Assembly (NCBI GenBank): GCA_963749655.1
Contig: CAVVOB010000012.1
Span: 64,001-128,000 of the forward strand
DNA from: Nitrospirota bacterium
GTDB taxonomy: Bacteria; Nitrospirota; UBA9217
Direction: 5' to 3'
DNA: 64,000 bases
The notes below the pieces were generated by a model that saw nothing but the letters and a program-made list of their open reading frames with translations, did not search any database and was not told the origin of the DNA. This document shows positions 1 to 64,000 of this stretch, in pieces; the first letter of the stretch is position 1; each line of letters begins with the position of its first letter. The position numbers and the translations under genes were made by a program.

Positions 1-197
1 ACCAGATCAAGAACTGCCCCGAGGTCTGCCGCATCTTCTGCGCCACGGCCAATCCTCTCGAGGTCGTCGTTGCGTCGACGAGCCAGGGCAAGGGGATCGC
101 AGGCGTGATCGACGGCGCTTCGCCCAAAGGCGTCGAGACCGAAGAAGACAAGGCGCAGCGCAGGGGGTTCCTGAGAAAGATAGGATATAAGCTGTAA
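1..197 (+). CDS. Adenosine-specific kinase family protein (DUF355), 3' end; partial at window edge
   Basis: Manual translation of frame 3: [48 protein letters not shown]...FLRKIGYKL*, the typical C-terminus of this family. Confidence 0.8.
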
Positions 198-313
198 GAT
201 TTAGGAGCCAGCAGCCAGGGGCCCCAGGAGAGGCCTGTTGCGCAAGTGGCGCATTCCTTGACCCTTGCTTCCTTCCCCTTCACCCTCCTTCCCAAACCTG
301 TTACAGTGTCTTC

Positions 314-1446
314 ATGGCAGACAAACAGCGGGCAGAAACGATCATTTCCATCGGCGGCGGCAAGGGCGGCGTGGGCAAGAGCATCCTCTCCATTGCGCTC
401 GGCACGGTCCTGGCCCGCAGCGGCAGGAGCGTGGTTCTTGCGGACCTCGACCTCGGGGCCGCGAATCTCCATACCTACCTCGGCATCCTCGGCAGGACGC
501 CGACCATCGCGGACTTCATCCTGAACAAAGTCCCTTCCCTCGAAAATCTCATGGTCGAGACACCGGTAAGGAACATGGGGCTCATCAGCGGGGCAGAGTT
601 CATCCCGGGCATCACCAATCCGGCCCACTGGATGAAACTCAAGCTCATGCGCCATCTGCGCGCGCTTCCCGCGGACTATGTCATCATCGACCTGGGGGCG
701 GGCGTCCATTTCAACACTCTCGATTTTTTCGGCATTTCCGACCGCGGCGTCGTGATCACGGCGCCCGAGCCCGGAGCGGTGATGAACGCCTACAGCTTCG
801 TGAAGGGCGCCCTATTCCGCAAGATGCAGAGCATCTTCAGAAACAATCCCGCGGTCGCCGCCCTCATCGAGGCCGAGACAGGGCGGGGCGACGGCGAGAG
901 CCGGTTCACCCTGGACTGGCTCAAGGGGGCGCTTGCGAAGACCGCACCCGATCTGCTTCCGCTGGTGTCCGAGATCGAGATGTCGTTCACGCCGGCGCTC
1001 ATCATCAACCGCGCGCCCGAAGGTCATACCCATGTGCTCGTCCGGAACCTTATTTCCCTGTGCTCGGAAAAACTCGGCATTACGCTGGAGCATGTCGGCG
1101 ACCTGCCTGAGGCGCGGGAACTCACGAACCATCTCCTGAACGTTCCCCGGTTCTTCGACCTGCCCGGCGGCGCGGCCTATTTCTCAGCAGCCGGCCGGAT
1201 CGCCGAGCGGATTCTGCGGCACGCCGCACCGGGGCAGGTTCCGACGCGGCGCCCGTGGATTTCAGCGACGAAGAGCGGGACGAGATCCTGCGCTTCATCG
1301 ATTCCCTGGACGAACGCGTATTCAGCCGGACCAGCAAGAACGCCTGGAAGCTCAGGATGTTCTTCAAGCCTGCCGACGTGGTGAGCTACCTCGTCAGCCG
1401 CGGCGCAAAGCACGACCTGTTCTTCAAGCCTTCGAAAATAAACTAG
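314..1446 (+). CDS. MinD/FlhG(FleN)-like P-loop ATPase; one frameshift near 1250
   Basis: Deviant Walker A GGKGGVGKS, DLDLGAANL, IIDLGAG; C-terminus continues in ORF 1255..1446. Confidence 0.8.
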
Positions 1447-1631
1447 GTCCGGCTGCAGGCAGCAGGAGTCTGGGAAAGCGACGGGGGAAAAGCCTTTACG
1501 CACGTGAAGGCCCTGTGCGCCGGAGAAACATTCCTTGATTATTTTCTTTAAAAGCAGTAAAATCCGCGAATCCGTAAAAAAAGTCATGTCCGGAGAAGTT
1601 CCTCTGCAGAGACCAGGAAAAGGGAGAAACC

Positions 1632-2396
1632 ATGAACGGTGTTCGTGTACAGCAGCAACATTCTCGTTTGCAGTCATGATGGTGCTCAGCGGAGCGGCTT
1701 TCGCTGCGCCGACAGCCGCGGAAAACCCCTCCGACCGGCAAGATGAAGGCGAAGGAAGCGGCGGCACAATTGTCGTCTCGCTTTCGGGAAAGGTCGTGGA
1801 AACCATGAACTCCGGCGGGTATACCTATGTCTGTCTTGAAAAGGCCGGAAAGAAGACTTGGGTGGCGGTGCCGGAGACGAACAGTGGCCAGTGGGCCGGG
1901 AGATGGCGTTTCAACCCGGAACACCGATGTCCAATTTCACGAGCAAGTCCCTCAAAAGGACCTTCGACGTAATCTATTTTTCGAGCGGACCGACATCTTC
2001 CGGGGAAGCGGGCGAAGCAGCCGGCAACGGCTCCGGCCAGGAAAAAGATCCGCTCCTGCTCCGATTAAGAACGTAAAGGTGGAAAAGGCAGCGGGCCCCG
2101 ATGCTTATACCATAGCGGAAGTTTTCGGAAAGCGGGCCAAGCTCCACGGAAAAAGCGCGGTCATCCATGCAACGGTGGTGAAGGTCGCGACAGGCATCAT
2201 GGGCAAGAACTGGCTGCACCTGCAGGACGGTACCGGTGACGCAGCGAAGAACACCAACGATCTTGTCGTGACGACGGAGGATACGGCGGAGATCGGCGAC
2301 GTCGTGACGGTCAAGGGAACAGTCTTCAAAGACAAGGATTTCGGCTCGGGATACAAGTACAGCGTTATCCTTGAAAAGGCGAGCATCCAGCACTGA
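1632..2396 (+). CDS. Exported tandem OB-fold protein (NrfJ-like); frameshifted
   Basis: RBS GGGAGA before ATG 1632; signal-like segment ending AAFA; [15 protein letters not shown] and [15 protein letters not shown] motifs split over ORFs 1535, 1858 and 1827. Confidence 0.6.
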
Positions 2397-2425
2397 TCCG
2401 GGGCCGTGACATTCCCAGCGACAAT

Positions 2426-2456
2426 GAGCCCCGTGTTCTCGCGGGGCTTTTTTTTA
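2426..2456 (+). terminator. Rho-independent terminator
   Basis: agccccg-tgttctcg-cggggct hairpin followed by a T run. Confidence 0.8.
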
Positions 2457-2488
2457 ATCAGGGAAGCAGTGATCAAGGGAGAGGGAAC

Positions 2489-4276
2489 ATGCAGAAGGGA
2501 TCGAAGAACGAAAAGCTGAACGCCTGGATCAGTGAAGTCGCCGATCTGTGCAAGCCCGATACAATCGTCTGGTGCGACGGCTCCAGCGAGGAATACGACC
2601 GGTTGATGGCAGCCATGCGCGAGGGCGGCATGGCCATCCCGCTCGCAAAGAGGCCGAACAGCTTTCTGTTCCGCACCGATCCGAGCGACGTGGCACGCGT
2701 GGAGGACCGCACCTATATCAGCACCTCTTCCCGCGACGAGGCGGGGCCGACGAACAACTGGATCGCCGTTGCTGAACTCAAGAAGACCATGTCCGATCTA
2801 TACCGAGGCTGCATGAAGGGCCGTACGATGTATGTCATCCCCTTTTCCATGGGTCCCATCGGCTCCCCCATCTCCAAGATCGGCGTCGAAGTGACCGACA
2901 GCCCCTATGTGGTCTGCAACATGCACATCATGACCCGCGTCGGCACGAAGGTGCTCGACGCGCTCGGAGCGAACGGAGCGTTCATCCCCTGCCTGCACTC
3001 CATCGGCGCACCGCTCGACAAGGGGCAAAAGGACGCCGCCTGGCCCTGCGCTCCCATTGAACAAAAATACATCAGCCACTTTCCCGAGGAGAACCTGATC
3101 TGGTCCTACGGCTCGGGCTACGGCGGCAACGCCCTGCTCGGGAAAAAGTGCCTCGCCCTCCGGATCGCCTCGAACATGGCCCGGAAGGAAGGCTGGATGG
3201 CGGAGCATATGCTGATCCTGCGCCTGACCAGCCCGGAAGGCAAACGCTACCATATCGCCGCCGCGTTCCCCTCGGCATGCGGCAAAACGAATCTTGCCAT
3301 GATGCAGCCTTCGCTCAAAGGCTGGAAATGCGAATGCATCGGCGACGATATCGCGTGGATGAAGATCCGGGGAGACGGCAGGCTCCATGCCATCAATCCC
3401 GAAAGCGGCTTCTTCGGCGTCGGACCGGGCACATCGTATACCACGAACCCCGCGGCCATGAACACGCTCAGGGAAAACATTATTTTCACGAACTGCGCGC
3501 TCACGGACGACGGCGATATCTGGTGGGAAGGCATGACCGAGGACGCGCCTGCCCATGCCCTGGACTGGAAGGGGCGAGACTGGACCCCGGCGAGCCGCGA
3601 AGAGGCGGCCCATTCCAACGCGCGGTTCACGGCGCCGGCGCGTCAGTGCCCCGTCATCTGTCCGGACTGGGAAAATCCCGAGGGCGTGCCGATCGACATC
3701 TTCATCTTCGGCGGCCGCCGCGGCAGCGTCGTGCCCCTCGTATCCGAGGCCTACTCCTGGGACCACGGCGTGTTTCTCGGCGCCACCGCGGCTTCGGAGA
3801 CCACGTCGGCCAACATCGGCGCGGTCGGCAACCTGAGAAGGGACCCCTTTGCCATGAAGCCCTTCTGCGGCTACCATATGGGCGACTACTTCCATCACTG
3901 GCTCTCGATGGGCGACCGTCTGGGGAGCAAAGCGCCGCGGGTCTTCTATGTGAACTGGTTCCGGAAGAGCAGCGAGGGCAGGTTCCTCTGGCCCGGGTTC
4001 AGCGACAACAGCCGCGTGCTGAAGTGGATGTGCGACCGCGTTGACGGGAGAGTCGGCGCCAAAGAGACGCCCATCGGGCTGATGCCGAAAGACGGCGACC
4101 TCGATCTCACGGGTCTTTCAGTCACGCAGGAAAATATGAAGGCCCTGATGAACGTCGATATGAAAGAGTGGAGATCCGAGATCCCGGACATCGAAAAGCA
4201 TTTCGCGCTTTTTGGGAGCCGGCTGCCGGAGAGGCTGAAAAAACAGCTCGACGAATTCCGCAAGCGGTTGGGGTAG
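2489..4276 (+). CDS. pckG: Phosphoenolpyruvate carboxykinase (GTP)
   Basis: [49 protein letters not shown]. Confidence 0.97.
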
Positions 4277-4308
4277 GTTTTCGAACCAGTGCCGAAACCA
4301 AAAGCATC

Positions 4309-4396
4309 TTCGCGCAAACAGACGCAAAGGCGCCAAGGGAACCATAACTAAGCTCAAATCAGGCCTTTCTTTGCGGCTTGGCGGCTTTGCGCGAGA
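4309..4396. repeat. Intergenic palindromic element with GCAAAG-type 9-nt-period arms
   Basis: tcgcgcaaacagacgcaaaggcgccaag ... ctttgcggcttggcggctttgcgcgaga; same family as 12945, 13970, 18759 and 47865. Confidence 0.7.
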
Positions 4397-4438
4397 TGGT
4401 TCAGTTTTTTCATCGTTTTTTCACCAGCAGTGAACAGC

Positions 4439-6157
4439 ATGCAAAAAATCTCCCCTCAAAAGTCCCTCGTGAACGTGCTGGGCGTGGTGTACCTTCACAC
4501 CAAGACCGAGGACGGCGGTGATCTGTACCTCACGCGTCATGCCCAATCCCACCAGGAGCACCTCAATATCCAGAACTGGTATGAAGAGGAATGGTTTGCC
4601 GCGCACCGTGTCAGACTGCTCGGAACCAGCTCCGTGTACCGTGTGTCAACGAAACCGGTCAAGAACGTGAGTCTCGACCTCGTGGTCAAGAACTGCCGCG
4701 TGGGAGAGGACGTCCCGATCAACACCCACACGCTCGAGGAGTTCGTCAGCGCCGAGTTCAACAGCCCCTGGGAGGAGTTCGCCCTGGTCATGGAGATGGA
4801 CGATCGTCAGGTCGGCCAGCGGATCGGGTGGATCAGGGTTCAGCGGCCCCTCGCCATTTACGTCCCGCCCCAGACCATGCAGCTCTGGCAGAGCGGCCGG
4901 TCCCGGTCCCGCATCAACCGCATCCGCGCGCGCCATCCCGGCATCGACCTCGACATCCTCAAGCAATACAAGCTCGTCTACGAGTGGATCCGGGGAAAGA
5001 ACCTGATCGAGATCTTCGAAGGGATCAAACTCGAGTTTCCCGACATCGTGGAACACCTCAAGATCATGCAGAAGATGGCCTTCGATGACCTGAGCACAAA
5101 AGGGTACCACATGGCGGACATGAAGCCCGAGCACGTCATCATCGATGAGGCTGACTGCGAGCGCATCGAGCTTGCCGGAAAAGGCGGGAATGCCGAAGCG
5201 ACAAACAGGCAGGTGGACCTCGTCTACCAGCTGCTCCGGGGCGGGAACTATTCGGTCATCGATTACGAGCTGCTCTTTCGCACGCCCGAACACGAAGACC
5301 GGGTCAAGGCATCGAGGCGGCACTCGTACCTGGACGACATGCGGGACCGCTTTACGCCGACGCCGCTTCCGTCGCATCTTGCGCGCACGGAGATCTTCGG
5401 CGTTCCCTATATCTTCGGCCATGCAGAGAGCACCGGCGGCCGCATGTGGGTCGTGGGCAGGAACGGGCGCCTGTTCGATTATTTTCTGCCCGAGCGCTGG
5501 CGAAAGACGCCGAGCCTGAGCCTGTCGGACACCAATGAGGTATACTACACGGTCACGAAGGACAACATCCATCTCGTCTGGAAGGCGTCTCGTGTGGGAG
5601 AGATTCCCGCTGTCAAAAAATACAATGCCGAGGAGATCGAGAAGATCAGGCACTACGGCATCAACAGTCCCTTCGAGGAGTTCGCCGTATCCCAGGCGCT
5701 GAACGAACAGGGCATCCATTCCGTCTATGTCCGCGCCATCTATATGACGGGCAGCCTGAAGATCGAGATCTCGTCGGACCCCCGGAAGTACCAGTCCCAC
5801 AAGCAAATCGTCGATACCGACGGCAATCCCGTGCTGGCGGTGGAGCACAATTACATCACGATCCGCGGCTTCTACAACGGACCTGATGCCTGGGTGTCTC
5901 AGCGCGAAGAGACATCGCTGCTCACGCCCGTCGACCTGGCAAAGGCAGTGCGCAAGAAGATCATCGATGAACGAACCTGCACAGCATATCTGGAGCGCGT
6001 CAGGGACCGGCTGCTCACCGCGGGATATGACGGTTCGCTGCTCAAGGCCAATGATCTTCTGCTCGCCCTCGATTCCCATGGCCAGATCATGAAGGACAAA
6101 TCGGGCGAGCCGGACATCATCATCTGCAACTTCGAGATCATCTGGAAGATCTTTTAG
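4439..6157 (+). CDS. Hypothetical protein with two tandem protein-kinase-like folds (kinase plus apparent pseudokinase)
   Basis: Internal duplication LVVKNCRVGE..NSPWEEF / LVWKASRVGE..NSPFEEF; N-half has HMADMKPEH and IDYE. Confidence 0.65.
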   Translation: MQKISPQKSLVNVLGVVYLHTKTEDGGDLYLTRHAQSHQEHLNIQNWYEEEWFAAHRVRLLGTSSVYRVSTKPVKNVSLDLVVKNCRVGEDVPINTHTLEEFVSAEFNSPWEEFALVMEMDDRQVGQRIGWIRVQRPLAIYVPPQTMQLWQSGRSRSRINRIRARHPGIDLDILKQYKLVYEWIRGKNLIEIFEGIKLEFPDIVEHLKIMQKMAFDDLSTKGYHMADMKPEHVIIDEADCERIELAGKGGNAEATNRQVDLVYQLLRGGNYSVIDYELLFRTPEHEDRVKASRRHSYLDDMRDRFTPTPLPSHLARTEIFGVPYIFGHAESTGGRMWVVGRNGRLFDYFLPERWRKTPSLSLSDTNEVYYTVTKDNIHLVWKASRVGEIPAVKKYNAEEIEKIRHYGINSPFEEFAVSQALNEQGIHSVYVRAIYMTGSLKIEISSDPRKYQSHKQIVDTDGNPVLAVEHNYITIRGFYNGPDAWVSQREETSLLTPVDLAKAVRKKIIDERTCTAYLERVRDRLLTAGYDGSLLKANDLLLALDSHGQIMKDKSGEPDIIICNFEIIWKIF

Positions 6158-6452
6158 GATCCTTGGTTGTCATCACCGCGCTGTCAGTATTCTCCGACGG
6201 TTTTCCGATCTCGCTCATACTTTAGCCTCAACAATCGTCCGCCCTCTTCTTCGATCTCAATCAGCCCTGTGCTATGATTTAAGCATCAGTGAACCTCTGT
6301 CAGCATCATCTCCGAGCGGCTGCCAGGCGCTTTTGTAAAGAAACCAACGGCACTCCGCGGCCGCCGGGTACGCATCCCGACCCACATGCGACAGCAATTG
6401 CTGCTGCAGAACAAGAGGACAAAAAGAATACGATGAAGGAGAGGAGGCTGCC

Positions 6453-7568
6453 ATGAAGACCACCGTGAGCGTGATCAAAGCTGATATCGGTTCCGTCGGA
6501 GGTCATATCTGTCCCTCGGAAAAGCTGCTTGAAACCGTGAAGAAGCATGTGACGGAAAAGGGCCGGGATATTCTGATCGACAACTATGTGAGTTTCACCG
6601 GTGACGACATTGCGATCCTCATGACCCACCGGTCCGGCGAGGGAAATGAGCAGGTCCACAAACTTGCCTGGGACGCTTTTGTTGCCGGGACTGCCGTTGC
6701 GAAATCACAGGGCCTCTACGGCGCTGGCCAGGACCTCTTGAAGGACGCTTTCTCCGGGAATGTCCACGGCATGGGCCCCGCTGTCGCGGAAATGGAATTC
6801 GACGAGCGGCCCGGGGAACCTTTCCTGTTTTTCGCTGCGGACAAGACCGACCCAGGCGCGTACAACTTCCCGCTTTATCTCGCGTTCACCGACGCCATGA
6901 ATACGCCCGGCCTTATGCTTTCTCCAAAAATGGCCCAGGGCTTCAGCTTCACGATCATGGACGTGAACCATACGGAAGGCGATCGCGTCGTCGAGCTCTC
7001 CGCTCCCGAAGACCTCTACGATATCGCTACGCTGCTCCGCGACCCTGAGCGGTATGTGGTCGAGTCCGTGTGGTCGCGCGCGGCGGGCACACAGGCTGCG
7101 GCAGTGGCAACGTCGCGGCTTCACAACATCGCGGGAAAATACACGGGCAAGGACGATCCCGTGATGCTGGTCAGGAGCCAGATGGATTTTCCTGCAACAG
7201 GCGAGATCCTCCAGCCCTTCTCCGTCGGCCACTTCGTGGCGGGTTGCATGCGGGGTTCGCACAACATGCCGATCATGCCCGTGAAGCTCAATACGACCAT
7301 CAGCTGGTTCGACGGTCCGCCCGTAGTCAGCTGCGCGGCCTTCTCGCTTCGCGACGGAAAGCTGACCGGACCGGTGGACGCCTTCGACCATCCGTTCTGG
7401 GACCGGGTGCGCGCGCACGTTGCCGACAAGGCAATGGACATGCGGAGGCAGGGTTTCTTCGGCGCCGCCATGCTGCCGATGAACGAGCTGGAGTACACGG
7501 GGATCATGGAAAAGCTTGCCGCGATCGAGAAGAAGTTTGCGGTGCGGGCGATGAAAAAAGCCGCATAG
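6453..7568 (+). CDS. fbp: Bifunctional fructose-1,6-bisphosphate aldolase/phosphatase (class V FBPase)
   Basis: SVIKADIGS, GDDI, LYGAGQDLLKDAFSGN, ADKTDPGAYN, IAGKYTGKDDP, MRGSH. Confidence 0.95.
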   Translation: MKTTVSVIKADIGSVGGHICPSEKLLETVKKHVTEKGRDILIDNYVSFTGDDIAILMTHRSGEGNEQVHKLAWDAFVAGTAVAKSQGLYGAGQDLLKDAFSGNVHGMGPAVAEMEFDERPGEPFLFFAADKTDPGAYNFPLYLAFTDAMNTPGLMLSPKMAQGFSFTIMDVNHTEGDRVVELSAPEDLYDIATLLRDPERYVVESVWSRAAGTQAAAVATSRLHNIAGKYTGKDDPVMLVRSQMDFPATGEILQPFSVGHFVAGCMRGSHNMPIMPVKLNTTISWFDGPPVVSCAAFSLRDGKLTGPVDAFDHPFWDRVRAHVADKAMDMRRQGFFGAAMLPMNELEYTGIMEKLAAIEKKFAVRAMKKAA

Positions 7569-7599
7569 CTGTATCGGTCCTCTCGGGCACAAGATGACG

Positions 7600-7625
7600 G
7601 CCGGGGCAAAAGTCCCCGGCTTTGT
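7600..7625 (+). terminator. Probable Rho-independent terminator
   Basis: gccgggg-caaaagt-ccccggc followed by tttgt, downstream of fbp. Confidence 0.55.
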
Positions 7626-7821
7626 CATCTCTGGATTGAGAGGATCGCACTCTCGTAAATACCGGAAGAAAAGCCTAATACGCTTTTTTTGCCACGAATG
7701 AGCACGAATTTTCACGAATGTAAATAGCGCATTCAGTCTGTGCTCATCAGTGTTTATCAGTGGTCCCAACGGTCTGTTGCGTAGGGTGCTACAATAAAAA
7801 TAGACGAAAAAGCAGGGTGCC

Positions 7822-9571
7822 ATGAAGAACCAGCAGATCGCAAAGATCTTCAACGAGATCGCCGAGCTTCTCGAATTGAAGGGCGAGAACGTGTTCCGCA
7901 TCCGCGCCTATCGCAGGGCTGCCCAGAACATCGACGGCCTCTCGAAAGACGCGGCCGCGCTGACCGATGAAGAGCTTGCGGCAATCCCGGGGATCGGCAA
8001 GGACCTTAGCAGCAAGATCCGCGAGTATCTTGAAAAAGGCATTGTTTCCAAACACGAGGAATTGAAAAAGGAGATCCCCGCCGGCGTTCTCGATCTTCTG
8101 CGGGTGCCGGGACTCGGGCCGAAAAAGGCCAAGCAGTTCTACGACACCCTCGGGATCAAGAGCGTCGATGAGCTGGAAGCAGCAATCACCGCGGGGAGGC
8201 TTGCGGGCCTTCCGGGGATCCAGAAAAAGACCGAGGAGAATATCCTCAAAGGGATCGCGCTGATCAAGCGGGGGACCGACCGCAAACCCCTCGGCCGGGT
8301 TCTCCCGCTGGCCGAAGACATCATGCGGCGAATGAAGGAAAAAGCGCCGATCGACCGGATCGCTGTGGCGGGCAGCATCAGGAGAATGAGGGAGACGGTG
8401 CGGGACATCGATATCCTGACGACGTCGAGGGAGCCCGCTGCGGTCATGGACGCTTTTGTGAAGCTGCCGCTCGTAAGCAGGGTGCTCGCGCAGGGAGAGA
8501 CGAAATCTTCGATCGTCACCGACGACGGGATCCAGGTGGACCTTCGGGTCGTCGAAGAAGGCTCCTTTGGTGCGGCGCTCCAGTATTTTACCGGGAAGCA
8601 AACAGCACAATATCAAGCTCCGGGAAATGGCGGTGCGGGCCGGCCTCAAGGTCAACGAATACGGCGTGTTCAAAGGCCCGGGCGAGAAGAAGATCGGCGG
8701 AAAAACGGAGGAGGAAGTCTACAAGGCGCTCAACCTTCCCTACATACCGCCGGAACTGCGGGAAGACCAGGGCGAGATCGATGCAGCGCAGAGCGGCACG
8801 CTTCCGTTTTTTGTAACGTTAGAAGACATTAAAGGCGACCTGCATGTCCATACGAAGTGGTCAGACGGCAGCCACGATCTCGACGCCGTGGTCGAGGCGG
8901 CAAGAGGCAAGGGTTACCGGTACGTTGCGGTCACGGACCACACGAAGGGCCTGGGCGTGGCGCACGGGCTTGACGAGAAGCGGCTGGCCGAGCAGATCAG
9001 GCTCATCGACGAAGCGAACCGGCGCCTGACGGGATTCAGGCTGCTCAAGGGCACGGAGATCGATATCCGGTCCGACGGCAGGCTCGACCTGCCTGACCGG
9101 ACGCTTGCAGAACTGGACATCGTCGTTGCGTCGATCCACTCCGGGTTCAGGCAGGATCGGGACCAAATCACGAAGCGGATCCTGTCCGCCGTCAGGCATC
9201 CCTCGGTCTGCGTGATCGCCCATCCCACAGGGCGGCTGATCGGAGAGCGCGACGCCTATGACGTGGATATCGAGGCCGTGCTGCGGGAGGCAGGGAAGCT
9301 GGGCGTCGCCATGGAGATCAATTCCTATCCACTCCGGCTCGACCTGAACGACCACCACGTACGGCTGGCGAAGGAGTACGGCGTGCCTCTGGTGATCAGC
9401 ACGGACATGCACGTGAAGACCCAGTTCGACTTCATGAACTACGGGGTGGCGATTGCACGGCGCGGATGGCTGGAGAAGAAGGACGTTTTGAACACGCTGG
9501 AGTATGACGAACTGATGCGGCGGATCAGGACCATGAAGACGAACAAAGCGAAGAACCTGAGAACGGGATGA
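7822..9571 (+). CDS. polX: DNA polymerase X family with PHP exonuclease domain; frameshift near 8595
   Basis: FRIRAYRRAA, HhH IPGIGK, AGSIRR..DID, LQYFTGSK (split), DLHVHT.WSDG, TDH, AHPTGR. Confidence 0.93.
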
Positions 9572-9637
9572 CGGCCTTCATCACGGGAGCGAAGAGCAGG
9601 CAGCGGGCGACGAACGCTTCCGGCCCGGAGGGCTTTA

Positions 9638-10284
9638 TTATCCCTTCCTGACCTGGCAGGTTCTGAAGGCCTGTTCGACCTCCATTTTGAGATTGTTGAA
9701 GTCCCCCCGGCCTTTTGTCCTGATGACCACCTTGCGATACCCTTCTTTTACCCCCTCGTAGGACGTGAGGATTCCCTGGAGGCGGAAGTTATGCTTCCTG
9801 ATGATGTCGGCAACATCCTTGATCGATCCCGCGCGGTCTTCGATCGTGACGCAGATCCGGTGGCCTCCGTGCCTCACTCCCGTAATGTCCACCAGGGCGC
9901 GGTAAATGTCCCGGTCCGAAATGATGCCGACCAGGTTCGCTGCCGTCGACCACGGGAAGGCAGCCGATGTTTTCATCCAGCAGCGTCATGGCCGCTTCTT
10001 CCACCGGCATATCGGACGGGGTCGGTAATGATCTTGGTTTTCATGATCTCCTTGATCCTGGTTTTGGCGAGGAGATAATGCAGCTCGTAGATGTCGAGGG
10101 ACGTGGCCTTGGAGGGGGTGTATTCCTTGATGTCCCGGTCCGAAACAAGGCCCTTGAGCTTTCCGCTCTTGACGACCGGAAGATGCTTGATGCTCTTTTC
10201 CTTCATCAGCGGCAGGGCATCGGAAAGATAATCATCGGGCTCGACGGTAAAGACCTTCTTCGTCATCCAGTCGGAAACGTACAT
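9638..10284 (-). CDS. CBS-pair plus ACT domain protein (AcuB-like); frameshifted
   Basis: MYVSDWMT, IKHLPVV, SKATSLDIYELHYLL, IGCLPVV, ACT motif IEDRAGSI; spread over three frames. Confidence 0.85.
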
Positions 10285-10402
10285 GGGCTGAACCTCCCTG
10301 TGTCGGTTGCTGCAAATCTCAAATCATCTTCATCTTTAACTCAAAACACAAAACTAAAAACTCAAAACGGTATTCACGCTTTCCTGGCCCTTGTGCGGTT
10401 TC

Positions 10403-11114
10403 CTACATTCCCAGGTAAGCCCTTCTTACATGTTCGTTATTCAGCAGTTCGTTGCCCTTGCCCTGCAGCACGATCCTGCCCGTTTCGAGGACGTAGCCGC
10501 GGTCGGCGATCCTGAGCGACTGGAACACGTTCTGTTCAACCAGCAGGATGGTGACTCCCTGCCTGCGGATCTCGGCGATGATCTCGAAGATGGACTTGAC
10601 CAGGAGCGGCGAAAGACCGAGCGACGGCTCGTCGAGCAGCAGCAGCTTCGGCTCGGCCATGAGCCCTCGCGCGATGGCGAGCATCTGCTGCTCGCCGCCG
10701 GACAGGGTGCCGCCCAGCTGTTTTTCCCGCTCCTTGAGGCGCGGGAACAGTGCGAACGACCCGCTCCATGTTCTCGCTCCGCCGGTTGCGCGCGCGTGCC
10801 TGATGAACGATCCCATGCGCAGGTTCTCCATGACCGTCATCTGCGGGAAGATCTTCCTGCCTTCGGGCACCTGGACGATGCCGAGTTCCACCACTTCGTG
10901 GGCTTCGAGCTTCGCCAGGTCCGTGCCGTTGAAGGTGATGCTGCCGGACCCGGGCTTCGAACGAGCCGCGAGATGTTCTTGAGGAGCGTTGATTTGCCGG
11001 CGCCGTTCGCGCCCGACGACCGTTACGATCTCGCCTGTCCTGCACCTCGATGTTCACGTCCCAGAGCACCTTGAGGTCGCCGTAGCTGAAGTGCAGGTTC
11101 TCGATCTTAAGCAT
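10403..11114 (-). CDS. livF: Branched-chain amino acid ABC transporter ATP-binding subunit; frameshifted
   Basis: VPEGRKIF, LSGGEQQMLAIAR, LLLDEPSLGL, VRRAYLG; start [12 protein letters not shown]. Confidence 0.88.
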
Positions 11115-11834
11115 TGCTTTCTCCGAGATAGGCATGAACCACGGCCTGGTTCGAAACGATCTCCTGCGGGACTGCCCTCGGCCAGCTTTTCGCCGGAGTT
11201 CAGGACCACGATCCGGTCGGAGATGCGCATGATCGCCTTCATGTTGTGCTCGATGACCATCTGGGTGATGCCCAGCTTTTTGATGTCGAGGATCAGCCTG
11301 GATGATCTCTTCGCTTTCGGCGGGATTGAGGCCGCCCATGACCTCGTCGAGCAGCAGCAGCTTGGGCCGTGTGGCAAGGACGCGCGCGACCTCGAGCTTC
11401 TTGCGTTCGCCGATGGGCAGGCTGCCGGCCTTGACGTCGGCGCGCTGCTCCAGATGGACGACCTTGAGCTGTTCCCGGGCCGCCGCGCGCGCCTTGCGTG
11501 AGGGAATTGGTCCGGCAGAGGGCGCCGACCATGACGTTGTCCACCACGCTCATCTTGGCCAGCGGCCGCACCTTCTGCCAGGTGCGTGCCATGCCGAGCT
11601 TGCATACGGCGTCCGGATGCAGTCCGTTCATGCGTCTGCCGTCAAACACGACCTCGCCGCGCGACGGCGGATAGTAGCCGGTGATGCAGTTGAACAGGGT
11701 CGTCTTGCCGGCGCCGTTCGGACCGATCAGCCCCAGTGATCGATCCCCGGCTCCACGGTCGAAGGAAACGTCGAGGTTCGCGGCGAGGCCCGCCGAAGAA
11801 TTTGCTGACGCGCTTGTATCTCAAGAATGGCCAT
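11107..11834 (-). CDS. livG: Branched-chain amino acid ABC transporter ATP-binding subunit; frameshifted
   Basis: Fragments [46 protein letters not shown]. Confidence 0.82.
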
Positions 11835-12914
11835 CAGGCAGCCTCCTTTCTGTTTTTTCGCCGCAAGCTTCCTGATAAATCCCAGCACGCCGTCGGGCAT
11901 GATACAGGATCACGACGACGAGGAGGATGCCGTAGATCAGCACATGGGCATGCGACAGCTGGTCCTTCAGGAAAGAGCCGAGGCGCCGAGTTTTCCCTGA
12001 CCAGCCCGGAGTCGATCAGGGCCTGGGCGATCACATTGCTGCGCAGGGCCTCGGAGAACGGCACCAGCACGACGGCGCCGATCATGCGGTCCGAAGATCG
12101 TGCCGATGCCGCCGATGATGCAGGTCATGACGATCTGGACCGAAAGCCCCAGGTCCAGGACCGTTCCCGGATCGATAAACCCGACATAGAGGCCGTACAG
12201 GCTGCCGGCAAGGGACGTGAAGATCGCCGAGAGGGCAAGGGCCATGTTCTTGTACAGCGTCAGGTTGATGCCCAGCGAGTGCGCCGCGTCCTGGTCCTCC
12301 CTGATGGCCTGGAAATAGTAGCCGAGCTTCGAGTTCTGGACCAGCCAGGTCACGATGATGACGGCGATCGCCATGACGAGTCCGGTGTAGTAAAAGGGGA
12401 CCTTGGACATGAAATCGGTGATGACCGCGCCGCCGATCGTGAGCGGAGGGATCTCGGTGATCAGGATCCCTTCGGCGCCGTTCGTCAGGTCCTTCAGGTT
12501 CAGGGCGCGAGACGCGGAAGATCTCGGCAACGGCGATGGAGGCGAGGACGAAGTAGGGCCCGCGCAGACGGAAGCAGATGGAGCCGATGATCAAGGCCGA
12601 CGGCCACGGCCACGGCGACGCCGGCCCAGATGCCGTACCAGGGCGCAAGGTGCCGGTACTGCAGCAGGATCATGGTGGTGTAGGCGCCAACGCCGAAGTA
12701 GGCCGCATGACCCACGGAGTACTGGCCCGTGTAGCCGCCCAGGATGTTCCAGGCCGACCCCGTGATGACGCTGATGAAGATCAGGATCATGATATGAAGC
12801 GCATAGGTGCTCGTCACGAATTTCGGGAGCAGGAAGAGCAGCGCGAATCGCGACGATGCCGAGGACGACCGGAAGAGTGCTGATGCCGCTATTATTGTTC
12901 GTCAATCGTTTCAT
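11834..12914 (-). CDS. livM: Branched-chain amino acid ABC transporter permease; frameshifted
   Basis: [49 protein letters not shown]. Confidence 0.85.
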
Positions 12915-13063
12915 ATTCCTTGATCTAGTAAACAGCGATTCTTGAACCGCGAAGGCGCAAAGGTCGCAAAGTAAATCTATTCATTAAAGTCCGTGTTTAA
13001 GTTTTCCTCGCGTTCGCGGTTACGCGTTTTGTGTCGCATCGACGCCTGCAATCCTGCCCACAG

Positions 13064-13933
13064 TCAATCCCTGGACGTGCCCAGCAGGCCCGAAGGCTTG
13101 AACAAAAGCACCAGCAGGAACAGGACGAACACAATGACGTCCTTCCAGCCGGACCCGAGATAGACGCCGCCCACGGACTCGGCAATGCCGATGAGCACGC
13201 CGCCCAGGGTCGCGCCGACGATGCTGCCCATGCCGCCGAGCACGGTGATGACGAAGGCCTTGAGCGTGAAGACGCTGCCGACCTGCGGAAAGATGTAGTA
13301 CGTGGGCGAAATGAGCGCGCCGGCGGTGGCGGCCAGGGCTGTTCCGATGCCGAAGGCGATGATCGACATGCGCTTGACATTGATCCCCATGAGCTGGGCG
13401 GCCTCGCGGTCCTGGGCCGTCGCTCGGATGGCCTGGCCCGTGTCGGTCCGGTACAGAAACCAGTACAGCGCGGCGGTTATGGCCGACGGTGATGATGAAC
13501 GAGATAGACCAGCGGTTCGGAGATCGAGATTCCCAGGACCGACACGCTGCTGGACGAATAGGTCGTGGAGAGGATCTTGTAGTCCGACGTGAAGGCAAGC
13601 ATGATCGAGTTGCTCATGACCAGGCCCATGCCGATGGTCAGCAGGATCTGGTTCTGCGGCAGGGCGTTGAGCGCGCGGTTGATGAAGACCTTCTGGAGAA
13701 ATGCGCCGTACAGGAACATGACCGGAATGGTGATCACGATCGAAACAAAAGGATCGATGTGCAGCACAGCGAACAGAAAGTAGGTAAGCGTACATGCCGA
13801 GCATCAGCAGGTCGCCGTGGGCGAAATTGATGATCCGCATGACCCCGAAGATGATGGTCAGGCCGATGCCGATCAGCGCGTAGACGCCGCCGATCAGGAT
13901 GCCGCTGATGAGTGATTGAAAGAAGACCGTCAT
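13064..13933 (-). CDS. livH: Branched-chain amino acid ABC transporter permease; compensating frameshifts
   Basis: YALIGIGLTIIFGVMRIINFAHG, AIRATAQDREAAQLMGIN, VLGGMGS. Confidence 0.88.
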   Translation of the reverse strand: MTVFFQSLISGILIGGVYALIGIGLTIIFGVMRIINFAHGDLLMLGMYAYLLSVRCAAHRSFCFDRDHHSGHVPVRRISPEGLHQPRAQRPAAEPDPADHRHGPGHEQLDHACLHVGLQDPLHDLFVQQRVGPGNLDLRTAGLSRSSSPSAITAALYWFLYRTDTGQAIRATAQDREAAQLMGINVKRMSIIAFGIGTALAATAGALISPTYYIFPQVGSVFTLKAFVITVLGGMGSIVGATLGGVLIGIAESVGGVYLGSGWKDVIVFVLFLLVLLFKPSGLLGTSRD

Positions 13934-14075
13934 AGTTATCTTTTGCCGGACGCGTCAAAAGCAAAAGCGTCTCGCGCAGAGGCGTAAAGAGAGACACAAA
14001 AAAATCAAAGTTTGAAGTTTATCTTCGAACCAGGAACTCAGGTTCTCTTTGCATTTGGCGCGAAAACAAGGTTTT

Positions 14076-14108
14076 AAAAAAAAGGAGCGGGCCTCGGGTA
14101 CGCTCCTC
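14076..14108 (-). terminator. Probable terminator or attenuating hairpin after livK
   Basis: Minus strand aggagcg...cgctcct followed by a T run. Confidence 0.55.
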
Positions 14109-14116
14109 CGGAGCGC

Positions 14117-15274
14117 TTACTTCTTCCAGCCCGGGAAGGGCCAGATGGGCTTCTTGGCCGCATCCTCAAGCGGCCACACGGTTTCATGCTGTCCGTTCTG
14201 CACCTGTTCGACCAGCATCACGGCTTTGCGCTGGTTCTGGTAGCCTTCGTAGTCCTGGAAACGGACCTCGCCGAGGATGCCGTTCCACTTCCCGGTGCGG
14301 AGCGCCTCTCGCGTTTTTTCACGGTCCCCGCCCCCAGCCGCTGCCGCCTGTCCCATGATCATCATCGATTCATAGGCGCAGGCCGCATGGTACGTAGGCG
14401 GTTTGCCGAATTGCTTCTCATAGCGCTGGAACCATGCCTTGGAGCCGGCCCAGGGCGCGTCTTCCGTCCATTGCGTGGAGGAAAAGACCGCCTCGCTGAT
14501 GTCCTTTTCCTTGGCAAATTGCACCACGGAGAAACCGGCGCCCGCACCCAGGAATGCCATGGGAGTGAGCCCGATTTCACGCGACTGCCGCATCAGGAGG
14601 ATGGCATCGGCAACATAGGAAACCATGAACACGATGTCGGGATTCGTGGCCTTTACCTTGGCGAGTGTTGAACGGTAGTCAGGCGAGCCCTTTGGAGTAG
14701 GCTTCTTCGAACACGACTTTGATGCCCTTTTTTTCAGCGATGGTCTTGGCGCTCTTGGCCGCCGACACGCCGAAGTCGGTGTTCTCGTTCAGAATGGCGA
14801 TGGTCTTGGGTTTTCCGAGGGTGGTTGCGAGATCGAGCAAAACGCCCGCATAATCTCCCGTGGTGCCCGAGACCCGGTAGGTCCATTTTAGCCCTGCTGG
14901 GTGATCTCCTCTTTGGAGGCGGCGGGAATGACCAGCGGGACCTTGTAGCGCTCTGCCACCTTGGCGTCGGCATTCGCCGTGGCGGAAGTGTAGGGGCCGA
15001 CGATGCCGACGACGTTGTCGCGCGTTGCAAGCTTCTCGAATGCGGCGAGCGATTTGTCAGGTTTGCCGGTGTCGTCCTCCTTGACCAGGTCGACGTCGAT
15101 CCCTTTTTTCTTCAGATCTTCGATGGCGAGGGTGACGCCGTTCGTCAGGTTTTCTCCGATGGGCGCTTCCGGCCCGGTGATGGAGTTGATGAAGCCGAGC
15201 TTGAGGGTTGCAGCCCGTGCTCCCCCGGGAAAGATGAACGTCACTGCCAGTAGTACCAATAGCAATCGTTTCAT
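14117..15274 (-). CDS. livK: Branched-chain amino acid ABC transporter substrate-binding protein; frameshifted
   Basis: Signal peptide, LKLGFINSITGPEA, EDDTGKP, LNENTDFG, C-terminal VWP; first gene of the liv operon. Confidence 0.85.
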
Positions 15275-15399
15275 GATGCCCTCCTTGAAAGAATTTGCAT
15301 GCAGAAAGAATTTACATGCAAATTTACGGTTCTAACTATATTCTAGCATGATCGAAACCGTCCTTTTTCCCGCCGCAGGGAAGCATGTAAGGACGAAAG

Positions 15400-15960
15400 T
15401 CAAACGCCTTTCAACCGCCGCGCCCAGGCCACGAGGCTTTCGATCAGCTCCCTGATCTTCTTTCTCGTAAGCTCATCCGTAAGTCGTCCGTTCTCGTCGA
15501 GCTTCTCTTTTACGAGCGGGACCATGACCTCGGGTTTGTTGAGGACGTGCATGTTCAGAAATACGCACGACTGACGCAGGTGATACTGGGCCCGGGCCGT
15601 GCCGATCATTCCGTTGGCAGCGCCCATGATGGCCAGGGGCTTGTCGTCGAAACAGTTGTCGCCGAAGGGCCTTGAGCCCCAGTCAATGGCGTTCTTGAGC
15701 ACGCCGGGAACCGAGTAGTTGTACTCCGGCGTCGCTATCAGGATTGCATCAGCCGCCCTGACCTTTGCCTTGAACTCTTTGATGATGGCAGGGGGCTGCT
15801 GCTCCAGATCCTGGTTAAAGGGCGGGATGCCTTCAAGATCGAAGATCTCCAGCTCCGCGCCCGGAGGCAGCAGCTCTGCTGCGGCACGGAGGATGGATTT
15901 ATTGTACGACCCTTTTCTCAGGCTTCCGGCAAAACCGAAGACATGGAATGAGCTGGCCAT
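15400..15960 (-). CDS. NAD(P)H-dependent FMN reductase (ChrR/SsuE-like flavoprotein)
   Basis: GSLRKGSYN, TPEYNYSVPGVLKNAIDW, ARAQYHLRQ. Confidence 0.92.
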   Translation of the reverse strand: MASSFHVFGFAGSLRKGSYNKSILRAAAELLPPGAELEIFDLEGIPPFNQDLEQQPPAIIKEFKAKVRAADAILIATPEYNYSVPGVLKNAIDWGSRPFGDNCFDDKPLAIMGAANGMIGTARAQYHLRQSCVFLNMHVLNKPEVMVPLVKEKLDENGRLTDELTRKKIRELIESLVAWARRLKGV

Positions 15961-15975
15961 GGGATTGCCCTTTCA

Positions 15976-16716
15976 TTACGGCAGTCGTGACCTGATGAAC
16001 TCGCGGTTCAGCTTCGCGATGAATTTTACCTTGATCCCCTTGGGGCAGACGGATTCGCATTCATAATGGTTGCTGCAGTTGCCGAACCCCTGGGCGAGCA
16101 TTTTCTCGGTCATGACGCAGACCCTGCGCGCCGCTTCGACCCGTCCCTGGGGCAGCATTGCGAGATGTGATACCTTTGCAGCGGTAAACAGCATGGCAGA
16201 GCCGTTGGGACAGGCGGCGACACAGGCCCCGCAGCCGATGCATTCGGCGGCATCCATCGCCGTATCAGCGTCATGCTTCGGGACCAGGATCGTGTTTCCG
16301 TCCGGCACGCCGCCCGTGTGGACGGAAATATAGCCGCCAGACTGAATGATCTTGTCAAATGCGCCCCGGTCCACGATCAGGTCTTTGATCACGGGGAAGG
16401 CTTTTGCGCGGAAAGGCTCGATATAGATCGTGTCGTTGTCCTTGAAGTGGCGCATGTGGAGCTGGCAGACCGTGGTTTTTCGGCGCGGTCCGTGAGGCAC
16501 GCCGTTGATCACCTGAGAACAGGCGCCGCAGATGCCCTCGCGGCAGTCATGGTCAAAGGCGATGGGCTCCTGCCCCTTTTTGACCAGGTCTTCGTTCACG
16601 GTGTCGAGCATTTCGAGGAAGGACATGTCGGTCGAGATGTCCTTTGCTTCGTAGCGCTCGAGCCGGCCTTTGTCCTGCGGCCCCTTCTGGCGCCAGATGT
16701 AGAGAGTCAGATTCAT
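15976..16716 (-). CDS. sdhB: Succinate dehydrogenase/fumarate reductase Fe-S subunit
   Basis: [34 protein letters not shown]. Confidence 0.95.
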
Positions 16717-16816
16717 AGAAAACCTCATGGAAACCGGGAGGCGGGAGAGCGAAAGGCGGAAGGGGATTAAGCTCTTTCTCCTTACTCCTTACGCCTGACT
16801 CCTCACGGGTTCATCG

Positions 16817-18731
16817 TTACTTATAACTTCTCGTCGCCAGGTGCGCGTACTCGAATACGAGCGGTTCCTTGTGGAGCTCCGGTTCCTTGCCCTCTCCCTG
16901 GTATCCCCAGGCTGAGACGTAGCTGTAGTTCTCGTCGTCTCGCAGGGCCTCGCCTTCAGGGGTGGAGTACTCGACGCGGAAGTGCGCGCCGCAGGATTCA
17001 TTCCGTGACAGGGCGTCCCTGGTCAGGAGCTCGGCGAAGTCGAGAAAGTCCGCAAGTCTTCCGGCTTTTTCTAGCTCCTGGTTCAGCTCCCCGCCGGTGC
17101 CGGTGACCATGACATTGTTCCAGAATTCCTCGCGAAGCTCCGGTATGCGTTTGAGCGCTTCCTTGAGGCTCGCCTCGCTCCTGGTCATGCCCACGTTGTC
17201 CCACATGAGCCTGCCCAGGTCCCGGTGGAACTCGTGCACCGTTTTTTTCCCTTTGAGCGAAAGCAGTCTCCGGGTAAACGTTTCGACTTCGGTCCGTGAT
17301 TGCCGGAATTCGCTGCGGTCGGTCGATACGGACCCGGGCTTCGTATCTGCAAGATAGTTCGCAATGGTGTAGGGAAGAATGAAGTAGCCGTCTGCAAGGC
17401 CCTGCATGAGCGCGCTCGCGCCGAGGCGGTTCGCGCCGTGGTCCGAAAAGTTCGCCTCGCCGAGCACAAAGAGTCCCCGGAGGTTGCTTTCCAGATTGTA
17501 ATCCACCCAGAGTCCGCCCATGGTGTAGTGCGGGGCCGGGTACATGCGCATGGGCTGCTGGTAGGCGTTCTCCGCCGTGATGCGTTCGTACATCTCGAAG
17601 AGGTTCCCGTAGCGCTCGCGGATCACGTTTTCGCCCAGCCGTTTGATGGCGCCGTTGAAGTCGAGGTAGACGCCCCTGCCGCCAGGACCGACGCCGCGGC
17701 CTTCGTCGCAGACTTCCTTGGCAGCGCGCGAGGTGACGTCGCGGGCCGCGAGGTTGCCGTAGGCAGGAAATTTGCGTTCCAGAAAATAGTCGCGTTCCTG
17801 CTCGGGAATGTCCTGGGGCAGCCTCGCGTCGCCCTTGTCTTCGGCACCCAGACCCTGCCGTCGTTCCGGAGCGACTCGGACATGAGCGTGAGCTTGGCCT
17901 GGTGCTCGCCGGTGACGGGAATGCAGGTGGGATGGATCTGGGTGAAGCAGGGGTTCGCGAAACAGGCGCCCTTCTTATAGGCCCGGAAGGTCGCGTTCAC
18001 ACTCGACCCCAGCGAGTTCGTCGTCAGGAAAAAGACATTGGCGTACCCGCCGGAGGCAGAGGCAGACCGCGTCGGCGGCAAAGGATTCGATCCTGCCGGT
18101 CACGAGGTCGCGCACGGTGATGCCTTTTGCATCGCCGTCTACGACCACGAGGTCGAGCATCTCCGTGCGGGGATGGAGCGTCACGGTGCCTGCACTTGAT
18201 CTGGCGCGAGAGCGCGCCGTACGCGCCGAGCAGGAGCTGCTGGCCTGTCTGGCCGCGGGCGTAGAAGGTGCGCGAGACCTGGGCGCCGCCAAAGGAGCGG
18301 GTCGCGAGGTAGCCTGCGTAGTCGCGGGCAAAAGGCACTCCCTGGGCCACGGCCTGGTCGATGATGTTGGCGGAGAGCTGGGCGAGGCGGTAGACGTTCG
18401 CTTCGCGCGACCGGAAGTCGCCGCCTTTGATGGTGTCGTAGAAGAGCCGCTCGATGCTGTCGCCGTCGTTGGGATAGTTCTTGGCGGCGTTGATGCCGCC
18501 CTGGGCAGCGATGCTGTGGGCGCGGCGCGGAGAGTCCTGGAAGCAGAAGACATCCACGTTGTAGCCCAGCTCGCCGAGCGAAGCGGCCGCCGACGCGCCG
18601 GCCAGGCCCGTGCCGACCACGATGATGCGGTACTTCCGCTTGTTCGCCGGGTTGACCAGCTTCATCTCGGCCAGACGTTTGTCCCACTTCTCATGAAGGG
18701 GGCCTGATGGTATTTTGCCGTCGAGGATCAT
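16817..18731 (-). CDS. sdhA: Succinate dehydrogenase/fumarate reductase flavoprotein; about three frameshifts
   Basis: [56 protein letters not shown]. Confidence 0.93.
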
Positions 18732-18850
18732 AATGTTCACCTGAAGCTATAAGCCTTGAACCGCGAGGGCGCGAAGGACGCGAAGAAGGCTAAAAATGTT
18801 TTTACGGTTTCCTCGCGCTCTTTGCGCCTTAGCGGTAATAGGTTCGGCCT

Positions 18851-19522
18851 TTATTGATGCAATAGTCCAACCAAGATCGTAACGGGAATCGCCACATACC
18901 ACAGGAACAGAATGAACGAAGCAATGGTGCCTGTCTTTTCGACGACCGGGAGAGATTGTTCGTTGTTGAGCCCCCAGGTCTGGAACGAACTCTGGACGCC
19001 GTGGAGCAGGTGCAGTCCCAGGGCTGCCAGGGAAATCACATAGACGCCGGAAATACCGATATTCCGAAAGCTCTGAACCACCATCGTGAAGATGTCGGGT
19101 CTGCCCAGCGAGTCCGGGTGGGTGTCCGCGGCGATACCCGGATTGGTCACCTGGAAGGTGAACTGGAGAAGGTGATATATAAGGAAGGCCGCGATAATAA
19201 CGCCGGTCCAGATCTGATACCTGCCGGAGAAGGTGGCGCGGTCGATAGTGAACGTACCGCGTAGTGCCGGCGGCTTTGCCGAATAATTCTCCAGTTTCAG
19301 CACGGAACCATACCATATATGAAGGGCGAAGGCGGCGAGCAGGACGAGCCTCCCGCCCCAGACAAACACCGGCAGGGTGTACAGCGCAACGACATAGGCG
19401 TTGAGCTTGTGGAAGAAGATAGAGGAGTTTCCGGCAATGTGGAAAACGATGAAGATCACGAGGATCTGGCCTGTCAGAGCCATCATGATCTTTCTGCCGA
19501 TTGTGGAGGTGGGTAGGAACAT
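18851..19522 (-). CDS. sdhC: Succinate dehydrogenase cytochrome b subunit (b558 family)
   Basis: IGRKIMMALTG, five TM helices with conserved His (FHIAGN, LHIW, YHLLQF, LHLLHG). Confidence 0.9.
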   Translation of the reverse strand: MFLPTSTIGRKIMMALTGQILVIFIVFHIAGNSSIFFHKLNAYVVALYTLPVFVWGGRLVLLAAFALHIWYGSVLKLENYSAKPPALRGTFTIDRATFSGRYQIWTGVIIAAFLIYHLLQFTFQVTNPGIAADTHPDSLGRPDIFTMVVQSFRNIGISGVYVISLAALGLHLLHGVQSSFQTWGLNNEQSLPVVEKTGTIASFILFLWYVAIPVTILVGLLHQ

Positions 19523-19626
19523 GGTTAGCCTTTTAGTCTCAAGTCTCGAGTCTCAAGTTTCGGGTCGTAGGTCTTGCTTCAATGTTTTTAACTTGAGACC
19601 CGAGGCTTGAAACGTAAAACTGGTCC

Positions 19627-21006
19627 TTATTCAGTCATTTTCGACGGATCGAGCAGTCTGTTCAATTCCTCTTTCGAGAGGTTCGTCATCTCGGCGGCGA
19701 CATCCTTTAACGGCCGTCCCTCGGCATAGGCTTTTTTTGCGATCTCAGCAGCCTTGTCATAGCCGATCACGGGATTCAGGGCCGTCACGAGGATCGGGTT
19801 CTTGTCCACGAGCGCCGCGATGCGCTCGCGGTTGATGGTGAAGCCGGCGACCGCCTTGTCTGCAAAAAGCCGGGAAGCGTTGCCGAGCAGGGTAATGGAC
19901 TGGAGCAGGTTGTGGGCGATGACCGGCAGCATGACGTTCAGCTCGAAATTGCCCTGCTGGTTGCCGATTGTGATCGCGGCATCGTTTCCCGTGACCTGGG
20001 CCGCAGACCATCATCATCATTTCGCACATCACCGGGTTCACCTTGCCCGGCATGATGCTCGATCCGGGCTGCAGCGCCGGGAGCGCAGATTTCTCCCAGA
20101 CCGGCGATCGGGCCGCTGTTCATCCAGCGCAGGTCGTTGGCCATCTTCATGAACGACGAGGCGGTCGCCTTCAGCTGTCCTGAAAGCTCGACGGCCGCGT
20201 CCATGGTTGCCTGGGCCGCGAAGTGGTTGTCGGTCTCGACGAAAGGGAGCGAGGTGCGGCCCGCAAGCCGGGAAGCGACGATCTTGCCGAAGTCTTTCGG
20301 CGCGTTCACGCCCGGTGCCCACGGCAGTGCCTCCGAGCGCGAGCTTTGCCAGTCGCGGAAGCGTGGATTCGATGCGCTCGAGCGGCCTGTTGCACCTGAA
20401 ACGCCCAGCCGCTTATCTCCTGGAAAGCTTCACCGGCATTGCGTCCATCAGATGAGTGCGGCCGGTCTTGACGACGGTGCGGAACTCCAGCTCCCGCTTT
20501 TTGAGCGTCACGTGAAGATGTTTGAGGCCGGGGAGCAGCACTTCGCTTACTTCGAGATAAGCGCTCACGTGGATCGCCGCGGGAATGACGTCGTTCGACG
20601 ACTGGCCCATGTTCACGTGATTGTTCGGATGAACCTTCGTTTTTCCGTCGCCCAAAAGCTGCGTTGCCCGGCTTGCGATCACCTCGTTCGCGTTCATGTT
20701 CGTCGAGGTGCCGGAGCCGGTCTGAAAAATGTCGAGCGGGAATTGATCGTCCCATTTCCCCTCAGCCACTTCGAGCGCGGCCAGATGGATCGCATGGGCG
20801 AGGTTCGCGTCGAGCAGCCCGAGGCCGGCGTTCACTTCGGCGGCAAAGGCCTTGATGAGGCCGAGCGCCCGGATGAACACGCGGGGGAACCGGATGCCGC
20901 TCACGGGAAAGTTTTCAACAGCGCGCTGCGTCTGCGCTCCGTAGAGGGCGTCTGCGGGGACATTCACTTCGCCGAGGGAGTCTTTTTCGATGCGATAGGC
21001 GGTCAT
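19627..21006 (-). CDS. fumC: Class II fumarate hydratase; several frameshifts
   Basis: [63 protein letters not shown]. Confidence 0.93.
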
Positions 21007-21168
21007 AAGGGCTGAATCATAATCATTGCGAACATAGAATCAATTATACCTATTCTGTCTTGTTTTTGCACCGTGATTTTAAAAAATGAGAAAGGCTCAA
21101 GCTCCGCTTATCACGCCCGGTTGACCATGGGCGGTATTGAATCTATAATAAGACCAGAGGTGAACACT

Positions 21169-22591
21169 ATGACCGAGGTTTGCGCGCCCGGGCTGAACTG
21201 CAGCCCCAGCTACAGCATCACCATCAGGGTGGAGATCGAGAACAGGATCGGCATGTTCGCCAGGATCGCCACGGCCATCTCGAGCGCCGGCGGGGACCTG
21301 GGCTCCGTGGACATTGTGCGGGTGGAGCGGGGCAAGATCATCCGCGACATCACGGTGAACGCACAGAACGAGGAGCACGAAAAGGCGATCGTAAAGGCCA
21401 TCAAGACCGTTGCCGGAGTAAAGGTCCTCCGCGTGGCGGACCGGACGTTCTTCGCCCATGAAGGCGGAAAGATAGAGATCAGGAACAAGCTCCCGGTGCG
21501 CGACCGGAACGACCTGTCCAAGGTCTATACCCCGGGCGTTGCCCGCGTGTGCATGGACATTCATCATCACAAGGAGCACGCGTACCGGTATACGATCAAG
21601 GGCAACTCGGTGGCCGTTATTTCCGACGGGACTGCGGTCCTGGGCTTGGGCGACATCGGACCCGAGGCTGCCCTCCCGGTCATGGAAGGCAAGGCCATGA
21701 TCTTCAAGGAGTTCGCCGGGATCGACGCCTTCCCCATCGTGCTCGATACCAAAGATACCGACGAGATCGTCAACACGGTCAAGAACATCGCACCTGCTTT
21801 CGGCGGCATCAACCTGGAGGATTTTTCCGCGCCCCATTGCTTCGAGGTCGAAGCGCGGCTCAGGAAGCTGCTCGACATCCCCGTGTTCCACGACGACCAG
21901 CACGGCACCTCGGTCGTTGCGCTGGCTGCGCTCATCAATGTATCGCGGCTTTTTAAACGGGACCTCAAGAAGTTCAAGGTGGTCGTCGTCGGCGCCGGCG
22001 CGGCAGGAACAGCGGTCACCAAGATCCTGCTCGCTTCGGGCGTCCGGGACATCATCGTCTGCGACAGAAGCGGAGCGCTGTACGCGGGCAGGAAGCAGCA
22101 TATGGACCCGTATAAACGGCAGCTTGCCAAAATCACGAACCCCCGCACGGTGAAAGGGCAGCATCTCCGATGCCATGAAGGGGGCGAATGTATTTATCGG
22201 CCTGTCGGCGCCGAATGTGATCACGGCCGACGATGTGAGAAGCATGGCCAGGGACCCTGTTGTCTTCGCCCTCGCGAACCCGGACCCGGAAATATCCCCC
22301 GAGGAAGTCAACGAGTTCGTCCGGGTCATGGCCACTGGCAGGTCGGACTATCCGAACCAGATAAACAACATGCTCGGCTTCCCGGGCATCTTCCGCGGTC
22401 TTTTGGATGTCCGCGCCCGGGGCGTGAACGAAGCCGTAAAGCTTGCCGCGGCAAAAGCCATCGCCCAAAGCATCGAGACCGAAGAGCTGCACGAGGACTA
22501 CATCATCCCCAGCCCCTTTGACCGCAAGGTGCCGGCAAGGGTCGCCGCAGCCGTTGCAGAAACGGCAAAGAAAACGGGGCTTACAAAATAG
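21169..22591 (+). CDS. NAD(P)-dependent malic enzyme with N-terminal ACT domain; frameshift near 22160
   Basis: YTPGVA, DGTAVLGLGDIG, PVMEGK, INLEDF, HDDQHGT, ANPDPEI, TGRSDYPNQINN. Confidence 0.92.
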
Positions 22592-22592
22592 G

Positions 22593-22703
22593 AGTTTTGA
22601 GTTTTTAGGTTTGAGTTCATAGTTGAAAATATGTCAGCATGCGGCCAGAACTTTTGCTACTCGAAACTCAAAACTCAAAACTCAGAACTAATAACTCATA
22701 ACT
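22593..22703. repeat. Inverted arrays of degenerate heptamer (GAGTTTT/AAAACTC)
   Basis: gagttttgagtttttaggtttgagtt ... aaactcaaaactcaaaactcagaactaataactcataact. Confidence 0.8.
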
Positions 22704-22722
22704 GCCATCGAGCGAGGTATTC

Positions 22723-23994
22723 ATGAACCGCAACCACGAACGCCTGCATCTCGACGAGAAGGACCTTCGCAGTCTCGGCATGACCGAACTGCAGACCATT
22801 TACGCCGAACTCGGGCTCACCCAGGCAGAGCTGGACATCCTGTCCGTGCCCAGGCGGTCCTTTACCGTGGCCTTCCCCGTCAAGATGACCACGGGCAAGA
22901 CGCAGATGTTCACCGGCTACCGCGTGCAGTACAACGACGCGCGCGGTCCCGCCAAAGGCGGCATCCGGTTCCATCCGGAGCTGGACGAGGAGCATACGAG
23001 CGAGCTCGCCTTTCTCATGGCGCTCAAGTGCGCGGTGGTGAACATTCCCTTCGGAGGCGCGAAGGGCGGCGTGGCGGTCAGCCCCATGGACCTTTCGCGG
23101 CGCGACCTTGAGCTCGTGACCCGCGGATATATTCGCGCGATCGCCGATTACATCGGCCCCTTCAAGGACATTCCCGCGCCGGACGTGTATACCGATGAAC
23201 AGATCATGGCCTGGATCCTCGACGAATATGAGCGGATCAGGCGCGAGCACGTGCCTGCCGTGGTGACGGGCAAGCCTCCGGAGCTCGGCGGCGTGTCGGC
23301 CCGCAGATACTCGACGGCGCTGGGGGGCATTCATGTGCTCGAACAGGCGCTGAAGAAGCTGGGGAAGGACCCGCAAGGGCTGCGGGTCGCGATCCAGGGT
23401 TTCGGCAACGTGGGGGAACACACGGCGCGCCTGCTGCATGAACGGGGGTATGCGATTGTAGCCGTGACCGACGTGAACGGCGGCATCATGGCGCCCGGCG
23501 GCCTGGATATTCCCGCGGTGATCGGGCACAAGACACGAACGGGCACGGTTGTGGGTTTCCCGGACGCGAGGGCGGTTACGAACGCCGAACTGCTCACCAT
23601 TGACTGCGATGTCCTGGTCCCTGCGGCCCTGTCGAACCAGCTCGATGCAGCCAACGCGAAAGAGGTCAAGGCCCCGATCGTCCTGGAGCTGGCGAACGCG
23701 CCCACGACGGCCGCTGCAGACGATCTGTTCTTCGACCGCGGCGTCCTGCTCATACCGGACATCCTCGCGAACGCGGGCGGCGTGGTGGTGAGCTATTTCG
23801 AGTGGAGCCAGAACCTGAGCAATGATACGTGGCCGGACGAGAAGGTCCTGGACCGGCTGGAGCAGACCATGATCACGGCTTTCAATGACGTCTACGCACG
23901 CTGCAGCGAAACGCGCTGCAGGATGCGCAAGGCGGCCTATGAGCTTGCGGTCAGGAGGATCCTGGATGCCGAGCGCCTGAGGGGCAACCTCTGA
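22723..23994 (+). CDS. gdhA: Glu/Leu/Phe/Val dehydrogenase (glutamate dehydrogenase)
   Basis: RGPAKGGIRFHP, PFGGAKGG, DIPAPDV, VTGKP, IQGFGNVG, NAGGVVVSYFEW. Confidence 0.92.
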   Translation: MNRNHERLHLDEKDLRSLGMTELQTIYAELGLTQAELDILSVPRRSFTVAFPVKMTTGKTQMFTGYRVQYNDARGPAKGGIRFHPELDEEHTSELAFLMALKCAVVNIPFGGAKGGVAVSPMDLSRRDLELVTRGYIRAIADYIGPFKDIPAPDVYTDEQIMAWILDEYERIRREHVPAVVTGKPPELGGVSARRYSTALGGIHVLEQALKKLGKDPQGLRVAIQGFGNVGEHTARLLHERGYAIVAVTDVNGGIMAPGGLDIPAVIGHKTRTGTVVGFPDARAVTNAELLTIDCDVLVPAALSNQLDAANAKEVKAPIVLELANAPTTAAADDLFFDRGVLLIPDILANAGGVVVSYFEWSQNLSNDTWPDEKVLDRLEQTMITAFNDVYARCSETRCRMRKAAYELAVRRILDAERLRGNL

Positions 23995-24120
23995 CGGCCC
24001 GGCCGCGTCTATTCAAAATACTGCTATAATCAAAGAGGGAAGCGTGCCGCATTCCAATGCCGTGGGGGGAAGGATGGATTTCGAGCATCTGTCCGGGACC
24101 GTGCGGAGGAGGAGGGCGTC

Positions 24121-24954
24121 ATGGCGAAAGAACTGTTCAACAGCGGGAAACACAGGTGTATGGTCTTCGATGATCTCCTGAAGGAAGCGCACCTTCAGGG
24201 AGGAGACGTACAATCCAATCAGTTTCTCATCACCCACACCGGCCCCGATAACTACGAGGAAGGCCTCCTGTTCGACCCCGGCGGCAGCAAGCTGGTCACC
24301 ATCCTGCATCAGCAGTTGACGAAATACATTCCCACAAACCGGATCAGGAAACTCGTGCTCTCGCATCAGGACCCCGACATAGGGGCAGGCGCGGCCATGT
24401 GGCTCATGATGGCCGGAACGAACACGAAGATCTACGTCTCGAACCTGTGGGTCCGGTTCGTACCGCACTTCTCCCGCAGCGACATAAAGGACGACGTCTT
24501 TGTTCCCATCCCCGATGAGGGAATGACCATCGATCTGAACACCTGCAGCCTCCGCATGGTTCCGGCGCACTTTCTTCATTCGCCGGGCAATTTTCAGCTC
24601 TACGATCCGCTGGCCCGCATTCTTTTCTCCGGCGATCTCGGCACATCGCTCCTGTCCGGGGAACCCTTCAGCCCGGTGACGGATTTCGAGGGGCATATCA
24701 AGCACATGGAAGTTTTTCACCGAAGATACATGTCGGCGAACCGGGCCTGCAGGCTCTGGGCAGGGCTGGTTCGCAGTCTTGATATCGAGATGATAATCCC
24801 CCAGCACGGAACCAAGTATTTTGCCGGAAAAGCAATGGTGAATAAATTCATCGACTGGGTAGAGAGCCTTGCGTGCGGGGCCGATGTTCTTTCCGAGGAC
24901 CTCTATGCCGGGGCGAAAGCAGTAATCGTGTCGAATAAACGCTCGACAGCGTGA
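24121..24954 (+). CDS. MBL-fold di-iron protein, ODP-like (oxygen-binding di-iron protein)
   Basis: DPGG, SHQDPD, AHFLHSPGN, LFSGD, FHRRYM, PQHG. Confidence 0.8.
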   Translation: MAKELFNSGKHRCMVFDDLLKEAHLQGGDVQSNQFLITHTGPDNYEEGLLFDPGGSKLVTILHQQLTKYIPTNRIRKLVLSHQDPDIGAGAAMWLMMAGTNTKIYVSNLWVRFVPHFSRSDIKDDVFVPIPDEGMTIDLNTCSLRMVPAHFLHSPGNFQLYDPLARILFSGDLGTSLLSGEPFSPVTDFEGHIKHMEVFHRRYMSANRACRLWAGLVRSLDIEMIIPQHGTKYFAGKAMVNKFIDWVESLACGADVLSEDLYAGAKAVIVSNKRSTA

Positions 24955-25183
24955 ATCTCTGAGTGAGCGTACGGCGAGGGTCATATTTCGACAGGGCGAG
25001 AGCTTTTAGCGCGGAGATTTTTGCCGTACTTCTTCTCGTGCTGCGGGTTTGACACACCAGGCGGTAAAAAAATGACACACTGGTGCTCGCGTTTTTGTTC
25101 CCTGTTATTCGCATCCTATTGATATTACGTACATCTGCCAGATCTCTGTTCGCAGCCCCTGCTTTCTCCACCCTTGTCAGGCA

Positions 25184-25199
25184 AGGCACAAATGTTGCT
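25184..25199 (+). promoter_or_regulatory. Putative sigma54 -24/-12 promoter
   Basis: aGGCACaaatgTTGCt, GG-N10-GC spacing, upstream of 25465. Confidence 0.5.
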
Positions 25200-25464
25200 A
25201 TTTACTTATGCAGGCATAATTTTTTTTTATGCGGGACCGAATCTGCCCCTTTTCTGTATTATAATAAAATTTAAGGTGAGCGGACGAGGATGAGTCCGGC
25301 GTGCAGGCGTCCGCAGCAGCCGACGGGCGGCAGTGATTGAAAATGAAGCGGAAAGGGACAGGGGTGGCACGAGAGCTGTCATTCGCCCAAGGGGGGGCCG
25401 GGACACAGCAGCGAACTGTCGTTTATTTTTTTTACCATCCTGAAGAAAGGGTAGGTGATGAGTT

Positions 25465-25911
25465 ATGAAGAGGGAACTCGCCGACCAATTCAACCGGGAA
25501 GTGGAAAATTACCGGAGGGCCCTCCTGTATCATGCACAGACGCGCGACTGGAAAACATTCCAGGCAAAGGCAGGAAGGATGTTCGATTACGTGGAGTCGA
25601 TTGAGTTCAAGGAACTGGAACGGAGGTTTTTCAGGATTTTCAATCTCGTCCTGGGCGCCCTTGTCGTTGTCGTTATCGCCGTTTTCAACGTGGATTTCGA
25701 GATGCACGGGGACCTGCTGCCTCTGAAGAACAATGTCCTGTTTTCCGCGTTCGCCGTCAGCAGTTTTGAGCTCTATTTTTACATCGGCTACCGGCGGTAT
25801 GTCGGAGCAAGGACCGCCGAATACACGAAGCGGCGCGAGAAGTTCATTCGCGTTATCGAGCGCGATTTCCGGTCCTATACCACCCAACCGGAGGAGCGTC
25901 TGGCGGCATGA
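25465..25911 (+). CDS. Hypothetical membrane protein (two TM helices)
   Basis: RBS-like AGGTGA; two hydrophobic segments; ORF fills the intergenic space. Confidence 0.65.
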   Translation: MKRELADQFNREVENYRRALLYHAQTRDWKTFQAKAGRMFDYVESIEFKELERRFFRIFNLVLGALVVVVIAVFNVDFEMHGDLLPLKNNVLFSAFAVSSFELYFYIGYRRYVGARTAEYTKRREKFIRVIERDFRSYTTQPEERLAA

Positions 25912-26224
25912 GGAAATTTTCTCCTCACCCCGCGCGCTTCTCCGGGAAAAGACGCAAAACAGCAGGAGCGTCTATGAGTTTTGCTGCAGCCATGTCGCTG
26001 CACATCAGTATTCAGTTTGTCGAGAGAAGCGAGTCCCGATAAAGCCAAACCTTTTGCGAAAAGGGGACGGAATGTTACGAGTCCTTCGGTACGGGAAGAC
26101 GGCCGGGCTGCCGAAGGATGTGAAGGCGCAGACCCGGCTTTTTGTTTGCCGGCATTGCGGGAAAGGACCGGCTGTATGCGGATCATTATGAAAGAGGATC
26201 GTCATGCCGGGAGGTGCACGGCAA

Positions 26225-26617
26225 ATGGATCGAAAGACGCCGGTTTTGATATACGATGCACAATGCCCCGTCTGCTCGGGCACGATCAAATGGATCGAGA
26301 AGAATGAAATTCCGGGCTCCTTTGAGATGGTTCCCTGCCAGTCCGAAAGCATGTCCGCGAGGTTCCCCGGAGTCCCTATGGACAATTGCATGAAAGCCCT
26401 GCACCTGGTCCTGCCCGGCGGCAACGTGCTTGTCGGCGAGGAAGCGCTGCCGGAGATTCTTGCCCGGACCGGACGTTTTCGCATGGCTGCGCTGCTGTTC
26501 AGGCTGCCCGGCGCTGCTTTGATCTCACGTATCCTGTACCGCTGGTTTGCCGATCGCAGGTACCGGATTGCGGGAATCCTGTCCCATGCGATGGGAAACA
26601 GGAAAAAACCGGGATAG
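26225..26617 (+). CDS. DCC1-like thiol-disulfide oxidoreductase (DUF393)
   Basis: LIYDAQCPVC motif, YRWFADRRY, RBS GGAGGT. Confidence 0.85.
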   Translation: MDRKTPVLIYDAQCPVCSGTIKWIEKNEIPGSFEMVPCQSESMSARFPGVPMDNCMKALHLVLPGGNVLVGEEALPEILARTGRFRMAALLFRLPGAALISRILYRWFADRRYRIAGILSHAMGNRKKPG

Positions 26618-26898
26618 AGCCGTGCGCGGAACTCTGGTGCGCTTTTTTTGTGCGAAGTGAAAGAACCTGCAACCGCAGTACCCCTCAGGGTGCGTGAACC
26701 CGCAGACCGACGATCCGATGCGTCCCCCGCCCCTTCAGCCAATTTCGCAAAATATCATTTTTTACTTTATCTTAGCTCTCATTTCATATATACTTTTTCA
26801 GTATCTTTGCGGGCAGCGATCCGCTGAGCCACCCGCCGCAGGCGGTCGGGCATTGGGGAAATCAACGGGAAGGCCCCGGGGGGGGGGAGTTTCTGATC

Positions 26899-27336
26899 AT
26901 GAAAATTTCCGAAATCATCAAACATGCAATCGAAAAGAAAGGGTATCGGAATCTCAAGGACGCGTCCAAGGCGGTCGGCATAAGCCCGGAGCTTCTGCGG
27001 GTGATCATGATAAAAGGACATGTTCCGAAAGACAAAACCCTCATCATGATCGCGAACAAACTGGGTCTGGACAAGTCTACGCTGATCCTGTCCGCTCACC
27101 AGGAAAAAGTTCCCCTCGAGGTGAAAGGGTTTTTCCTGGCGCCTGCTGAACCACGGTACCGGCAGGGAAAGCGGGTCTTCCCCCTGTCGACGGAGCAGTG
27201 CGACTACCTTGCCAAGGTCATGATGCCCGACGAGATTCAGGTGATCCGCAAATACCGGCAGGTTACCGACGAAGGCAGGACCCAGATCGCCGGCTATATC
27301 GATTACATGTTCGCGACAAAGCGGCAGCGAAACTGA
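26899..27336 (+). CDS. XRE-like helix-turn-helix protein
   Basis: LKDASKAVGISPELL..P.DKTL..IANKLGL HTH pattern. Confidence 0.65.
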   Translation: MKISEIIKHAIEKKGYRNLKDASKAVGISPELLRVIMIKGHVPKDKTLIMIANKLGLDKSTLILSAHQEKVPLEVKGFFLAPAEPRYRQGKRVFPLSTEQCDYLAKVMMPDEIQVIRKYRQVTDEGRTQIAGYIDYMFATKRQRN

Positions 27337-27407
27337 CAGGGCCGGTCCGCGCAAAAAGAGCGCGGCGTCACTCCGTCATGCCGCATGCCAGATTCAGTGA
27401 GGTCTGA

Positions 27408-28277
27408 TTGAAACGCTCCCTCTTTATCATCGTCACGCTGTCCCTCGTATTTCTGCGGTCGCCGGTTGCGGAGGCGGTGCCCCAGAAGGCGATCGCTGCC
27501 AAGGCAGCGGTGGTCATGGATTACTCCGGCGCGGTCCTCTATTCGAAGTTCGGGGACTCGAAACTCGCTCCCGCGAGCACCGTCAAGCTGGTCACCGCCA
27601 TGGTGGTCATCGACAGCATCAGTCCCGACCAAAAGGTGACGATCAGCAGGAACGCGGGCAGAATACGTTCCATTCAGCCGCGGATCCATTCCGACGAGGA
27701 ACTGACCGTTTCCGATCTCCTTCACCTTGCCCTGATGAAGTCCGTGAACTCCGCGGCTGTGGCTCTTGCCGAGGCAACGGCGGGCACGGAGCAGGATTTC
27801 GTCGTGCTGATGAACAATAAGGCGGCGGCAATCGGCGCGCACAACACACTCTTTGCAAATGCGTCGGGGCTCCCGCGAAGCGGTGTGCAGTATACAACGG
27901 CCGCCGATCTCGCTCTGATCCTCAGGACCGCGCTCACCTACCCTCTCATCAGGGAAATCCTCGGCAAAAAAGCGTGCATTATCAGGACCGGCGCGGGACG
28001 GGAGATCGTTCTCGAGAATTCGAACGGACTGCTCTGGGAGAACGACAACGTGATCGGCGGAAAGACCGGCTACACGGGTGATGCCCGGCACTGTTTCGTC
28101 TGTGCCATCAGCACGGACAAGGGCCCCTTGTTCACGGCAGTGCTCGGCGCCCGGTCGCGAAGCAGCCTCTGGAAAAGCACGCTCACGCTGACGGAAATCG
28201 GCATGCACCCCGATGAGATAAAACTGAAGGAAAAGACGCGCCTGCGGCGTCCGGCCCGGAACGAGGAACAGCACTAG
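27408..28277 (+). CDS. D-alanyl-D-alanine carboxypeptidase (peptidase S11)
   Basis: Signal peptide, PASTVK (SxxK), SVN (SxN), GKTGYT (KTG). Confidence 0.92.
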   Translation: MKRSLFIIVTLSLVFLRSPVAEAVPQKAIAAKAAVVMDYSGAVLYSKFGDSKLAPASTVKLVTAMVVIDSISPDQKVTISRNAGRIRSIQPRIHSDEELTVSDLLHLALMKSVNSAAVALAEATAGTEQDFVVLMNNKAAAIGAHNTLFANASGLPRSGVQYTTAADLALILRTALTYPLIREILGKKACIIRTGAGREIVLENSNGLLWENDNVIGGKTGYTGDARHCFVCAISTDKGPLFTAVLGARSRSSLWKSTLTLTEIGMHPDEIKLKEKTRLRRPARNEEQH

Positions 28278-28355
28278 CGCCCGGCGCCCCTTTACCTGTC
28301 TCACGAATGCGGGGAACAAAGACATCACGATTTGCGGAATGCCGGCCGAGAGGGA

Positions 28356-29147
28356 ATGACCCCGAGTATGGATACGGAGTATCTTTCCTGCAAGACGCCG
28401 ACCTGCCGAAGCACTGCTAACAACATTTCTGCGTCCGTTGCGCTTGCCTTGATCGAATACCACTCGCAGTATCGTCCCGGATACGCGTTGACCTCGGGAT
28501 GTGAACGGTGCAACCGGACCAGTTCCTACACCTGCGACGAGGTCCTCGCTCTCATCCCTCCGAGCCGGCGTCCCGCGTCCCTGCAGCACGACCATTTCTG
28601 GTCCTTTATCGTGATCGAATTTCAGACAGAAAAGAGCGGAGAATTTCGGACCTTCCTGGGCGACCGGCTGCTCGTGCAGCGGCTGTATACCGAGGCGGAT
28701 ACCGGCTGGTACGGCATTGTCAGGTCCCTGTCGCCGTACGCTTCAACCCTGACCATCGGCAGTTATGTCAGGGGCCGCCCCTGGGGCCGGTACGAGCACT
28801 GCGTGTCCGTTGTCGAGGAAGGAATTCCCAAGCCCCTGCCGCGGCCCGCAAAGATCACGCGCACCAGCAGTTATGCGATCTTCCTCTCCCCGGCAGCGAG
28901 CGCGCGCGACCTGCTGTGCGCCAATATCGCCTGCAGCAACCCTTCTTGCGGGTTCCTGTACAGCACCATCACTTTTGAAAAATTCAAAAAGGTTGCCGAA
29001 CCGGCGCCGGTGATCAAACCCTACTACAGCACCGGCGACGTACCGGTCATGACGCTCCATTGCGAGTTTTGTGGAGCCGCGCGCGTGGTCGATGAAAGGT
29101 CCTTTGAGGGGCTGTTTCGGGGAAACCTTTCGGAATTCAAGCAGTGA
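28356..29147 (+). CDS. Hypothetical protein with two putative Zn-binding Cys modules
   Basis: CKTPTC..CERC at the N-terminus and CSNPSC..CEFC at the C-terminus. Confidence 0.6.
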   Translation: MTPSMDTEYLSCKTPTCRSTANNISASVALALIEYHSQYRPGYALTSGCERCNRTSSYTCDEVLALIPPSRRPASLQHDHFWSFIVIEFQTEKSGEFRTFLGDRLLVQRLYTEADTGWYGIVRSLSPYASTLTIGSYVRGRPWGRYEHCVSVVEEGIPKPLPRPAKITRTSSYAIFLSPAASARDLLCANIACSNPSCGFLYSTITFEKFKKVAEPAPVIKPYYSTGDVPVMTLHCEFCGAARVVDERSFEGLFRGNLSEFKQ

Positions 29148-29159
29148 TATGAGGAGTTC

Positions 29160-29525
29160 ATGAAGACCAAGAAGAACATCATTATCGTCGGCGACCGGGT
29201 GCTCATCGATCCCGATGAGCAGATGAACAGGACCCCGTCGGGGCTCTACCTCCCTCCCACGGTCAAAGAAAAGGAAAAGATCCTCGGGGGCCACGTGGTC
29301 AAGGTCGGTCCGGGGTACGCCATCCCCGATACGACTCCGGACGAGTCCTGGCAATCAGGGAAAAAAGAAGTGCGGTACGTGCCGCTCCAGGCTTCCGAGG
29401 GGGATTACGCTGTTTTTTTGAAGGACACGGCAATGGAGATCGAGTTTGAAGAGAAAAAGTACCTCATCGTGCCCCATTCGGCGATCCTGGCGCTGGTGAG
29501 GACGGAAATAGCCGAGGACAATTGA
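29160..29525 (+). CDS. Stand-alone GroES-family co-chaperone
   Basis: GDRVLI, TPSGLYLP, VVKVGPG, YLIVPHSAILA. Confidence 0.88.
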   Translation: MKTKKNIIIVGDRVLIDPDEQMNRTPSGLYLPPTVKEKEKILGGHVVKVGPGYAIPDTTPDESWQSGKKEVRYVPLQASEGDYAVFLKDTAMEIEFEEKKYLIVPHSAILALVRTEIAEDN

Positions 29526-29607
29526 CCACGGTGGCTCGATTTTGGCGGGCCGCTCATTCCCGCCGCGGGCCGGGGATAATCCGCAGAAATCACACCGGAG
29601 GTGTGCA

Positions 29608-30066
29608 ATGAATGCGAACAGTGCGGGCAGGATCACACCGGGACTCCTCATAATCATCGTCATCGTTCTTTTTGCGGCGATTCAACTGGTTCCCTACGGA
29701 AGGGACCACGTTAATCCGCGCGTGGTGCGGGAACCGCTGTGGGACAGCCCTGCTACCCGCGAGACCTTTTTCCGCGTGTGCAAGAACTGCCACAGCAACG
29801 AGACCCTGTGGCCGAGGTACGGCAACATCGCGCCCCTTTCGTGGGTGGTGCAGAGCGATGTCGACGAGGGGCGTTCGGAGTTCAACGTCTCGGAATGGCA
29901 GCGGCCCAAGAACAAGGGAAACAAGGCAGCCAAAGAAGTGCGTGAGAACGACATGCCCCCGTGGTATTACCGTCCGCTCCATCCCGAGTCCCGTTTGACC
30001 GACGGGGAGCGCGCGGCCTTTGTCCAGGGCCTGGTTCGCACCTTCGGCGAGGAAGCGAAAAAGTAG
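29608..30066 (+). CDS. Haem-binding (monoheme c) domain protein
   Basis: N-terminal TM, CKNCHSNET.WP.Y, GRSEFNVSEW, MPPWYY. Confidence 0.85.
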   Translation: MNANSAGRITPGLLIIIVIVLFAAIQLVPYGRDHVNPRVVREPLWDSPATRETFFRVCKNCHSNETLWPRYGNIAPLSWVVQSDVDEGRSEFNVSEWQRPKNKGNKAAKEVRENDMPPWYYRPLHPESRLTDGERAAFVQGLVRTFGEEAKK

Positions 30067-30213
30067 TTTGTAGTTTGTAGTTTTTAGTTTTGAGTTTTTA
30101 GTTATGAGTGTCGAATCAGAATAAAAATGCACGATCTGGAAACGAGAGGGATCCCGGCAATTCCGCTACTGACCGCACGGATCGTATGCTGAGACGCGTC
30201 TTTCACGGGAGCA

Positions 30214-31509
30214 TTGATGAAAATTGATCTTATCCAGCCGCTGCATGCCCACTACGGCGCACTCGGCAAGCGCGAGAGCCTGATCTTCAAACCGGCCCAG
30301 CTGACCATGCCCTATCTCGCGGCCCTGGTGCCTGACGACGTGCAGGTGACGGTCCTCGATGAAATGATCGCGCCGGTGGTGCCCGAGGACAGCGACGCCG
30401 ACCTCGTCGGGATCACCTTTGTCACGCCCTTCTCCCACCGGGCCTACGAACTCGCAGCCCGGTACCGGAAGCAGGGGAAGACCGTCGTGTTCGGCGGACC
30501 CCACGCCTCTCTCGTCCCCGAGGAAGCAAAGCTCCATGCCGACGCCGTCGTGGTGGGCGAGGCCGAGGACACATGGCCTCGGGTCATCGAGGACTTCAGG
30601 TCCAGGCGGCTGCAGAGCATCTACCGCTCGGGTACGTCAGATCTTTCCGCCCTTCCTTTTGCCCGGCGGAGCCTGCTGAAGCGCGCAAGTTACGTCGTTC
30701 ACGACGTAATCCAGGCGTCGCGGGGCTGCCCGTTCAGCTGCGATTTCTGCGCCCTCGGCTCCATCTACGGCCCCGGGCACCGGACGCGGCCCATCGACGA
30801 AGTCATCCGGGAGATCGAGACCTTCGACGGCGATACCTTCGTCTTCTGGGACGACAATATCGTGGGTTCGCCCGCCTATGCAAAAGCGCTCTTCCGGCGC
30901 CTGATCCCCTACAAGAAGAAGTGGCTCGGCCAGGGGTCGATCACGATCACCCGGGACCGGGAGCTTCTTCGACTTGCGGCGGAGAGCGGCTGCATCGGGC
31001 TCTTTGTGGGCATCGAGTCCGTGTCGCAGGGGAGCCTGGATTCGGTCAACAAGGGGTTCAACCGCGTCGAAACCCTGCGCGAGGAGATCGGCAAAATGCA
31101 CGATGCGGGCATTGCCGTGCTGGCAGGCATGATCTTCGGGTTCGACGACGACGACGCGGGAGTGTTCGACCGGACCATCGAGGTGGCCGAACGGGCGGCA
31201 ATCGACGGGATCAGTTTCAGCATTCTGACGCCCTATCCCGGAACGCGGCTTTTCGACCGGCTTTCGGCCGAAGGACGGTTGCTGCACCGCAACTGGTCCC
31301 TTTACAATTCCGAGCATGTCGTCTTTGTTCCCAAGCGCATGTCGCCGGAGCTGCTGGAAGAGGGCCACAACCGCGCGAACCGGGAATTCTACTCAATTTC
31401 TTCCATGGTGAAGCGCCTGCTCAGATCGCGGACGCAGCTGGGGCTCACCATAAAGCTGAACCTGGCGGACCGTAAGTATTCCTACGGGAGATTCAAGCCT
31501 GCGTCCTGA
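30214..31509 (+). CDS. B12-binding-domain radical SAM protein
   Basis: GGPHAS, VGEAE, SRGCPFSCDFC, GIES, TPYPGT. Confidence 0.92.
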   Translation: MMKIDLIQPLHAHYGALGKRESLIFKPAQLTMPYLAALVPDDVQVTVLDEMIAPVVPEDSDADLVGITFVTPFSHRAYELAARYRKQGKTVVFGGPHASLVPEEAKLHADAVVVGEAEDTWPRVIEDFRSRRLQSIYRSGTSDLSALPFARRSLLKRASYVVHDVIQASRGCPFSCDFCALGSIYGPGHRTRPIDEVIREIETFDGDTFVFWDDNIVGSPAYAKALFRRLIPYKKKWLGQGSITITRDRELLRLAAESGCIGLFVGIESVSQGSLDSVNKGFNRVETLREEIGKMHDAGIAVLAGMIFGFDDDDAGVFDRTIEVAERAAIDGISFSILTPYPGTRLFDRLSAEGRLLHRNWSLYNSEHVVFVPKRMSPELLEEGHNRANREFYSISSMVKRLLRSRTQLGLTIKLNLADRKYSYGRFKPAS

Positions 31510-31524
31510 CGCAGGGGAGCGCGT

Positions 31525-33801
31525 ATGCCCGAGACACGACATATCGCACGGAACATCCTGATCATGGTGAACGCCGTGATCGCGAGCGGCGCTTTTTTCC
31601 TGAAAATTCTCGACCCCATCGTGGTGAGATACACCGAGGAGATCCGCGCCGCCGATCTGTTCAACTTCCTCGTGTTCACGCCGATCATCATGGTCGTTCT
31701 GACCTTCCTGCTGCACCGCGCCATGCGGCCGATCGTGCGCCTCACCTCCCTTGGCGGGGAACTGAGCCCGGCACAGGCGCAGGAGCTCAGGACCGCGGCC
31801 TTCAACCTGCCGGTGAAGATTCTCTTCCTCTTCAACCTGATCATCCTCTCGGGCGTGGCCTTTGTCGCCCTGGGCTTCGATGCCGTGTTATATCCGTTCT
31901 ACCCGCTCTACAAGCGTGTCATCTCCATGGGGCTCATCTGGACTTACACCGTCTGCTCCTCCCTTGCCGTGTACGTATATGTCAAACGCCGCATGGTCCC
32001 CATCCTTCGGGCCACCTCGGGCCGGGCCGCCGACATCGGCCGCCGGGCGTCCATCAAGACGGGCATGGTCGCCACCACGATAACGCTCGCCGCCATGGTC
32101 CTGCTTTTCCTTTCGGCCTACGGATATTCGAAGACCCGGGAAGCGCTGATCCATGACAAGGATGCCGCGGCAGAGGCCTTGCTCAATGCGGCCAGGCGAA
32201 AGGCCGCGACGTTCAGGGACCTTTCCTCTTTGAAAAAGAACATGGCCCCGAAGTGGGCGCACGACGGCGTGTACCTGGTCGACGCCAGCGGCGATCCCAT
32301 CCCCGGCCTGCACGATGCGGCCGCGCGACCGGCGATGACCTTTGAAAAGAGCGACTCCACCATGATGAAACTGCTTCCTCTGGCTGCGCCCTTCAAGAAC
32401 CTTTCCCTGGTGACTTACTACCGGATCGAACCGCAGGAGCAGGCCGTCATGCGCAGTACGACCGTCTTTTTTTCCGTGGCGGGCCTTTTCTTCCTGATTT
32501 TCTCCGGCATCATCAGTTATTCGGTGGCCAGCGAGGCCTCGTCCTCGGTAAGCGACATCGCCGACAGGATGAGGCGGATATCGGAAAACAAAGAGACCCT
32601 CTACAGCGAGTTCGAGGTCGTGTCCCTCGACGAGGTCGGCGACCTCACCCGGTCCTTCAACAGCCTGCAGCGCGCCATTCATCGTCAGGCCCTGCACATC
32701 AAGGACCTGGAGGAGAAAAGGCACCATTTCGAGAAGGGGCAGCTGCGCCTGGCGGTGGACAAGGCAACGGCATCGCTCCAGGAGAGCGAGATGAAGTTCC
32801 GGACCCTGGCGGAAACGACCACGGCAGGCATCTTCATCCACCGCGACGGGAAGATGATCTACGCGAATCCCGCCGGCGAGATCCTTTCCGGCTATACGTT
32901 CAATGAGTTTCTGTGCATGGATTTCCGCGACCTGTTTCATCCCGACGACCGCGGCCTGGCGCGGCAGCTGGGCCGGGTGACGTTGACCGGCAAGCGGCTG
33001 CCCGCGGGGCGCGAGTGCAGGATCATCACCAAGGGGGGCACGACGCGATGGGTCAACATCGCGGCCGGCGTCATGGATTACGAGGGGAGGTCTGCGGTGA
33101 TCGCCACGATCTTCGACATTACGGACCGCAAGCGCGCGGAGGAGGAAAAAGTAGAGCTCTACGAGGAGCGGATCGCCGAGGAAAAGAGACACGTCATGGA
33201 AAAGGAGAACATTCTTATGGACCTGCATGACGGCATCGGCGGCATAACGACCAACATCAGCATCCTCTCCGAACTGGCCCAGAACGCGCCGGACCTGAAC
33301 AGCACGAAAGAGACGCTCTCGACGATCTCGCGCTTGTCCCGGGAAGGCCTGGCCGAGATCCGCAGCTTCATGCAGAGCCTCGACACGAAGGAACTCCATT
33401 GGCGCACCCTGGCCGCGGAGCTCAGGAACCAGGGCGCAAAAATGATGGAGCCCCACGGCATAGCCTTTTCCGTCGATCTTGCCCTGGACGATCTGCAGGA
33501 CCAGCCCAAGAGCCTTCTCTGGATCAACCTGCTCAAGATTTACCGGGAAGCGCTGACGAACATCATAAAGCATTCGAAAGCGACATCGGTCGTCGTTACG
33601 CTCCTGCTGAAGGCGGACGTGCTTCGGCTCACGGTCCAGGACGACGGGATCGGCTGCGCACAGGGCAATTGCAGCGGCAGAGGGTTGTCCAATATGAAGA
33701 AGCGGGCCGACGAGATTTGCGGCACGGTAACGGTCTCCGCGGAAAAGGGCACCCGGGTGCACCTGGAGATTCCCCTCCCCGTGATGTTCCCTCCCGCTTA
33801 G
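31525..33801 (+). CDS. Membrane-bound HAMP-PAS sensor histidine kinase (HisKA_3/NarX type)
   Basis: Multiple TMs, DEVGDL..SFN (HAMP), PAS HPDDR/DITDRKR, DLHDGIG, EALTNIIKHS, DDGIG, GRGL. Confidence 0.9.
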   Translation: MPETRHIARNILIMVNAVIASGAFFLKILDPIVVRYTEEIRAADLFNFLVFTPIIMVVLTFLLHRAMRPIVRLTSLGGELSPAQAQELRTAAFNLPVKILFLFNLIILSGVAFVALGFDAVLYPFYPLYKRVISMGLIWTYTVCSSLAVYVYVKRRMVPILRATSGRAADIGRRASIKTGMVATTITLAAMVLLFLSAYGYSKTREALIHDKDAAAEALLNAARRKAATFRDLSSLKKNMAPKWAHDGVYLVDASGDPIPGLHDAAARPAMTFEKSDSTMMKLLPLAAPFKNLSLVTYYRIEPQEQAVMRSTTVFFSVAGLFFLIFSGIISYSVASEASSSVSDIADRMRRISENKETLYSEFEVVSLDEVGDLTRSFNSLQRAIHRQALHIKDLEEKRHHFEKGQLRLAVDKATASLQESEMKFRTLAETTTAGIFIHRDGKMIYANPAGEILSGYTFNEFLCMDFRDLFHPDDRGLARQLGRVTLTGKRLPAGRECRIITKGGTTRWVNIAAGVMDYEGRSAVIATIFDITDRKRAEEEKVELYEERIAEEKRHVMEKENILMDLHDGIGGITTNISILSELAQNAPDLNSTKETLSTISRLSREGLAEIRSFMQSLDTKELHWRTLAAELRNQGAKMMEPHGIAFSVDLALDDLQDQPKSLLWINLLKIYREALTNIIKHSKATSVVVTLLLKADVLRLTVQDDGIGCAQGNCSGRGLSNMKKRADEICGTVTVSAEKGTRVHLEIPLPVMFPPA

Positions 33802-33979
33802 GGGAACGTAAAGAGGGTTCCCGTATACGGTCTCCATCCCGCCCTTCTCCGCTCCGTAGGCCCGATTGACATCGGAGTTTCCTGCGCTACAATCAGAGTA
33901 GCAGTCTGCCCGTTTCCCCGCGGTGCGTCTGAATGCATAAAACTGCCGTTCCATCGATCTGCAGGAGGAGGATAGTGTT

Positions 33980-36643
33980 ATGATCCGCAGCCGGATGAGG
34001 CTGTTTTTTACAGCCGTACTGTTCATTGTTCTTGCGTCCGCTCAGGCCTTTGCAGCGGAAAAGGATGTGCTGCGCGCGACGCTCGCGAACGGGCTCCGCG
34101 TCGTGATCGTGAAGAACACGCTCGCTCCCGTCGTGGCCACGGAGCTGAACTATCTCGCCGGGTCGAATGAAGCGCCCGAGGGCTTCCCCGGCATGGCCCA
34201 TGCGCAGGAACACATGATGTTCCGCGGCAGCCCCGGTCTCTCGGCGGACCAGCTTTCCAACATCATCGCGTTCATGGGCGGCGACTTCAACGCCGACACC
34301 CAGCAGACCGTGACCCAGTATTTCTTCACCGTGCCGAAGGAGGACCTCGACGTTGCCTTGAACCTGGAAGCGGTCCGCATGCGGGGCGTGCTCGACTCGC
34401 AGGAACTGTGGGAACAGGAGCGGGGGGCCATCGACCAGGAGGTTGCCCAGGACCTGTCGAGCCCCGATTATCTCTTTTCCATGCGCCTTCTCGCCGCGAT
34501 GTTCCCCGGCACTCCCTACGCCCACGACGCCCTGGGAACGCGGGAGTCCTTTCAGAAGACCACCGGCGCCGCGCTGAAGTCCTTTTACGATTCCTGGTAC
34601 GCGCCGAACAACGCCATCCTCGTCATTGTCGGCGATGTGGATCCGCAGAAGACGCTCGCCCGGGTGCGGGAGCTGTTCGAGCCCCTCCCGAGGAGGAGCC
34701 TTCCCGCGCGGCCAGCCGTGAATTTGCAGCCGCTCAAGCCGGCGTCCATCGAGATCGAAACCGACCAGCCCAACGGTCTTGCCGTTGCGGCCTTCCGCCT
34801 GCCCGGATATGAAAGCGCGGACTTCGCAGCAGGCATGATCCTGGCCGACGTGCTGGAGAGCAGGAGAGGCGACCTTTACGCTCTGGTGCCGGCAGGCAAG
34901 GCGCTCTTTACGGGATTCGACGGCGACGCGCTTCCGAAGGCCGGCTTCGGATACGCCCTCGCGGGGTTTCCGCGCGGCGCCGACGGCCGGGCTCTCGTGG
35001 ACCAGATCAAGAACGTCATCGCCGGCTATGTGAAGAACGGCATGCCCGCCGAGCTCGTGGAAGCGGCCAAGAGGCATGAGATCACCGATGCCGAGTTCCA
35101 GAGAAATTCGGTGTCCGGACTGGCCTCGGTATGGTCCCAGGCCCTGGCAGTCGAAGGCCGGGCGTCGCCTGACGACGACATCGACGCGATCAGAAAGGTG
35201 ACCGTCGCCGACGTGAACCGCGTGGCCCGGGAATACCTCAGGCTGGAAACCGCGGTCACGGCCGTTCTGACGCCGCAGCCCTCGGGAAAGGCCGTATCAG
35301 GCAAGGGGTTCGGCGGCAAGGAGTCCTTTTCCCCGGCCGAGACCACGGCGGTCGAGCTTCCTGCCTGGGCAAAGAACGCGGAGACGCTGCCGCCGGTGCC
35401 CGTCTCGAGAGTCACACCGGCCGTCTACACCCTGACCAACGGAATACGGCTGATCGTCCAGACCGAGAATATCAGCCCGACGGTCAGCGTCGCGGGCCAG
35501 GTGAAGAACAACAGCGACCTCGAAGAGCCGATCGGAAAGGAGGGCGTGTCGGACCTGCTGGGAGGGCTTTTTTCCTACGGCACGACCTCCCTGGACCGGC
35601 TTGCCTTCCAGAAGGCGCAGGACGACATCGGCGCTGAGATCTCCGCGGGAACGAGCTTCTCGCTCCGTGTCCTTTCGGACCGATTCGAGCGCGGCATGGA
35701 GTTGCTCGCCGACAACCTTTTCCACCCGGCGCTTCCTGAAAGCGCTTTTTCCGTGCTGCAGCACCAGACCGTGGGCTCGCTGCGGGGAGAGATCCAGAGC
35801 CCGGCGTATCTTACGCGCCAGACCCTGCGCGAGTCTCTCTATCCCAAGAACGATCCCGAGCTGCGCGATCCGACGCCCGAGTCCGTGAATACGCTCACGC
35901 TGGAGGACGTCAAAGCCTATTATGCAAAGGCGTTCCGGCCCGACATGACGACGATCGTGGTCGCGGGACAGGTGACGCCCGAGCGGGCGCGGAGCGTGGT
36001 CGAGAAATATTTCGGCTCATGGAAAGCCTCGGGACCGAAGCCGGATACTGACCCTCCTGCAGTGCCGCCCAACAAGCCCTCGTCGTCAATCGTTCCTGAC
36101 ACGAGCAGGGTCCAGGACGAGGTCACGCTGGCCCAGACCATCGGCCTGAACCGCTCCCATCCCGACTACTACAAGCTGCAGCTCGGCAACCACGTGCTGT
36201 CCGGGGCGTTCTACGCGAGCCGGCTGTACCGCGACTTGCGCGAGAAGGGCGGACTGGTCTACACGGTGGAGTCGTTCATCGACGCCGGGAAGACCCGTGC
36301 GCTCTTCGGGGTGTTCTACGCCTGCGATCCGCCCAACGTGACCCGGGCCCGAACGCTGGTGGAGAACAACCTTCGGATGATGCAGACGACGCCGGTGTCG
36401 CAGAACGAGCTGAAGCTTGCCAAGATGCTCCTTCTCCACCGGATACCGCTCTCCGAAGCGAGCGTTGACGAAGTTGCCGGCGGGCTGCTCTCGCGATCGC
36501 TCGAGGACCTGCCCCTCGACGAACCGGTCCGCGCCGCCAATATATACCTGCAGACAACGGCGGAGCAGGTGCGCGAGGCCTTTGCAAAATGGATCCGGCC
36601 TGCCGATTTCGTGCAGGTGACCACGGGGCCGCAGCCGGAGTGA
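33980..36643 (+). CDS. Exported M16 (pitrilysin-family) zinc peptidase
   Basis: Signal peptide, AHAQEHMMF (HxxEH), YAPNNA; two duplicated halves. Confidence 0.92.
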   Translation: MIRSRMRLFFTAVLFIVLASAQAFAAEKDVLRATLANGLRVVIVKNTLAPVVATELNYLAGSNEAPEGFPGMAHAQEHMMFRGSPGLSADQLSNIIAFMGGDFNADTQQTVTQYFFTVPKEDLDVALNLEAVRMRGVLDSQELWEQERGAIDQEVAQDLSSPDYLFSMRLLAAMFPGTPYAHDALGTRESFQKTTGAALKSFYDSWYAPNNAILVIVGDVDPQKTLARVRELFEPLPRRSLPARPAVNLQPLKPASIEIETDQPNGLAVAAFRLPGYESADFAAGMILADVLESRRGDLYALVPAGKALFTGFDGDALPKAGFGYALAGFPRGADGRALVDQIKNVIAGYVKNGMPAELVEAAKRHEITDAEFQRNSVSGLASVWSQALAVEGRASPDDDIDAIRKVTVADVNRVAREYLRLETAVTAVLTPQPSGKAVSGKGFGGKESFSPAETTAVELPAWAKNAETLPPVPVSRVTPAVYTLTNGIRLIVQTENISPTVSVAGQVKNNSDLEEPIGKEGVSDLLGGLFSYGTTSLDRLAFQKAQDDIGAEISAGTSFSLRVLSDRFERGMELLADNLFHPALPESAFSVLQHQTVGSLRGEIQSPAYLTRQTLRESLYPKNDPELRDPTPESVNTLTLEDVKAYYAKAFRPDMTTIVVAGQVTPERARSVVEKYFGSWKASGPKPDTDPPAVPPNKPSSSIVPDTSRVQDEVTLAQTIGLNRSHPDYYKLQLGNHVLSGAFYASRLYRDLREKGGLVYTVESFIDAGKTRALFGVFYACDPPNVTRARTLVENNLRMMQTTPVSQNELKLAKMLLLHRIPLSEASVDEVAGGLLSRSLEDLPLDEPVRAANIYLQTTAEQVREAFAKWIRPADFVQVTTGPQPE

Positions 36644-36670
36644 CGCCGGAAACAGGACTTGAACAAAGAG

Positions 36671-36977
36671 TAACCACAGATGAACACGGATGGACAGGGA
36701 TAAAGTCGAAGAGGATGGTCTCGAGAAAAGTCAGAAGATGTCATCCCGACCCCCTCGTGTCATTCCGAAGGAGCGGGGTGACTGCGGAATCTTGCCAGGG
36801 GGCAGTAGCAGCGACGGATTTTTAACTGACGGTGAGACCGAGTGAACGAATCAGGATTTCTCCTTCGCTCGAGATGACAGCCAGGGCCAGTATGACGAAT
36901 GGGCGATTCCCTCTTTTTCCGCCTGCATCAATGATACCTGCTCTTGATCTGTGTCAATCCGTGCTCATCTGTGGTTA
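36671..36977. repeat. Nested palindromic intergenic elements
   Basis: Outer arms taaccacagatgaacacggatggaca / tgtcaatccgtgctcatctgtggtta; inner GTCATTCC...GAGATGAC REP-like arms. Confidence 0.7.
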
Positions 36978-37174
36978 ATAGGGTTTCTTCGCCCCCTGTT
37001 ATAGATTGCCTCGAATTCCATTGTATTCCTTCAGTCGCATGACAGGAGTGCTAAAATAAAGAATGGAAGCGGCAAAAAGAGGCGGCGAGGATGCCTCTGC
37101 GCAGGTGCTTGAAAAATCGGACAATCCGAATCCCGATTGAACCCGCTCCTGCATCGGAAGGATCAGGGAAACCC

Positions 37175-39117
37175 ATGAAAAAGAACCTGACGCGAAAGAT
37201 CCTGGAAGCCCACCTGATGGAAGGCGAGCTGGTCCCGGGCCGTGAGATCGGCATCCGCATCGACCATACCCTGCTGCAGGACGCAACGGGAACGGTCGCC
37301 ATGCTCGAGTTCGAGGCCCTGGGCCTCGACCGGGTCAAGGTGGAGCTCGCGGCCCAGTACGTGGACCACAACCTGCTGCAGACCGACAACAAGAACGCCG
37401 ACGACCACAAGTTCCTGCAGACTGCGGCCGCCCGATACGGCATCCATTTCAGCAAGCCGGGAAACGGCGTTTCCCACCAGGTGCATATGGAGCGCTTCGG
37501 CGTCCCGGGCAAGACCTTCTCGGCGCGGACAGCCATACGCCGGGCGCAGCGGGCGTGTCCATGCTCGGCATCGGCGCCGGCGGGCTCGACGTGGCGCTGG
37601 CCATGGCGGGATATCCCTATCATCTCCCCTGCCCGAAGGTGCTCGGCGTGAAGCTCCTGGACAAGCTGCCGGACTGGGTGAGCGCGAAGGACGTGATCCT
37701 CGAGATGCTCCGCCGGTACGACGTCAAGGGCTGCGTCGGCAGGATCATCGAGTACTACGGGCCGGGCGTGCAACGCTTTCCGCGACGGACCGGGAGACCA
37801 TCGGCAACATGGGCACCGAGACCGGCGCGACGACGTCGATCTTCCCCTCCGACGAACGGACGCGGGAATATCTGATCGCCCAGGGGCGGGGAGATGCATG
37901 GGTACCCGCTTGCCGCTGATGAGGGCGCGGAATACGACGAATACGAGGAGATCGACCTTGCGAAGCTCGAACCGCTGATCGCAAAACCGACATCGCCGGG
38001 CAACGTGGTGCCGGTGCGGGAAGTTGCGGGAACAAAGGTGGATCAGGCCATTGTGGGAAGCAGCGTGAACTCCTCCTTCCGCGACCTGATGATCGCTGCG
38101 CGGATGCTCGAAAACAGGCGCGTCCATCCGAATACCTCTTTCCACGTGAATCCCGGAAGCAGGCAGGTGCTCGAGAACGTGTACAAGGCAGGCGGCATGC
38201 TGGCGTTCCTCACCTCCGGTGCGCGGGTGCACGAGCCGGGCTGCCAGGGCTGCATCGGCATGGGGCAGGCGCCGGGCACCGGCGAGGTGAGCCTGCGCAC
38301 CTTCCCGCGCAATTTTCCCGGCAGGTCAGGGACCAAGGACGACAAGGTCTACCTCTGCTCCCCGGAGACCGCCACGGCTGCCGCGCTCAAAGGGGTGATC
38401 ACCGATCCCCGCGATCTTGCCAAGGAGATGGCCTACCCCCGTATCGAAGACCCGAAAGAATACCTGATCGATGAGCGGTCGATCGTGTTTCCCTCCGACA
38501 ACCTCCGAAAGACGGAGATCGTCCGCGGCCCCAACATCAAACCGCTGCCGGAATTCGGCCCGCTGCCGGAGACGCTCAAGGCGCAGGTTGTGCTGAAGGT
38601 CGGCGACAACATCTCAACGGACGGCATCATGCCCGCGGGCAACCGGGTGCTGCCGTTCCGCTCGAATATCGAGGCGCTTTCGGAGTTCGTGTTCTCGCAG
38701 ATCGATCCCGACTTCGCGAAGGAATGCCGGGCGCTCGGCACTGTCGTGGTGGTCGGCGGCGAGAACTACGGCCAGGGATCGAGCCGCGAGCACGCGGCGC
38801 TGGCGCCGCGCCATCTCGGCGTGCGCGCCAAGATCGTGAAGAGCTTCGCCCGGATCCACAAGTCGAACCTCTGCAATTTCGGCATTCTCCCGCTCACCTT
38901 CAAGGACCCTGCGGACTACGAGAAGCTCCGGAAAGGGAGCGCGCTCCTGTTCCCGGAAATCAGAAAACGGATTGAACGGGGGGACCGGGAGATCCCGGTC
39001 GAGGTTGACGGCAGTACGATCACGACGATCCTGGATGTGTCCGGGCGCCAGCGGCGGCATCTGCTGGCAGGGAGTACGCTGAATGCAGTGAAGGAAGAAT
39101 TGATGGAGAAGGTATAA
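37175..39117 (+). CDS. acn: Aconitate hydratase; about three frameshifts
   Basis: LLQDATGT, YVDHN, GNGVSHQVH, GSSVNS, GCQGCIGMGQ, RNFPGRSG, ISTDGI.PAG, NYGQGSSREHAA. Confidence 0.92.
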
Positions 39118-39193
39118 TAATACAGAATACAGAAGACAGGAGACAGAAGTGAGAAGATAAGAGTAAAAGAGCAGAAGGAAAGAAGGCGTTAAT

Positions 39194-40417
39194 ATGGGTA
39201 CGGTAACGACAATAAAGCAGCCCGTAGGGACGGAAAAAGAGAGGTCGCAGATGACAAAGAACATCGGCCTGCGGGGCGTGACCGTGGCGGACACGCGGAT
39301 CTCGGACGTGGACGGCGAGAACGGGATCCTTATCTACCGGGGCTACCGGATCGAGGACCTTGCAAAATACTCGACCTTCGAGGAAACGGCCTATCTGCTC
39401 CTGAACGACGCGATGCCGAACGAGGAGCAGCTTGCGGATTTCAAAACAATGCTGGTCGAGGCGCGGGAGATGCCGTCGTTCGTCTACGAGAACATAAAAA
39501 AGCTGCCGAAGGCCGCTTCGCCGATGGACGTGCTCCAGGCGGCCGTCCCGCTCCTTGCCATGGCAGACCCGGAGCTTGCCGACGAATCGCGCAAGGCGAA
39601 CATCGCCAAGGCGGTGCGGCTCATCGCGCGCATCCCCATGATCGTGGCGGGATGGGACCGGATCAGAAGGGGCCATGATCCGCTGCCGGCCGATGAAACG
39701 CTGTCCCATGCAGGCAATTTTCTATGGCTTCTCAAGGGAACGGCGCCCGATGACGAGATGGCGCGTTATCTCGATACGGCGCTCGTGCTCCACGCCGACC
39801 ATTCGTTCAATGCGTCGACCTTCGCCTGCCGCGAAGTGGTATCGACGCGTGCGCACATGTATGCCGGCGTCGCCGCAGGCGTGGGCGCGCTGTCGGGCAG
39901 CCTGCACGGCGGGGCCAATGCGCAGGTAATGAAGATGCTGATCGCGCTCGAGGACGAGAAGGACGTGGCGGCATGGGTCCGCAGTCAGCTCGACAGCGGC
40001 AACAAGATCATGGGCATGGGGCATGCAGTGTACAAGACGACCGATCCCCGCGCAAAATATCTGAAGGACATGGGGAAGCGGCTGGGCGAGAAACTGGGTC
40101 AGGAACAGTGGCACCGCCTCTCGACGCAGATCGAGGAGACGGCCGTGGCCGAGTTCGCGAAAAGGGGCAAGACCACGATTAAGCCCAACGTCGATTTCTA
40201 CAGCGCCGCGGTCTATCACCTGATGGGCATTCCCCACGACCTGATGACCCCGGTGTTCGCGATCGCCCGGATCACGGGCTGGACCGCCCATATCATCGAA
40301 GAGAAGTTCGGCGACGCCCAGGGAAAGCCCGCGCTCTACCGGCCGTCGTCGGACTATGCAGGAAACTATTGCGGCAAGACCGGCTGCACCTACGAGCCGG
40401 TGGAGAAGAGGAAATAA
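39194..40417 (+). CDS. gltA: Citrate synthase
   Basis: GLRGV, LIYRGY, HADHSFNAST, LHGGAN, MGMGHAVYK..DPR, PNVDFY. Confidence 0.95.
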   Translation: MGTVTTIKQPVGTEKERSQMTKNIGLRGVTVADTRISDVDGENGILIYRGYRIEDLAKYSTFEETAYLLLNDAMPNEEQLADFKTMLVEAREMPSFVYENIKKLPKAASPMDVLQAAVPLLAMADPELADESRKANIAKAVRLIARIPMIVAGWDRIRRGHDPLPADETLSHAGNFLWLLKGTAPDDEMARYLDTALVLHADHSFNASTFACREVVSTRAHMYAGVAAGVGALSGSLHGGANAQVMKMLIALEDEKDVAAWVRSQLDSGNKIMGMGHAVYKTTDPRAKYLKDMGKRLGEKLGQEQWHRLSTQIEETAVAEFAKRGKTTIKPNVDFYSAAVYHLMGIPHDLMTPVFAIARITGWTAHIIEEKFGDAQGKPALYRPSSDYAGNYCGKTGCTYEPVEKRK

Positions 40418-40567
40418 CAAAATTGCGAATTGCGAATTTCGGATTTATTTTATTTAGAAGGGACTTGATCCCGGCTTAGCAGTAATGACAACAGGTCTGG
40501 TAAGACGTGCAGAATATTGAATTTTTATTCCGCAATTCCGCAATTCTTAATTGAAAGAGGAGGACGC

Positions 40568-42076
40568 ATGGCGCTCAGGAAGACGAAGAAGGCAGAGAGG
40601 AAAGTCACGAAGAAAACATCAGTCCGCGCAACGAGCAAACGGGCGTCCTCTGCGAAGAAGCAGGGGGTGAAGACCATGAAATCCAGCACAGTGAAAAAAA
40701 CACTAAAACCGGCGATGATCCGGTCCATCAATCCCTATACCGAAGAGGTTATGAAAGAATACGCGCCGATGCGGAGCCAGGAGGTCGACTGGCAGGTGGC
40801 CGCATCGCGCACGGCATTCGAGTCGTGGCGCGACGTGCCGGTGACGAACCGGACGGCGCTCCTGAAGAACCTGGCGAATGTGCTGCGGACGGAAAAGCGC
40901 AATTATGCAGAGCTCATCACGAAGGAGATGGGGAAACCCATCAAGGAGTCGCTTGCGGAGGTCGAGAAATGCGCCTGGCTGTCGGACTATTACGCCGAGA
41001 ACGCAGCCTCCTTCCTGAAGCCCGAGGACATCAAGACCGAGGCGAAAAAGAGCTATGTCATGTTCCAGCCGCTCGGCATCGTTCTCGCCATCATGCCCTG
41101 GAACTTCCCCTTCTGGCAGGCCTTCCGTTTCGGCGTGCCGTCCGTGGCCGCGGGAAATGTGGTTCTCCTGAAGCACGCTTCCAACGTGCCGATGACGGCC
41201 CTGGCCATAGAAGAGTCGTTCCGCAAGGCGGGGTTCCCGGACAACGTGTTCAGGACCCTGCTCATCGACTCGAAAGAGGCGCTCCGGCTTATCGATGAGG
41301 ATCGGGTGGACGCGGTCTCGCTCACCGGCAGCAACCAGGCCGGTGAAGAGGTCGGCGCTCATGCGGGAAGGAAAATCAAGAGGGTCGTGCTCGAACTGGG
41401 CGGCTCGGACCCCTACGTCGTGCTTGACGACGCGGACGTGCCCAAGGCGGCCCGGACGGCTGCGAATGCGCGCATGCTCAACGCGGGGCAGAGCTGCATC
41501 GCGGCAAAGCGGTTCATCGTCATGGAGGGCGCGGTCGAGGAGTTCACGAAGCACTTCATGGCTCGGCTCAAGGAGCTCAAGATAGGCGATCCGATGAACG
41601 AGAGCACCGACGTGGGCCCGGTCTCGAAAGGCGAGATCCTGCAGTCGCTCAAAGACCAGCTCCGCGACGCCCAGGCCAAGGGCGCCAAGGTGCTGTCCGT
41701 GGACAAGACCTTCACCAAGGGGCTCTTCTTCGCGCCCTGCGCGGTGGTGAATCCCAAGGAGAACATGAAGATCATGACCGAGGAGGTCTTCGGCCCCATT
41801 GCGCCGATCATCACGGTGAAGAGCGAGAATGAGGCGATCAGGGTCGCGAACAACACCGAGTTCGGACTCGGGGCGTCGGTCTGGAGCAGGAATATCGACC
41901 GCGCCGAGCGCGTTGCCGGCCGGATCGAGAGCGGGACCGTCGCGATCAACGACATGGTGAAGTCCGATCCGCGGCTGCCCTTCGGCGGCATCAAGAAGTC
42001 CGGCATCGGCAGGGAGCTGTCCCACTTCGGCCTCAGGGAGTTCGTGAACGTTAAGACCATTGTGGTGAGAGAGTAA
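40568..42076 (+). CDS. NAD(P)-dependent succinate-semialdehyde dehydrogenase (GabD1/Sad-like); alternative starts 40676 or 40715
   Basis: SINP, IMPWNFPFWQ, LLKHASN, LTGS, LELGGSDP, GQSCIAAKR, EEVFGP, PFGGIKKSG.GRELS. Confidence 0.9.
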   Translation: MALRKTKKAERKVTKKTSVRATSKRASSAKKQGVKTMKSSTVKKTLKPAMIRSINPYTEEVMKEYAPMRSQEVDWQVAASRTAFESWRDVPVTNRTALLKNLANVLRTEKRNYAELITKEMGKPIKESLAEVEKCAWLSDYYAENAASFLKPEDIKTEAKKSYVMFQPLGIVLAIMPWNFPFWQAFRFGVPSVAAGNVVLLKHASNVPMTALAIEESFRKAGFPDNVFRTLLIDSKEALRLIDEDRVDAVSLTGSNQAGEEVGAHAGRKIKRVVLELGGSDPYVVLDDADVPKAARTAANARMLNAGQSCIAAKRFIVMEGAVEEFTKHFMARLKELKIGDPMNESTDVGPVSKGEILQSLKDQLRDAQAKGAKVLSVDKTFTKGLFFAPCAVVNPKENMKIMTEEVFGPIAPIITVKSENEAIRVANNTEFGLGASVWSRNIDRAERVAGRIESGTVAINDMVKSDPRLPFGGIKKSGIGRELSHFGLREFVNVKTIVVRE

Positions 42077-42415
42077 CAATCAAAATCATTCGCAACCACG
42101 GATCGGAACACAGATGAACACGGATAGAATGCCGGTTACATACAGAAGGCGGATTCTGATATGATAGGGCAGGCATCGGGTCCGCTTTGACATTGTGCAT
42201 GAGGACAGGAAAGACAGTAATGCGGAACTGCGAAGCCTTCAGAAGGTACGCAAGATTTGAAGGCATACTCCAAGCATCAAGTAGCAAATAGTTCCGAGTC
42301 TTAATGTTCAATCGTGGAACCTTGCGTCATTAGCGGTTCGGTTGCTTGATTTGATATTTGATGCTTGTGTCTCTGACATTTGCCGTTAATGGTTTTCCCG
42401 GAAAGGCTATCGTCC

Positions 42416-44050
42416 ATGAAAGCATCCGACCTGTTTGTGCGACAGCTTGAGGAAGAAGGGGTGGAATATATCTTCGGCCTGCCGGGCGAGGAGAACCTCG
42501 ACTTTCTCGAATCGCTGCGCACATCGAAGATCAAGCTCGTCGTCACGCGCCACGAACAGACAGCAGCGTTCATGGCCGCCACCTACGGCCGCCTGACCGG
42601 CAAGGCGGGGGTGTGCTTTTCCACTCTCGGCCCGGGGGCGACGAACCTCGTGACGGGCGTTGCCCACGCGCAGCTTATCGGCGCGCCGTTCGTGTCCATC
42701 TCCGGCCAGAAAGCGGTGCGCGAGAACCGCCAGGCAAGGTTCCAGCTCATCGATGTCGTGAGCATGATGCGGCCCCTGACCAAGGATGCGGTTTCGATCA
42801 TCGATCCCGGCATGATCCCGACGGTCCTGCGGAACGCCTTCAAGCTCGCCCAGGCCGAGCGGCCCGGCGCCGTGCATGTCGAGCTGCCCGAGGATGTGGC
42901 AGCCAGCGAAACCGACGCTGTCGTGCAGAGACGCGGTCTGGTGCGGCGGCCGGTCCCTGACGGCAAGGCGCTCATGCGGGCCGCGGACCTGATCAACAAG
43001 GCGCGGCAGCCCCTGATCATCCTGTCGTCGGGCGCAAACCGGAACCTGATCACGCGGGAGCTCATGCAGTTTATCGATAAGACCGGCCTGTACGCCGTGC
43101 ATACCCAGATGGGAAAGGGCGTATTGTCCGACGCTTCCGCATACAGCCTCTTTGCTACAGGCATCCACAAGAAGGACTACGTCAACTGCGGCATCGACAA
43201 GGCCGACATGATCATCACGATCGGCTACAACATCGTCGAATACCCGCCCTATGTCTGGAACCGGAACCTCGACAAGAAGATCATCAATATCGATTTTTCC
43301 GAAGCAGAAGCGGACAAATACTATAACCCGGACATCGAGGTGATCGGCGACATCGCCTGCACGCTCCGTCAGCTCGGCGAACTCGTCAAGGACAGAAAAG
43401 GCGACCCCACGTTCAAGGCGGTTCGGGAGTTTCTGGACCGCAAACTCTCGCTTGATTTCCCGAAACAGTATCCGCCCACGCCCCAAGCGGTCGTTTCGTC
43501 CGTGCGCGAAGTCCTGGCGCACGAGGACATTCTCACACTCGACAACGGCATCTACAAGCTGTGGTTCTCCCGTCTCTACCGCACCTATCGCCCCAACACG
43601 TTCCTGCTGGACAACGCGCTGGCCACCATGGGCGCGGGGTTTCCGGCAGGCCTCATGGCCAAGATGCTCAGGCCCGACCGGAAGGTGCTGGCCGTGGTCG
43701 GCGACGGCGGCTTCATGATGAATTCCCGCGAGCTCGAGACGGCGATGCGGTACAACGTCCCCCTCGTGGTGCTGGTGCTGAACGACAACGCTTTCGGGTT
43801 CATCAAATGGGAACAGCAGGCAAAGGGCTTCCCGAGCTTCGGGCTCGATTACAGGAATCCGGATTTCGTGAAGTACGCCGAGAGCTTCGGAGCAGCAGGG
43901 CTGCGGGTCGGGAAGGGGGACGATCTCGCGGCAGTGCTCAAACAGGCTTTCTCCCTGAAGCGTGTGGCCCTGGTGGAATGCCCCATTGATTATTCCACCA
44001 ATTTTGAAACCTTCTCCAGGGAACTTGTCGGACCGCTCTGCGAGAGTTGA
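42416..44050 (+). CDS. ThDP-dependent acetolactate-synthase-like enzyme; candidate 2-oxoglutarate decarboxylase
   Basis: FGLPGEENL, RHEQ, TLGPGATN, LLDNALATMGAG, GDGGFMMN..LNDN; no ilvN adjacent. Confidence 0.85.
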   Translation: MKASDLFVRQLEEEGVEYIFGLPGEENLDFLESLRTSKIKLVVTRHEQTAAFMAATYGRLTGKAGVCFSTLGPGATNLVTGVAHAQLIGAPFVSISGQKAVRENRQARFQLIDVVSMMRPLTKDAVSIIDPGMIPTVLRNAFKLAQAERPGAVHVELPEDVAASETDAVVQRRGLVRRPVPDGKALMRAADLINKARQPLIILSSGANRNLITRELMQFIDKTGLYAVHTQMGKGVLSDASAYSLFATGIHKKDYVNCGIDKADMIITIGYNIVEYPPYVWNRNLDKKIINIDFSEAEADKYYNPDIEVIGDIACTLRQLGELVKDRKGDPTFKAVREFLDRKLSLDFPKQYPPTPQAVVSSVREVLAHEDILTLDNGIYKLWFSRLYRTYRPNTFLLDNALATMGAGFPAGLMAKMLRPDRKVLAVVGDGGFMMNSRELETAMRYNVPLVVLVLNDNAFGFIKWEQQAKGFPSFGLDYRNPDFVKYAESFGAAGLRVGKGDDLAAVLKQAFSLKRVALVECPIDYSTNFETFSRELVGPLCES

Positions 44051-44117
44051 GCAGCATAACAACAACCCCTCAAGCTCGTTGCATCCTTACGCTCTATATA
44101 AGGAACATTCCATACAG

Positions 44118-44564
44118 TCACGACAAATATTCAGGGACAATCGCTTCGCCCCGCTTTACCTGCTCCCGCACTTTCTGACTGATTTTGCGATTATCTTTTC
44201 TGATGAGTTCGACCAGACGAATGATACGTTTGGCCTCTGATCGGTCGTCGTACTTAGAGCTCCATAATACCATTTCAAAGATCAAAGGAATAAGGTCTAG
44301 ACCCTTTTCAGTCAGGGAATAGGTGTCTTTCCTTCCATCTTCATGCGTCTCACGCTGAAGAATACCTTCCTCAACAAGGTGCTCCAAACGTGAAGTCAGA
44401 ATGTTGGTCGCAAATCCCTCTTCTGATTTGAGGAACTCTCCAAAAGTCCGTTTCCCTCGAAAAACAATGTCTCGAAGGATCAGCAGCGCCCAACGGTCGC
44501 CAAAAGCCTCAAGACCAAAGTTGACAGGGCAGTGTGATCGAAGCTTTTTCTTTTCCTTTTTCAT
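44118..44564 (-). CDS. HxlR-family winged-helix transcriptional regulator
   Basis: RSHCPV..LE.FGDRWALLILRD, ILTSRL, YSLTEKG.DL.P. Confidence 0.92.
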   Translation of the reverse strand: MKKEKKKLRSHCPVNFGLEAFGDRWALLILRDIVFRGKRTFGEFLKSEEGFATNILTSRLEHLVEEGILQRETHEDGRKDTYSLTEKGLDLIPLIFEMVLWSSKYDDRSEAKRIIRLVELIRKDNRKISQKVREQVKRGEAIVPEYLS

Positions 44565-44589
44565 AGGCTGATTATAGTATAACAGAGTC

Positions 44590-44606
44590 ACTTGCAATTT
44601 GCAAGT
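44590..44606. promoter_or_regulatory. Palindromic operator between the divergent hxlR-like and SRPBCC genes
   Basis: acttgcaa-t-ttgcaagt perfect inverted repeat. Confidence 0.6.
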
Positions 44607-44715
44607 AAAAGTGCTAGGCTATTTTATAGCTGATACAAACAAAAAGTCCGGTTACGCCGTCATTGCGGACGCCGCTTCATCGCCCTACTCCCCGCAGTGA
44701 CGCAAGGAGGTTACC

Positions 44716-45179
44716 ATGGTAGACATTATTCATCGTATCGGGATCAAGTCCCCTGCAGCTCAAGTCTATAAAGCCTTAACATCCCTGGAAGGTCTGGCCC
44801 ACTGGTGGACCGAGGAAGTTCAAGGTGATGGACAGGATCGGAGGAAAGATCGAATTCCGCTTTCGATTGACGAAGACAGGCGAACTCATAGGCAAAATGG
44901 TTATGGAAGTGCAGGAGCTCAACACTCACAAAGAGGTTCGATGGCGCTGCATAGACGGGCCTGCTGAATGGATTGGAACCGACATCACCTTCCAGACTGT
45001 CACAGAAGGACGGCCAAACTATTGTCCTCTTCGGCCACAGAAACTGGCGTGAGGCAGTTGAGTTCACCTATCACTGCAGTATGAAGTGGGCAACATTCCT
45101 TTTAAGCCTTCGTGAGTATGTAGAAACAGGAAAAGGGAAGCCCTCACCGGGTGATCTGAAAATCGATAACTGGAATTAA
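44716..45179 (+). CDS. SRPBCC/AHSA1-like domain protein; two frameshifts
   Basis: DIIHRIGIK..VYKAL...GLAHWWT, VRWRC..GPAEWIGT, FGHRNW, CSMKWATFLLSL..YVETGKG.P. Confidence 0.85.
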
Positions 45180-45232
45180 GATTTGCTGTTTCTTCTGCGG
45201 TCTTGCACCAAAGAAGGGATAAGGAGGCTGCT

Positions 45233-45994
45233 ATGAAAAACATTCAAACCATCATTGTAGCTGTAATTGTGGGTCTGATGTTTACGGTTATCGCCGGCGC
45301 GGTGACGAATAAAATCGAACCGTTGCCGCGGGACCTGGAAATTCAGCTGGCCTTGAGCGCGCTGCCGGCGCACCTCAGGGACAATGCAACCGTGTATGTT
45401 CTAAACCCCGACAAGGGTTTTGAAGTAGCGCGCAAGGGGACGAATGGATTCCACGCCCTTGTCGCCCGGACCGGCGATGACACGTTCAGGGGATCCTGGC
45501 CTTTGACGGAATATAGAGATGACATCCTGTACCCGGTTTCCTTTGACGCAGCAGGCGCCAAGGAACAGATGCGCGTTTTCTTTGACGCGGCGGAAATGCA
45601 GGCCGAGGGGACTCCCCCCGGCGAACTGAAGAAAATCATCCAGGAGCGTTTCAAAACAGGATACTACAAAGCGCCGGAACGAGCCGGTATCTCGTATATG
45701 CTGTCTCCTGTGCTCAGAACGTACTGGAACCCGGAAGAAAGCGACAGTGTCATGACCGCAAACATTCCGCATGTCATGTACTACGCCCCCAATATAACCA
45801 ATGAAGATATAGGCGGCGGAAAACCCGGAAGCATGAATCCTTTTGTTATAATGCCCGGTCACCATGGATACATGATCCAGCTTCTCGGCCAAACGGAAAA
45901 AGCAGCAATTAACAAAGAGTACGCAGACATGCTTGCAAAACTCTGCAAAATCAAAGATGTGTGGTGTTTGCCAAAAGAGAAGGGTCGACAGTGA
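45233..45994 (+). CDS. Exported hypothetical protein
   Basis: RBS AAGGAGG, signal peptide, LALSALPAHLRDNATVY, PHVMYYAP. Confidence 0.7.
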   Translation: MKNIQTIIVAVIVGLMFTVIAGAVTNKIEPLPRDLEIQLALSALPAHLRDNATVYVLNPDKGFEVARKGTNGFHALVARTGDDTFRGSWPLTEYRDDILYPVSFDAAGAKEQMRVFFDAAEMQAEGTPPGELKKIIQERFKTGYYKAPERAGISYMLSPVLRTYWNPEESDSVMTANIPHVMYYAPNITNEDIGGGKPGSMNPFVIMPGHHGYMIQLLGQTEKAAINKEYADMLAKLCKIKDVWCLPKEKGRQ

Positions 45995-46190
45995 GCAGGG
46001 ACTATGGCAAATGCGGCAGGGCATGAGCTGTGAAGCCAAGACAAAAAAGAAGTGATCCAGTAAGTAAGAGAGAGAGCAGGACCGATAGCTGATCCTGCTC
46101 TCTCTCTATTATGATCTATCTGTTCGTTACTGTAATCCGAGAGACATCTTGCTGAACACCTTGACGTAGTAATCGCTATCGGGCTGGCCC

Positions 46191-46385
46191 GCAATCCCGC
46201 GCCTTGGCATCCCCCGGCCGGGGGTGGAAAGCGCTCACTCGCGCGTGACACGAACGTGTCACGCATGCGCGAGTTCGCAGTTCCACCTGGCACTCCGTGC
46301 ATCCGCACTCGTAAACGCCGGGTGCAGGCGGGAGGTCGCGTCAATTTTAGTCCCGACAGGTCGGGATGCCGGAGGGGGCTCCACT
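46191..46385. repeat. Structured multi-hairpin repeat, copy 1
   Basis: Near-identical to 52490..52644 with an extra ~45 nt internally. Confidence 0.85.
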
Positions 46386-46559
46386 TGCGTCGGCCGTCCG
46401 AAAGATATGTCCGGGTCCATTTGCGGACTCAAAATTTATGCGCCTGTCGGTTGACACAGCTCAAAGACCGACTATATTTGTATATATGAGATGAAACTCA
46501 CCTCTATGTGGTCAACGCGCACTCGAAACTTTTTTGACCTTTCACCCGGGGAGGACAAC

Positions 46560-47813
46560 ATGAACGATCTGGTTAAAACAAAAGACGTGAGCAGCATGTT
46601 CGGATTTGAAAGTCTGTTCGAATTCGAGAAGCGGCTGATCTGCAAGTCCATGGCCCGGTTGGGCAATCCTCCCATTACCATGGTCATAGGAAACAACGGC
46701 GCGGCCTACTCACCAAGGGAGAAGTCAATCGGCACGATTGTTATCCGCGATCAAAAGACGCTGCTGCGGTTCGTCGTCCATCCGGAGCTTTACTTCGGCG
46801 ACGCATACAGCGAAGGGAAGATCGAGGTGGAGGGGGACCTGATCGAGGTCCTGAAGTGCACGTACAGAAGCATGTCGAAGACGCCCCCGGGAGGCCTGCT
46901 CGACGCATCGAGAAAAAAGATCATCAACCGGCCCCGTTTGAACACGCTGAGCGGATCGAGGAAGAACATCCACGATCACTACGATATCGGCAACGATTTC
47001 TACCGGCTCTGGCTCGACGACAGGATGCAGTATACCTGCGCGTATTTTCCGGAGCCCTCGACCACCCTGGAAGAGGCCCAGATCGCCAAGATGGAACATG
47101 TGTGCAGAAAGCTGATGCTCAAGCCCGGGGAGACGGTGGCGGAAGCGGGGTGCGGCTGGGGGACCCTGGCCTTGCACATGGCAAAGCATTACGGCGTCAA
47201 GGTCAAGGCCTACAATATTTCCCATGAGCAGATCAAGAGCGCCCGTGAACGGGCAAAGGCTGAAGGCCTGGACCACGCGGTGGAATACATCGAGGACGAT
47301 TACCGGAATATGTCGGGGACCTTCGACGCCTTCGTCTCCATCGGGATGCTGGAACACGTGGGCGCCCGGTATTACCAGGAGCTCGGCCAGGTCATAGGAC
47401 GCTCGCTCAAGGAAGAGGGCAGGGGGCTTATCCATTCCATCGGACGCAACAGGGCCGAACCCATCAACGCCTGGATAGAACAGCGCATCTTTCCCGGCTC
47501 CTATCCGCCCACCCTGCGGGAGATGATGGAAGTATTCGAGCCGTCGGGGTTCTCCATCCTCGATGTCGAGAACCTGCGGCTCCATTATGCGAGAACGCTG
47601 GAGCACTGGCTGGAGCGGTTCGAACAATCGAAGGACCGGATAGGGACGATGTTCGACGAGAAGTTCATACGGATGTGGCGGCTCTATCTCTCCGGCTCCA
47701 TTGCCGGCTTTGCAGCCGGGACCCTTCAGCTCTTCCAGGTGGTCTTTGCCCGTCCGCAGATGAACGACGTGCCCTGGACGCGGGCCCATCTTTATTCCGA
47801 AATCGGCAAGTGA
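46560..47813 (+). CDS. Cyclopropane-fatty-acyl-phospholipid synthase family SAM methyltransferase
   Basis: HYDIGNDFY.LWLD..MQYTCAYF, GCGWG, SIGMLEHVG, IFPG, HYARTL..W. Confidence 0.93.
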   Translation: MNDLVKTKDVSSMFGFESLFEFEKRLICKSMARLGNPPITMVIGNNGAAYSPREKSIGTIVIRDQKTLLRFVVHPELYFGDAYSEGKIEVEGDLIEVLKCTYRSMSKTPPGGLLDASRKKIINRPRLNTLSGSRKNIHDHYDIGNDFYRLWLDDRMQYTCAYFPEPSTTLEEAQIAKMEHVCRKLMLKPGETVAEAGCGWGTLALHMAKHYGVKVKAYNISHEQIKSARERAKAEGLDHAVEYIEDDYRNMSGTFDAFVSIGMLEHVGARYYQELGQVIGRSLKEEGRGLIHSIGRNRAEPINAWIEQRIFPGSYPPTLREMMEVFEPSGFSILDVENLRLHYARTLEHWLERFEQSKDRIGTMFDEKFIRMWRLYLSGSIAGFAAGTLQLFQVVFARPQMNDVPWTRAHLYSEIGK

Positions 47814-47864
47814 AGGTGGAACGTTTATCCGGAAATAAGTTATAAAGGCCACTGCTGACGTCTG

Positions 47865-48010
47865 TCTCGCGCAAAGCCGCAAAAGCGCAAAGTAGGACAA
47901 CAACATGGACTGGATAAAGCCATTCGAGTTTCCGCTATTGTTCTGATTTACCATTACTTGTCCGCGTTGAGGTTTATGCTTTCTTTGCGCCTTTGCGGCT
48001 TTGCGCGAGA
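47865..48010. repeat. Palindromic element with 28-bp inverted arms (27/28 match)
   Basis: tctcgcgcaaagccgcaaaagcgcaaag ... ctttgcgcctttgcggctttgcgcgaga. Confidence 0.85.
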
Positions 48011-48113
48011 TCAATTTTTTTCAGGTTTCCACCGGCGAAAAGACTGCTATCGGTGGTTTATCAGCAAGAAGATGTTGTCCGTTTGTCCAGACACTGTATA
48101 GTCAGGAGGAACT

Positions 48114-49265
48114 ATGGAATCCTGCGACGTCCTCATCGTCGGCGGCGGGCCCGCGGGCTCCACGCTTGCCCGGCAGCTGCGAAAACGCGGCCTGGACGTA
48201 TTGATCCTCGATAAAAGCCCCTTTCCGCGGGACAAAGTCTGCGCAGGCTGGATCACGCCTGCAGCCGCGGAGCTCCTGCAGCTGGACAGGTCGGACTATT
48301 CCCGCGGACGGGTGCTGCAGCATATCAGCGGATTCAGGACCGGCATGATCGGAGGGGCCGAGGTCGTCACCCGGTACGGCGGCACGGTCAGCTACGGCAT
48401 CCGCCGTTCCGAGTTCGATCACTACCTCCTGCAGCGCAGCGGCGCGCGACTGCGCCTCGGCGAGCCCCTCAAGACCATGGAGCGCAAAAACGGCGCCTGG
48501 ATCATCAATGACGAGATAAAGACCCCTTTGGTGATCGGCGCGGGCGGCCATTTCTGCCCTGTTTCAAGGTTCCTCAGGGGAAATCGGGCGCGAAGCGAAC
48601 CAGCGGTGATCGCCCAGGAAGTGGAATTCGAACTGAATGAATCGCAAAAGCGCGGGTGCGCGGTGGCGGGAGATACTCCGGAGCTCTATTTTTGCGAAGA
48701 CCTGAAGGGATATGGATGGTGCGTGCGAAAAGGGGACTTCCTCAATATCGGGCTCGGCCGGGAGGACAACCATAACGTCGCGGACCAGGTGAGGTCATTC
48801 GTCGGTTATCTGAAAGCACGGAAAAGGATCACGGCGAATGTCCCCGCTGATTTCAAGGGCCACGCCTACATGCTGTACCAGGGCGCATCCCGGTCCCTGG
48901 TCGGGGACGGTGTGATGCTCATCGGAGATGCAGCCGGACTGGCCTATCCAAAGAGCGGGGAGGGGATCCGGCCGGCAGTAGAGTCCGCCATGATGGCGTC
49001 AGCGGTCATCCTTTCCGCGGCAGGCGATTATCGACAGAGCAGGCTTTCGCACTATCCGTCCCTGCTGGCAAGTCGCTTCAGGAAAGACAGACCGGCTTCC
49101 ACCATGTTGCCGCAGTCTCTTCGACGTTTCGTGGGCCGCCGGCTCATGGAAAGCCGATGGTTTTCACGGCATGTAGTGCTCGATCAATGGTTTCTGAATG
49201 TTCACCAGACTGCGTTAAGGCTTCAGGACGGGGAAGATCCCTCTTCGGAGAACCAACGGTGCTGA
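48114..49265 (+). CDS. Geranylgeranyl-reductase-family FAD oxidoreductase
   Basis: IVGGGPAGS, FPRDKVCAG, RRSEFD, GYGW, IGDAAG...SGEGI. Confidence 0.88.
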   Translation: MESCDVLIVGGGPAGSTLARQLRKRGLDVLILDKSPFPRDKVCAGWITPAAAELLQLDRSDYSRGRVLQHISGFRTGMIGGAEVVTRYGGTVSYGIRRSEFDHYLLQRSGARLRLGEPLKTMERKNGAWIINDEIKTPLVIGAGGHFCPVSRFLRGNRARSEPAVIAQEVEFELNESQKRGCAVAGDTPELYFCEDLKGYGWCVRKGDFLNIGLGREDNHNVADQVRSFVGYLKARKRITANVPADFKGHAYMLYQGASRSLVGDGVMLIGDAAGLAYPKSGEGIRPAVESAMMASAVILSAAGDYRQSRLSHYPSLLASRFRKDRPASTMLPQSLRRFVGRRLMESRWFSRHVVLDQWFLNVHQTALRLQDGEDPSSENQRC

Positions 49266-49602
49266 ATGTGAATCAAGATTAGCCGCAAAAAGCACAAAAA
49301 GAGTCTTTGACATCGATGATATATTTTCAAATTTTGTGACTTCAGTGGCTAAAGACTTTTTACGAGATCATCAAGGTGCATTCGTCCTGGTACGCCCACC
49401 TTTCAATGCAGGAGCGGACGCCTTGTTTACGAACAGCCCGAAACTCCAGCCGTAAAAATACGCTGCTCCCTGAACTATGCAGCTACGATTCCCTCTTGAA
49501 AAGTGTATAATCTAAGCAGAGCCCGTTCACGTCAATTTGCTCTCTTGGCTGACGAGAGCCGGCCATGAATTTTCTCCAAAAAATACGACCAACCGAGGAA
49601 GC

Positions 49603-50217
49603 ATGCCTATACAAACATATACGATACGCCTGTTTGATACGTTGTTGAATTCAATATCGAAGATGGCCAGGACCCCGTTGAATTACTGGGCTGAATTCGT
49701 TGTCGATATCCCGGTCGGTGCGGGGCTGATCGGGGCGGGTCTTCGGGGCAATGAACTCAATCACGTCGCGGTTTTTTTGACCATCCTGCTGGGCCTGTTT
49801 CTCTTCAGTCTTATCGAATACTCTTTTCACCGCTGGTTGTTTCACGGATCCGTGCAGATCCTGGCGCAGGGTCACCGCGCGCATCACGAGAATCCTCTGG
49901 GCTACGATTCTTTACCGTTCTTTTTGCCTGCTCTGGTACTGCTGACAACGGCCGGCGTACTTGTTTTGTTTATGCCCGCGAACCTTACTTTTTTGCTGAT
50001 CGGAACCATTTCGTTAGGTTACGTTACCTACGGGCTGAGTCATTTCACCATCCACCATCACCGTTTTCAGTATGCTCTTGCGCGAAACTGGGCGGCCAAG
50101 CATCACATCCATCACTACCACCCCGACGCCAACTTCGGCGTTACCACGCCGCTGTGGGACATAGTTCTCGGCACCCTCTTTGTATACGATCACAAATCAA
50201 ACAGGCGCGGAAAATGA
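49603..50217 (+). CDS. Sterol desaturase/fatty acid hydroxylase family membrane protein
   Basis: His boxes HRWLFH, HRAHH, HFTIHH, HHIHH; NFGVTTPLWD. Confidence 0.88.
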   Translation: MPIQTYTIRLFDTLLNSISKMARTPLNYWAEFVVDIPVGAGLIGAGLRGNELNHVAVFLTILLGLFLFSLIEYSFHRWLFHGSVQILAQGHRAHHENPLGYDSLPFFLPALVLLTTAGVLVLFMPANLTFLLIGTISLGYVTYGLSHFTIHHHRFQYALARNWAAKHHIHHYHPDANFGVTTPLWDIVLGTLFVYDHKSNRRGK

Positions 50218-50344
50218 CGAGATCGGGCGCCCGTCGACTGCAATGTGGTGGCCGAAAGGAATGGGGCACAGATCCGTCCTGAAGCTCGTTAAGGTGCAGC
50301 TCTTCGAAATACGCCACGTTCCATCCGGTATTCGCTAAATACCC

Positions 50345-50491
50345 TTAACAGGTTGTTGAAAAAGCTCAAGCGCGACAAATTTCGTCATGCCAGCGAAGGC
50401 TGGCATCCAGAATCATATTATAAACACTAGATTCCTGCCTGCGCAGGAATGACGGCTAAGGTCTTCAAGACGTTTTTCAACGGCCTGTTAA
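50345..50491. mobile_element. MITE-like element with ~19-bp terminal inverted repeats and a nested REP-like palindrome
   Basis: ttaacaggttgttgaaaaa ... tttttcaacggcctgttaa; inner cgtcatgccagcgaaggctggcatcca ... ctagattcctgcctgcgcaggaatgacg. Confidence 0.7.
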
Positions 50492-50509
50492 AATACCCAT
50501 TCGCTGTCG

Positions 50510-50538
50510 TTGACATCGTTTTGAATCAGGCATATATT
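50510..50538 (+). promoter_or_regulatory. Near-consensus sigma70 promoter, copy 1
   Basis: TTGACA-17 bp-TATATT. Confidence 0.7.
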
Positions 50539-50683
50539 CGTTTTGAAGCTGGCGCGGCGTAAATTATTGCTGAACCGGACGCCAGCGGAATCCGGCATTG
50601 TCCGGGGGGCTGTTCAATAACGGATTGTTCGGCATTAACGAGGGGGTCCTCGTGATCCCCTTGTGAGATTCCCGGGAGATTTC

Positions 50684-51121
50684 ATGGCATCTCTTGAACG
50701 CGCAATCGCGATCGCTGCAAAGGCGCATGAGGGGCAGGTAGACAAGGCCGGCGCTCCTTACATCCTTCATCCGCTGCGAGTGATGTTCCGCGTAAACACA
50801 GTGGAAGAGCGCATGGCGGCTGTTCTGCATGACGTTGTTGAAGATACAAATGTCACGATCGGGATGCTGAGAGCGGAAGGTTTCCCTGAAGGAGTGTTAA
50901 GTGCGATAGAGTCCCTTACCAGGCGTCCGGGAGAAACCTACGAGACATTTGTTCTGCGGGCTGTTGCTGATCCGATCGGCCGTACCGTAAAGCTTGCTGA
51001 TCTTGCAGAGAACAGCGATCTCTCAAGGATCCCGATGCTCACGGCAAAGGACAATGAGAGAGCGGCAAAATATCGTCGTGCAATCGATCAGATTAACAGG
51101 TTGTTCAAGGAAAAAGCCTGA
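50684..51121 (+). CDS. Stand-alone HD-domain protein (small alarmone hydrolase/Mesh1-like)
   Basis: AHEGQVDKAGAPYILHPLRV, AVLHDVVEDT, VKLADLAEN. Confidence 0.85.
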   Translation: MASLERAIAIAAKAHEGQVDKAGAPYILHPLRVMFRVNTVEERMAAVLHDVVEDTNVTIGMLRAEGFPEGVLSAIESLTRRPGETYETFVLRAVADPIGRTVKLADLAENSDLSRIPMLTAKDNERAAKYRRAIDQINRLFKEKA

Positions 51122-51282
51122 CCCGCTCCGCGCAACCGGACACACCTAAGGGGAAATGCGGAATTCCCGATACGATCGGGACAGGTCTCCATGCGGAATG
51201 CGGAATTGGGAAATTTCAAACAGCCTTTGAAAAAGAGTTTCCAAACCAAAAAGGCAATAGAGCCGTAAACTCCGGAGGAACT

Positions 51283-52476
51283 ATGCATCTGTCTTTGTTC
51301 AAAAGATCATCTTTTCCGCAGACCACGATACGGGCCTGTTCCTTGCTCATCGTGGTATTCATGGTCTTTGCCGCCGTTGCACAGGCAGAGGAGCGGCTCT
51401 GGGTCGAAGCCTCCATCAACAACAAGCCCGCGCGCCTCTTCTTCGACACCGGCACGAGCGACCTGGTGCTCTTCCCCAAAGGGGCCGCGCGGCTGGGTGT
51501 TTCGGTCGTTGAAGCGCCGAAAGAGACGCAACTGGACCGCGGAATAGTCTTGATCGGAAAAACGGAAGAATGCGAACTGCGGGTCAACGGGAGCATGGTC
51601 AAAACTCCTTTCCTGGTTGTAGAGATCCCGCCCATGCTGCGAACGGACGCCGATGGGTTGGTGGGATGGTATTCGCTCTCGGGAAACATCCTGATGATCG
51701 ACGCGTCCCGGGGAAGCGTGACCTCCCTTGCAGGCGTTCCCCGCGAGGCGCGTGACTGGGTAAAATTCAAGCTCCGCAGCGGGTCCCCCGTCCTGCAGCT
51801 CGAAGTGCCTCATGCCGCAGGCGGTCCTTCCGTGGTGCTGCTGGATACGGGTTCCGAGCGCGGGGTCGAACTTTCGCCTCGGCTGTGGCAGGACTGGAGA
51901 TCAGCCCACAGGAAAGCTCCTGTCACGCTTGATGCCTCGTACAGTCCTGCGACGGGCCTGATTGTTGCGGAAGAGGCGTGGGCGGATAAATTTGCCATAG
52001 GCCCGCTGTTGATGACCGAAGTGCCGCTCCAGGAGGCTCATCCAGACGCCTCATCCGGTTCATTGGGCGGCGATTTCGTGCTCGGACTTGCCGCGCTCAA
52101 GCGTTTGGATATGATAATTGACGCTGCGAACGGGATTGCGTATGTTGGCGCGAAAAACACGGCGCCGGCTCCCTATGAACACAACCGCCTCGGCGCCGTG
52201 TTTACTCCGCGAGATATGCAAAGCGAGGACCTGATCGCGAGCGCTGTTGAAGGAAGCCCTGCGTGGAAGGCCGGTATCCGCAACGGCGATGTCCTCACGC
52301 GTATCGATGATCTGGATGTAACGAAGTGGCGTACGGACCCGGCGGTACTGCCGCTCAGCCGGTTCTGGAGCCGTCCCGCCGGGACCAAGCTCCAACTTGC
52401 GCTGAAGCGCGGATCAAAGACGCTTACTGCGAATGTTGTTCTGCGTGAAATCCTGGCCGCGGGAAAATCCCATTAA
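51283..52476 (+). CDS. Exported tandem retropepsin-like aspartyl protease with C-terminal PDZ domain
   Basis: Signal peptide, FDTGT and LDTGS motifs, DGLVG/FVLG, GSPAWKAGIRNGD. Confidence 0.85.
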   Translation: MHLSLFKRSSFPQTTIRACSLLIVVFMVFAAVAQAEERLWVEASINNKPARLFFDTGTSDLVLFPKGAARLGVSVVEAPKETQLDRGIVLIGKTEECELRVNGSMVKTPFLVVEIPPMLRTDADGLVGWYSLSGNILMIDASRGSVTSLAGVPREARDWVKFKLRSGSPVLQLEVPHAAGGPSVVLLDTGSERGVELSPRLWQDWRSAHRKAPVTLDASYSPATGLIVAEEAWADKFAIGPLLMTEVPLQEAHPDASSGSLGGDFVLGLAALKRLDMIIDAANGIAYVGAKNTAPAPYEHNRLGAVFTPRDMQSEDLIASAVEGSPAWKAGIRNGDVLTRIDDLDVTKWRTDPAVLPLSRFWSRPAGTKLQLALKRGSKTLTANVVLREILAAGKSH

Positions 52477-52489
52477 TCAATGGGGCAGG

Positions 52490-52644
52490 GCAATCCCGCG
52501 CCTTGGCATCCCCCGGCTCTGCCGGGGGTGGAAAGCGCTCACTCGCGCGTGATACGAACGTGTCACGCGTGCGCGAGTTCGCAGTTCCGGGAGGTCGCGT
52601 CAATCTTAGTCCCGACAAGTCGGGATGCCGGAGGGGACTCCACT
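52490..52644. repeat. Structured multi-hairpin repeat, copy 2
   Basis: Direct repeat of 46191..46385. Confidence 0.85.
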
Positions 52645-52739
52645 CAGCCGCCTTTTGACCGGACCGGCATCAGGCTCCTGAGCGGGCGAAAATGAAACTG
52701 GGCATCCGTTTCAAAAGCGGGCACAGACGGTAAAAAATT

Positions 52740-52940
52740 TCAACAACACCCTTCAAGAGGAGCAATAGGGGCCGTTTTTCTCTCCATGCGTTTCTCTTGC
52801 AACCGTTGCTGCATGTAAGGGCACCTGTCATGTTGAGAGGGCATGCAGTATTTTTCCAGTTCACATAGTGTCGGGATATAGACGAATCTATTCGCCGTAC
52901 AGGATAGGATACGGGATCCCGATAGTTGATGGCACTTCAT
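52740..52940 (-). CDS. Small Cys-rich hypothetical protein
   Basis: RBS AAGGGAG; MKC-x10-C...YC-x7-CP pattern. Confidence 0.55.
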   Translation of the reverse strand: MKCHQLSGSRILSCTANRFVYIPTLCELEKYCMPSQHDRCPYMQQRLQEKRMERKTAPIAPLEGCC

Positions 52941-53002
52941 GATAGGCTCCCTTCACAATCCTTTGATCATCAAAAGTGAAAAAAGGAGATTGGCAGGAGA
53001 AA

Positions 53003-53326
53003 TTACCGTACGTTGATTACACAGTTTTTTGTGCCGAATGGGTTAGGGGTTGTTTCAGCGTTCGAAAGGTCCTGGACCCATGAACCGTCTACCAGATACT
53101 TATATTCATATCTTCCCTGAGGCAGCTTCATTTTGATTTTCCATGCTCCGTCCTTGCCTTTTTTCATGGACATGGACTTGGGATCCCAATCGTTGAATTG
53201 ACCTGCCAGGCAAACCTTTTTTGCAGCGGGAGCGACGATCGAGAATTCTATCTCCTGCGTGCTGGCGGCGAAACGTGACTTGGTGATTGTTTCTCCCAGT
53301 TGTTTTATCGTTTCCATCGTGGACAT
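53003..53326 (-). CDS. Glycogen-binding domain protein (CBM48/AMPK-beta-like)
   Basis: VCLAGQFNDW, GAW, GRYEYKYLVDG.W..D, NPFG..N. Confidence 0.9.
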   Translation of the reverse strand: MSTMETIKQLGETITKSRFAASTQEIEFSIVAPAAKKVCLAGQFNDWDPKSMSMKKGKDGAWKIKMKLPQGRYEYKYLVDGSWVQDLSNAETTPNPFGTKNCVINVR

Positions 53327-53565
53327 AGTTCCTCCTCTGAGTACAAGCTTAAGTAAGGGCCCTTATTTCCATGCACGATTCGGTTTATTCTCAAAATGAC
53401 ATATATATATTGATTCACTCATTTTCCGGCCGGCTGGTCCGGAAACTCCGAGGCGTGGCAATAAGGAAGGCAGCGCCAAGCCAGAGAGCGACACAAGATT
53501 TCGGCAGGAGAGAATCCTCCTGCCGAATTTTTAATGCCGGGGGAGTTTATCCTGTACTTGAATAA

Positions 53566-54132
53566 TTACGGGGCCGCCGGCTTCCATCCCTCGTCGGTCG
53601 AGTAGGGCAGCGCCTTGCCGTCGAAAATGATGCGAATGCGGCGCTCGCCATGCGAGCCCTTGGTCTCCTGGACGATTATGTCGAAGTCGATAGCCGACAT
53701 GATCATGTCGCCAAACCGCTCATTCATCCAGCGCTGGATTGCCGGCCCATACACCTCTACCGCCTCGTGCATGCGATAAATAGCGCCGGTTTGCCAGCGT
53801 ACCGGGGGAGGGGCCAGGGGGGCCAGCGAGCCGGCTTTCAAGTCAAGTTCCTTTTCGAGGCATTCCTGAGTACTTTTCTCTAAAGGAGCCTGGCCGGTGA
53901 GGATCGCTCCGATCCGGACAGGCAGGAGCTTGCAGGCACTGCCCAGGGCTTCCAGGGTCAGGCCTTTTTTGATAGCCGCCTTATTGGCCAGATCCAATGT
54001 CGGCTTGCGCTGCTCGTAACTGTCGAGTGCAAGCGAATCTACTACGCTGGTCCGGTCAGTAGCTTGTGCCGGCGAAATCCAGCAAAGTCCTGCAACGATA
54101 ACTGCCGATACTTTCAGTAACGTCTTGTTCAT
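53566..54132 (-). CDS. cynS: Cyanase (cyanate hydratase) homolog with N-terminal Sec signal peptide
   Basis: IYRMHEAVEVYG (Arg/Glu), FGDMIMSAIDF (Ser), FDGKALPY; leader MNKTLLKVSAVIVAGLCWISPAQA. Confidence 0.85.
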   Translation of the reverse strand: MNKTLLKVSAVIVAGLCWISPAQATDRTSVVDSLALDSYEQRKPTLDLANKAAIKKGLTLEALGSACKLLPVRIGAILTGQAPLEKSTQECLEKELDLKAGSLAPLAPPPVRWQTGAIYRMHEAVEVYGPAIQRWMNERFGDMIMSAIDFDIIVQETKGSHGERRIRIIFDGKALPYSTDEGWKPAAP

Positions 54133-54269
54133 AACCCCTCCTTAGTATTGTAATGAGCATCATTTATAATAACGTGTCATTTACAGAGCGCTGTGATCAC
54201 CACCTCCTCTCTGTCTGGAATGCCCATCGGAAAATAACAGCCGACTGATGCTGTTTTCCGCCGGCTTTT

Positions 54270-55928
54270 TTAATATTTCGTAAATTCGCGATCGTAGCGT
54301 TCAGCCTTGCCTTTGCCGTCATGCCCCCCATTGACGGCCGCGGCCGAACGAATAACCGGCGCCGCAAGCTTCGGTTTGGAGAAAGGCACGATATTGCTTT
54401 TCTGCGGAGCCTGAGCTGCCCCGTCGCTTACCTTGAAGAATGCTACCGTGCTCTGAAGCTGCCCGGCCTGCGAAGCCAGTTCCTCGGCAGTGGACGACAT
54501 CTCCTCGGCGGCCCCCGCGTTCTGCTGGATCACGTGATTGAGTTGCTGTATGGAAGCGTTTATCTGGCCGGCCCCGGAGGCCTGCTCCTTGCTCGCGGCG
54601 CTGATCTCCTGCACCAGCTCGGCGGTCTTCTGGATGTCCGGCACGAGCTTTGAGAGCAGCTGGCCGGCACGCTCGGCGACGTCCAGGCTTGACGCCGAGA
54701 GCTTGCTTATTTCGGAGGCTGCTGTCTGGCTCCGTTCCGCGAGCTTCCGGACTTCTGAAGCGACCACCGCGAAGCCCTTGCCGTGCTCGCCCGCCCGGGC
54801 CGCTTCGATGGCGGCGTTCAGCGCAAGCAGGTTTGTCTGCCGGGCGATCTCCCCGATGATCGAGATCCGAGTGGCGATGTCCTTCATGGCGTCTACCGCC
54901 TCGGTTACCGCCTTTCCGCTCTCCTGCGCGTCAGCCGCCGATTTCAGGGCGATCTTCTCGGTCTGTGAGGCGTTGTCCGCATTCTGCCTGATAGTGGCGT
55001 TCATCTCCTCTATGGAGGACGATGCTTCCTCGGCCGACGCCGCCTGCTCGGTAGTGCCCTGGGACATCTGCTCCGTGCCTCCGCTGAGCTGCTTGCTTCC
55101 CGAAGCCACGTTGTCCGCCGCGTTCTTGACGTCGACGACGACCTGGCGAAGCTTCTCGGCCATTGTTTTCATGGCGGAGTAGATGCCCGTTTCATTTTTC
55201 CCATTCGCCTCGAACTCTACGGTCAGGTCTCCGTCGGAGATCTTCCAGGCGATCGCCGCTATATGCGCGGGCTCCCCTCCGATCGGCACGATTATCGAGC
55301 GGCTGATCATGATCCCCCCGACGATGACGGAGGCCCCCAGCAGCAGCGTCAAAAGGAGGATCCAGACTACGGCATTTCTCTTTGCAGCGGTCGACCGCTC
55401 GACGGCCTGGTTCATGCTCGCCTGATGGAACAACCCGATTTCATGAAGAGCTCCCAGCATCCTGTCATAGGAGTCCCTCCCCTGCGTCGTCAGGATCTTA
55501 AGGGACTCTTCTTTTGCAAAGGCGCTGCTCAACCTCAGGACTTCCGTCTTGAGCATGCCGAAGGAGGCCCACTCGTTCTTGAACGTCGCCATGTGCCCCG
55601 CAACCGCCGAGGCCCCGCTCTTGCGGGTCATTTCTTCATAATCCGCTATTTCCTTGCCGAGCTTATCCGTCATATCGTTGATGCTCTGTTCCACCTTCTT
55701 GAGCCCATCGGGGTCGGTCATGGCGGAATGTATGATCAGATACCGCAGAACTTCCGAAAGGGTCTTCTCGATCTCATCGACCTTGACCAGGGGAATGGCT
55801 TCGGCTTTCACGATCGACAGCGAGATGTTTGCAACGCTGTTCGTGAAAAAAAAGCCTATCCCGCCCGCGAAAAGCAGGCAGGCTATCGATATCACGGCAT
55901 TCAACAGCAATTTGGATTTTATTTTCAT
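54270..55928 (-). CDS. Methyl-accepting chemotaxis protein (TM - periplasmic four-helix-bundle-like sensor - TM - HAMP - signalling domain)
   Basis: [40 protein letters not shown]; two TMs; C-terminal EFTKY pentapeptide-like tail. Confidence 0.95.
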
Positions 55929-56082
55929 AATGGAGAATCCTTTCATGACAGCTCTTGATTGCTCCACAGCCCCGAAGCGAAGACCTCTGGCCCGGGAAAC
56001 ATTCGTCTTCAGATTGCGCAGTGTAAAGCCCGTGAGTCAGGTCAGGTTTGCTGCCCGAATCTGCGGCGTTTGAGCAGGCGCC

Positions 56083-57087
56083 TCAGCTCTTGCTGAAGCT
56101 CGCATCCACGAAAGTCTTCAGGTCTGTTTTCTGGATCAAACCGGCGGACACCGACATGTCGTGGATCGTCTGGTAATCCGCAAGTTTGGGCGCGAGGTCG
56201 CTGTATATAATGCGGTTCGAGGGGTGCTGCATTACATTCACGATTACGCGTTCGTCTATCTGCACGTACTTCCGCGCAAGGGTTGCGACTTCCTTCGAAC
56301 CTTTATCCTTGTCCTCATCGATGAACTTGCCGCTCCTCTGGATGCTATGCACCCATTCCCGGATCCCTTCCGGGTTGGACGATAATTGCTGTTTATGTAC
56401 GACCGCGACGCAGCAAATGTGGTTGGGGAGTATGTCTTTGGAAAGCTTCAGTATCCGTCCGGTTCCCGCCTGTACCGCCCTCTCACCTGCAGGCTCAGGA
56501 CCGAGATAAGCGTCGATGCTGCCGCTCTTGAGCGAATCGGGCATATTCGGGGGCGGGACCGGCATGATGTTCACGTCTTTCAGGGACAGCCCCGCGGTTT
56601 TGAGATATTTATCGAGAATGACCGCATGGGTGGATACCCGGTAGGGAACCGCCACGGTCTTTCCCTTGAGGTCTGCCGCCGATTTTATCGAAGAGTCCGC
56701 TCTGATGGTCAGGCCGGATCCGTGCCGGTGGCCTATTGCGACCGTCCTGATATCCATGCCGTTGTTGAACAGATCCATTGCAAAGTTCGACAGGATCATG
56801 GCCCCGCCGACCACGTTCGCCTTGAGCGCGCCGGCAAGTGCGTCCCACGATTTGAACTGCATCGGCTCGATATCGATGTTCTTGAATGAGCCATTGTCCC
56901 GTGCATGGGACATCAGCATGGCAAAATGATCGAGAATCGGGATATAGGCGATCTTCATGGTGGTTTTTGAAACGGCTATTGAAGGAAATCCAAGGGAGCT
57001 CAGGCCGAGAGCGGCGCAGCCGACCGCGGTCGTTTTCAGGAATTGACGGCGGCCCATTTTTTTGGAAGATCTTTTCTCGTTTCCCAT
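56083..57087 (-). CDS. Tat-exported ABC-type substrate-binding protein, NrtA/CmpA/CynA-like (NMT1_2)
   Basis: GRRQFLK twin-arginine leader, IAYIPILDH, FKSW..L, HRHGS, VP...STH, PPP.M, PEP, HICC. Confidence 0.85.
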   Translation of the reverse strand: MGNEKRSSKKMGRRQFLKTTAVGCAALGLSSLGFPSIAVSKTTMKIAYIPILDHFAMLMSHARDNGSFKNIDIEPMQFKSWDALAGALKANVVGGAMILSNFAMDLFNNGMDIRTVAIGHRHGSGLTIRADSSIKSAADLKGKTVAVPYRVSTHAVILDKYLKTAGLSLKDVNIMPVPPPNMPDSLKSGSIDAYLGPEPAGERAVQAGTGRILKLSKDILPNHICCVAVVHKQQLSSNPEGIREWVHSIQRSGKFIDEDKDKGSKEVATLARKYVQIDERVIVNVMQHPSNRIIYSDLAPKLADYQTIHDMSVSAGLIQKTDLKTFVDASFSKS

Positions 57088-57512
57088 TTTGTGTGTCTCC
57101 TTTTTGTTGAATTACTTCAACTCTGACGAATTGAAGTTGTTTCTTTTTCTTTAGTCCTACTCACGGCCAGGCAATATGATCATTTATTGATGCTCATGTT
57201 CTTGAACAAGTAAACCCTCTTCTTGTCCGCCCGCAGCAGACTGCGGGGATTGAACTCACTCCGGAATTCATTTACGAAAACTCCCTCGCCGTTCTGTGCC
57301 GTGAGGCAGCAAGACATGCAGAACGCAATAAAAACGCAGATTTGCCGCACTGTTCAGTAAGTATTATGTACGTGACAGGATTTACTCGCCAAAAACTACA
57401 GCGAGGACAGGATGGACAGATACGTAATCAAATCAAAAGTATTGTCGCGGACAGCAGTCTTCGGAAGTGGTTATCGGAATAAATTCTGCTATCTGGTTAT
57501 GGCGTTGATAAA

Positions 57513-57529
57513 AGCAAATATAAGGCCAG
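57513..57529 (-). promoter_or_regulatory. Putative sigma54 -24/-12 promoter for the SBP-MCP-cyanase unit
   Basis: Minus strand cTGGCcttatatTTGCt, GG-N10-GC spacing. Confidence 0.55.
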
Positions 57530-57882
57530 AACTTGGGATTTTGGACATTAGATTATTCTGCTGAGAAATTTCGGTCCCGAAAATCACCTATATTCGTATT
57601 TTTATGAAGGAATCTGCGGCAATAGAGACCCCAATTGCAATGGACTGCAAACTGTTGGTCGTCTAGAATGTGCTCTCGTGGCTGAATGAATCAGGGCTGG
57701 TGAGGGAAAAAGAAATGGATTTCTGTAGTGTTTACGACCCCGCGATAATAGCTTTACAGCCTTCAGATGGCTAACTTTTCAATAAATTGTGCTAAATTCG
57801 TATTATAATACTGTCCGTTTTCCGACCCGTGATCACATATCGCGTCACAGTGGCATCAAGGTCATTTTTCTGCAACATTCCG

Positions 57883-58028
57883 TCGCAGACGTTGCTCCCC
57901 GAGGACGGGAACCCCGTCGGGAACGTCCCTGGCGACGTGGTCGCCCCGCGCCATTCCCGAATGAACGTCGTCACCGCGTCCATCGACCGCATCGATTTCC
58001 ACCATCCCATTTTCGTCGGCGACCTTCT
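57883..58028 (+). pseudogene. Relic of the acyl-CoA thioesterase gene
   Basis: High nucleotide similarity to ~60208..60386 with an internal deletion; encodes RMNVVTASIDRIDFHHPIFVGDL. Confidence 0.85.
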
Positions 58029-58089
58029 TGTCGTTATTCGTCCGTTTCACATTTGCCCTTGCCCCCTTCGCTTAAAAATAGTATCCTCA

Positions 58090-58226
58090 CGCCGAAAGAG
58101 ATGCACCTGGACCGTGTGATAGTCCGATCGGAAAAACAGAAGAATGCGAACTGCGAATCGGCGGGAGCATGGTCAAGACCCCTTTCCTGGTTGTAGAGAT
58201 CCCGCCATACTGCGAACGGACGCTGA
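58090..58226 (+). pseudogene. Relic of the aspartyl protease-PDZ gene
   Basis: Diverged copy of 51515..51653 (gaatgcgaactgcg..gggagcatggtcaa..ttcctggttgtagagatcccg). Confidence 0.85.
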
Positions 58227-58250
58227 ATCCCGAATTCACGCACGTCAGAC

Positions 58251-60053
58251 ATGGTCGGCCCTGTACGAGACAATCCGATGAATAAAGAAGTAATAGACGT
58301 AGTCGTCGATCTCGCTGAGGTGCTCGCGCGTAAACACCTGACCATTTTCTGCGGGGCAGGCATCTCGCGCAATTCAGGAGTCCCGCCTGTTAAGCCGCTC
58401 CTGGCCCATCTTCTCGGGAAATTAAGCATTCCCGAATCCATCCATCGTAAGTTTTGGGATATTCCCTTTGAGATGGTTATGCAAACACTAATAGAACACA
58501 GCAGAGGCGTGGAAGACGGCATTTTCGACATTTACGGTTTGGGCCGGCCAAATACGAGCCATCTCTTTCTCGCCGCATTAATGCATTCGGACAAAGTGCG
58601 GACGATTGTTACTACGAATTTCGATCATCTGATAGAGCATGCGCTACACGTAGATCCCCCGGCCATGGTCACGTCTTCCAGGGGCCCAACTCCGGGGGGG
58701 CTCGATATGGCGGAATATCGGTTACTCTATCGGGATGATCATTTTGAAGCTTGCCGGCTCGATGACGGTCAAAAAAGGCTGGTCAAGATTCACGGAAGTT
58801 ATCAAGACAAAGCGAGCATGATCATCACGATCAAGCAAATCGCACAACGGGACCTGTCCGCAAACCGGCGCAACCTCGTCAAACGGGTGTTTGCAAACAC
58901 GATGGCCGAGGAGCATGCCGTGCTCGTCCTGGGATATAGTTGTTCCGACTTGTTCGACATCAATGAGTGTATCGCATCGGTGACGGGAGACAAAAAGAGA
59001 ATCTACTTTGTTCAATACTCTACGACCGAGGAACGCGTGGAGGACATCAGTATCCTCAAAGACAAAAATCCTTTCTCGCACTATCCGGGGAAACGGATCT
59101 ATTGCGACACGGACGCGTTTATCGAAGAACTTTGGAAAAAAGCCGTTCTCCTTCCGTATCGAAGGGTTTGCTGCGCCGGGGATGAGCATTGGAAAACCAT
59201 GATCGATCGTTGGGCCGGTTGGAACTCGGACTACAATAAGGATGATATCCTCGGCAAACTCTACTTTGACGTCCGTGAATATCAAAGGTCGATTCAGCAT
59301 TACCAGGCAGTGCTTACGTCCTGCCGGCTGAAGAATGACCGGTTGAACGTTGCGGAATGTCTTCACAACATCGGCCTGGCGTACCATGGTAACGAAGACA
59401 GCAGTACCGCCATCGAGTATTACGAGCAGGCGCTTCGGGCGGCAAAACAACACAGGGACAAAGAATTGGCCATGGTGCTATACGGCAGTTTGGCCGCAGC
59501 AGGGATGAAATTGTATTTTCTGGGTGACAAGGAGTGCGAGCGGTCGCTTCGCTACTACAAAAAGGCTTTGCGCACGGCTAAACGACTCAAGGACAAACGC
59601 CATGAAGGGCATTGGCGCAACGGCATCGCCTCCGTCTATATGCACAGGAAGTTGGACTCGCTGGCAATTTCACACTTGCAACGGGCCTTGGACATTGCCC
59701 GTGAGCTGGGAGATAAAAGGAGCGAGTGCAGTCGGCTCGTTAGTATGGGCACGTTACATTATCATTTGGGCAACTATGAAGAGGCCATCGGCTTTTACGA
59801 ACAAGCGCTCTATATAGCAAAGGGCTTGGGGGATATTCCCACCGAAGTACAACTTCTAGACGACATCGAAAGATCAAACAAGATGAAGGATGCGCCGGAC
59901 AGATTCGAAAAATCCATGCAGCGCATGGGGATAGAAATCCTCGATGAGTCGCAGATTAGTGTCAGCGATGCCTTCTGGTCGCAGATCATCGGCTTCATCG
60001 GTGTCATCATCACCTTTTTTATCGTGTGGATGCTTCTTCAGCGCTTCTGTTGA
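58251..60053 (+). CDS. SIR2-like (SIR2_2) domain plus TPR repeats and C-terminal TM helix; start may be 58278
   Basis: FCGAGIS..SGVP, TTNFD.LIE, KIHGS, LGYSCSD; TPRs such as LHNIGLAY..AIEYYEQAL; terminal IIGFIGVIITFFIVWMLL. Confidence 0.85.
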   Translation: MVGPVRDNPMNKEVIDVVVDLAEVLARKHLTIFCGAGISRNSGVPPVKPLLAHLLGKLSIPESIHRKFWDIPFEMVMQTLIEHSRGVEDGIFDIYGLGRPNTSHLFLAALMHSDKVRTIVTTNFDHLIEHALHVDPPAMVTSSRGPTPGGLDMAEYRLLYRDDHFEACRLDDGQKRLVKIHGSYQDKASMIITIKQIAQRDLSANRRNLVKRVFANTMAEEHAVLVLGYSCSDLFDINECIASVTGDKKRIYFVQYSTTEERVEDISILKDKNPFSHYPGKRIYCDTDAFIEELWKKAVLLPYRRVCCAGDEHWKTMIDRWAGWNSDYNKDDILGKLYFDVREYQRSIQHYQAVLTSCRLKNDRLNVAECLHNIGLAYHGNEDSSTAIEYYEQALRAAKQHRDKELAMVLYGSLAAAGMKLYFLGDKECERSLRYYKKALRTAKRLKDKRHEGHWRNGIASVYMHRKLDSLAISHLQRALDIARELGDKRSECSRLVSMGTLHYHLGNYEEAIGFYEQALYIAKGLGDIPTEVQLLDDIERSNKMKDAPDRFEKSMQRMGIEILDESQISVSDAFWSQIIGFIGVIITFFIVWMLLQRFC

Positions 60054-60168
60054 TTGGAGCCTGCCCCAAGCCCGTAAATGAACTTCATAACAGTTCAGCA
60101 CTTTTGTCCATGATATAATTGATCGCAAGAGGACGTAGAAGGTCAGCCTCAGACAATAAGGAGCTTGC

Positions 60169-60675
60169 ATGGAAGGCAAACGAGTAGCGGACAGCAGCGT
60201 TATCACAGCGCAGATGATGATCCCCCAGGACGCGAATCCCGCAGGCAACGTCCACGGCGGTGTGGTCGTGAAGATCATCGACGAGGCGGCCGGCGTGGTC
60301 GCCGCGCGCCATTCCCGCATGAACGTCGTCACCGCGTCCATCGACCGCATCGATTTTCACCATCCTATTTTCGTCGGCGATCTTCTCTTCTTCAAGGCAA
60401 GTCTGAATTCCGTGGGCAGGACGTCCATGGAGATCGGCGTGCGCGTGGAGGCGGAGAACCTGCGGACCGGCGACGTGCAGCACGCAGCCTCTGCGTATCT
60501 CACCTATGTGGCCATCGACCAGCAGGGCAAGCCCGTGCCCGTGCCGCCGCTTGTCCTCGAGACCGATGAGGAGCGGCGCAGGAACAACGACGCGCTCTCG
60601 CGCAGGGCCATGCGGCTGGCCGAGCGGAACAGGCAGGCGCAGTGCAAGCAGGACCCGGGGGCGTGTTCACAGTGA
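60169..60675 (+). CDS. Acyl-CoA thioesterase (hotdog fold, YciA-like)
   Basis: PQDANPAGNVHGG, IDEAAG, VVTASID, GRTSME.GV.V. Confidence 0.93.
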   Translation: MEGKRVADSSVITAQMMIPQDANPAGNVHGGVVVKIIDEAAGVVAARHSRMNVVTASIDRIDFHHPIFVGDLLFFKASLNSVGRTSMEIGVRVEAENLRTGDVQHAASAYLTYVAIDQQGKPVPVPPLVLETDEERRRNNDALSRRAMRLAERNRQAQCKQDPGACSQ

Positions 60676-60838
60676 AGTCATCATGAACCCCGGAATGGCG
60701 CAGCAGATCGAGACCGCGTTCAACAACATCATCTGAACTTCTTCCTGTACCCTTTGTAGTTACCATTCTTTGAAACTCATAATATTTCAACCCGTATTTT
60801 TCTCCACAATATCCCCTCAAAATACCCTATCGCTGTCG

Positions 60839-60867
60839 TTGACATCTGCTTTGATCAGGAATATATT
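60839..60867 (+). promoter_or_regulatory. Near-consensus sigma70 promoter, copy 2
   Basis: TTGACA-17 bp-TATATT within a block homologous to 50491..50580. Confidence 0.7.
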
Positions 60868-61081
60868 CGTCTGGAATTTGAAATATCGAAACTGGCGCGG
60901 CACAGAGGGCTACTTAATAACGGATTTGCCTGAACCGGCTGATAAAATTTGGTGCAATCCGCAAGATTGAACCATCGTAGAAGATCAAAGGAACCGATTG
61001 GAAAGTTTATCATATCATAAACCCGCGGACATACCGAAGGTTTATGATACAATAACTCGTTAAAGCAAAACGGAGATAAAT

Positions 61082-61384
61082 ATGCCCATCACAGAAGCAA
61101 ACAATGTTATTTTCGTTGCTTATGCGATACCATTTGCAGCGGTCAGCCTTTGTCTTTATAGGGTAACGAGAAAGGAAAAATTACAAAAAATCGATTATCT
61201 ACTTGCACTTTTTGTTTCCATTACAGGCGTTGTCATATTCCTATTCAATTCAGTATGGCTGGAACATCACACTACAATCAAATCTGGCTCATCAAGATAC
61301 ATGAAAGGCGTTTATTTCTTTTCTTTATTTTTCATTACTGGTCTTCTCACCAGTGCATTCATGAGAAACTTTTCGAGGAAATGA
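61082..61384 (+). CDS. Small membrane protein (three TMs), low GC
   Basis: RBS GGAGA; three hydrophobic segments. Confidence 0.6.
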   Translation: MPITEANNVIFVAYAIPFAAVSLCLYRVTRKEKLQKIDYLLALFVSITGVVIFLFNSVWLEHHTTIKSGSSRYMKGVYFFSLFFITGLLTSAFMRNFSRK

Positions 61385-61611
61385 ATCTAGTACACCGTCA
61401 ACTTAATTGCTGATGGTTTCGCACTGTTATTCCGGCTAAAATCATGCCGGGAAAAAGTGCGAAAAAGGCGCAACCCACTACCAAGAACTATTTTTACCGT
61501 GTACTAGCCTGTCGTTCCGCGCCGATTGCTTCGCGGCATGTGAGCCCATCGTTGTCTAGAAATGAGGGCAAAAAATGATAGGGTTGTTGCACGCGTTGTG
61601 TGACCAGTTTT

Positions 61612-61767
61612 GTAGATCGGGTAGAGCAATATTGCGAAACCCGACGCTTTAAGACATGCCTGATTACCGAGGGGAATGCACCGCCGATTCATGCGATGCA
61701 GTAATCTACATTAAGAAACGAAATGGATGGAAAGATGTCGGGTTTCGCTACGCTCTATCCGACCTAC
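61612..61767. repeat. Inverted pair of GTAG-class REP-like sequences
   Basis: gtagatcgggtagagc..gcgaaacccgac ... gtcgggtttcgctacgctctatccgacctac. Confidence 0.7.
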
Positions 61768-61863
61768 CGACTGTTCGCCCGAGTTCATCCAATCCGCTGA
61801 GTAGAAAGGCCAACATCGCGGTACCAGAAGGCGGCGCGTGACCACGTCCGTTAGGTTTCTACG

Positions 61864-62388
61864 ATGACAAATCTATTACAATGGCTTAATAATCTCATCT
61901 TGTTGATAGTGTGCATCGGCTTTATATCGACTTTATTGATCATATTTTCGGTTAAAATGAGCAGCCGTGATCGCTTTTCCAAAGTTCTAAAAGGTTTGGT
62001 TATTGGCAGCATAGTTTTTGTTTTGCTCCAGTCTTTCGTAATAAGCAGAATTTTATTGTATTCATTTTACAACCAGCTAAAAAACAAAGCGTCTATTGAT
62101 CTAAGGTATACCGGTAATGTGATAACGATCAATTCTCGCGGGGAACTGACCACATTCCTAAATATAATCAAACGATCAGAAAGAATTTCGGCTCATCATA
62201 GTCATCCTATCAATGAGATTCAACTTACTCTTCCCGACGATGAATCTGTTTATACAATTAGTAGAGACTCTTCGAACGAAAACGAATACTGGCTTGTTGT
62301 TCAAACTGGCGGTGTTGAAAGAATATTATTGCAATTCAAAACAAGTGAGCTGAATAAATGGCTGGACCGAAATGGAATTAGATATTGA
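61864..62388 (+). CDS. Hypothetical membrane protein, low GC, cassette-like
   Basis: Two N-terminal TMs; flanked by attC-like sites. Confidence 0.65.
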   Translation: MTNLLQWLNNLILLIVCIGFISTLLIIFSVKMSSRDRFSKVLKGLVIGSIVFVLLQSFVISRILLYSFYNQLKNKASIDLRYTGNVITINSRGELTTFLNIIKRSERISAHHSHPINEIQLTLPDDESVYTISRDSSNENEYWLVVQTGGVERILLQFKTSELNKWLDRNGIRY

Positions 62389-62390
62389 GC

Positions 62391-62446
62391 GTATAACTTG
62401 TAGATCCACGCCAATCGCTGCGCGGCGTGTGAGCTCTGGGTTAACT
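62391..62446 (+). other. attC-like recombination site
   Basis: gtatAAC-5 nt-gatccacgcc..ggcgtgtgagc-5 nt-GTTaact; 56 bp; starts 2 nt after a stop and ends 4 nt before the next ATG. Confidence 0.55.
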
Positions 62447-62450
62447 TTAT

Positions 62451-63480
62451 ATGTTTATCTATATCGATGAGTCAGGCAGCTTTTCCTATCCAAAAGAAAG
62501 AAAACATTCTTATGCCTGCGCAGGCGCTCTGACTATACCCGAACGACGACATGGCACGGTTTTGAAGAGTTTTAAAACACTCCGGCGTAAATGGGGCATG
62601 TTGGGACGTGAGGTCAAAGGTCGTGACCTTGATGAATACCAAGTCAATCAGATAATCAATCTTTTAATTAATAATGAGGCTAAGTTCCACGCTTGTGTAG
62701 TAGATTTGCTTCATCATCCTCCAGAGTCTATTGCATGGTTTAAAGATGAGCAGTCGAGAAGACTTCTAGCAAACGTCACTGATAAACACCACCCAAATCT
62801 CGTTCAAGAATTGAAAGACGCTGGCCATAAAATGCGATCTTTATCCGACCAGCTTTTTCTTCAGTTTTGCGTCATGACTGAAGTCGTTAACGCGCAGCTT
62901 CATGATAGCATGATATATTTTGCCTTTAACTCGCCAACCGAATTGGGGAAATTTCGTTGGATTGTTGATCGTAAAGAAAAAGAAAGAACAACGTACGAAG
63001 ATCTTTGGCTGAAACTTCTGACTCCTTTCATTCATGGAAGACAATTTGCAAATGAGTTTGAAAATAAAATTGTGTGCGTCGAAGGTGGTAATTATGAATA
63101 TTGCAAGAGGTTTTTTGGAACTATAGAAAAATGGCCTGAGCACTTGCCAGAGCAATCACCTGGCCTTCGCGAAAAGACGAATATCCCAACGACTGATCTT
63201 AGGCTTATTCTTAAAGAGTCATTTACATTGAAAGACTCGGCAGATGTGGATGGACTTCAGCTTGCAGATATCGTAACCAATTCTCTCCGACGTGCCATAG
63301 TTGGCAATCTTCAAGAACATGGTTGGAAGGATCTTCGGGAAACTCTTGTTTAGATGGAAAAACAGGTCTGTTCGCCTTGTACGATTTGCACCTGAATCAG
63401 AAGGCTCTTTAAAAATTGAAGACGATTTAGTTGCCAACGTAATTAATTCGCTGACTCGCAAAGCTGGCACGGTAATTTAA
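62451..63480 (+). CDS. DUF3800-family protein (RNase H-like fold); probable frameshift near 63337
   Basis: MFIYIDESG, REVKG, DSA...LQLADIV; reading frame continues to TAA at 63480 after a 1-nt shift. Confidence 0.8.
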
Positions 63481-63631
63481 ACTTTAATAAATGAATCGCA
63501 ACCCTACATATAGGCGGCCAAAATGGCTTGAGAAGCTCGATCCCAAATTTAACACGCTATCATTCCATCTTCAGCATCCCGAAATAGATCCGGATATCTA
63601 TATACGATCGCAGCATGTCGCCCTAGGAGAT

Positions 63632-64000
63632 ATGGTGCTAAAGAAGCGGAGAATTTATCTCGACCAGAAATACTGGATATATTGCCGAGATGTAATACGA
63701 GGAAAACCGCAGCATCCACTTCACCCTGAAATCTATAAGCTTCTGAGTAACGCAGTCAAGGCAGGCGAGGCTGTATGCCCTGCAAGTCACTTAGTCTTGG
63801 AAGAAACGCTAAAACAGGAGGATTCTGAATCGCGTTACTTAACAGCAACAGTTGTTCAGGAATTAAGTACTGGAATATCTCTACAAGCATATCCTGTGCT
63901 GTCTCAGGCGGAAATCCTTCATTTTTTAATAACAACACGTCCCTATCCAGTAAATGCGTATCCTTGTGAGCAGCTGGCATGGACACATATTGGCAATGTA
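63632..64000 (+). CDS. Hypothetical protein, possible PIN-like N-terminus; partial at window edge
   Basis: Manual translation, RBS AGGAGA: MVLKKRRIYLDQKYWIYCRDV...VCPASHLVLEE..., open to 64000. Confidence 0.65.
   Translation, partial: MVLKKRRIYLDQKYWIYCRDVIRGKPQHPLHPEIYKLLSNAVKAGEAVCPASHLVLEETLKQEDSESRYLTATVVQELSTGISLQAYPVLSQAEILHFLITTRPYPVNAYPCEQLAWTHIGNV

Follow-up and report, generated by a model that had tools for sequence, protein, structure and literature searches.

A small transferable unit in a Nitrospirota bacterium comprises genes for a solute-binding protein (SBP), a methyl-accepting chemoreceptor (MCP), and a cyanase, which are inherited and transferred jointly. In the window, the 64,000-nucleotide stretch of DNA analysed here, the three genes are neighbours on the minus strand (SBP, 56083-57087; MCP, 54270-55928; cyanase, 53566-54132), and the co-directional arrangement given in a preliminary description of this DNA is thus borne out for all three open reading frames. 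As the best explanation of the whole, we propose an accessory cassette in which the SBP would serve as a co-receptor, the cyanase would act in the periplasm, and the ligand would be cyanate or bicarbonate, a composite reading to which we assign an even chance.

Limits and recurrence of the cassette

Using blastn, we delimited a conserved block of ~3.65-3.7 kb (53489..57225) that contains the SBP, MCP, and cyanase genes and a terminator. Compared with three related loci (L002, L003, and L004), the window shows 85-89% identity solely within this block and the flanks are unrelated, with the homology in L002 extending to ~57389; comparison of L126, L127/L129, and L130 gave cassette limits identical to those of the window block. 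Complete copies number six, at 84-96% nucleotide identity over ~3.65 kb, and the gene neighbourhoods show the trio intact in every one of them, each within different and unrelated flanks. The distribution is patchy, covering 4/64 genomes of the family in three genera. The recurrence of the trio is more than chance, with the qualification that the six copies are not independent because all of them stem from one family-level clade.

The cassette closes with a strong bidirectional terminator-like hairpin (53500..53527) with a 12-bp stem, which has a folding energy of -27.4 kcal/mol (z -4.9) and is conserved in L002 and L003. A second hairpin, followed by a T-run, lies 3' of the MCP stop codon and ahead of the cyanase gene (54228..54260, minus strand). 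Present in 4/4 aligned copies, it has a folding energy of -12.7 kcal/mol (z -1.8) in the window and is stronger in the relatives, e.g., -20.6 kcal/mol (z -2.8) with a UUUUU run in L004; it is possibly an attenuator or terminator. The gap of 137 nt between MCP and cyanase includes this hairpin, the T-run, and an AT-rich stretch, and the cyanase may therefore have its own transcript, making its co-transcription with SBP and MCP doubtful.

The solute-binding protein and its probable receptor partner

The SBP (334 aa; 56083..57087, minus strand) belongs to the NMT1_2 family (Pfam, 2.2e-35) and, within it, to a 3UN6-like subfamily. Its Tat signal region (approximately residues 1-39; 56971..57087, minus strand) matches both the Pfam TAT_signal model (1.2e-4) and the NCBIfam model TAT_signal_seq (TIGR01409, 26.5 bits; cut-off 16.7), and the motif GRRQFLK is visible directly in the translation. 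The AF2 model has a pLDDT of 89.8, with values below 50 at residues 1-9 and 23-37. In a profile search of the PDB, the best sequence match was 3un6 (1.5e-40), an S. aureus SBP crystallised with zinc, which Foldseek also ranked first against the model (TM 0.79/0.90), whereas NrtA (4.8e-10) and CmpA (7.9e-12) are distant matches only. The preliminary description of an NrtA/CmpA/CynA-like protein therefore holds at the level of the NMT1_2 family, but among solved structures 3UN6 and SsuA are its closest relatives. Although the window SBP has the fold family in common with NrtA, CmpA, and CynA, it is shorter (334 aa vs 417-429 in the solved chains), lacks a NitT/TauT-type permease and ATPase partner, and carries a cysteine in place of NrtA Lys269.

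No ABC permease or ATPase gene occurs across 46.7-62.4 kb of the window, in agreement with the earlier proposal of an orphan SBP. The organism's own genome (86.6% complete) contains five NMT1_2 SBP genes, of which four immediately precede genes for membrane sensors and none adjoins an ABC permease gene, and tblastn of this genome for a CynB-type permease gave no match at E<=1e-6. These data favour the view that the orphan SBP partners the MCP in sensing and is not a transport component. An ordinary transport SBP, feeding an ABC importer encoded elsewhere and signalling or not, is by our estimate a very improbable alternative: MBP-type SBPs act in both uptake and taxis, according to a review (PMC8050422), and a permease gene could be missing from an assembly of this completeness, but the empty tblastn search, the sensor-adjoining and ABC-free neighbourhoods of the NMT1_2 SBP genes, and the SBP-sensor adjacency kept in distant lineages all count against such a role.

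This adjacency extends well beyond the cassette, among SBP orthologues that share 38-56% identity with the window SBP. In the order of the Thiomargarita genome G402, an orthologue (39-50% identity) is present in 22/55 genomes, and in 14 of the 19 loci fetched from this order the next gene downstream, in the same orientation, encodes a 4HB_MCP_1 receptor with an N-terminus homologous to that of the window MCP and with an output module that is an MCP in five cases and a histidine kinase in nine; one further locus of the 19 has a dCache kinase. Among metagenome orthologues, the SBP is followed by the 4HB_MCP_1 sensor domain in 30/35 evaluable loci, at a distance of <=600 nt in 27.

The MCP (552 aa; 54270..55928, minus strand) matches 4HB_MCP_1 (7.5e-17) and MCPsignal (2e-35) in Pfam. 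Its reading frame is open from a GTG at 55967, and the ATG at 55928, which is the start used by the relative L004, is the likely start and gives the length of 552 aa. According to hydropathy, two TM helices (TM1, residues 6-28; TM2, residues 186-208) flank a periplasmic region of ~157 aa, which forms the predicted four-helix-bundle sensor domain (LBD, residues 30-185; 55374..55841, minus strand). In the LBD alignment (A5), S134 and K139 are invariant and D141 is nearly so. Modelling of an LBD dimer with the SBP yielded a score of 0.67, while the best of three controls scored 0.00; the mark of 0.67 is attained by 116/157 solved complexes and 2/215 mismatched pairs, a calibration that holds only roughly because our own alignments and three chains were used. 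The model runs have at least 91% of contacts in common, with partner pLDDT of at least 93. The predicted docking site comprises LBD residues 71-73, 132-141, and 144, including the invariant K139 and the near-invariant D141 beside the invariant S134, and on the SBP side the invariant F78 and P179, with each SBP lobe placed on one LBD copy.

The pairing kept across lineages with swapped outputs, together with a docking model that passes its controls, favours the earlier claim that the SBP acts on the MCP, and on these comparative and modelling grounds we consider the partnership highly probable. Many four-helix-bundle chemoreceptors bind their ligands directly, and a gap of ~155 nt separates the SBP stop codon from the MCP ATG at 55928, both of which would suit an MCP that binds its ligand through the bundle itself and an upstream SBP that is functionally unrelated. 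There is little probability in such an arrangement, as the SBP-receptor pairing persists despite changing output modules and the best-conserved motif of the LBD tip sits at the predicted SBP interface.

The SBP-MCP partnership resembles the SBP-stimulated chemoreceptors MBP-Tar and PstS-CtpL, as covered in the review (PMC8050422), in which the SBP engages the four-helix-bundle periplasmic domain of a two-TM MCP dimer, as modelled here. The cassette likewise encodes an exported SBP and an MCP with a periplasmic LBD between two TMs, and in the model the two SBP lobes would each contact a different LBD copy, at the tip distal to the membrane, as in MBP-Tar. It differs in having an SBP from the NMT1_2 family (NMT1 as a term has zero occurrences in that review), in that a cognate ABC transporter is neither nearby nor detected in the genome, in the constant position of the SBP gene immediately ahead of the receptor gene, and in the reuse of the pair with histidine-kinase outputs. 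The same review names SBPs dedicated to sensing in two-component systems (TorT-TorS, LuxP-LuxQ, and AioX-AioS), which share with the window the adjacency of SBP and receptor genes and the lack of a transport role, a likeness that extends to the nine orthologous pairs with histidine-kinase outputs. However, these systems have another SBP family, another sensor domain (4HB_MCP_1 in the window), and another docking geometry, whereas in the window the pair has an MCP as its output and carries an enzyme gene with it.

A divergent clade of putatively exported cyanases

The cyanase (188 aa; 53566..54132, minus strand) matches Pfam Cyanate_lyase (PF02560) at 1.2e-21 (76.7 bits against a cut-off of 25), misses both NCBIfam cut-offs (TIGR00673, 66.5 vs 113.3; NF002773, 83.1 vs 150), and shares ~33-36% identity with canonical cyanases. 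In phmmer searches, residues 42-177 align to the whole of solved PDB cyanases (down to 1.6e-15), and residues 42-116 align to their N-terminal part, where the CYNS_N domain (PF21291) gives no Pfam match in the window cyanase and does give one in the canonical neighbour copy at L025. The codons for the catalytic Arg120, Glu123, and Ser146 (53695..53775, minus strand) fall where solved cyanases have their IYR..E and SAI motifs; the three residues, which presumably correspond to R96, E99, and S122 in E. coli numbering, are invariant in an alignment of 20 clade members (A1). Relative to solved cyanases, the loop that precedes the catalytic Arg is shortened by ~7 residues.

At the N-terminus, MNKTLLKVSAVIVAGLCWISPAQA followed by TD, the n/h/c layout of a Sec-type signal peptide can be read (residues 1-24, ending AQA before TD; 54061..54132, minus strand), preceded by a strong AAGGAGG ribosome site. 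Homologues number 151 at E<=0.001, and among the 120 listed (62-100% identity), ~108 have a signal peptide; in the A1 members with a signal, the hydrophobic segment has an AxA-type end, and the mature N-terminus that comes after it is conserved. Among clade members passing the signal-peptide test, 102/102 retain the second Cys, and its loss is confined to signal-less cyanases (5/12), which are nested inside the exported clade at two places in a quick tree. The exported cyanases form a separate clade (SH-aLRT 99) on a branch of 2.26 changes per column from the canonical enzymes, and this clade is tight and apparently undescribed. Its members occur in Nitrospiraceae, Nostoc, Thiomargarita, Brocadiaceae, and Massilia.

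In Nitrospiraceae, the exported cyanase gene lies within a glnB-glnD-glnA / cynABD nitrogen cluster, directly after a canonical cynS in 6/25 loci and directly before amt in 6/25. A CynA-like NMT1_2 subfamily, different from that of the window SBP, adjoins the exported cyanase in L007, L012, L018, L025, and L026, and no permease was seen in the L007 and L012 loci. The Amt gene on contig C26 appears fragmented.

Judged by these features, the export proposed in the preliminary description is very probable and the catalytic triad is kept; we hold it likely that the cyanase is both exported and active. A protein that is not a periplasmic cyanase, either because its N-terminus is a membrane anchor or untranslated or because it acts on another substrate, would account for the two missed NCBIfam cut-offs, the CYNS_N domain undetected by Pfam, the shortened loop, the long branch, and the canonical cynS beside it in six loci, which suggests a non-redundant role. 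We nevertheless regard it as improbable in view of the invariance of the catalytic residues in A1, the phmmer alignment of residues 42-177 against entire solved cyanases, the strong ribosome site ahead of the first ATG, the AxA-type end and conserved mature N-terminus, the loss of the Cys following that of the signal peptide, and the cynABD, cynS, and amt nitrogen-assimilation context, which fits a role in cyanate metabolism.

Taken as an exported cyanase, the protein shares the cyanate lyase domain and the catalytic Arg/Glu/Ser with CynS (EC 4.2.1.104; E. coli cynTSX, cyanobacterial/Nitrospira cynABD-cynS), but its clade differs from CynS in the Sec signal peptide, the conserved Cys pair, and the shortened loop. 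Cyanases are cytoplasmic enzymes according to a 2025 comparative paper (PMC12342949), a location that the predicted signal peptide of the window cyanase does not match. A second PF02560 match was absent from the organism's genome (86.6% complete), and periplasmic hydrolysis would therefore be the sole cyanase route seen in the assembly. If the exported clade is confirmed, cyanate hydrolysis would often be periplasmic, contradicting the usual working premise of a cytoplasmic cyanase that depends on a cyanate importer, and the cyanate use and ammonia release of nitrite oxidisers would need re-reading.

Candidate ligands and a proposed mechanism

In NrtA, the basic pair H196 and K269 balances the anion, as stated in PMC8786288. 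The H196 counterpart is kept in the window SBP (H154), whereas the position of Lys269 is occupied by H223, C225, and C226, with Cys226 at the K269 site itself and invariant in 24 sequences (mapped via the NrtC/CmpC regulatory-domain alignment). Alignment of the SBP motif NHICC to DAYCC of 3un6 places the Cys-Cys motif in the cleft. The CC motif occupies the same cleft position in SBPs from clade B CODH operons and in SaoX; two reports propose, for related SBPs, a metal site of two Cys and one or two His (PMC13592312) and a cleft-located CC motif (bioRxiv 10.1101/2022.07.06.499078). In 3UN6, the clade B CODH SBPs, and SaoX, ABC permease and ATPase genes lie alongside, whereas the window SBP has a chemoreceptor partner. 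The candidate cleft residues are near-invariant between the window SBP and its Thiomargarita-order orthologues. Position 225 is Cys in the window and cynS-linked SBPs and Glu/Asp in the Thiomargarita order, and the specificity may therefore differ between these groups.

Given the joint inheritance and transfer of the three genes, the most likely ligand would be cyanate or bicarbonate, both substrates of the enzyme; this assignment, drawn from linkage only, is a tentative one to which we give less than even odds. The ligand claim of the preliminary description loses from the replacement of the NrtA-like Lys269 by Cys and from the resemblance to zinc-site SBPs. A somewhat unlikely alternative is that the SBP-MCP pair senses a metal ion (Zn, Ni, or Cu) or another small anion, with the cyanase as a separately transcribed, co-carried neighbour. 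It would explain why zinc-bound 3un6 is the top structural and sequence match, why H223-x-C225-C226 lies at the cleft position for which metal sites have been proposed in related SBPs, and why a hairpin and T-run stand between MCP and cyanase; Tat export would also suit a protein that leaves the cytoplasm already folded with a cofactor. Most genomes carrying the SBP-sensor pair are without any cyanase: in the Thiomargarita order, with the SBP in 22/55 genomes, the exported cyanase occurs in 1/55, unlinked to the SBP, and weak canonical-like matches occur in 2/55, and of the metagenome SBP loci that do not belong to the cassette group, 0/38 contain a cyanase. However, the trio is united in 6/6 complete copies with homology stopping precisely around it, a second NMT1_2 subfamily adjoins the exported cyanase in other lineages, and residue 225 separates the window and cynS-linked SBPs from those of the Thiomargarita order.

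With cyanate or bicarbonate as the ligand, the Tat-exported SBP would act as a dedicated sensor co-receptor that closes on the small ligand within a His/Arg/Cys-lined cleft, probably holding a metal, and both of its lobes would dock over the membrane-distal tip of the MCP four-helix-bundle dimer in the manner of MBP-Tar. The MCP would then signal through a Che pathway, the output of which is probably type IV pili or otherwise non-flagellar. The cyanase, exported via Sec and probably stabilised by a Cys67-Cys91 disulfide, would convert cyanate and bicarbonate to ammonia and CO2 in the periplasm, so that neither an importer nor a cytoplasmic cyanase would be needed for the cell to use cyanate or render it harmless; that it also clears the ligand and shapes or resets the gradient is speculative. 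The complete chain, in which a metal-site SBP senses cyanate or bicarbonate, docks on the MCP tip, and steers a non-flagellated sulfur-cycling cell to cyanate while a disulfide-stabilised periplasmic cyanase yields ammonia and CO2, seems to us unlikely to be right in every link.

Flagellin, FlhA, and likewise other flagellar genes were not found in the organism's genome (86.6% complete), and the "chemotaxis" output of the MCP may be non-flagellar. The same genome contains four PilT genes, and the host is a dsrAB-bearing Nitrospirota bacterium.

A three-gene cassette

An ORF listing of the window places three co-directional genes on the minus strand, and Pfam and NCBIfam matches confirm what the preliminary description had read there: a solute-binding protein (SBP) with a Tat signal, a chemoreceptor (MCP) and a cyanase with a signal peptide. 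The SBP (57087..56083, 334 aa) matches Pfam NMT1_2 (2.2e-35) and TAT_signal (1.2e-4). Its twin-arginine signal, GRRQFLK, scores 26.5 bits with NCBIfam TAT_signal_seq (cut-off 16.7), and SsuA_fam gives 127.7 bits, under its cut-off of 163.5. The MCP combines a 4HB_MCP_1 sensor with an MCPsignal domain (Pfam); ATG 55928 is its likely start, as in a relative, L004. Hydropathy places TM1 at residues 6-28 and TM2 at 186-208, with a periplasmic domain of ~157 aa between them. The cyanase (54132..53566, 188 aa) carries a cyanate lyase domain (PF02560, 1.2e-21), falls under both NCBIfam cyanase cut-offs (66.5 vs 113.3; 83.1 vs 150) and begins with MNKTLLKVSAVIVAGLCWISPAQA|TD, directly preceded by an AAGGAGG ribosome site. 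No ABC transporter genes lie within 46.7-62.4 kb of the window, in agreement with the earlier view that neither permease nor ATPase stands beside the SBP.

The SBP stop and the MCP start (ATG 55928) are about 155 nt apart, the MCP stop and the cyanase start 137 nt. Within the latter gap lies a hairpin with a T-run behind it, which is weak in the window (-12.7 kcal/mol, z -1.8); its L004 counterpart is stronger (-20.6 kcal/mol, z -2.8). The block is closed by a strong hairpin at 53500-53527 (-27.4 kcal/mol, z -4.9), which alone stands out among the 9 terminator-like sites (6.7 expected) between 52.5 and 58.3 kb; a sigma-70 scan of the same interval gave 3 promoter-like sites against 3.9 expected. 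A sigma-54 promoter was considered and set aside: the one candidate close to the cassette (57528-57513, 2 mismatches) falls beyond the limits of the conserved block, and the window holds 14 sigma-54-type matches against 28.5 expected by chance, leaving such a promoter unsupported.

DNA homology with the three nearest genome loci (L002, L003 and L004) extends from ~57225 (57389 in L002) to ~53489 at 85-89% identity, and outside these limits the flanks of the window and of these loci are unrelated. A metagenome scan added L126, L130 and the pair L127=L129, itself identical to L003, so that the trio is conserved in six complete copies (window, L002, L003/L127/L129, L004, L126, L130); a seventh, partial copy, L128, ends within the MCP. 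Any two copies have only ~3.65 kb in common, at 84-96% identity. Boundaries this sharp, and constant from copy to copy, speak for a cassette whose three genes are retained and transferred as a unit, although all the copies belong to a single family-level clade and are therefore not independent. Nothing found at the cassette has the signature of a mobile element. Direct or inverted repeats of at least 9 nt common to both ends are absent from the window copy, L002, L004 and L126, and the ends of L129 and L130 give only chance-like repeat matches of 10-11 nt. The L002 MCP (5418-6864) is broken into two overlapping ORFs, by a frameshift or an assembly error. Distribution is sparse: the exported cyanase occurs in 4 of 64 family genomes, belonging to three genera, and a canonical cyanase-like match (35-46% identity) takes its place in three further genomes of the window's genus. 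Among 401 genomes sampled from the phylum, 3 have a close SBP orthologue; among 14 from the genus, 0 do. At 3.65 kb, the cassette should move easily to a heterologous host and, if the reading holds, would be convenient for asking whether detection of one compound is coupled to its extracellular degradation.

Pairing of the SBP with a membrane sensor

The SBP homologues form two groups, a cassette group at 75-92% identity and a wider one at 43-65% from Deltaproteobacteria, Desulfococcaceae, Thioploca and Ca. Venteria. Within the order of a Thiomargarita genome (G402), 22 of 55 genomes encode an orthologue (39-50% identity); in the phylum of a 'delta proteobacterium' genome (G401), only 3 of 401 have a match at E<=1e-50 (35-37% identity). 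Nineteen Thiomargarita-order loci were fetched for neighbour reading, and in 14 the same-strand gene directly downstream encodes a receptor that shares a homologous N-terminal 4HB_MCP_1 domain with the window MCP. An MCP output is present in five of these receptors (L098, L103, L105, L108, L112) and nine are histidine kinases, mostly hybrid (L094, L095, L097, L100, L101, L104, L106, L107, L109). L111 has a dCache kinase in place of the 4HB_MCP_1 receptor, and no such receptor lies beside the SBP in L096, L099, L102 or L110. Metagenome contigs yielded 42 SBP orthologues, 35 with enough downstream sequence, and 30 of these 35 are followed by a 4HB_MCP_1 sensor domain, 27 at a spacing below 600 nt; the metagenome SBPs under ~40% identity (L168-L181) have none downstream.

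The genome containing the window follows the same pattern, four of its five NMT1_2 SBP genes, the window SBP among them, lying directly upstream of membrane sensors. None of the five adjoins an ABC permease, and a tblastn search of this genome with the CynB-type permease of the Nitrospiraceae locus L025 gave no match at E<=1e-6. Two more NMT1_2 SBP-sensor arrangements lie at C14:37011-41265 and C14:160323-166489 (L122, L123): in one, the SBP follows a CheB/CheR-PAS kinase and precedes a HAMP-PAS-GAF-HisKA kinase; in the other, a tandem SBP pair is followed by a 4HB-HAMP-HisKA protein and a sigma-54 response regulator.

No solved complex between members of these two families is known to us. A complex of two copies of the MCP periplasmic domain (LBD, residues 30-185) with the mature SBP (residues 40-334) was modelled with a score of 0.67, compared with 0.00 for the best of three controls. 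This score is attained by 116 of 157 solved complexes and by 2 of 215 mismatched pairs, a calibration that is only rough because custom alignments and three chains were used. Model runs have at least 91% of contacts in common, with partner pLDDT of at least 93. The predicted interface comprises, on both LBD copies, residues 71-73 and 132-141/144, among them K139, which is invariant, and D141, which is nearly so, next to S134, also invariant. The SBP contributes residues 76-92 from one lobe and residues 175-191 from its second lobe, with F78 and P179 as invariant positions among them. The model supports, and does not show, binding of the SBP to the LBD. Its geometry is that proposed for MBP on Tar, in which each receptor subunit is met by a single lobe at the membrane-distal tip (PMC8050422).

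Taken together, the neighbourhoods and the complex model strongly support the proposed partnership of SBP and MCP. If it holds, the SBP and 4HB-sensor pair would be a new sensory module, reused with chemoreceptor or kinase outputs; the NMT1_2-type family is absent from listed SBP-receptor systems, and the pairs with swapped outputs would provide many natural chimeras for ligand finding. The host genome (4.27 Mb, 86.6% complete) has four CheA-like matches, nine further loci matching the MCP signalling domain and four PilT genes above cut-off, and neither flagellin nor FlhA was found in it at that completeness. With PilT present and these flagellar markers not found, 'chemotaxis' may here mean control of pili or another Che-type output. 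DsrA also scores above cut-off in this genome.

A clade of probably exported cyanases

A word-indexed search returned 151 cyanase homologues at E<=0.001. The 120 matches listed, at 62-100% identity, come from Nitrospirota, Pseudomonadota, Nostoc and Methanothrix, and genome loci extend the clade to Massilia, Thiomargarita, Fortiea and Brocadiaceae, among others. A library clustered at 50% identity holds the clade as one representative at E<=1e-30, the next full-length matches reaching at most 44% identity, and a single ESM Atlas cluster, 'putative cyanase' with 97 members, matches. One 372-aa protein, P0195, matches the query in two stretches at 37% identity and may be a tandem or fused cyanase. 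A quick maximum-likelihood tree of 35 sequences with a signal, 12 without and 35 canonical ones sets the exported clade apart from canonical cyanases, with SH-aLRT 99 for the dividing branch and a branch length of 2.26 changes per column; signal-less forms are nested at two places inside the clade. R120, E123 and S146 fall on the catalytic motifs when aligned with solved cyanases, and none of the three varies among 20 aligned sequences; the loop before the catalytic Arg is ~7 residues shorter than in the solved cyanase 4Y42. Among the 120 matches listed, 102 pass a hydrophobic N-terminus test and 4 more have signals clear by eye; of the remaining 14, two are truncated within the signal and 12 have none. 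The Cys pair C67/C91 is intact in all 102 members passing the test, and the second Cys is lost only among signal-less members (5 of 12), a pattern that would fit a periplasmic disulfide.

By these sequence criteria, a genuine exported cyanase is present and, within the reach of our searches, undescribed: no account of a periplasmic, extracellular, secreted or exported cyanase, or of periplasmic cyanate, was found in the literature searched, and the supplements of PMC12342949 and PMC12625717 might show the clade. The one paper retrieved on a cyanase-like protein is about yeasts, and PMC7078480, the best match for cyanases with a signal peptide, contains nothing relevant. In the portions available, a 2025 comparison of Nitrospirales gives two cyanase types, describes cyanases as cytoplasmic and states the usual model of cyanate import followed by cytoplasmic hydrolysis (PMC12342949), and a 2025 paper with two cynS clades leaves export unmentioned (PMC12625717). 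A highly conserved exported clade over several phyla would, if true, add a periplasmic route for cyanate that yields ammonia outside the cytoplasm, with a bearing on nitrogen scavenging, detoxification and nitrifier cross-feeding.

Of 25 clade genome loci, 15 have no SBP nearby, and those in Nostoc, Massilia, Thiomargarita and Brocadiaceae have neighbours unrelated to nitrogen metabolism. Canonical cynS lies directly upstream in 6 of the 25 (L013, L015, L018, L019, L025, L026), and an ammonium transporter gene follows in 6 (L012, L013, L020, L023, L025, L026), assigned by Pfam in L012, L023 and L025 and by clustering in the others. The loci so linked sit in a cluster of glnB-glnD-glnA, a sigma-54 activator and an SBP-permease-ATPase set, and those of Nitrospiraceae place the exported-cyanase gene between cynS and amt. 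In the Nitrospiraceae loci (L025 1-13514, L026, L012, L020), where it is embedded in this nitrogen cluster, the order is glnB, glnD, glnA, sigma-54 activator, cynA-like SBP, permease, ATPase, canonical cynS, exported cyanase, two amt, and Rieske/cytochrome b/multihaem genes. Two Nostoc genomes have canonical cynS without cynABD neighbours. In a gammaproteobacterial MAG (L007 4017-7097), the exported cyanase is directly preceded by a Phosphonate-bd SBP and a 461-aa CynA-like NMT1_2 SBP, and the 14-kb locus gave no sign of an ABC permease or ATPase, a second case of an orphan SBP with an exported cyanase.

The ligand question and the genomic setting

The SBP had been called NrtA/CmpA/CynA-like, which stands as to its NMT1_2 family and to H154, the equivalent of NrtA H196, but not as to its nearest solved relative or the charge-balancing NrtA K269, whose position is taken by Cys226 (residues mapped via an alignment of CmpC/NrtC domains). 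That relative is 3UN6, a zinc-bound S. aureus SBP (phmmer 5e-21, profile 1.5e-40, Foldseek rank 1, TM 0.79/0.90, with an AF2 model of mean pLDDT 89.8), followed in order by SsuA, the CmpC/NrtC regulatory domains, and NrtA and CmpA. Cys226 belongs to an invariant H223-x-x-C226 and is preceded by Cys225. Published proposals assign two Cys together with one or two His to a metal site in 3UN6-like SBPs of clade B CODH operons (PMC13592312; see also PMC6344411) and a metal-binding CC motif to the SaoX cleft (bioRxiv 10.1101/2022.07.06.499078).

A link to cyanate finds some favour in the motif H-P-C-C, which occupies this position both in ABC-type SBPs beside cynS (Nitrospiraceae loci) and in the SBP beside the exported cyanase in L007; Thiomargarita-order orthologues have H-V-E/D-C. 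The CC motif is not diagnostic of cyanate binding, since 3UN6 and two other SBPs of the host genome also have it. The scarcity of cyanases beside or with related SBPs speaks against the link: of the 55 Thiomargarita-order genomes, only G402 has the exported form, on a contig other than that of the SBP, two have weak canonical-like matches, and none of 38 non-cassette metagenome SBP loci contains a cyanase. From gene linkage, we infer that the sensed ligand could be cyanate or bicarbonate, that the cyanase may be co-expressed with the SBP and MCP, and that it may shape the gradient. Most genomes with the orthologous SBP-sensor pair lack a cyanase, which counts against all three.

The window cyanase is the sole PF02560 match in its genome. 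The only ammonium transporter match there (C26:40593-41711) consists of four fragments that lie in different frames, and one of them contains an internal TGA; it may be a pseudogene or the result of a sequencing error or of recoding. Immediately beyond the cassette terminator, 53003-53326 encodes a 107-aa stand-alone protein of the CBM48/AMPK1_CBM glycogen-binding type, with three paralogous matches elsewhere in the genome. On the other side, a 96-nt piece (60291-60386) of a 4HBT thioesterase gene (60169-60675) recurs with 94% identity at 57933-58028, upstream of a SIR2_2-TPR gene (58251-60053, 600 aa), which therefore lies between a truncated and a full thioesterase copy; this defence-like gene looks like an insertion right beside the cassette. 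Farther out, 61000-62400 is AT-rich (38% GC at 61000-61499 vs 50-60% around), has small membrane-protein-like ORFs and may be foreign DNA.
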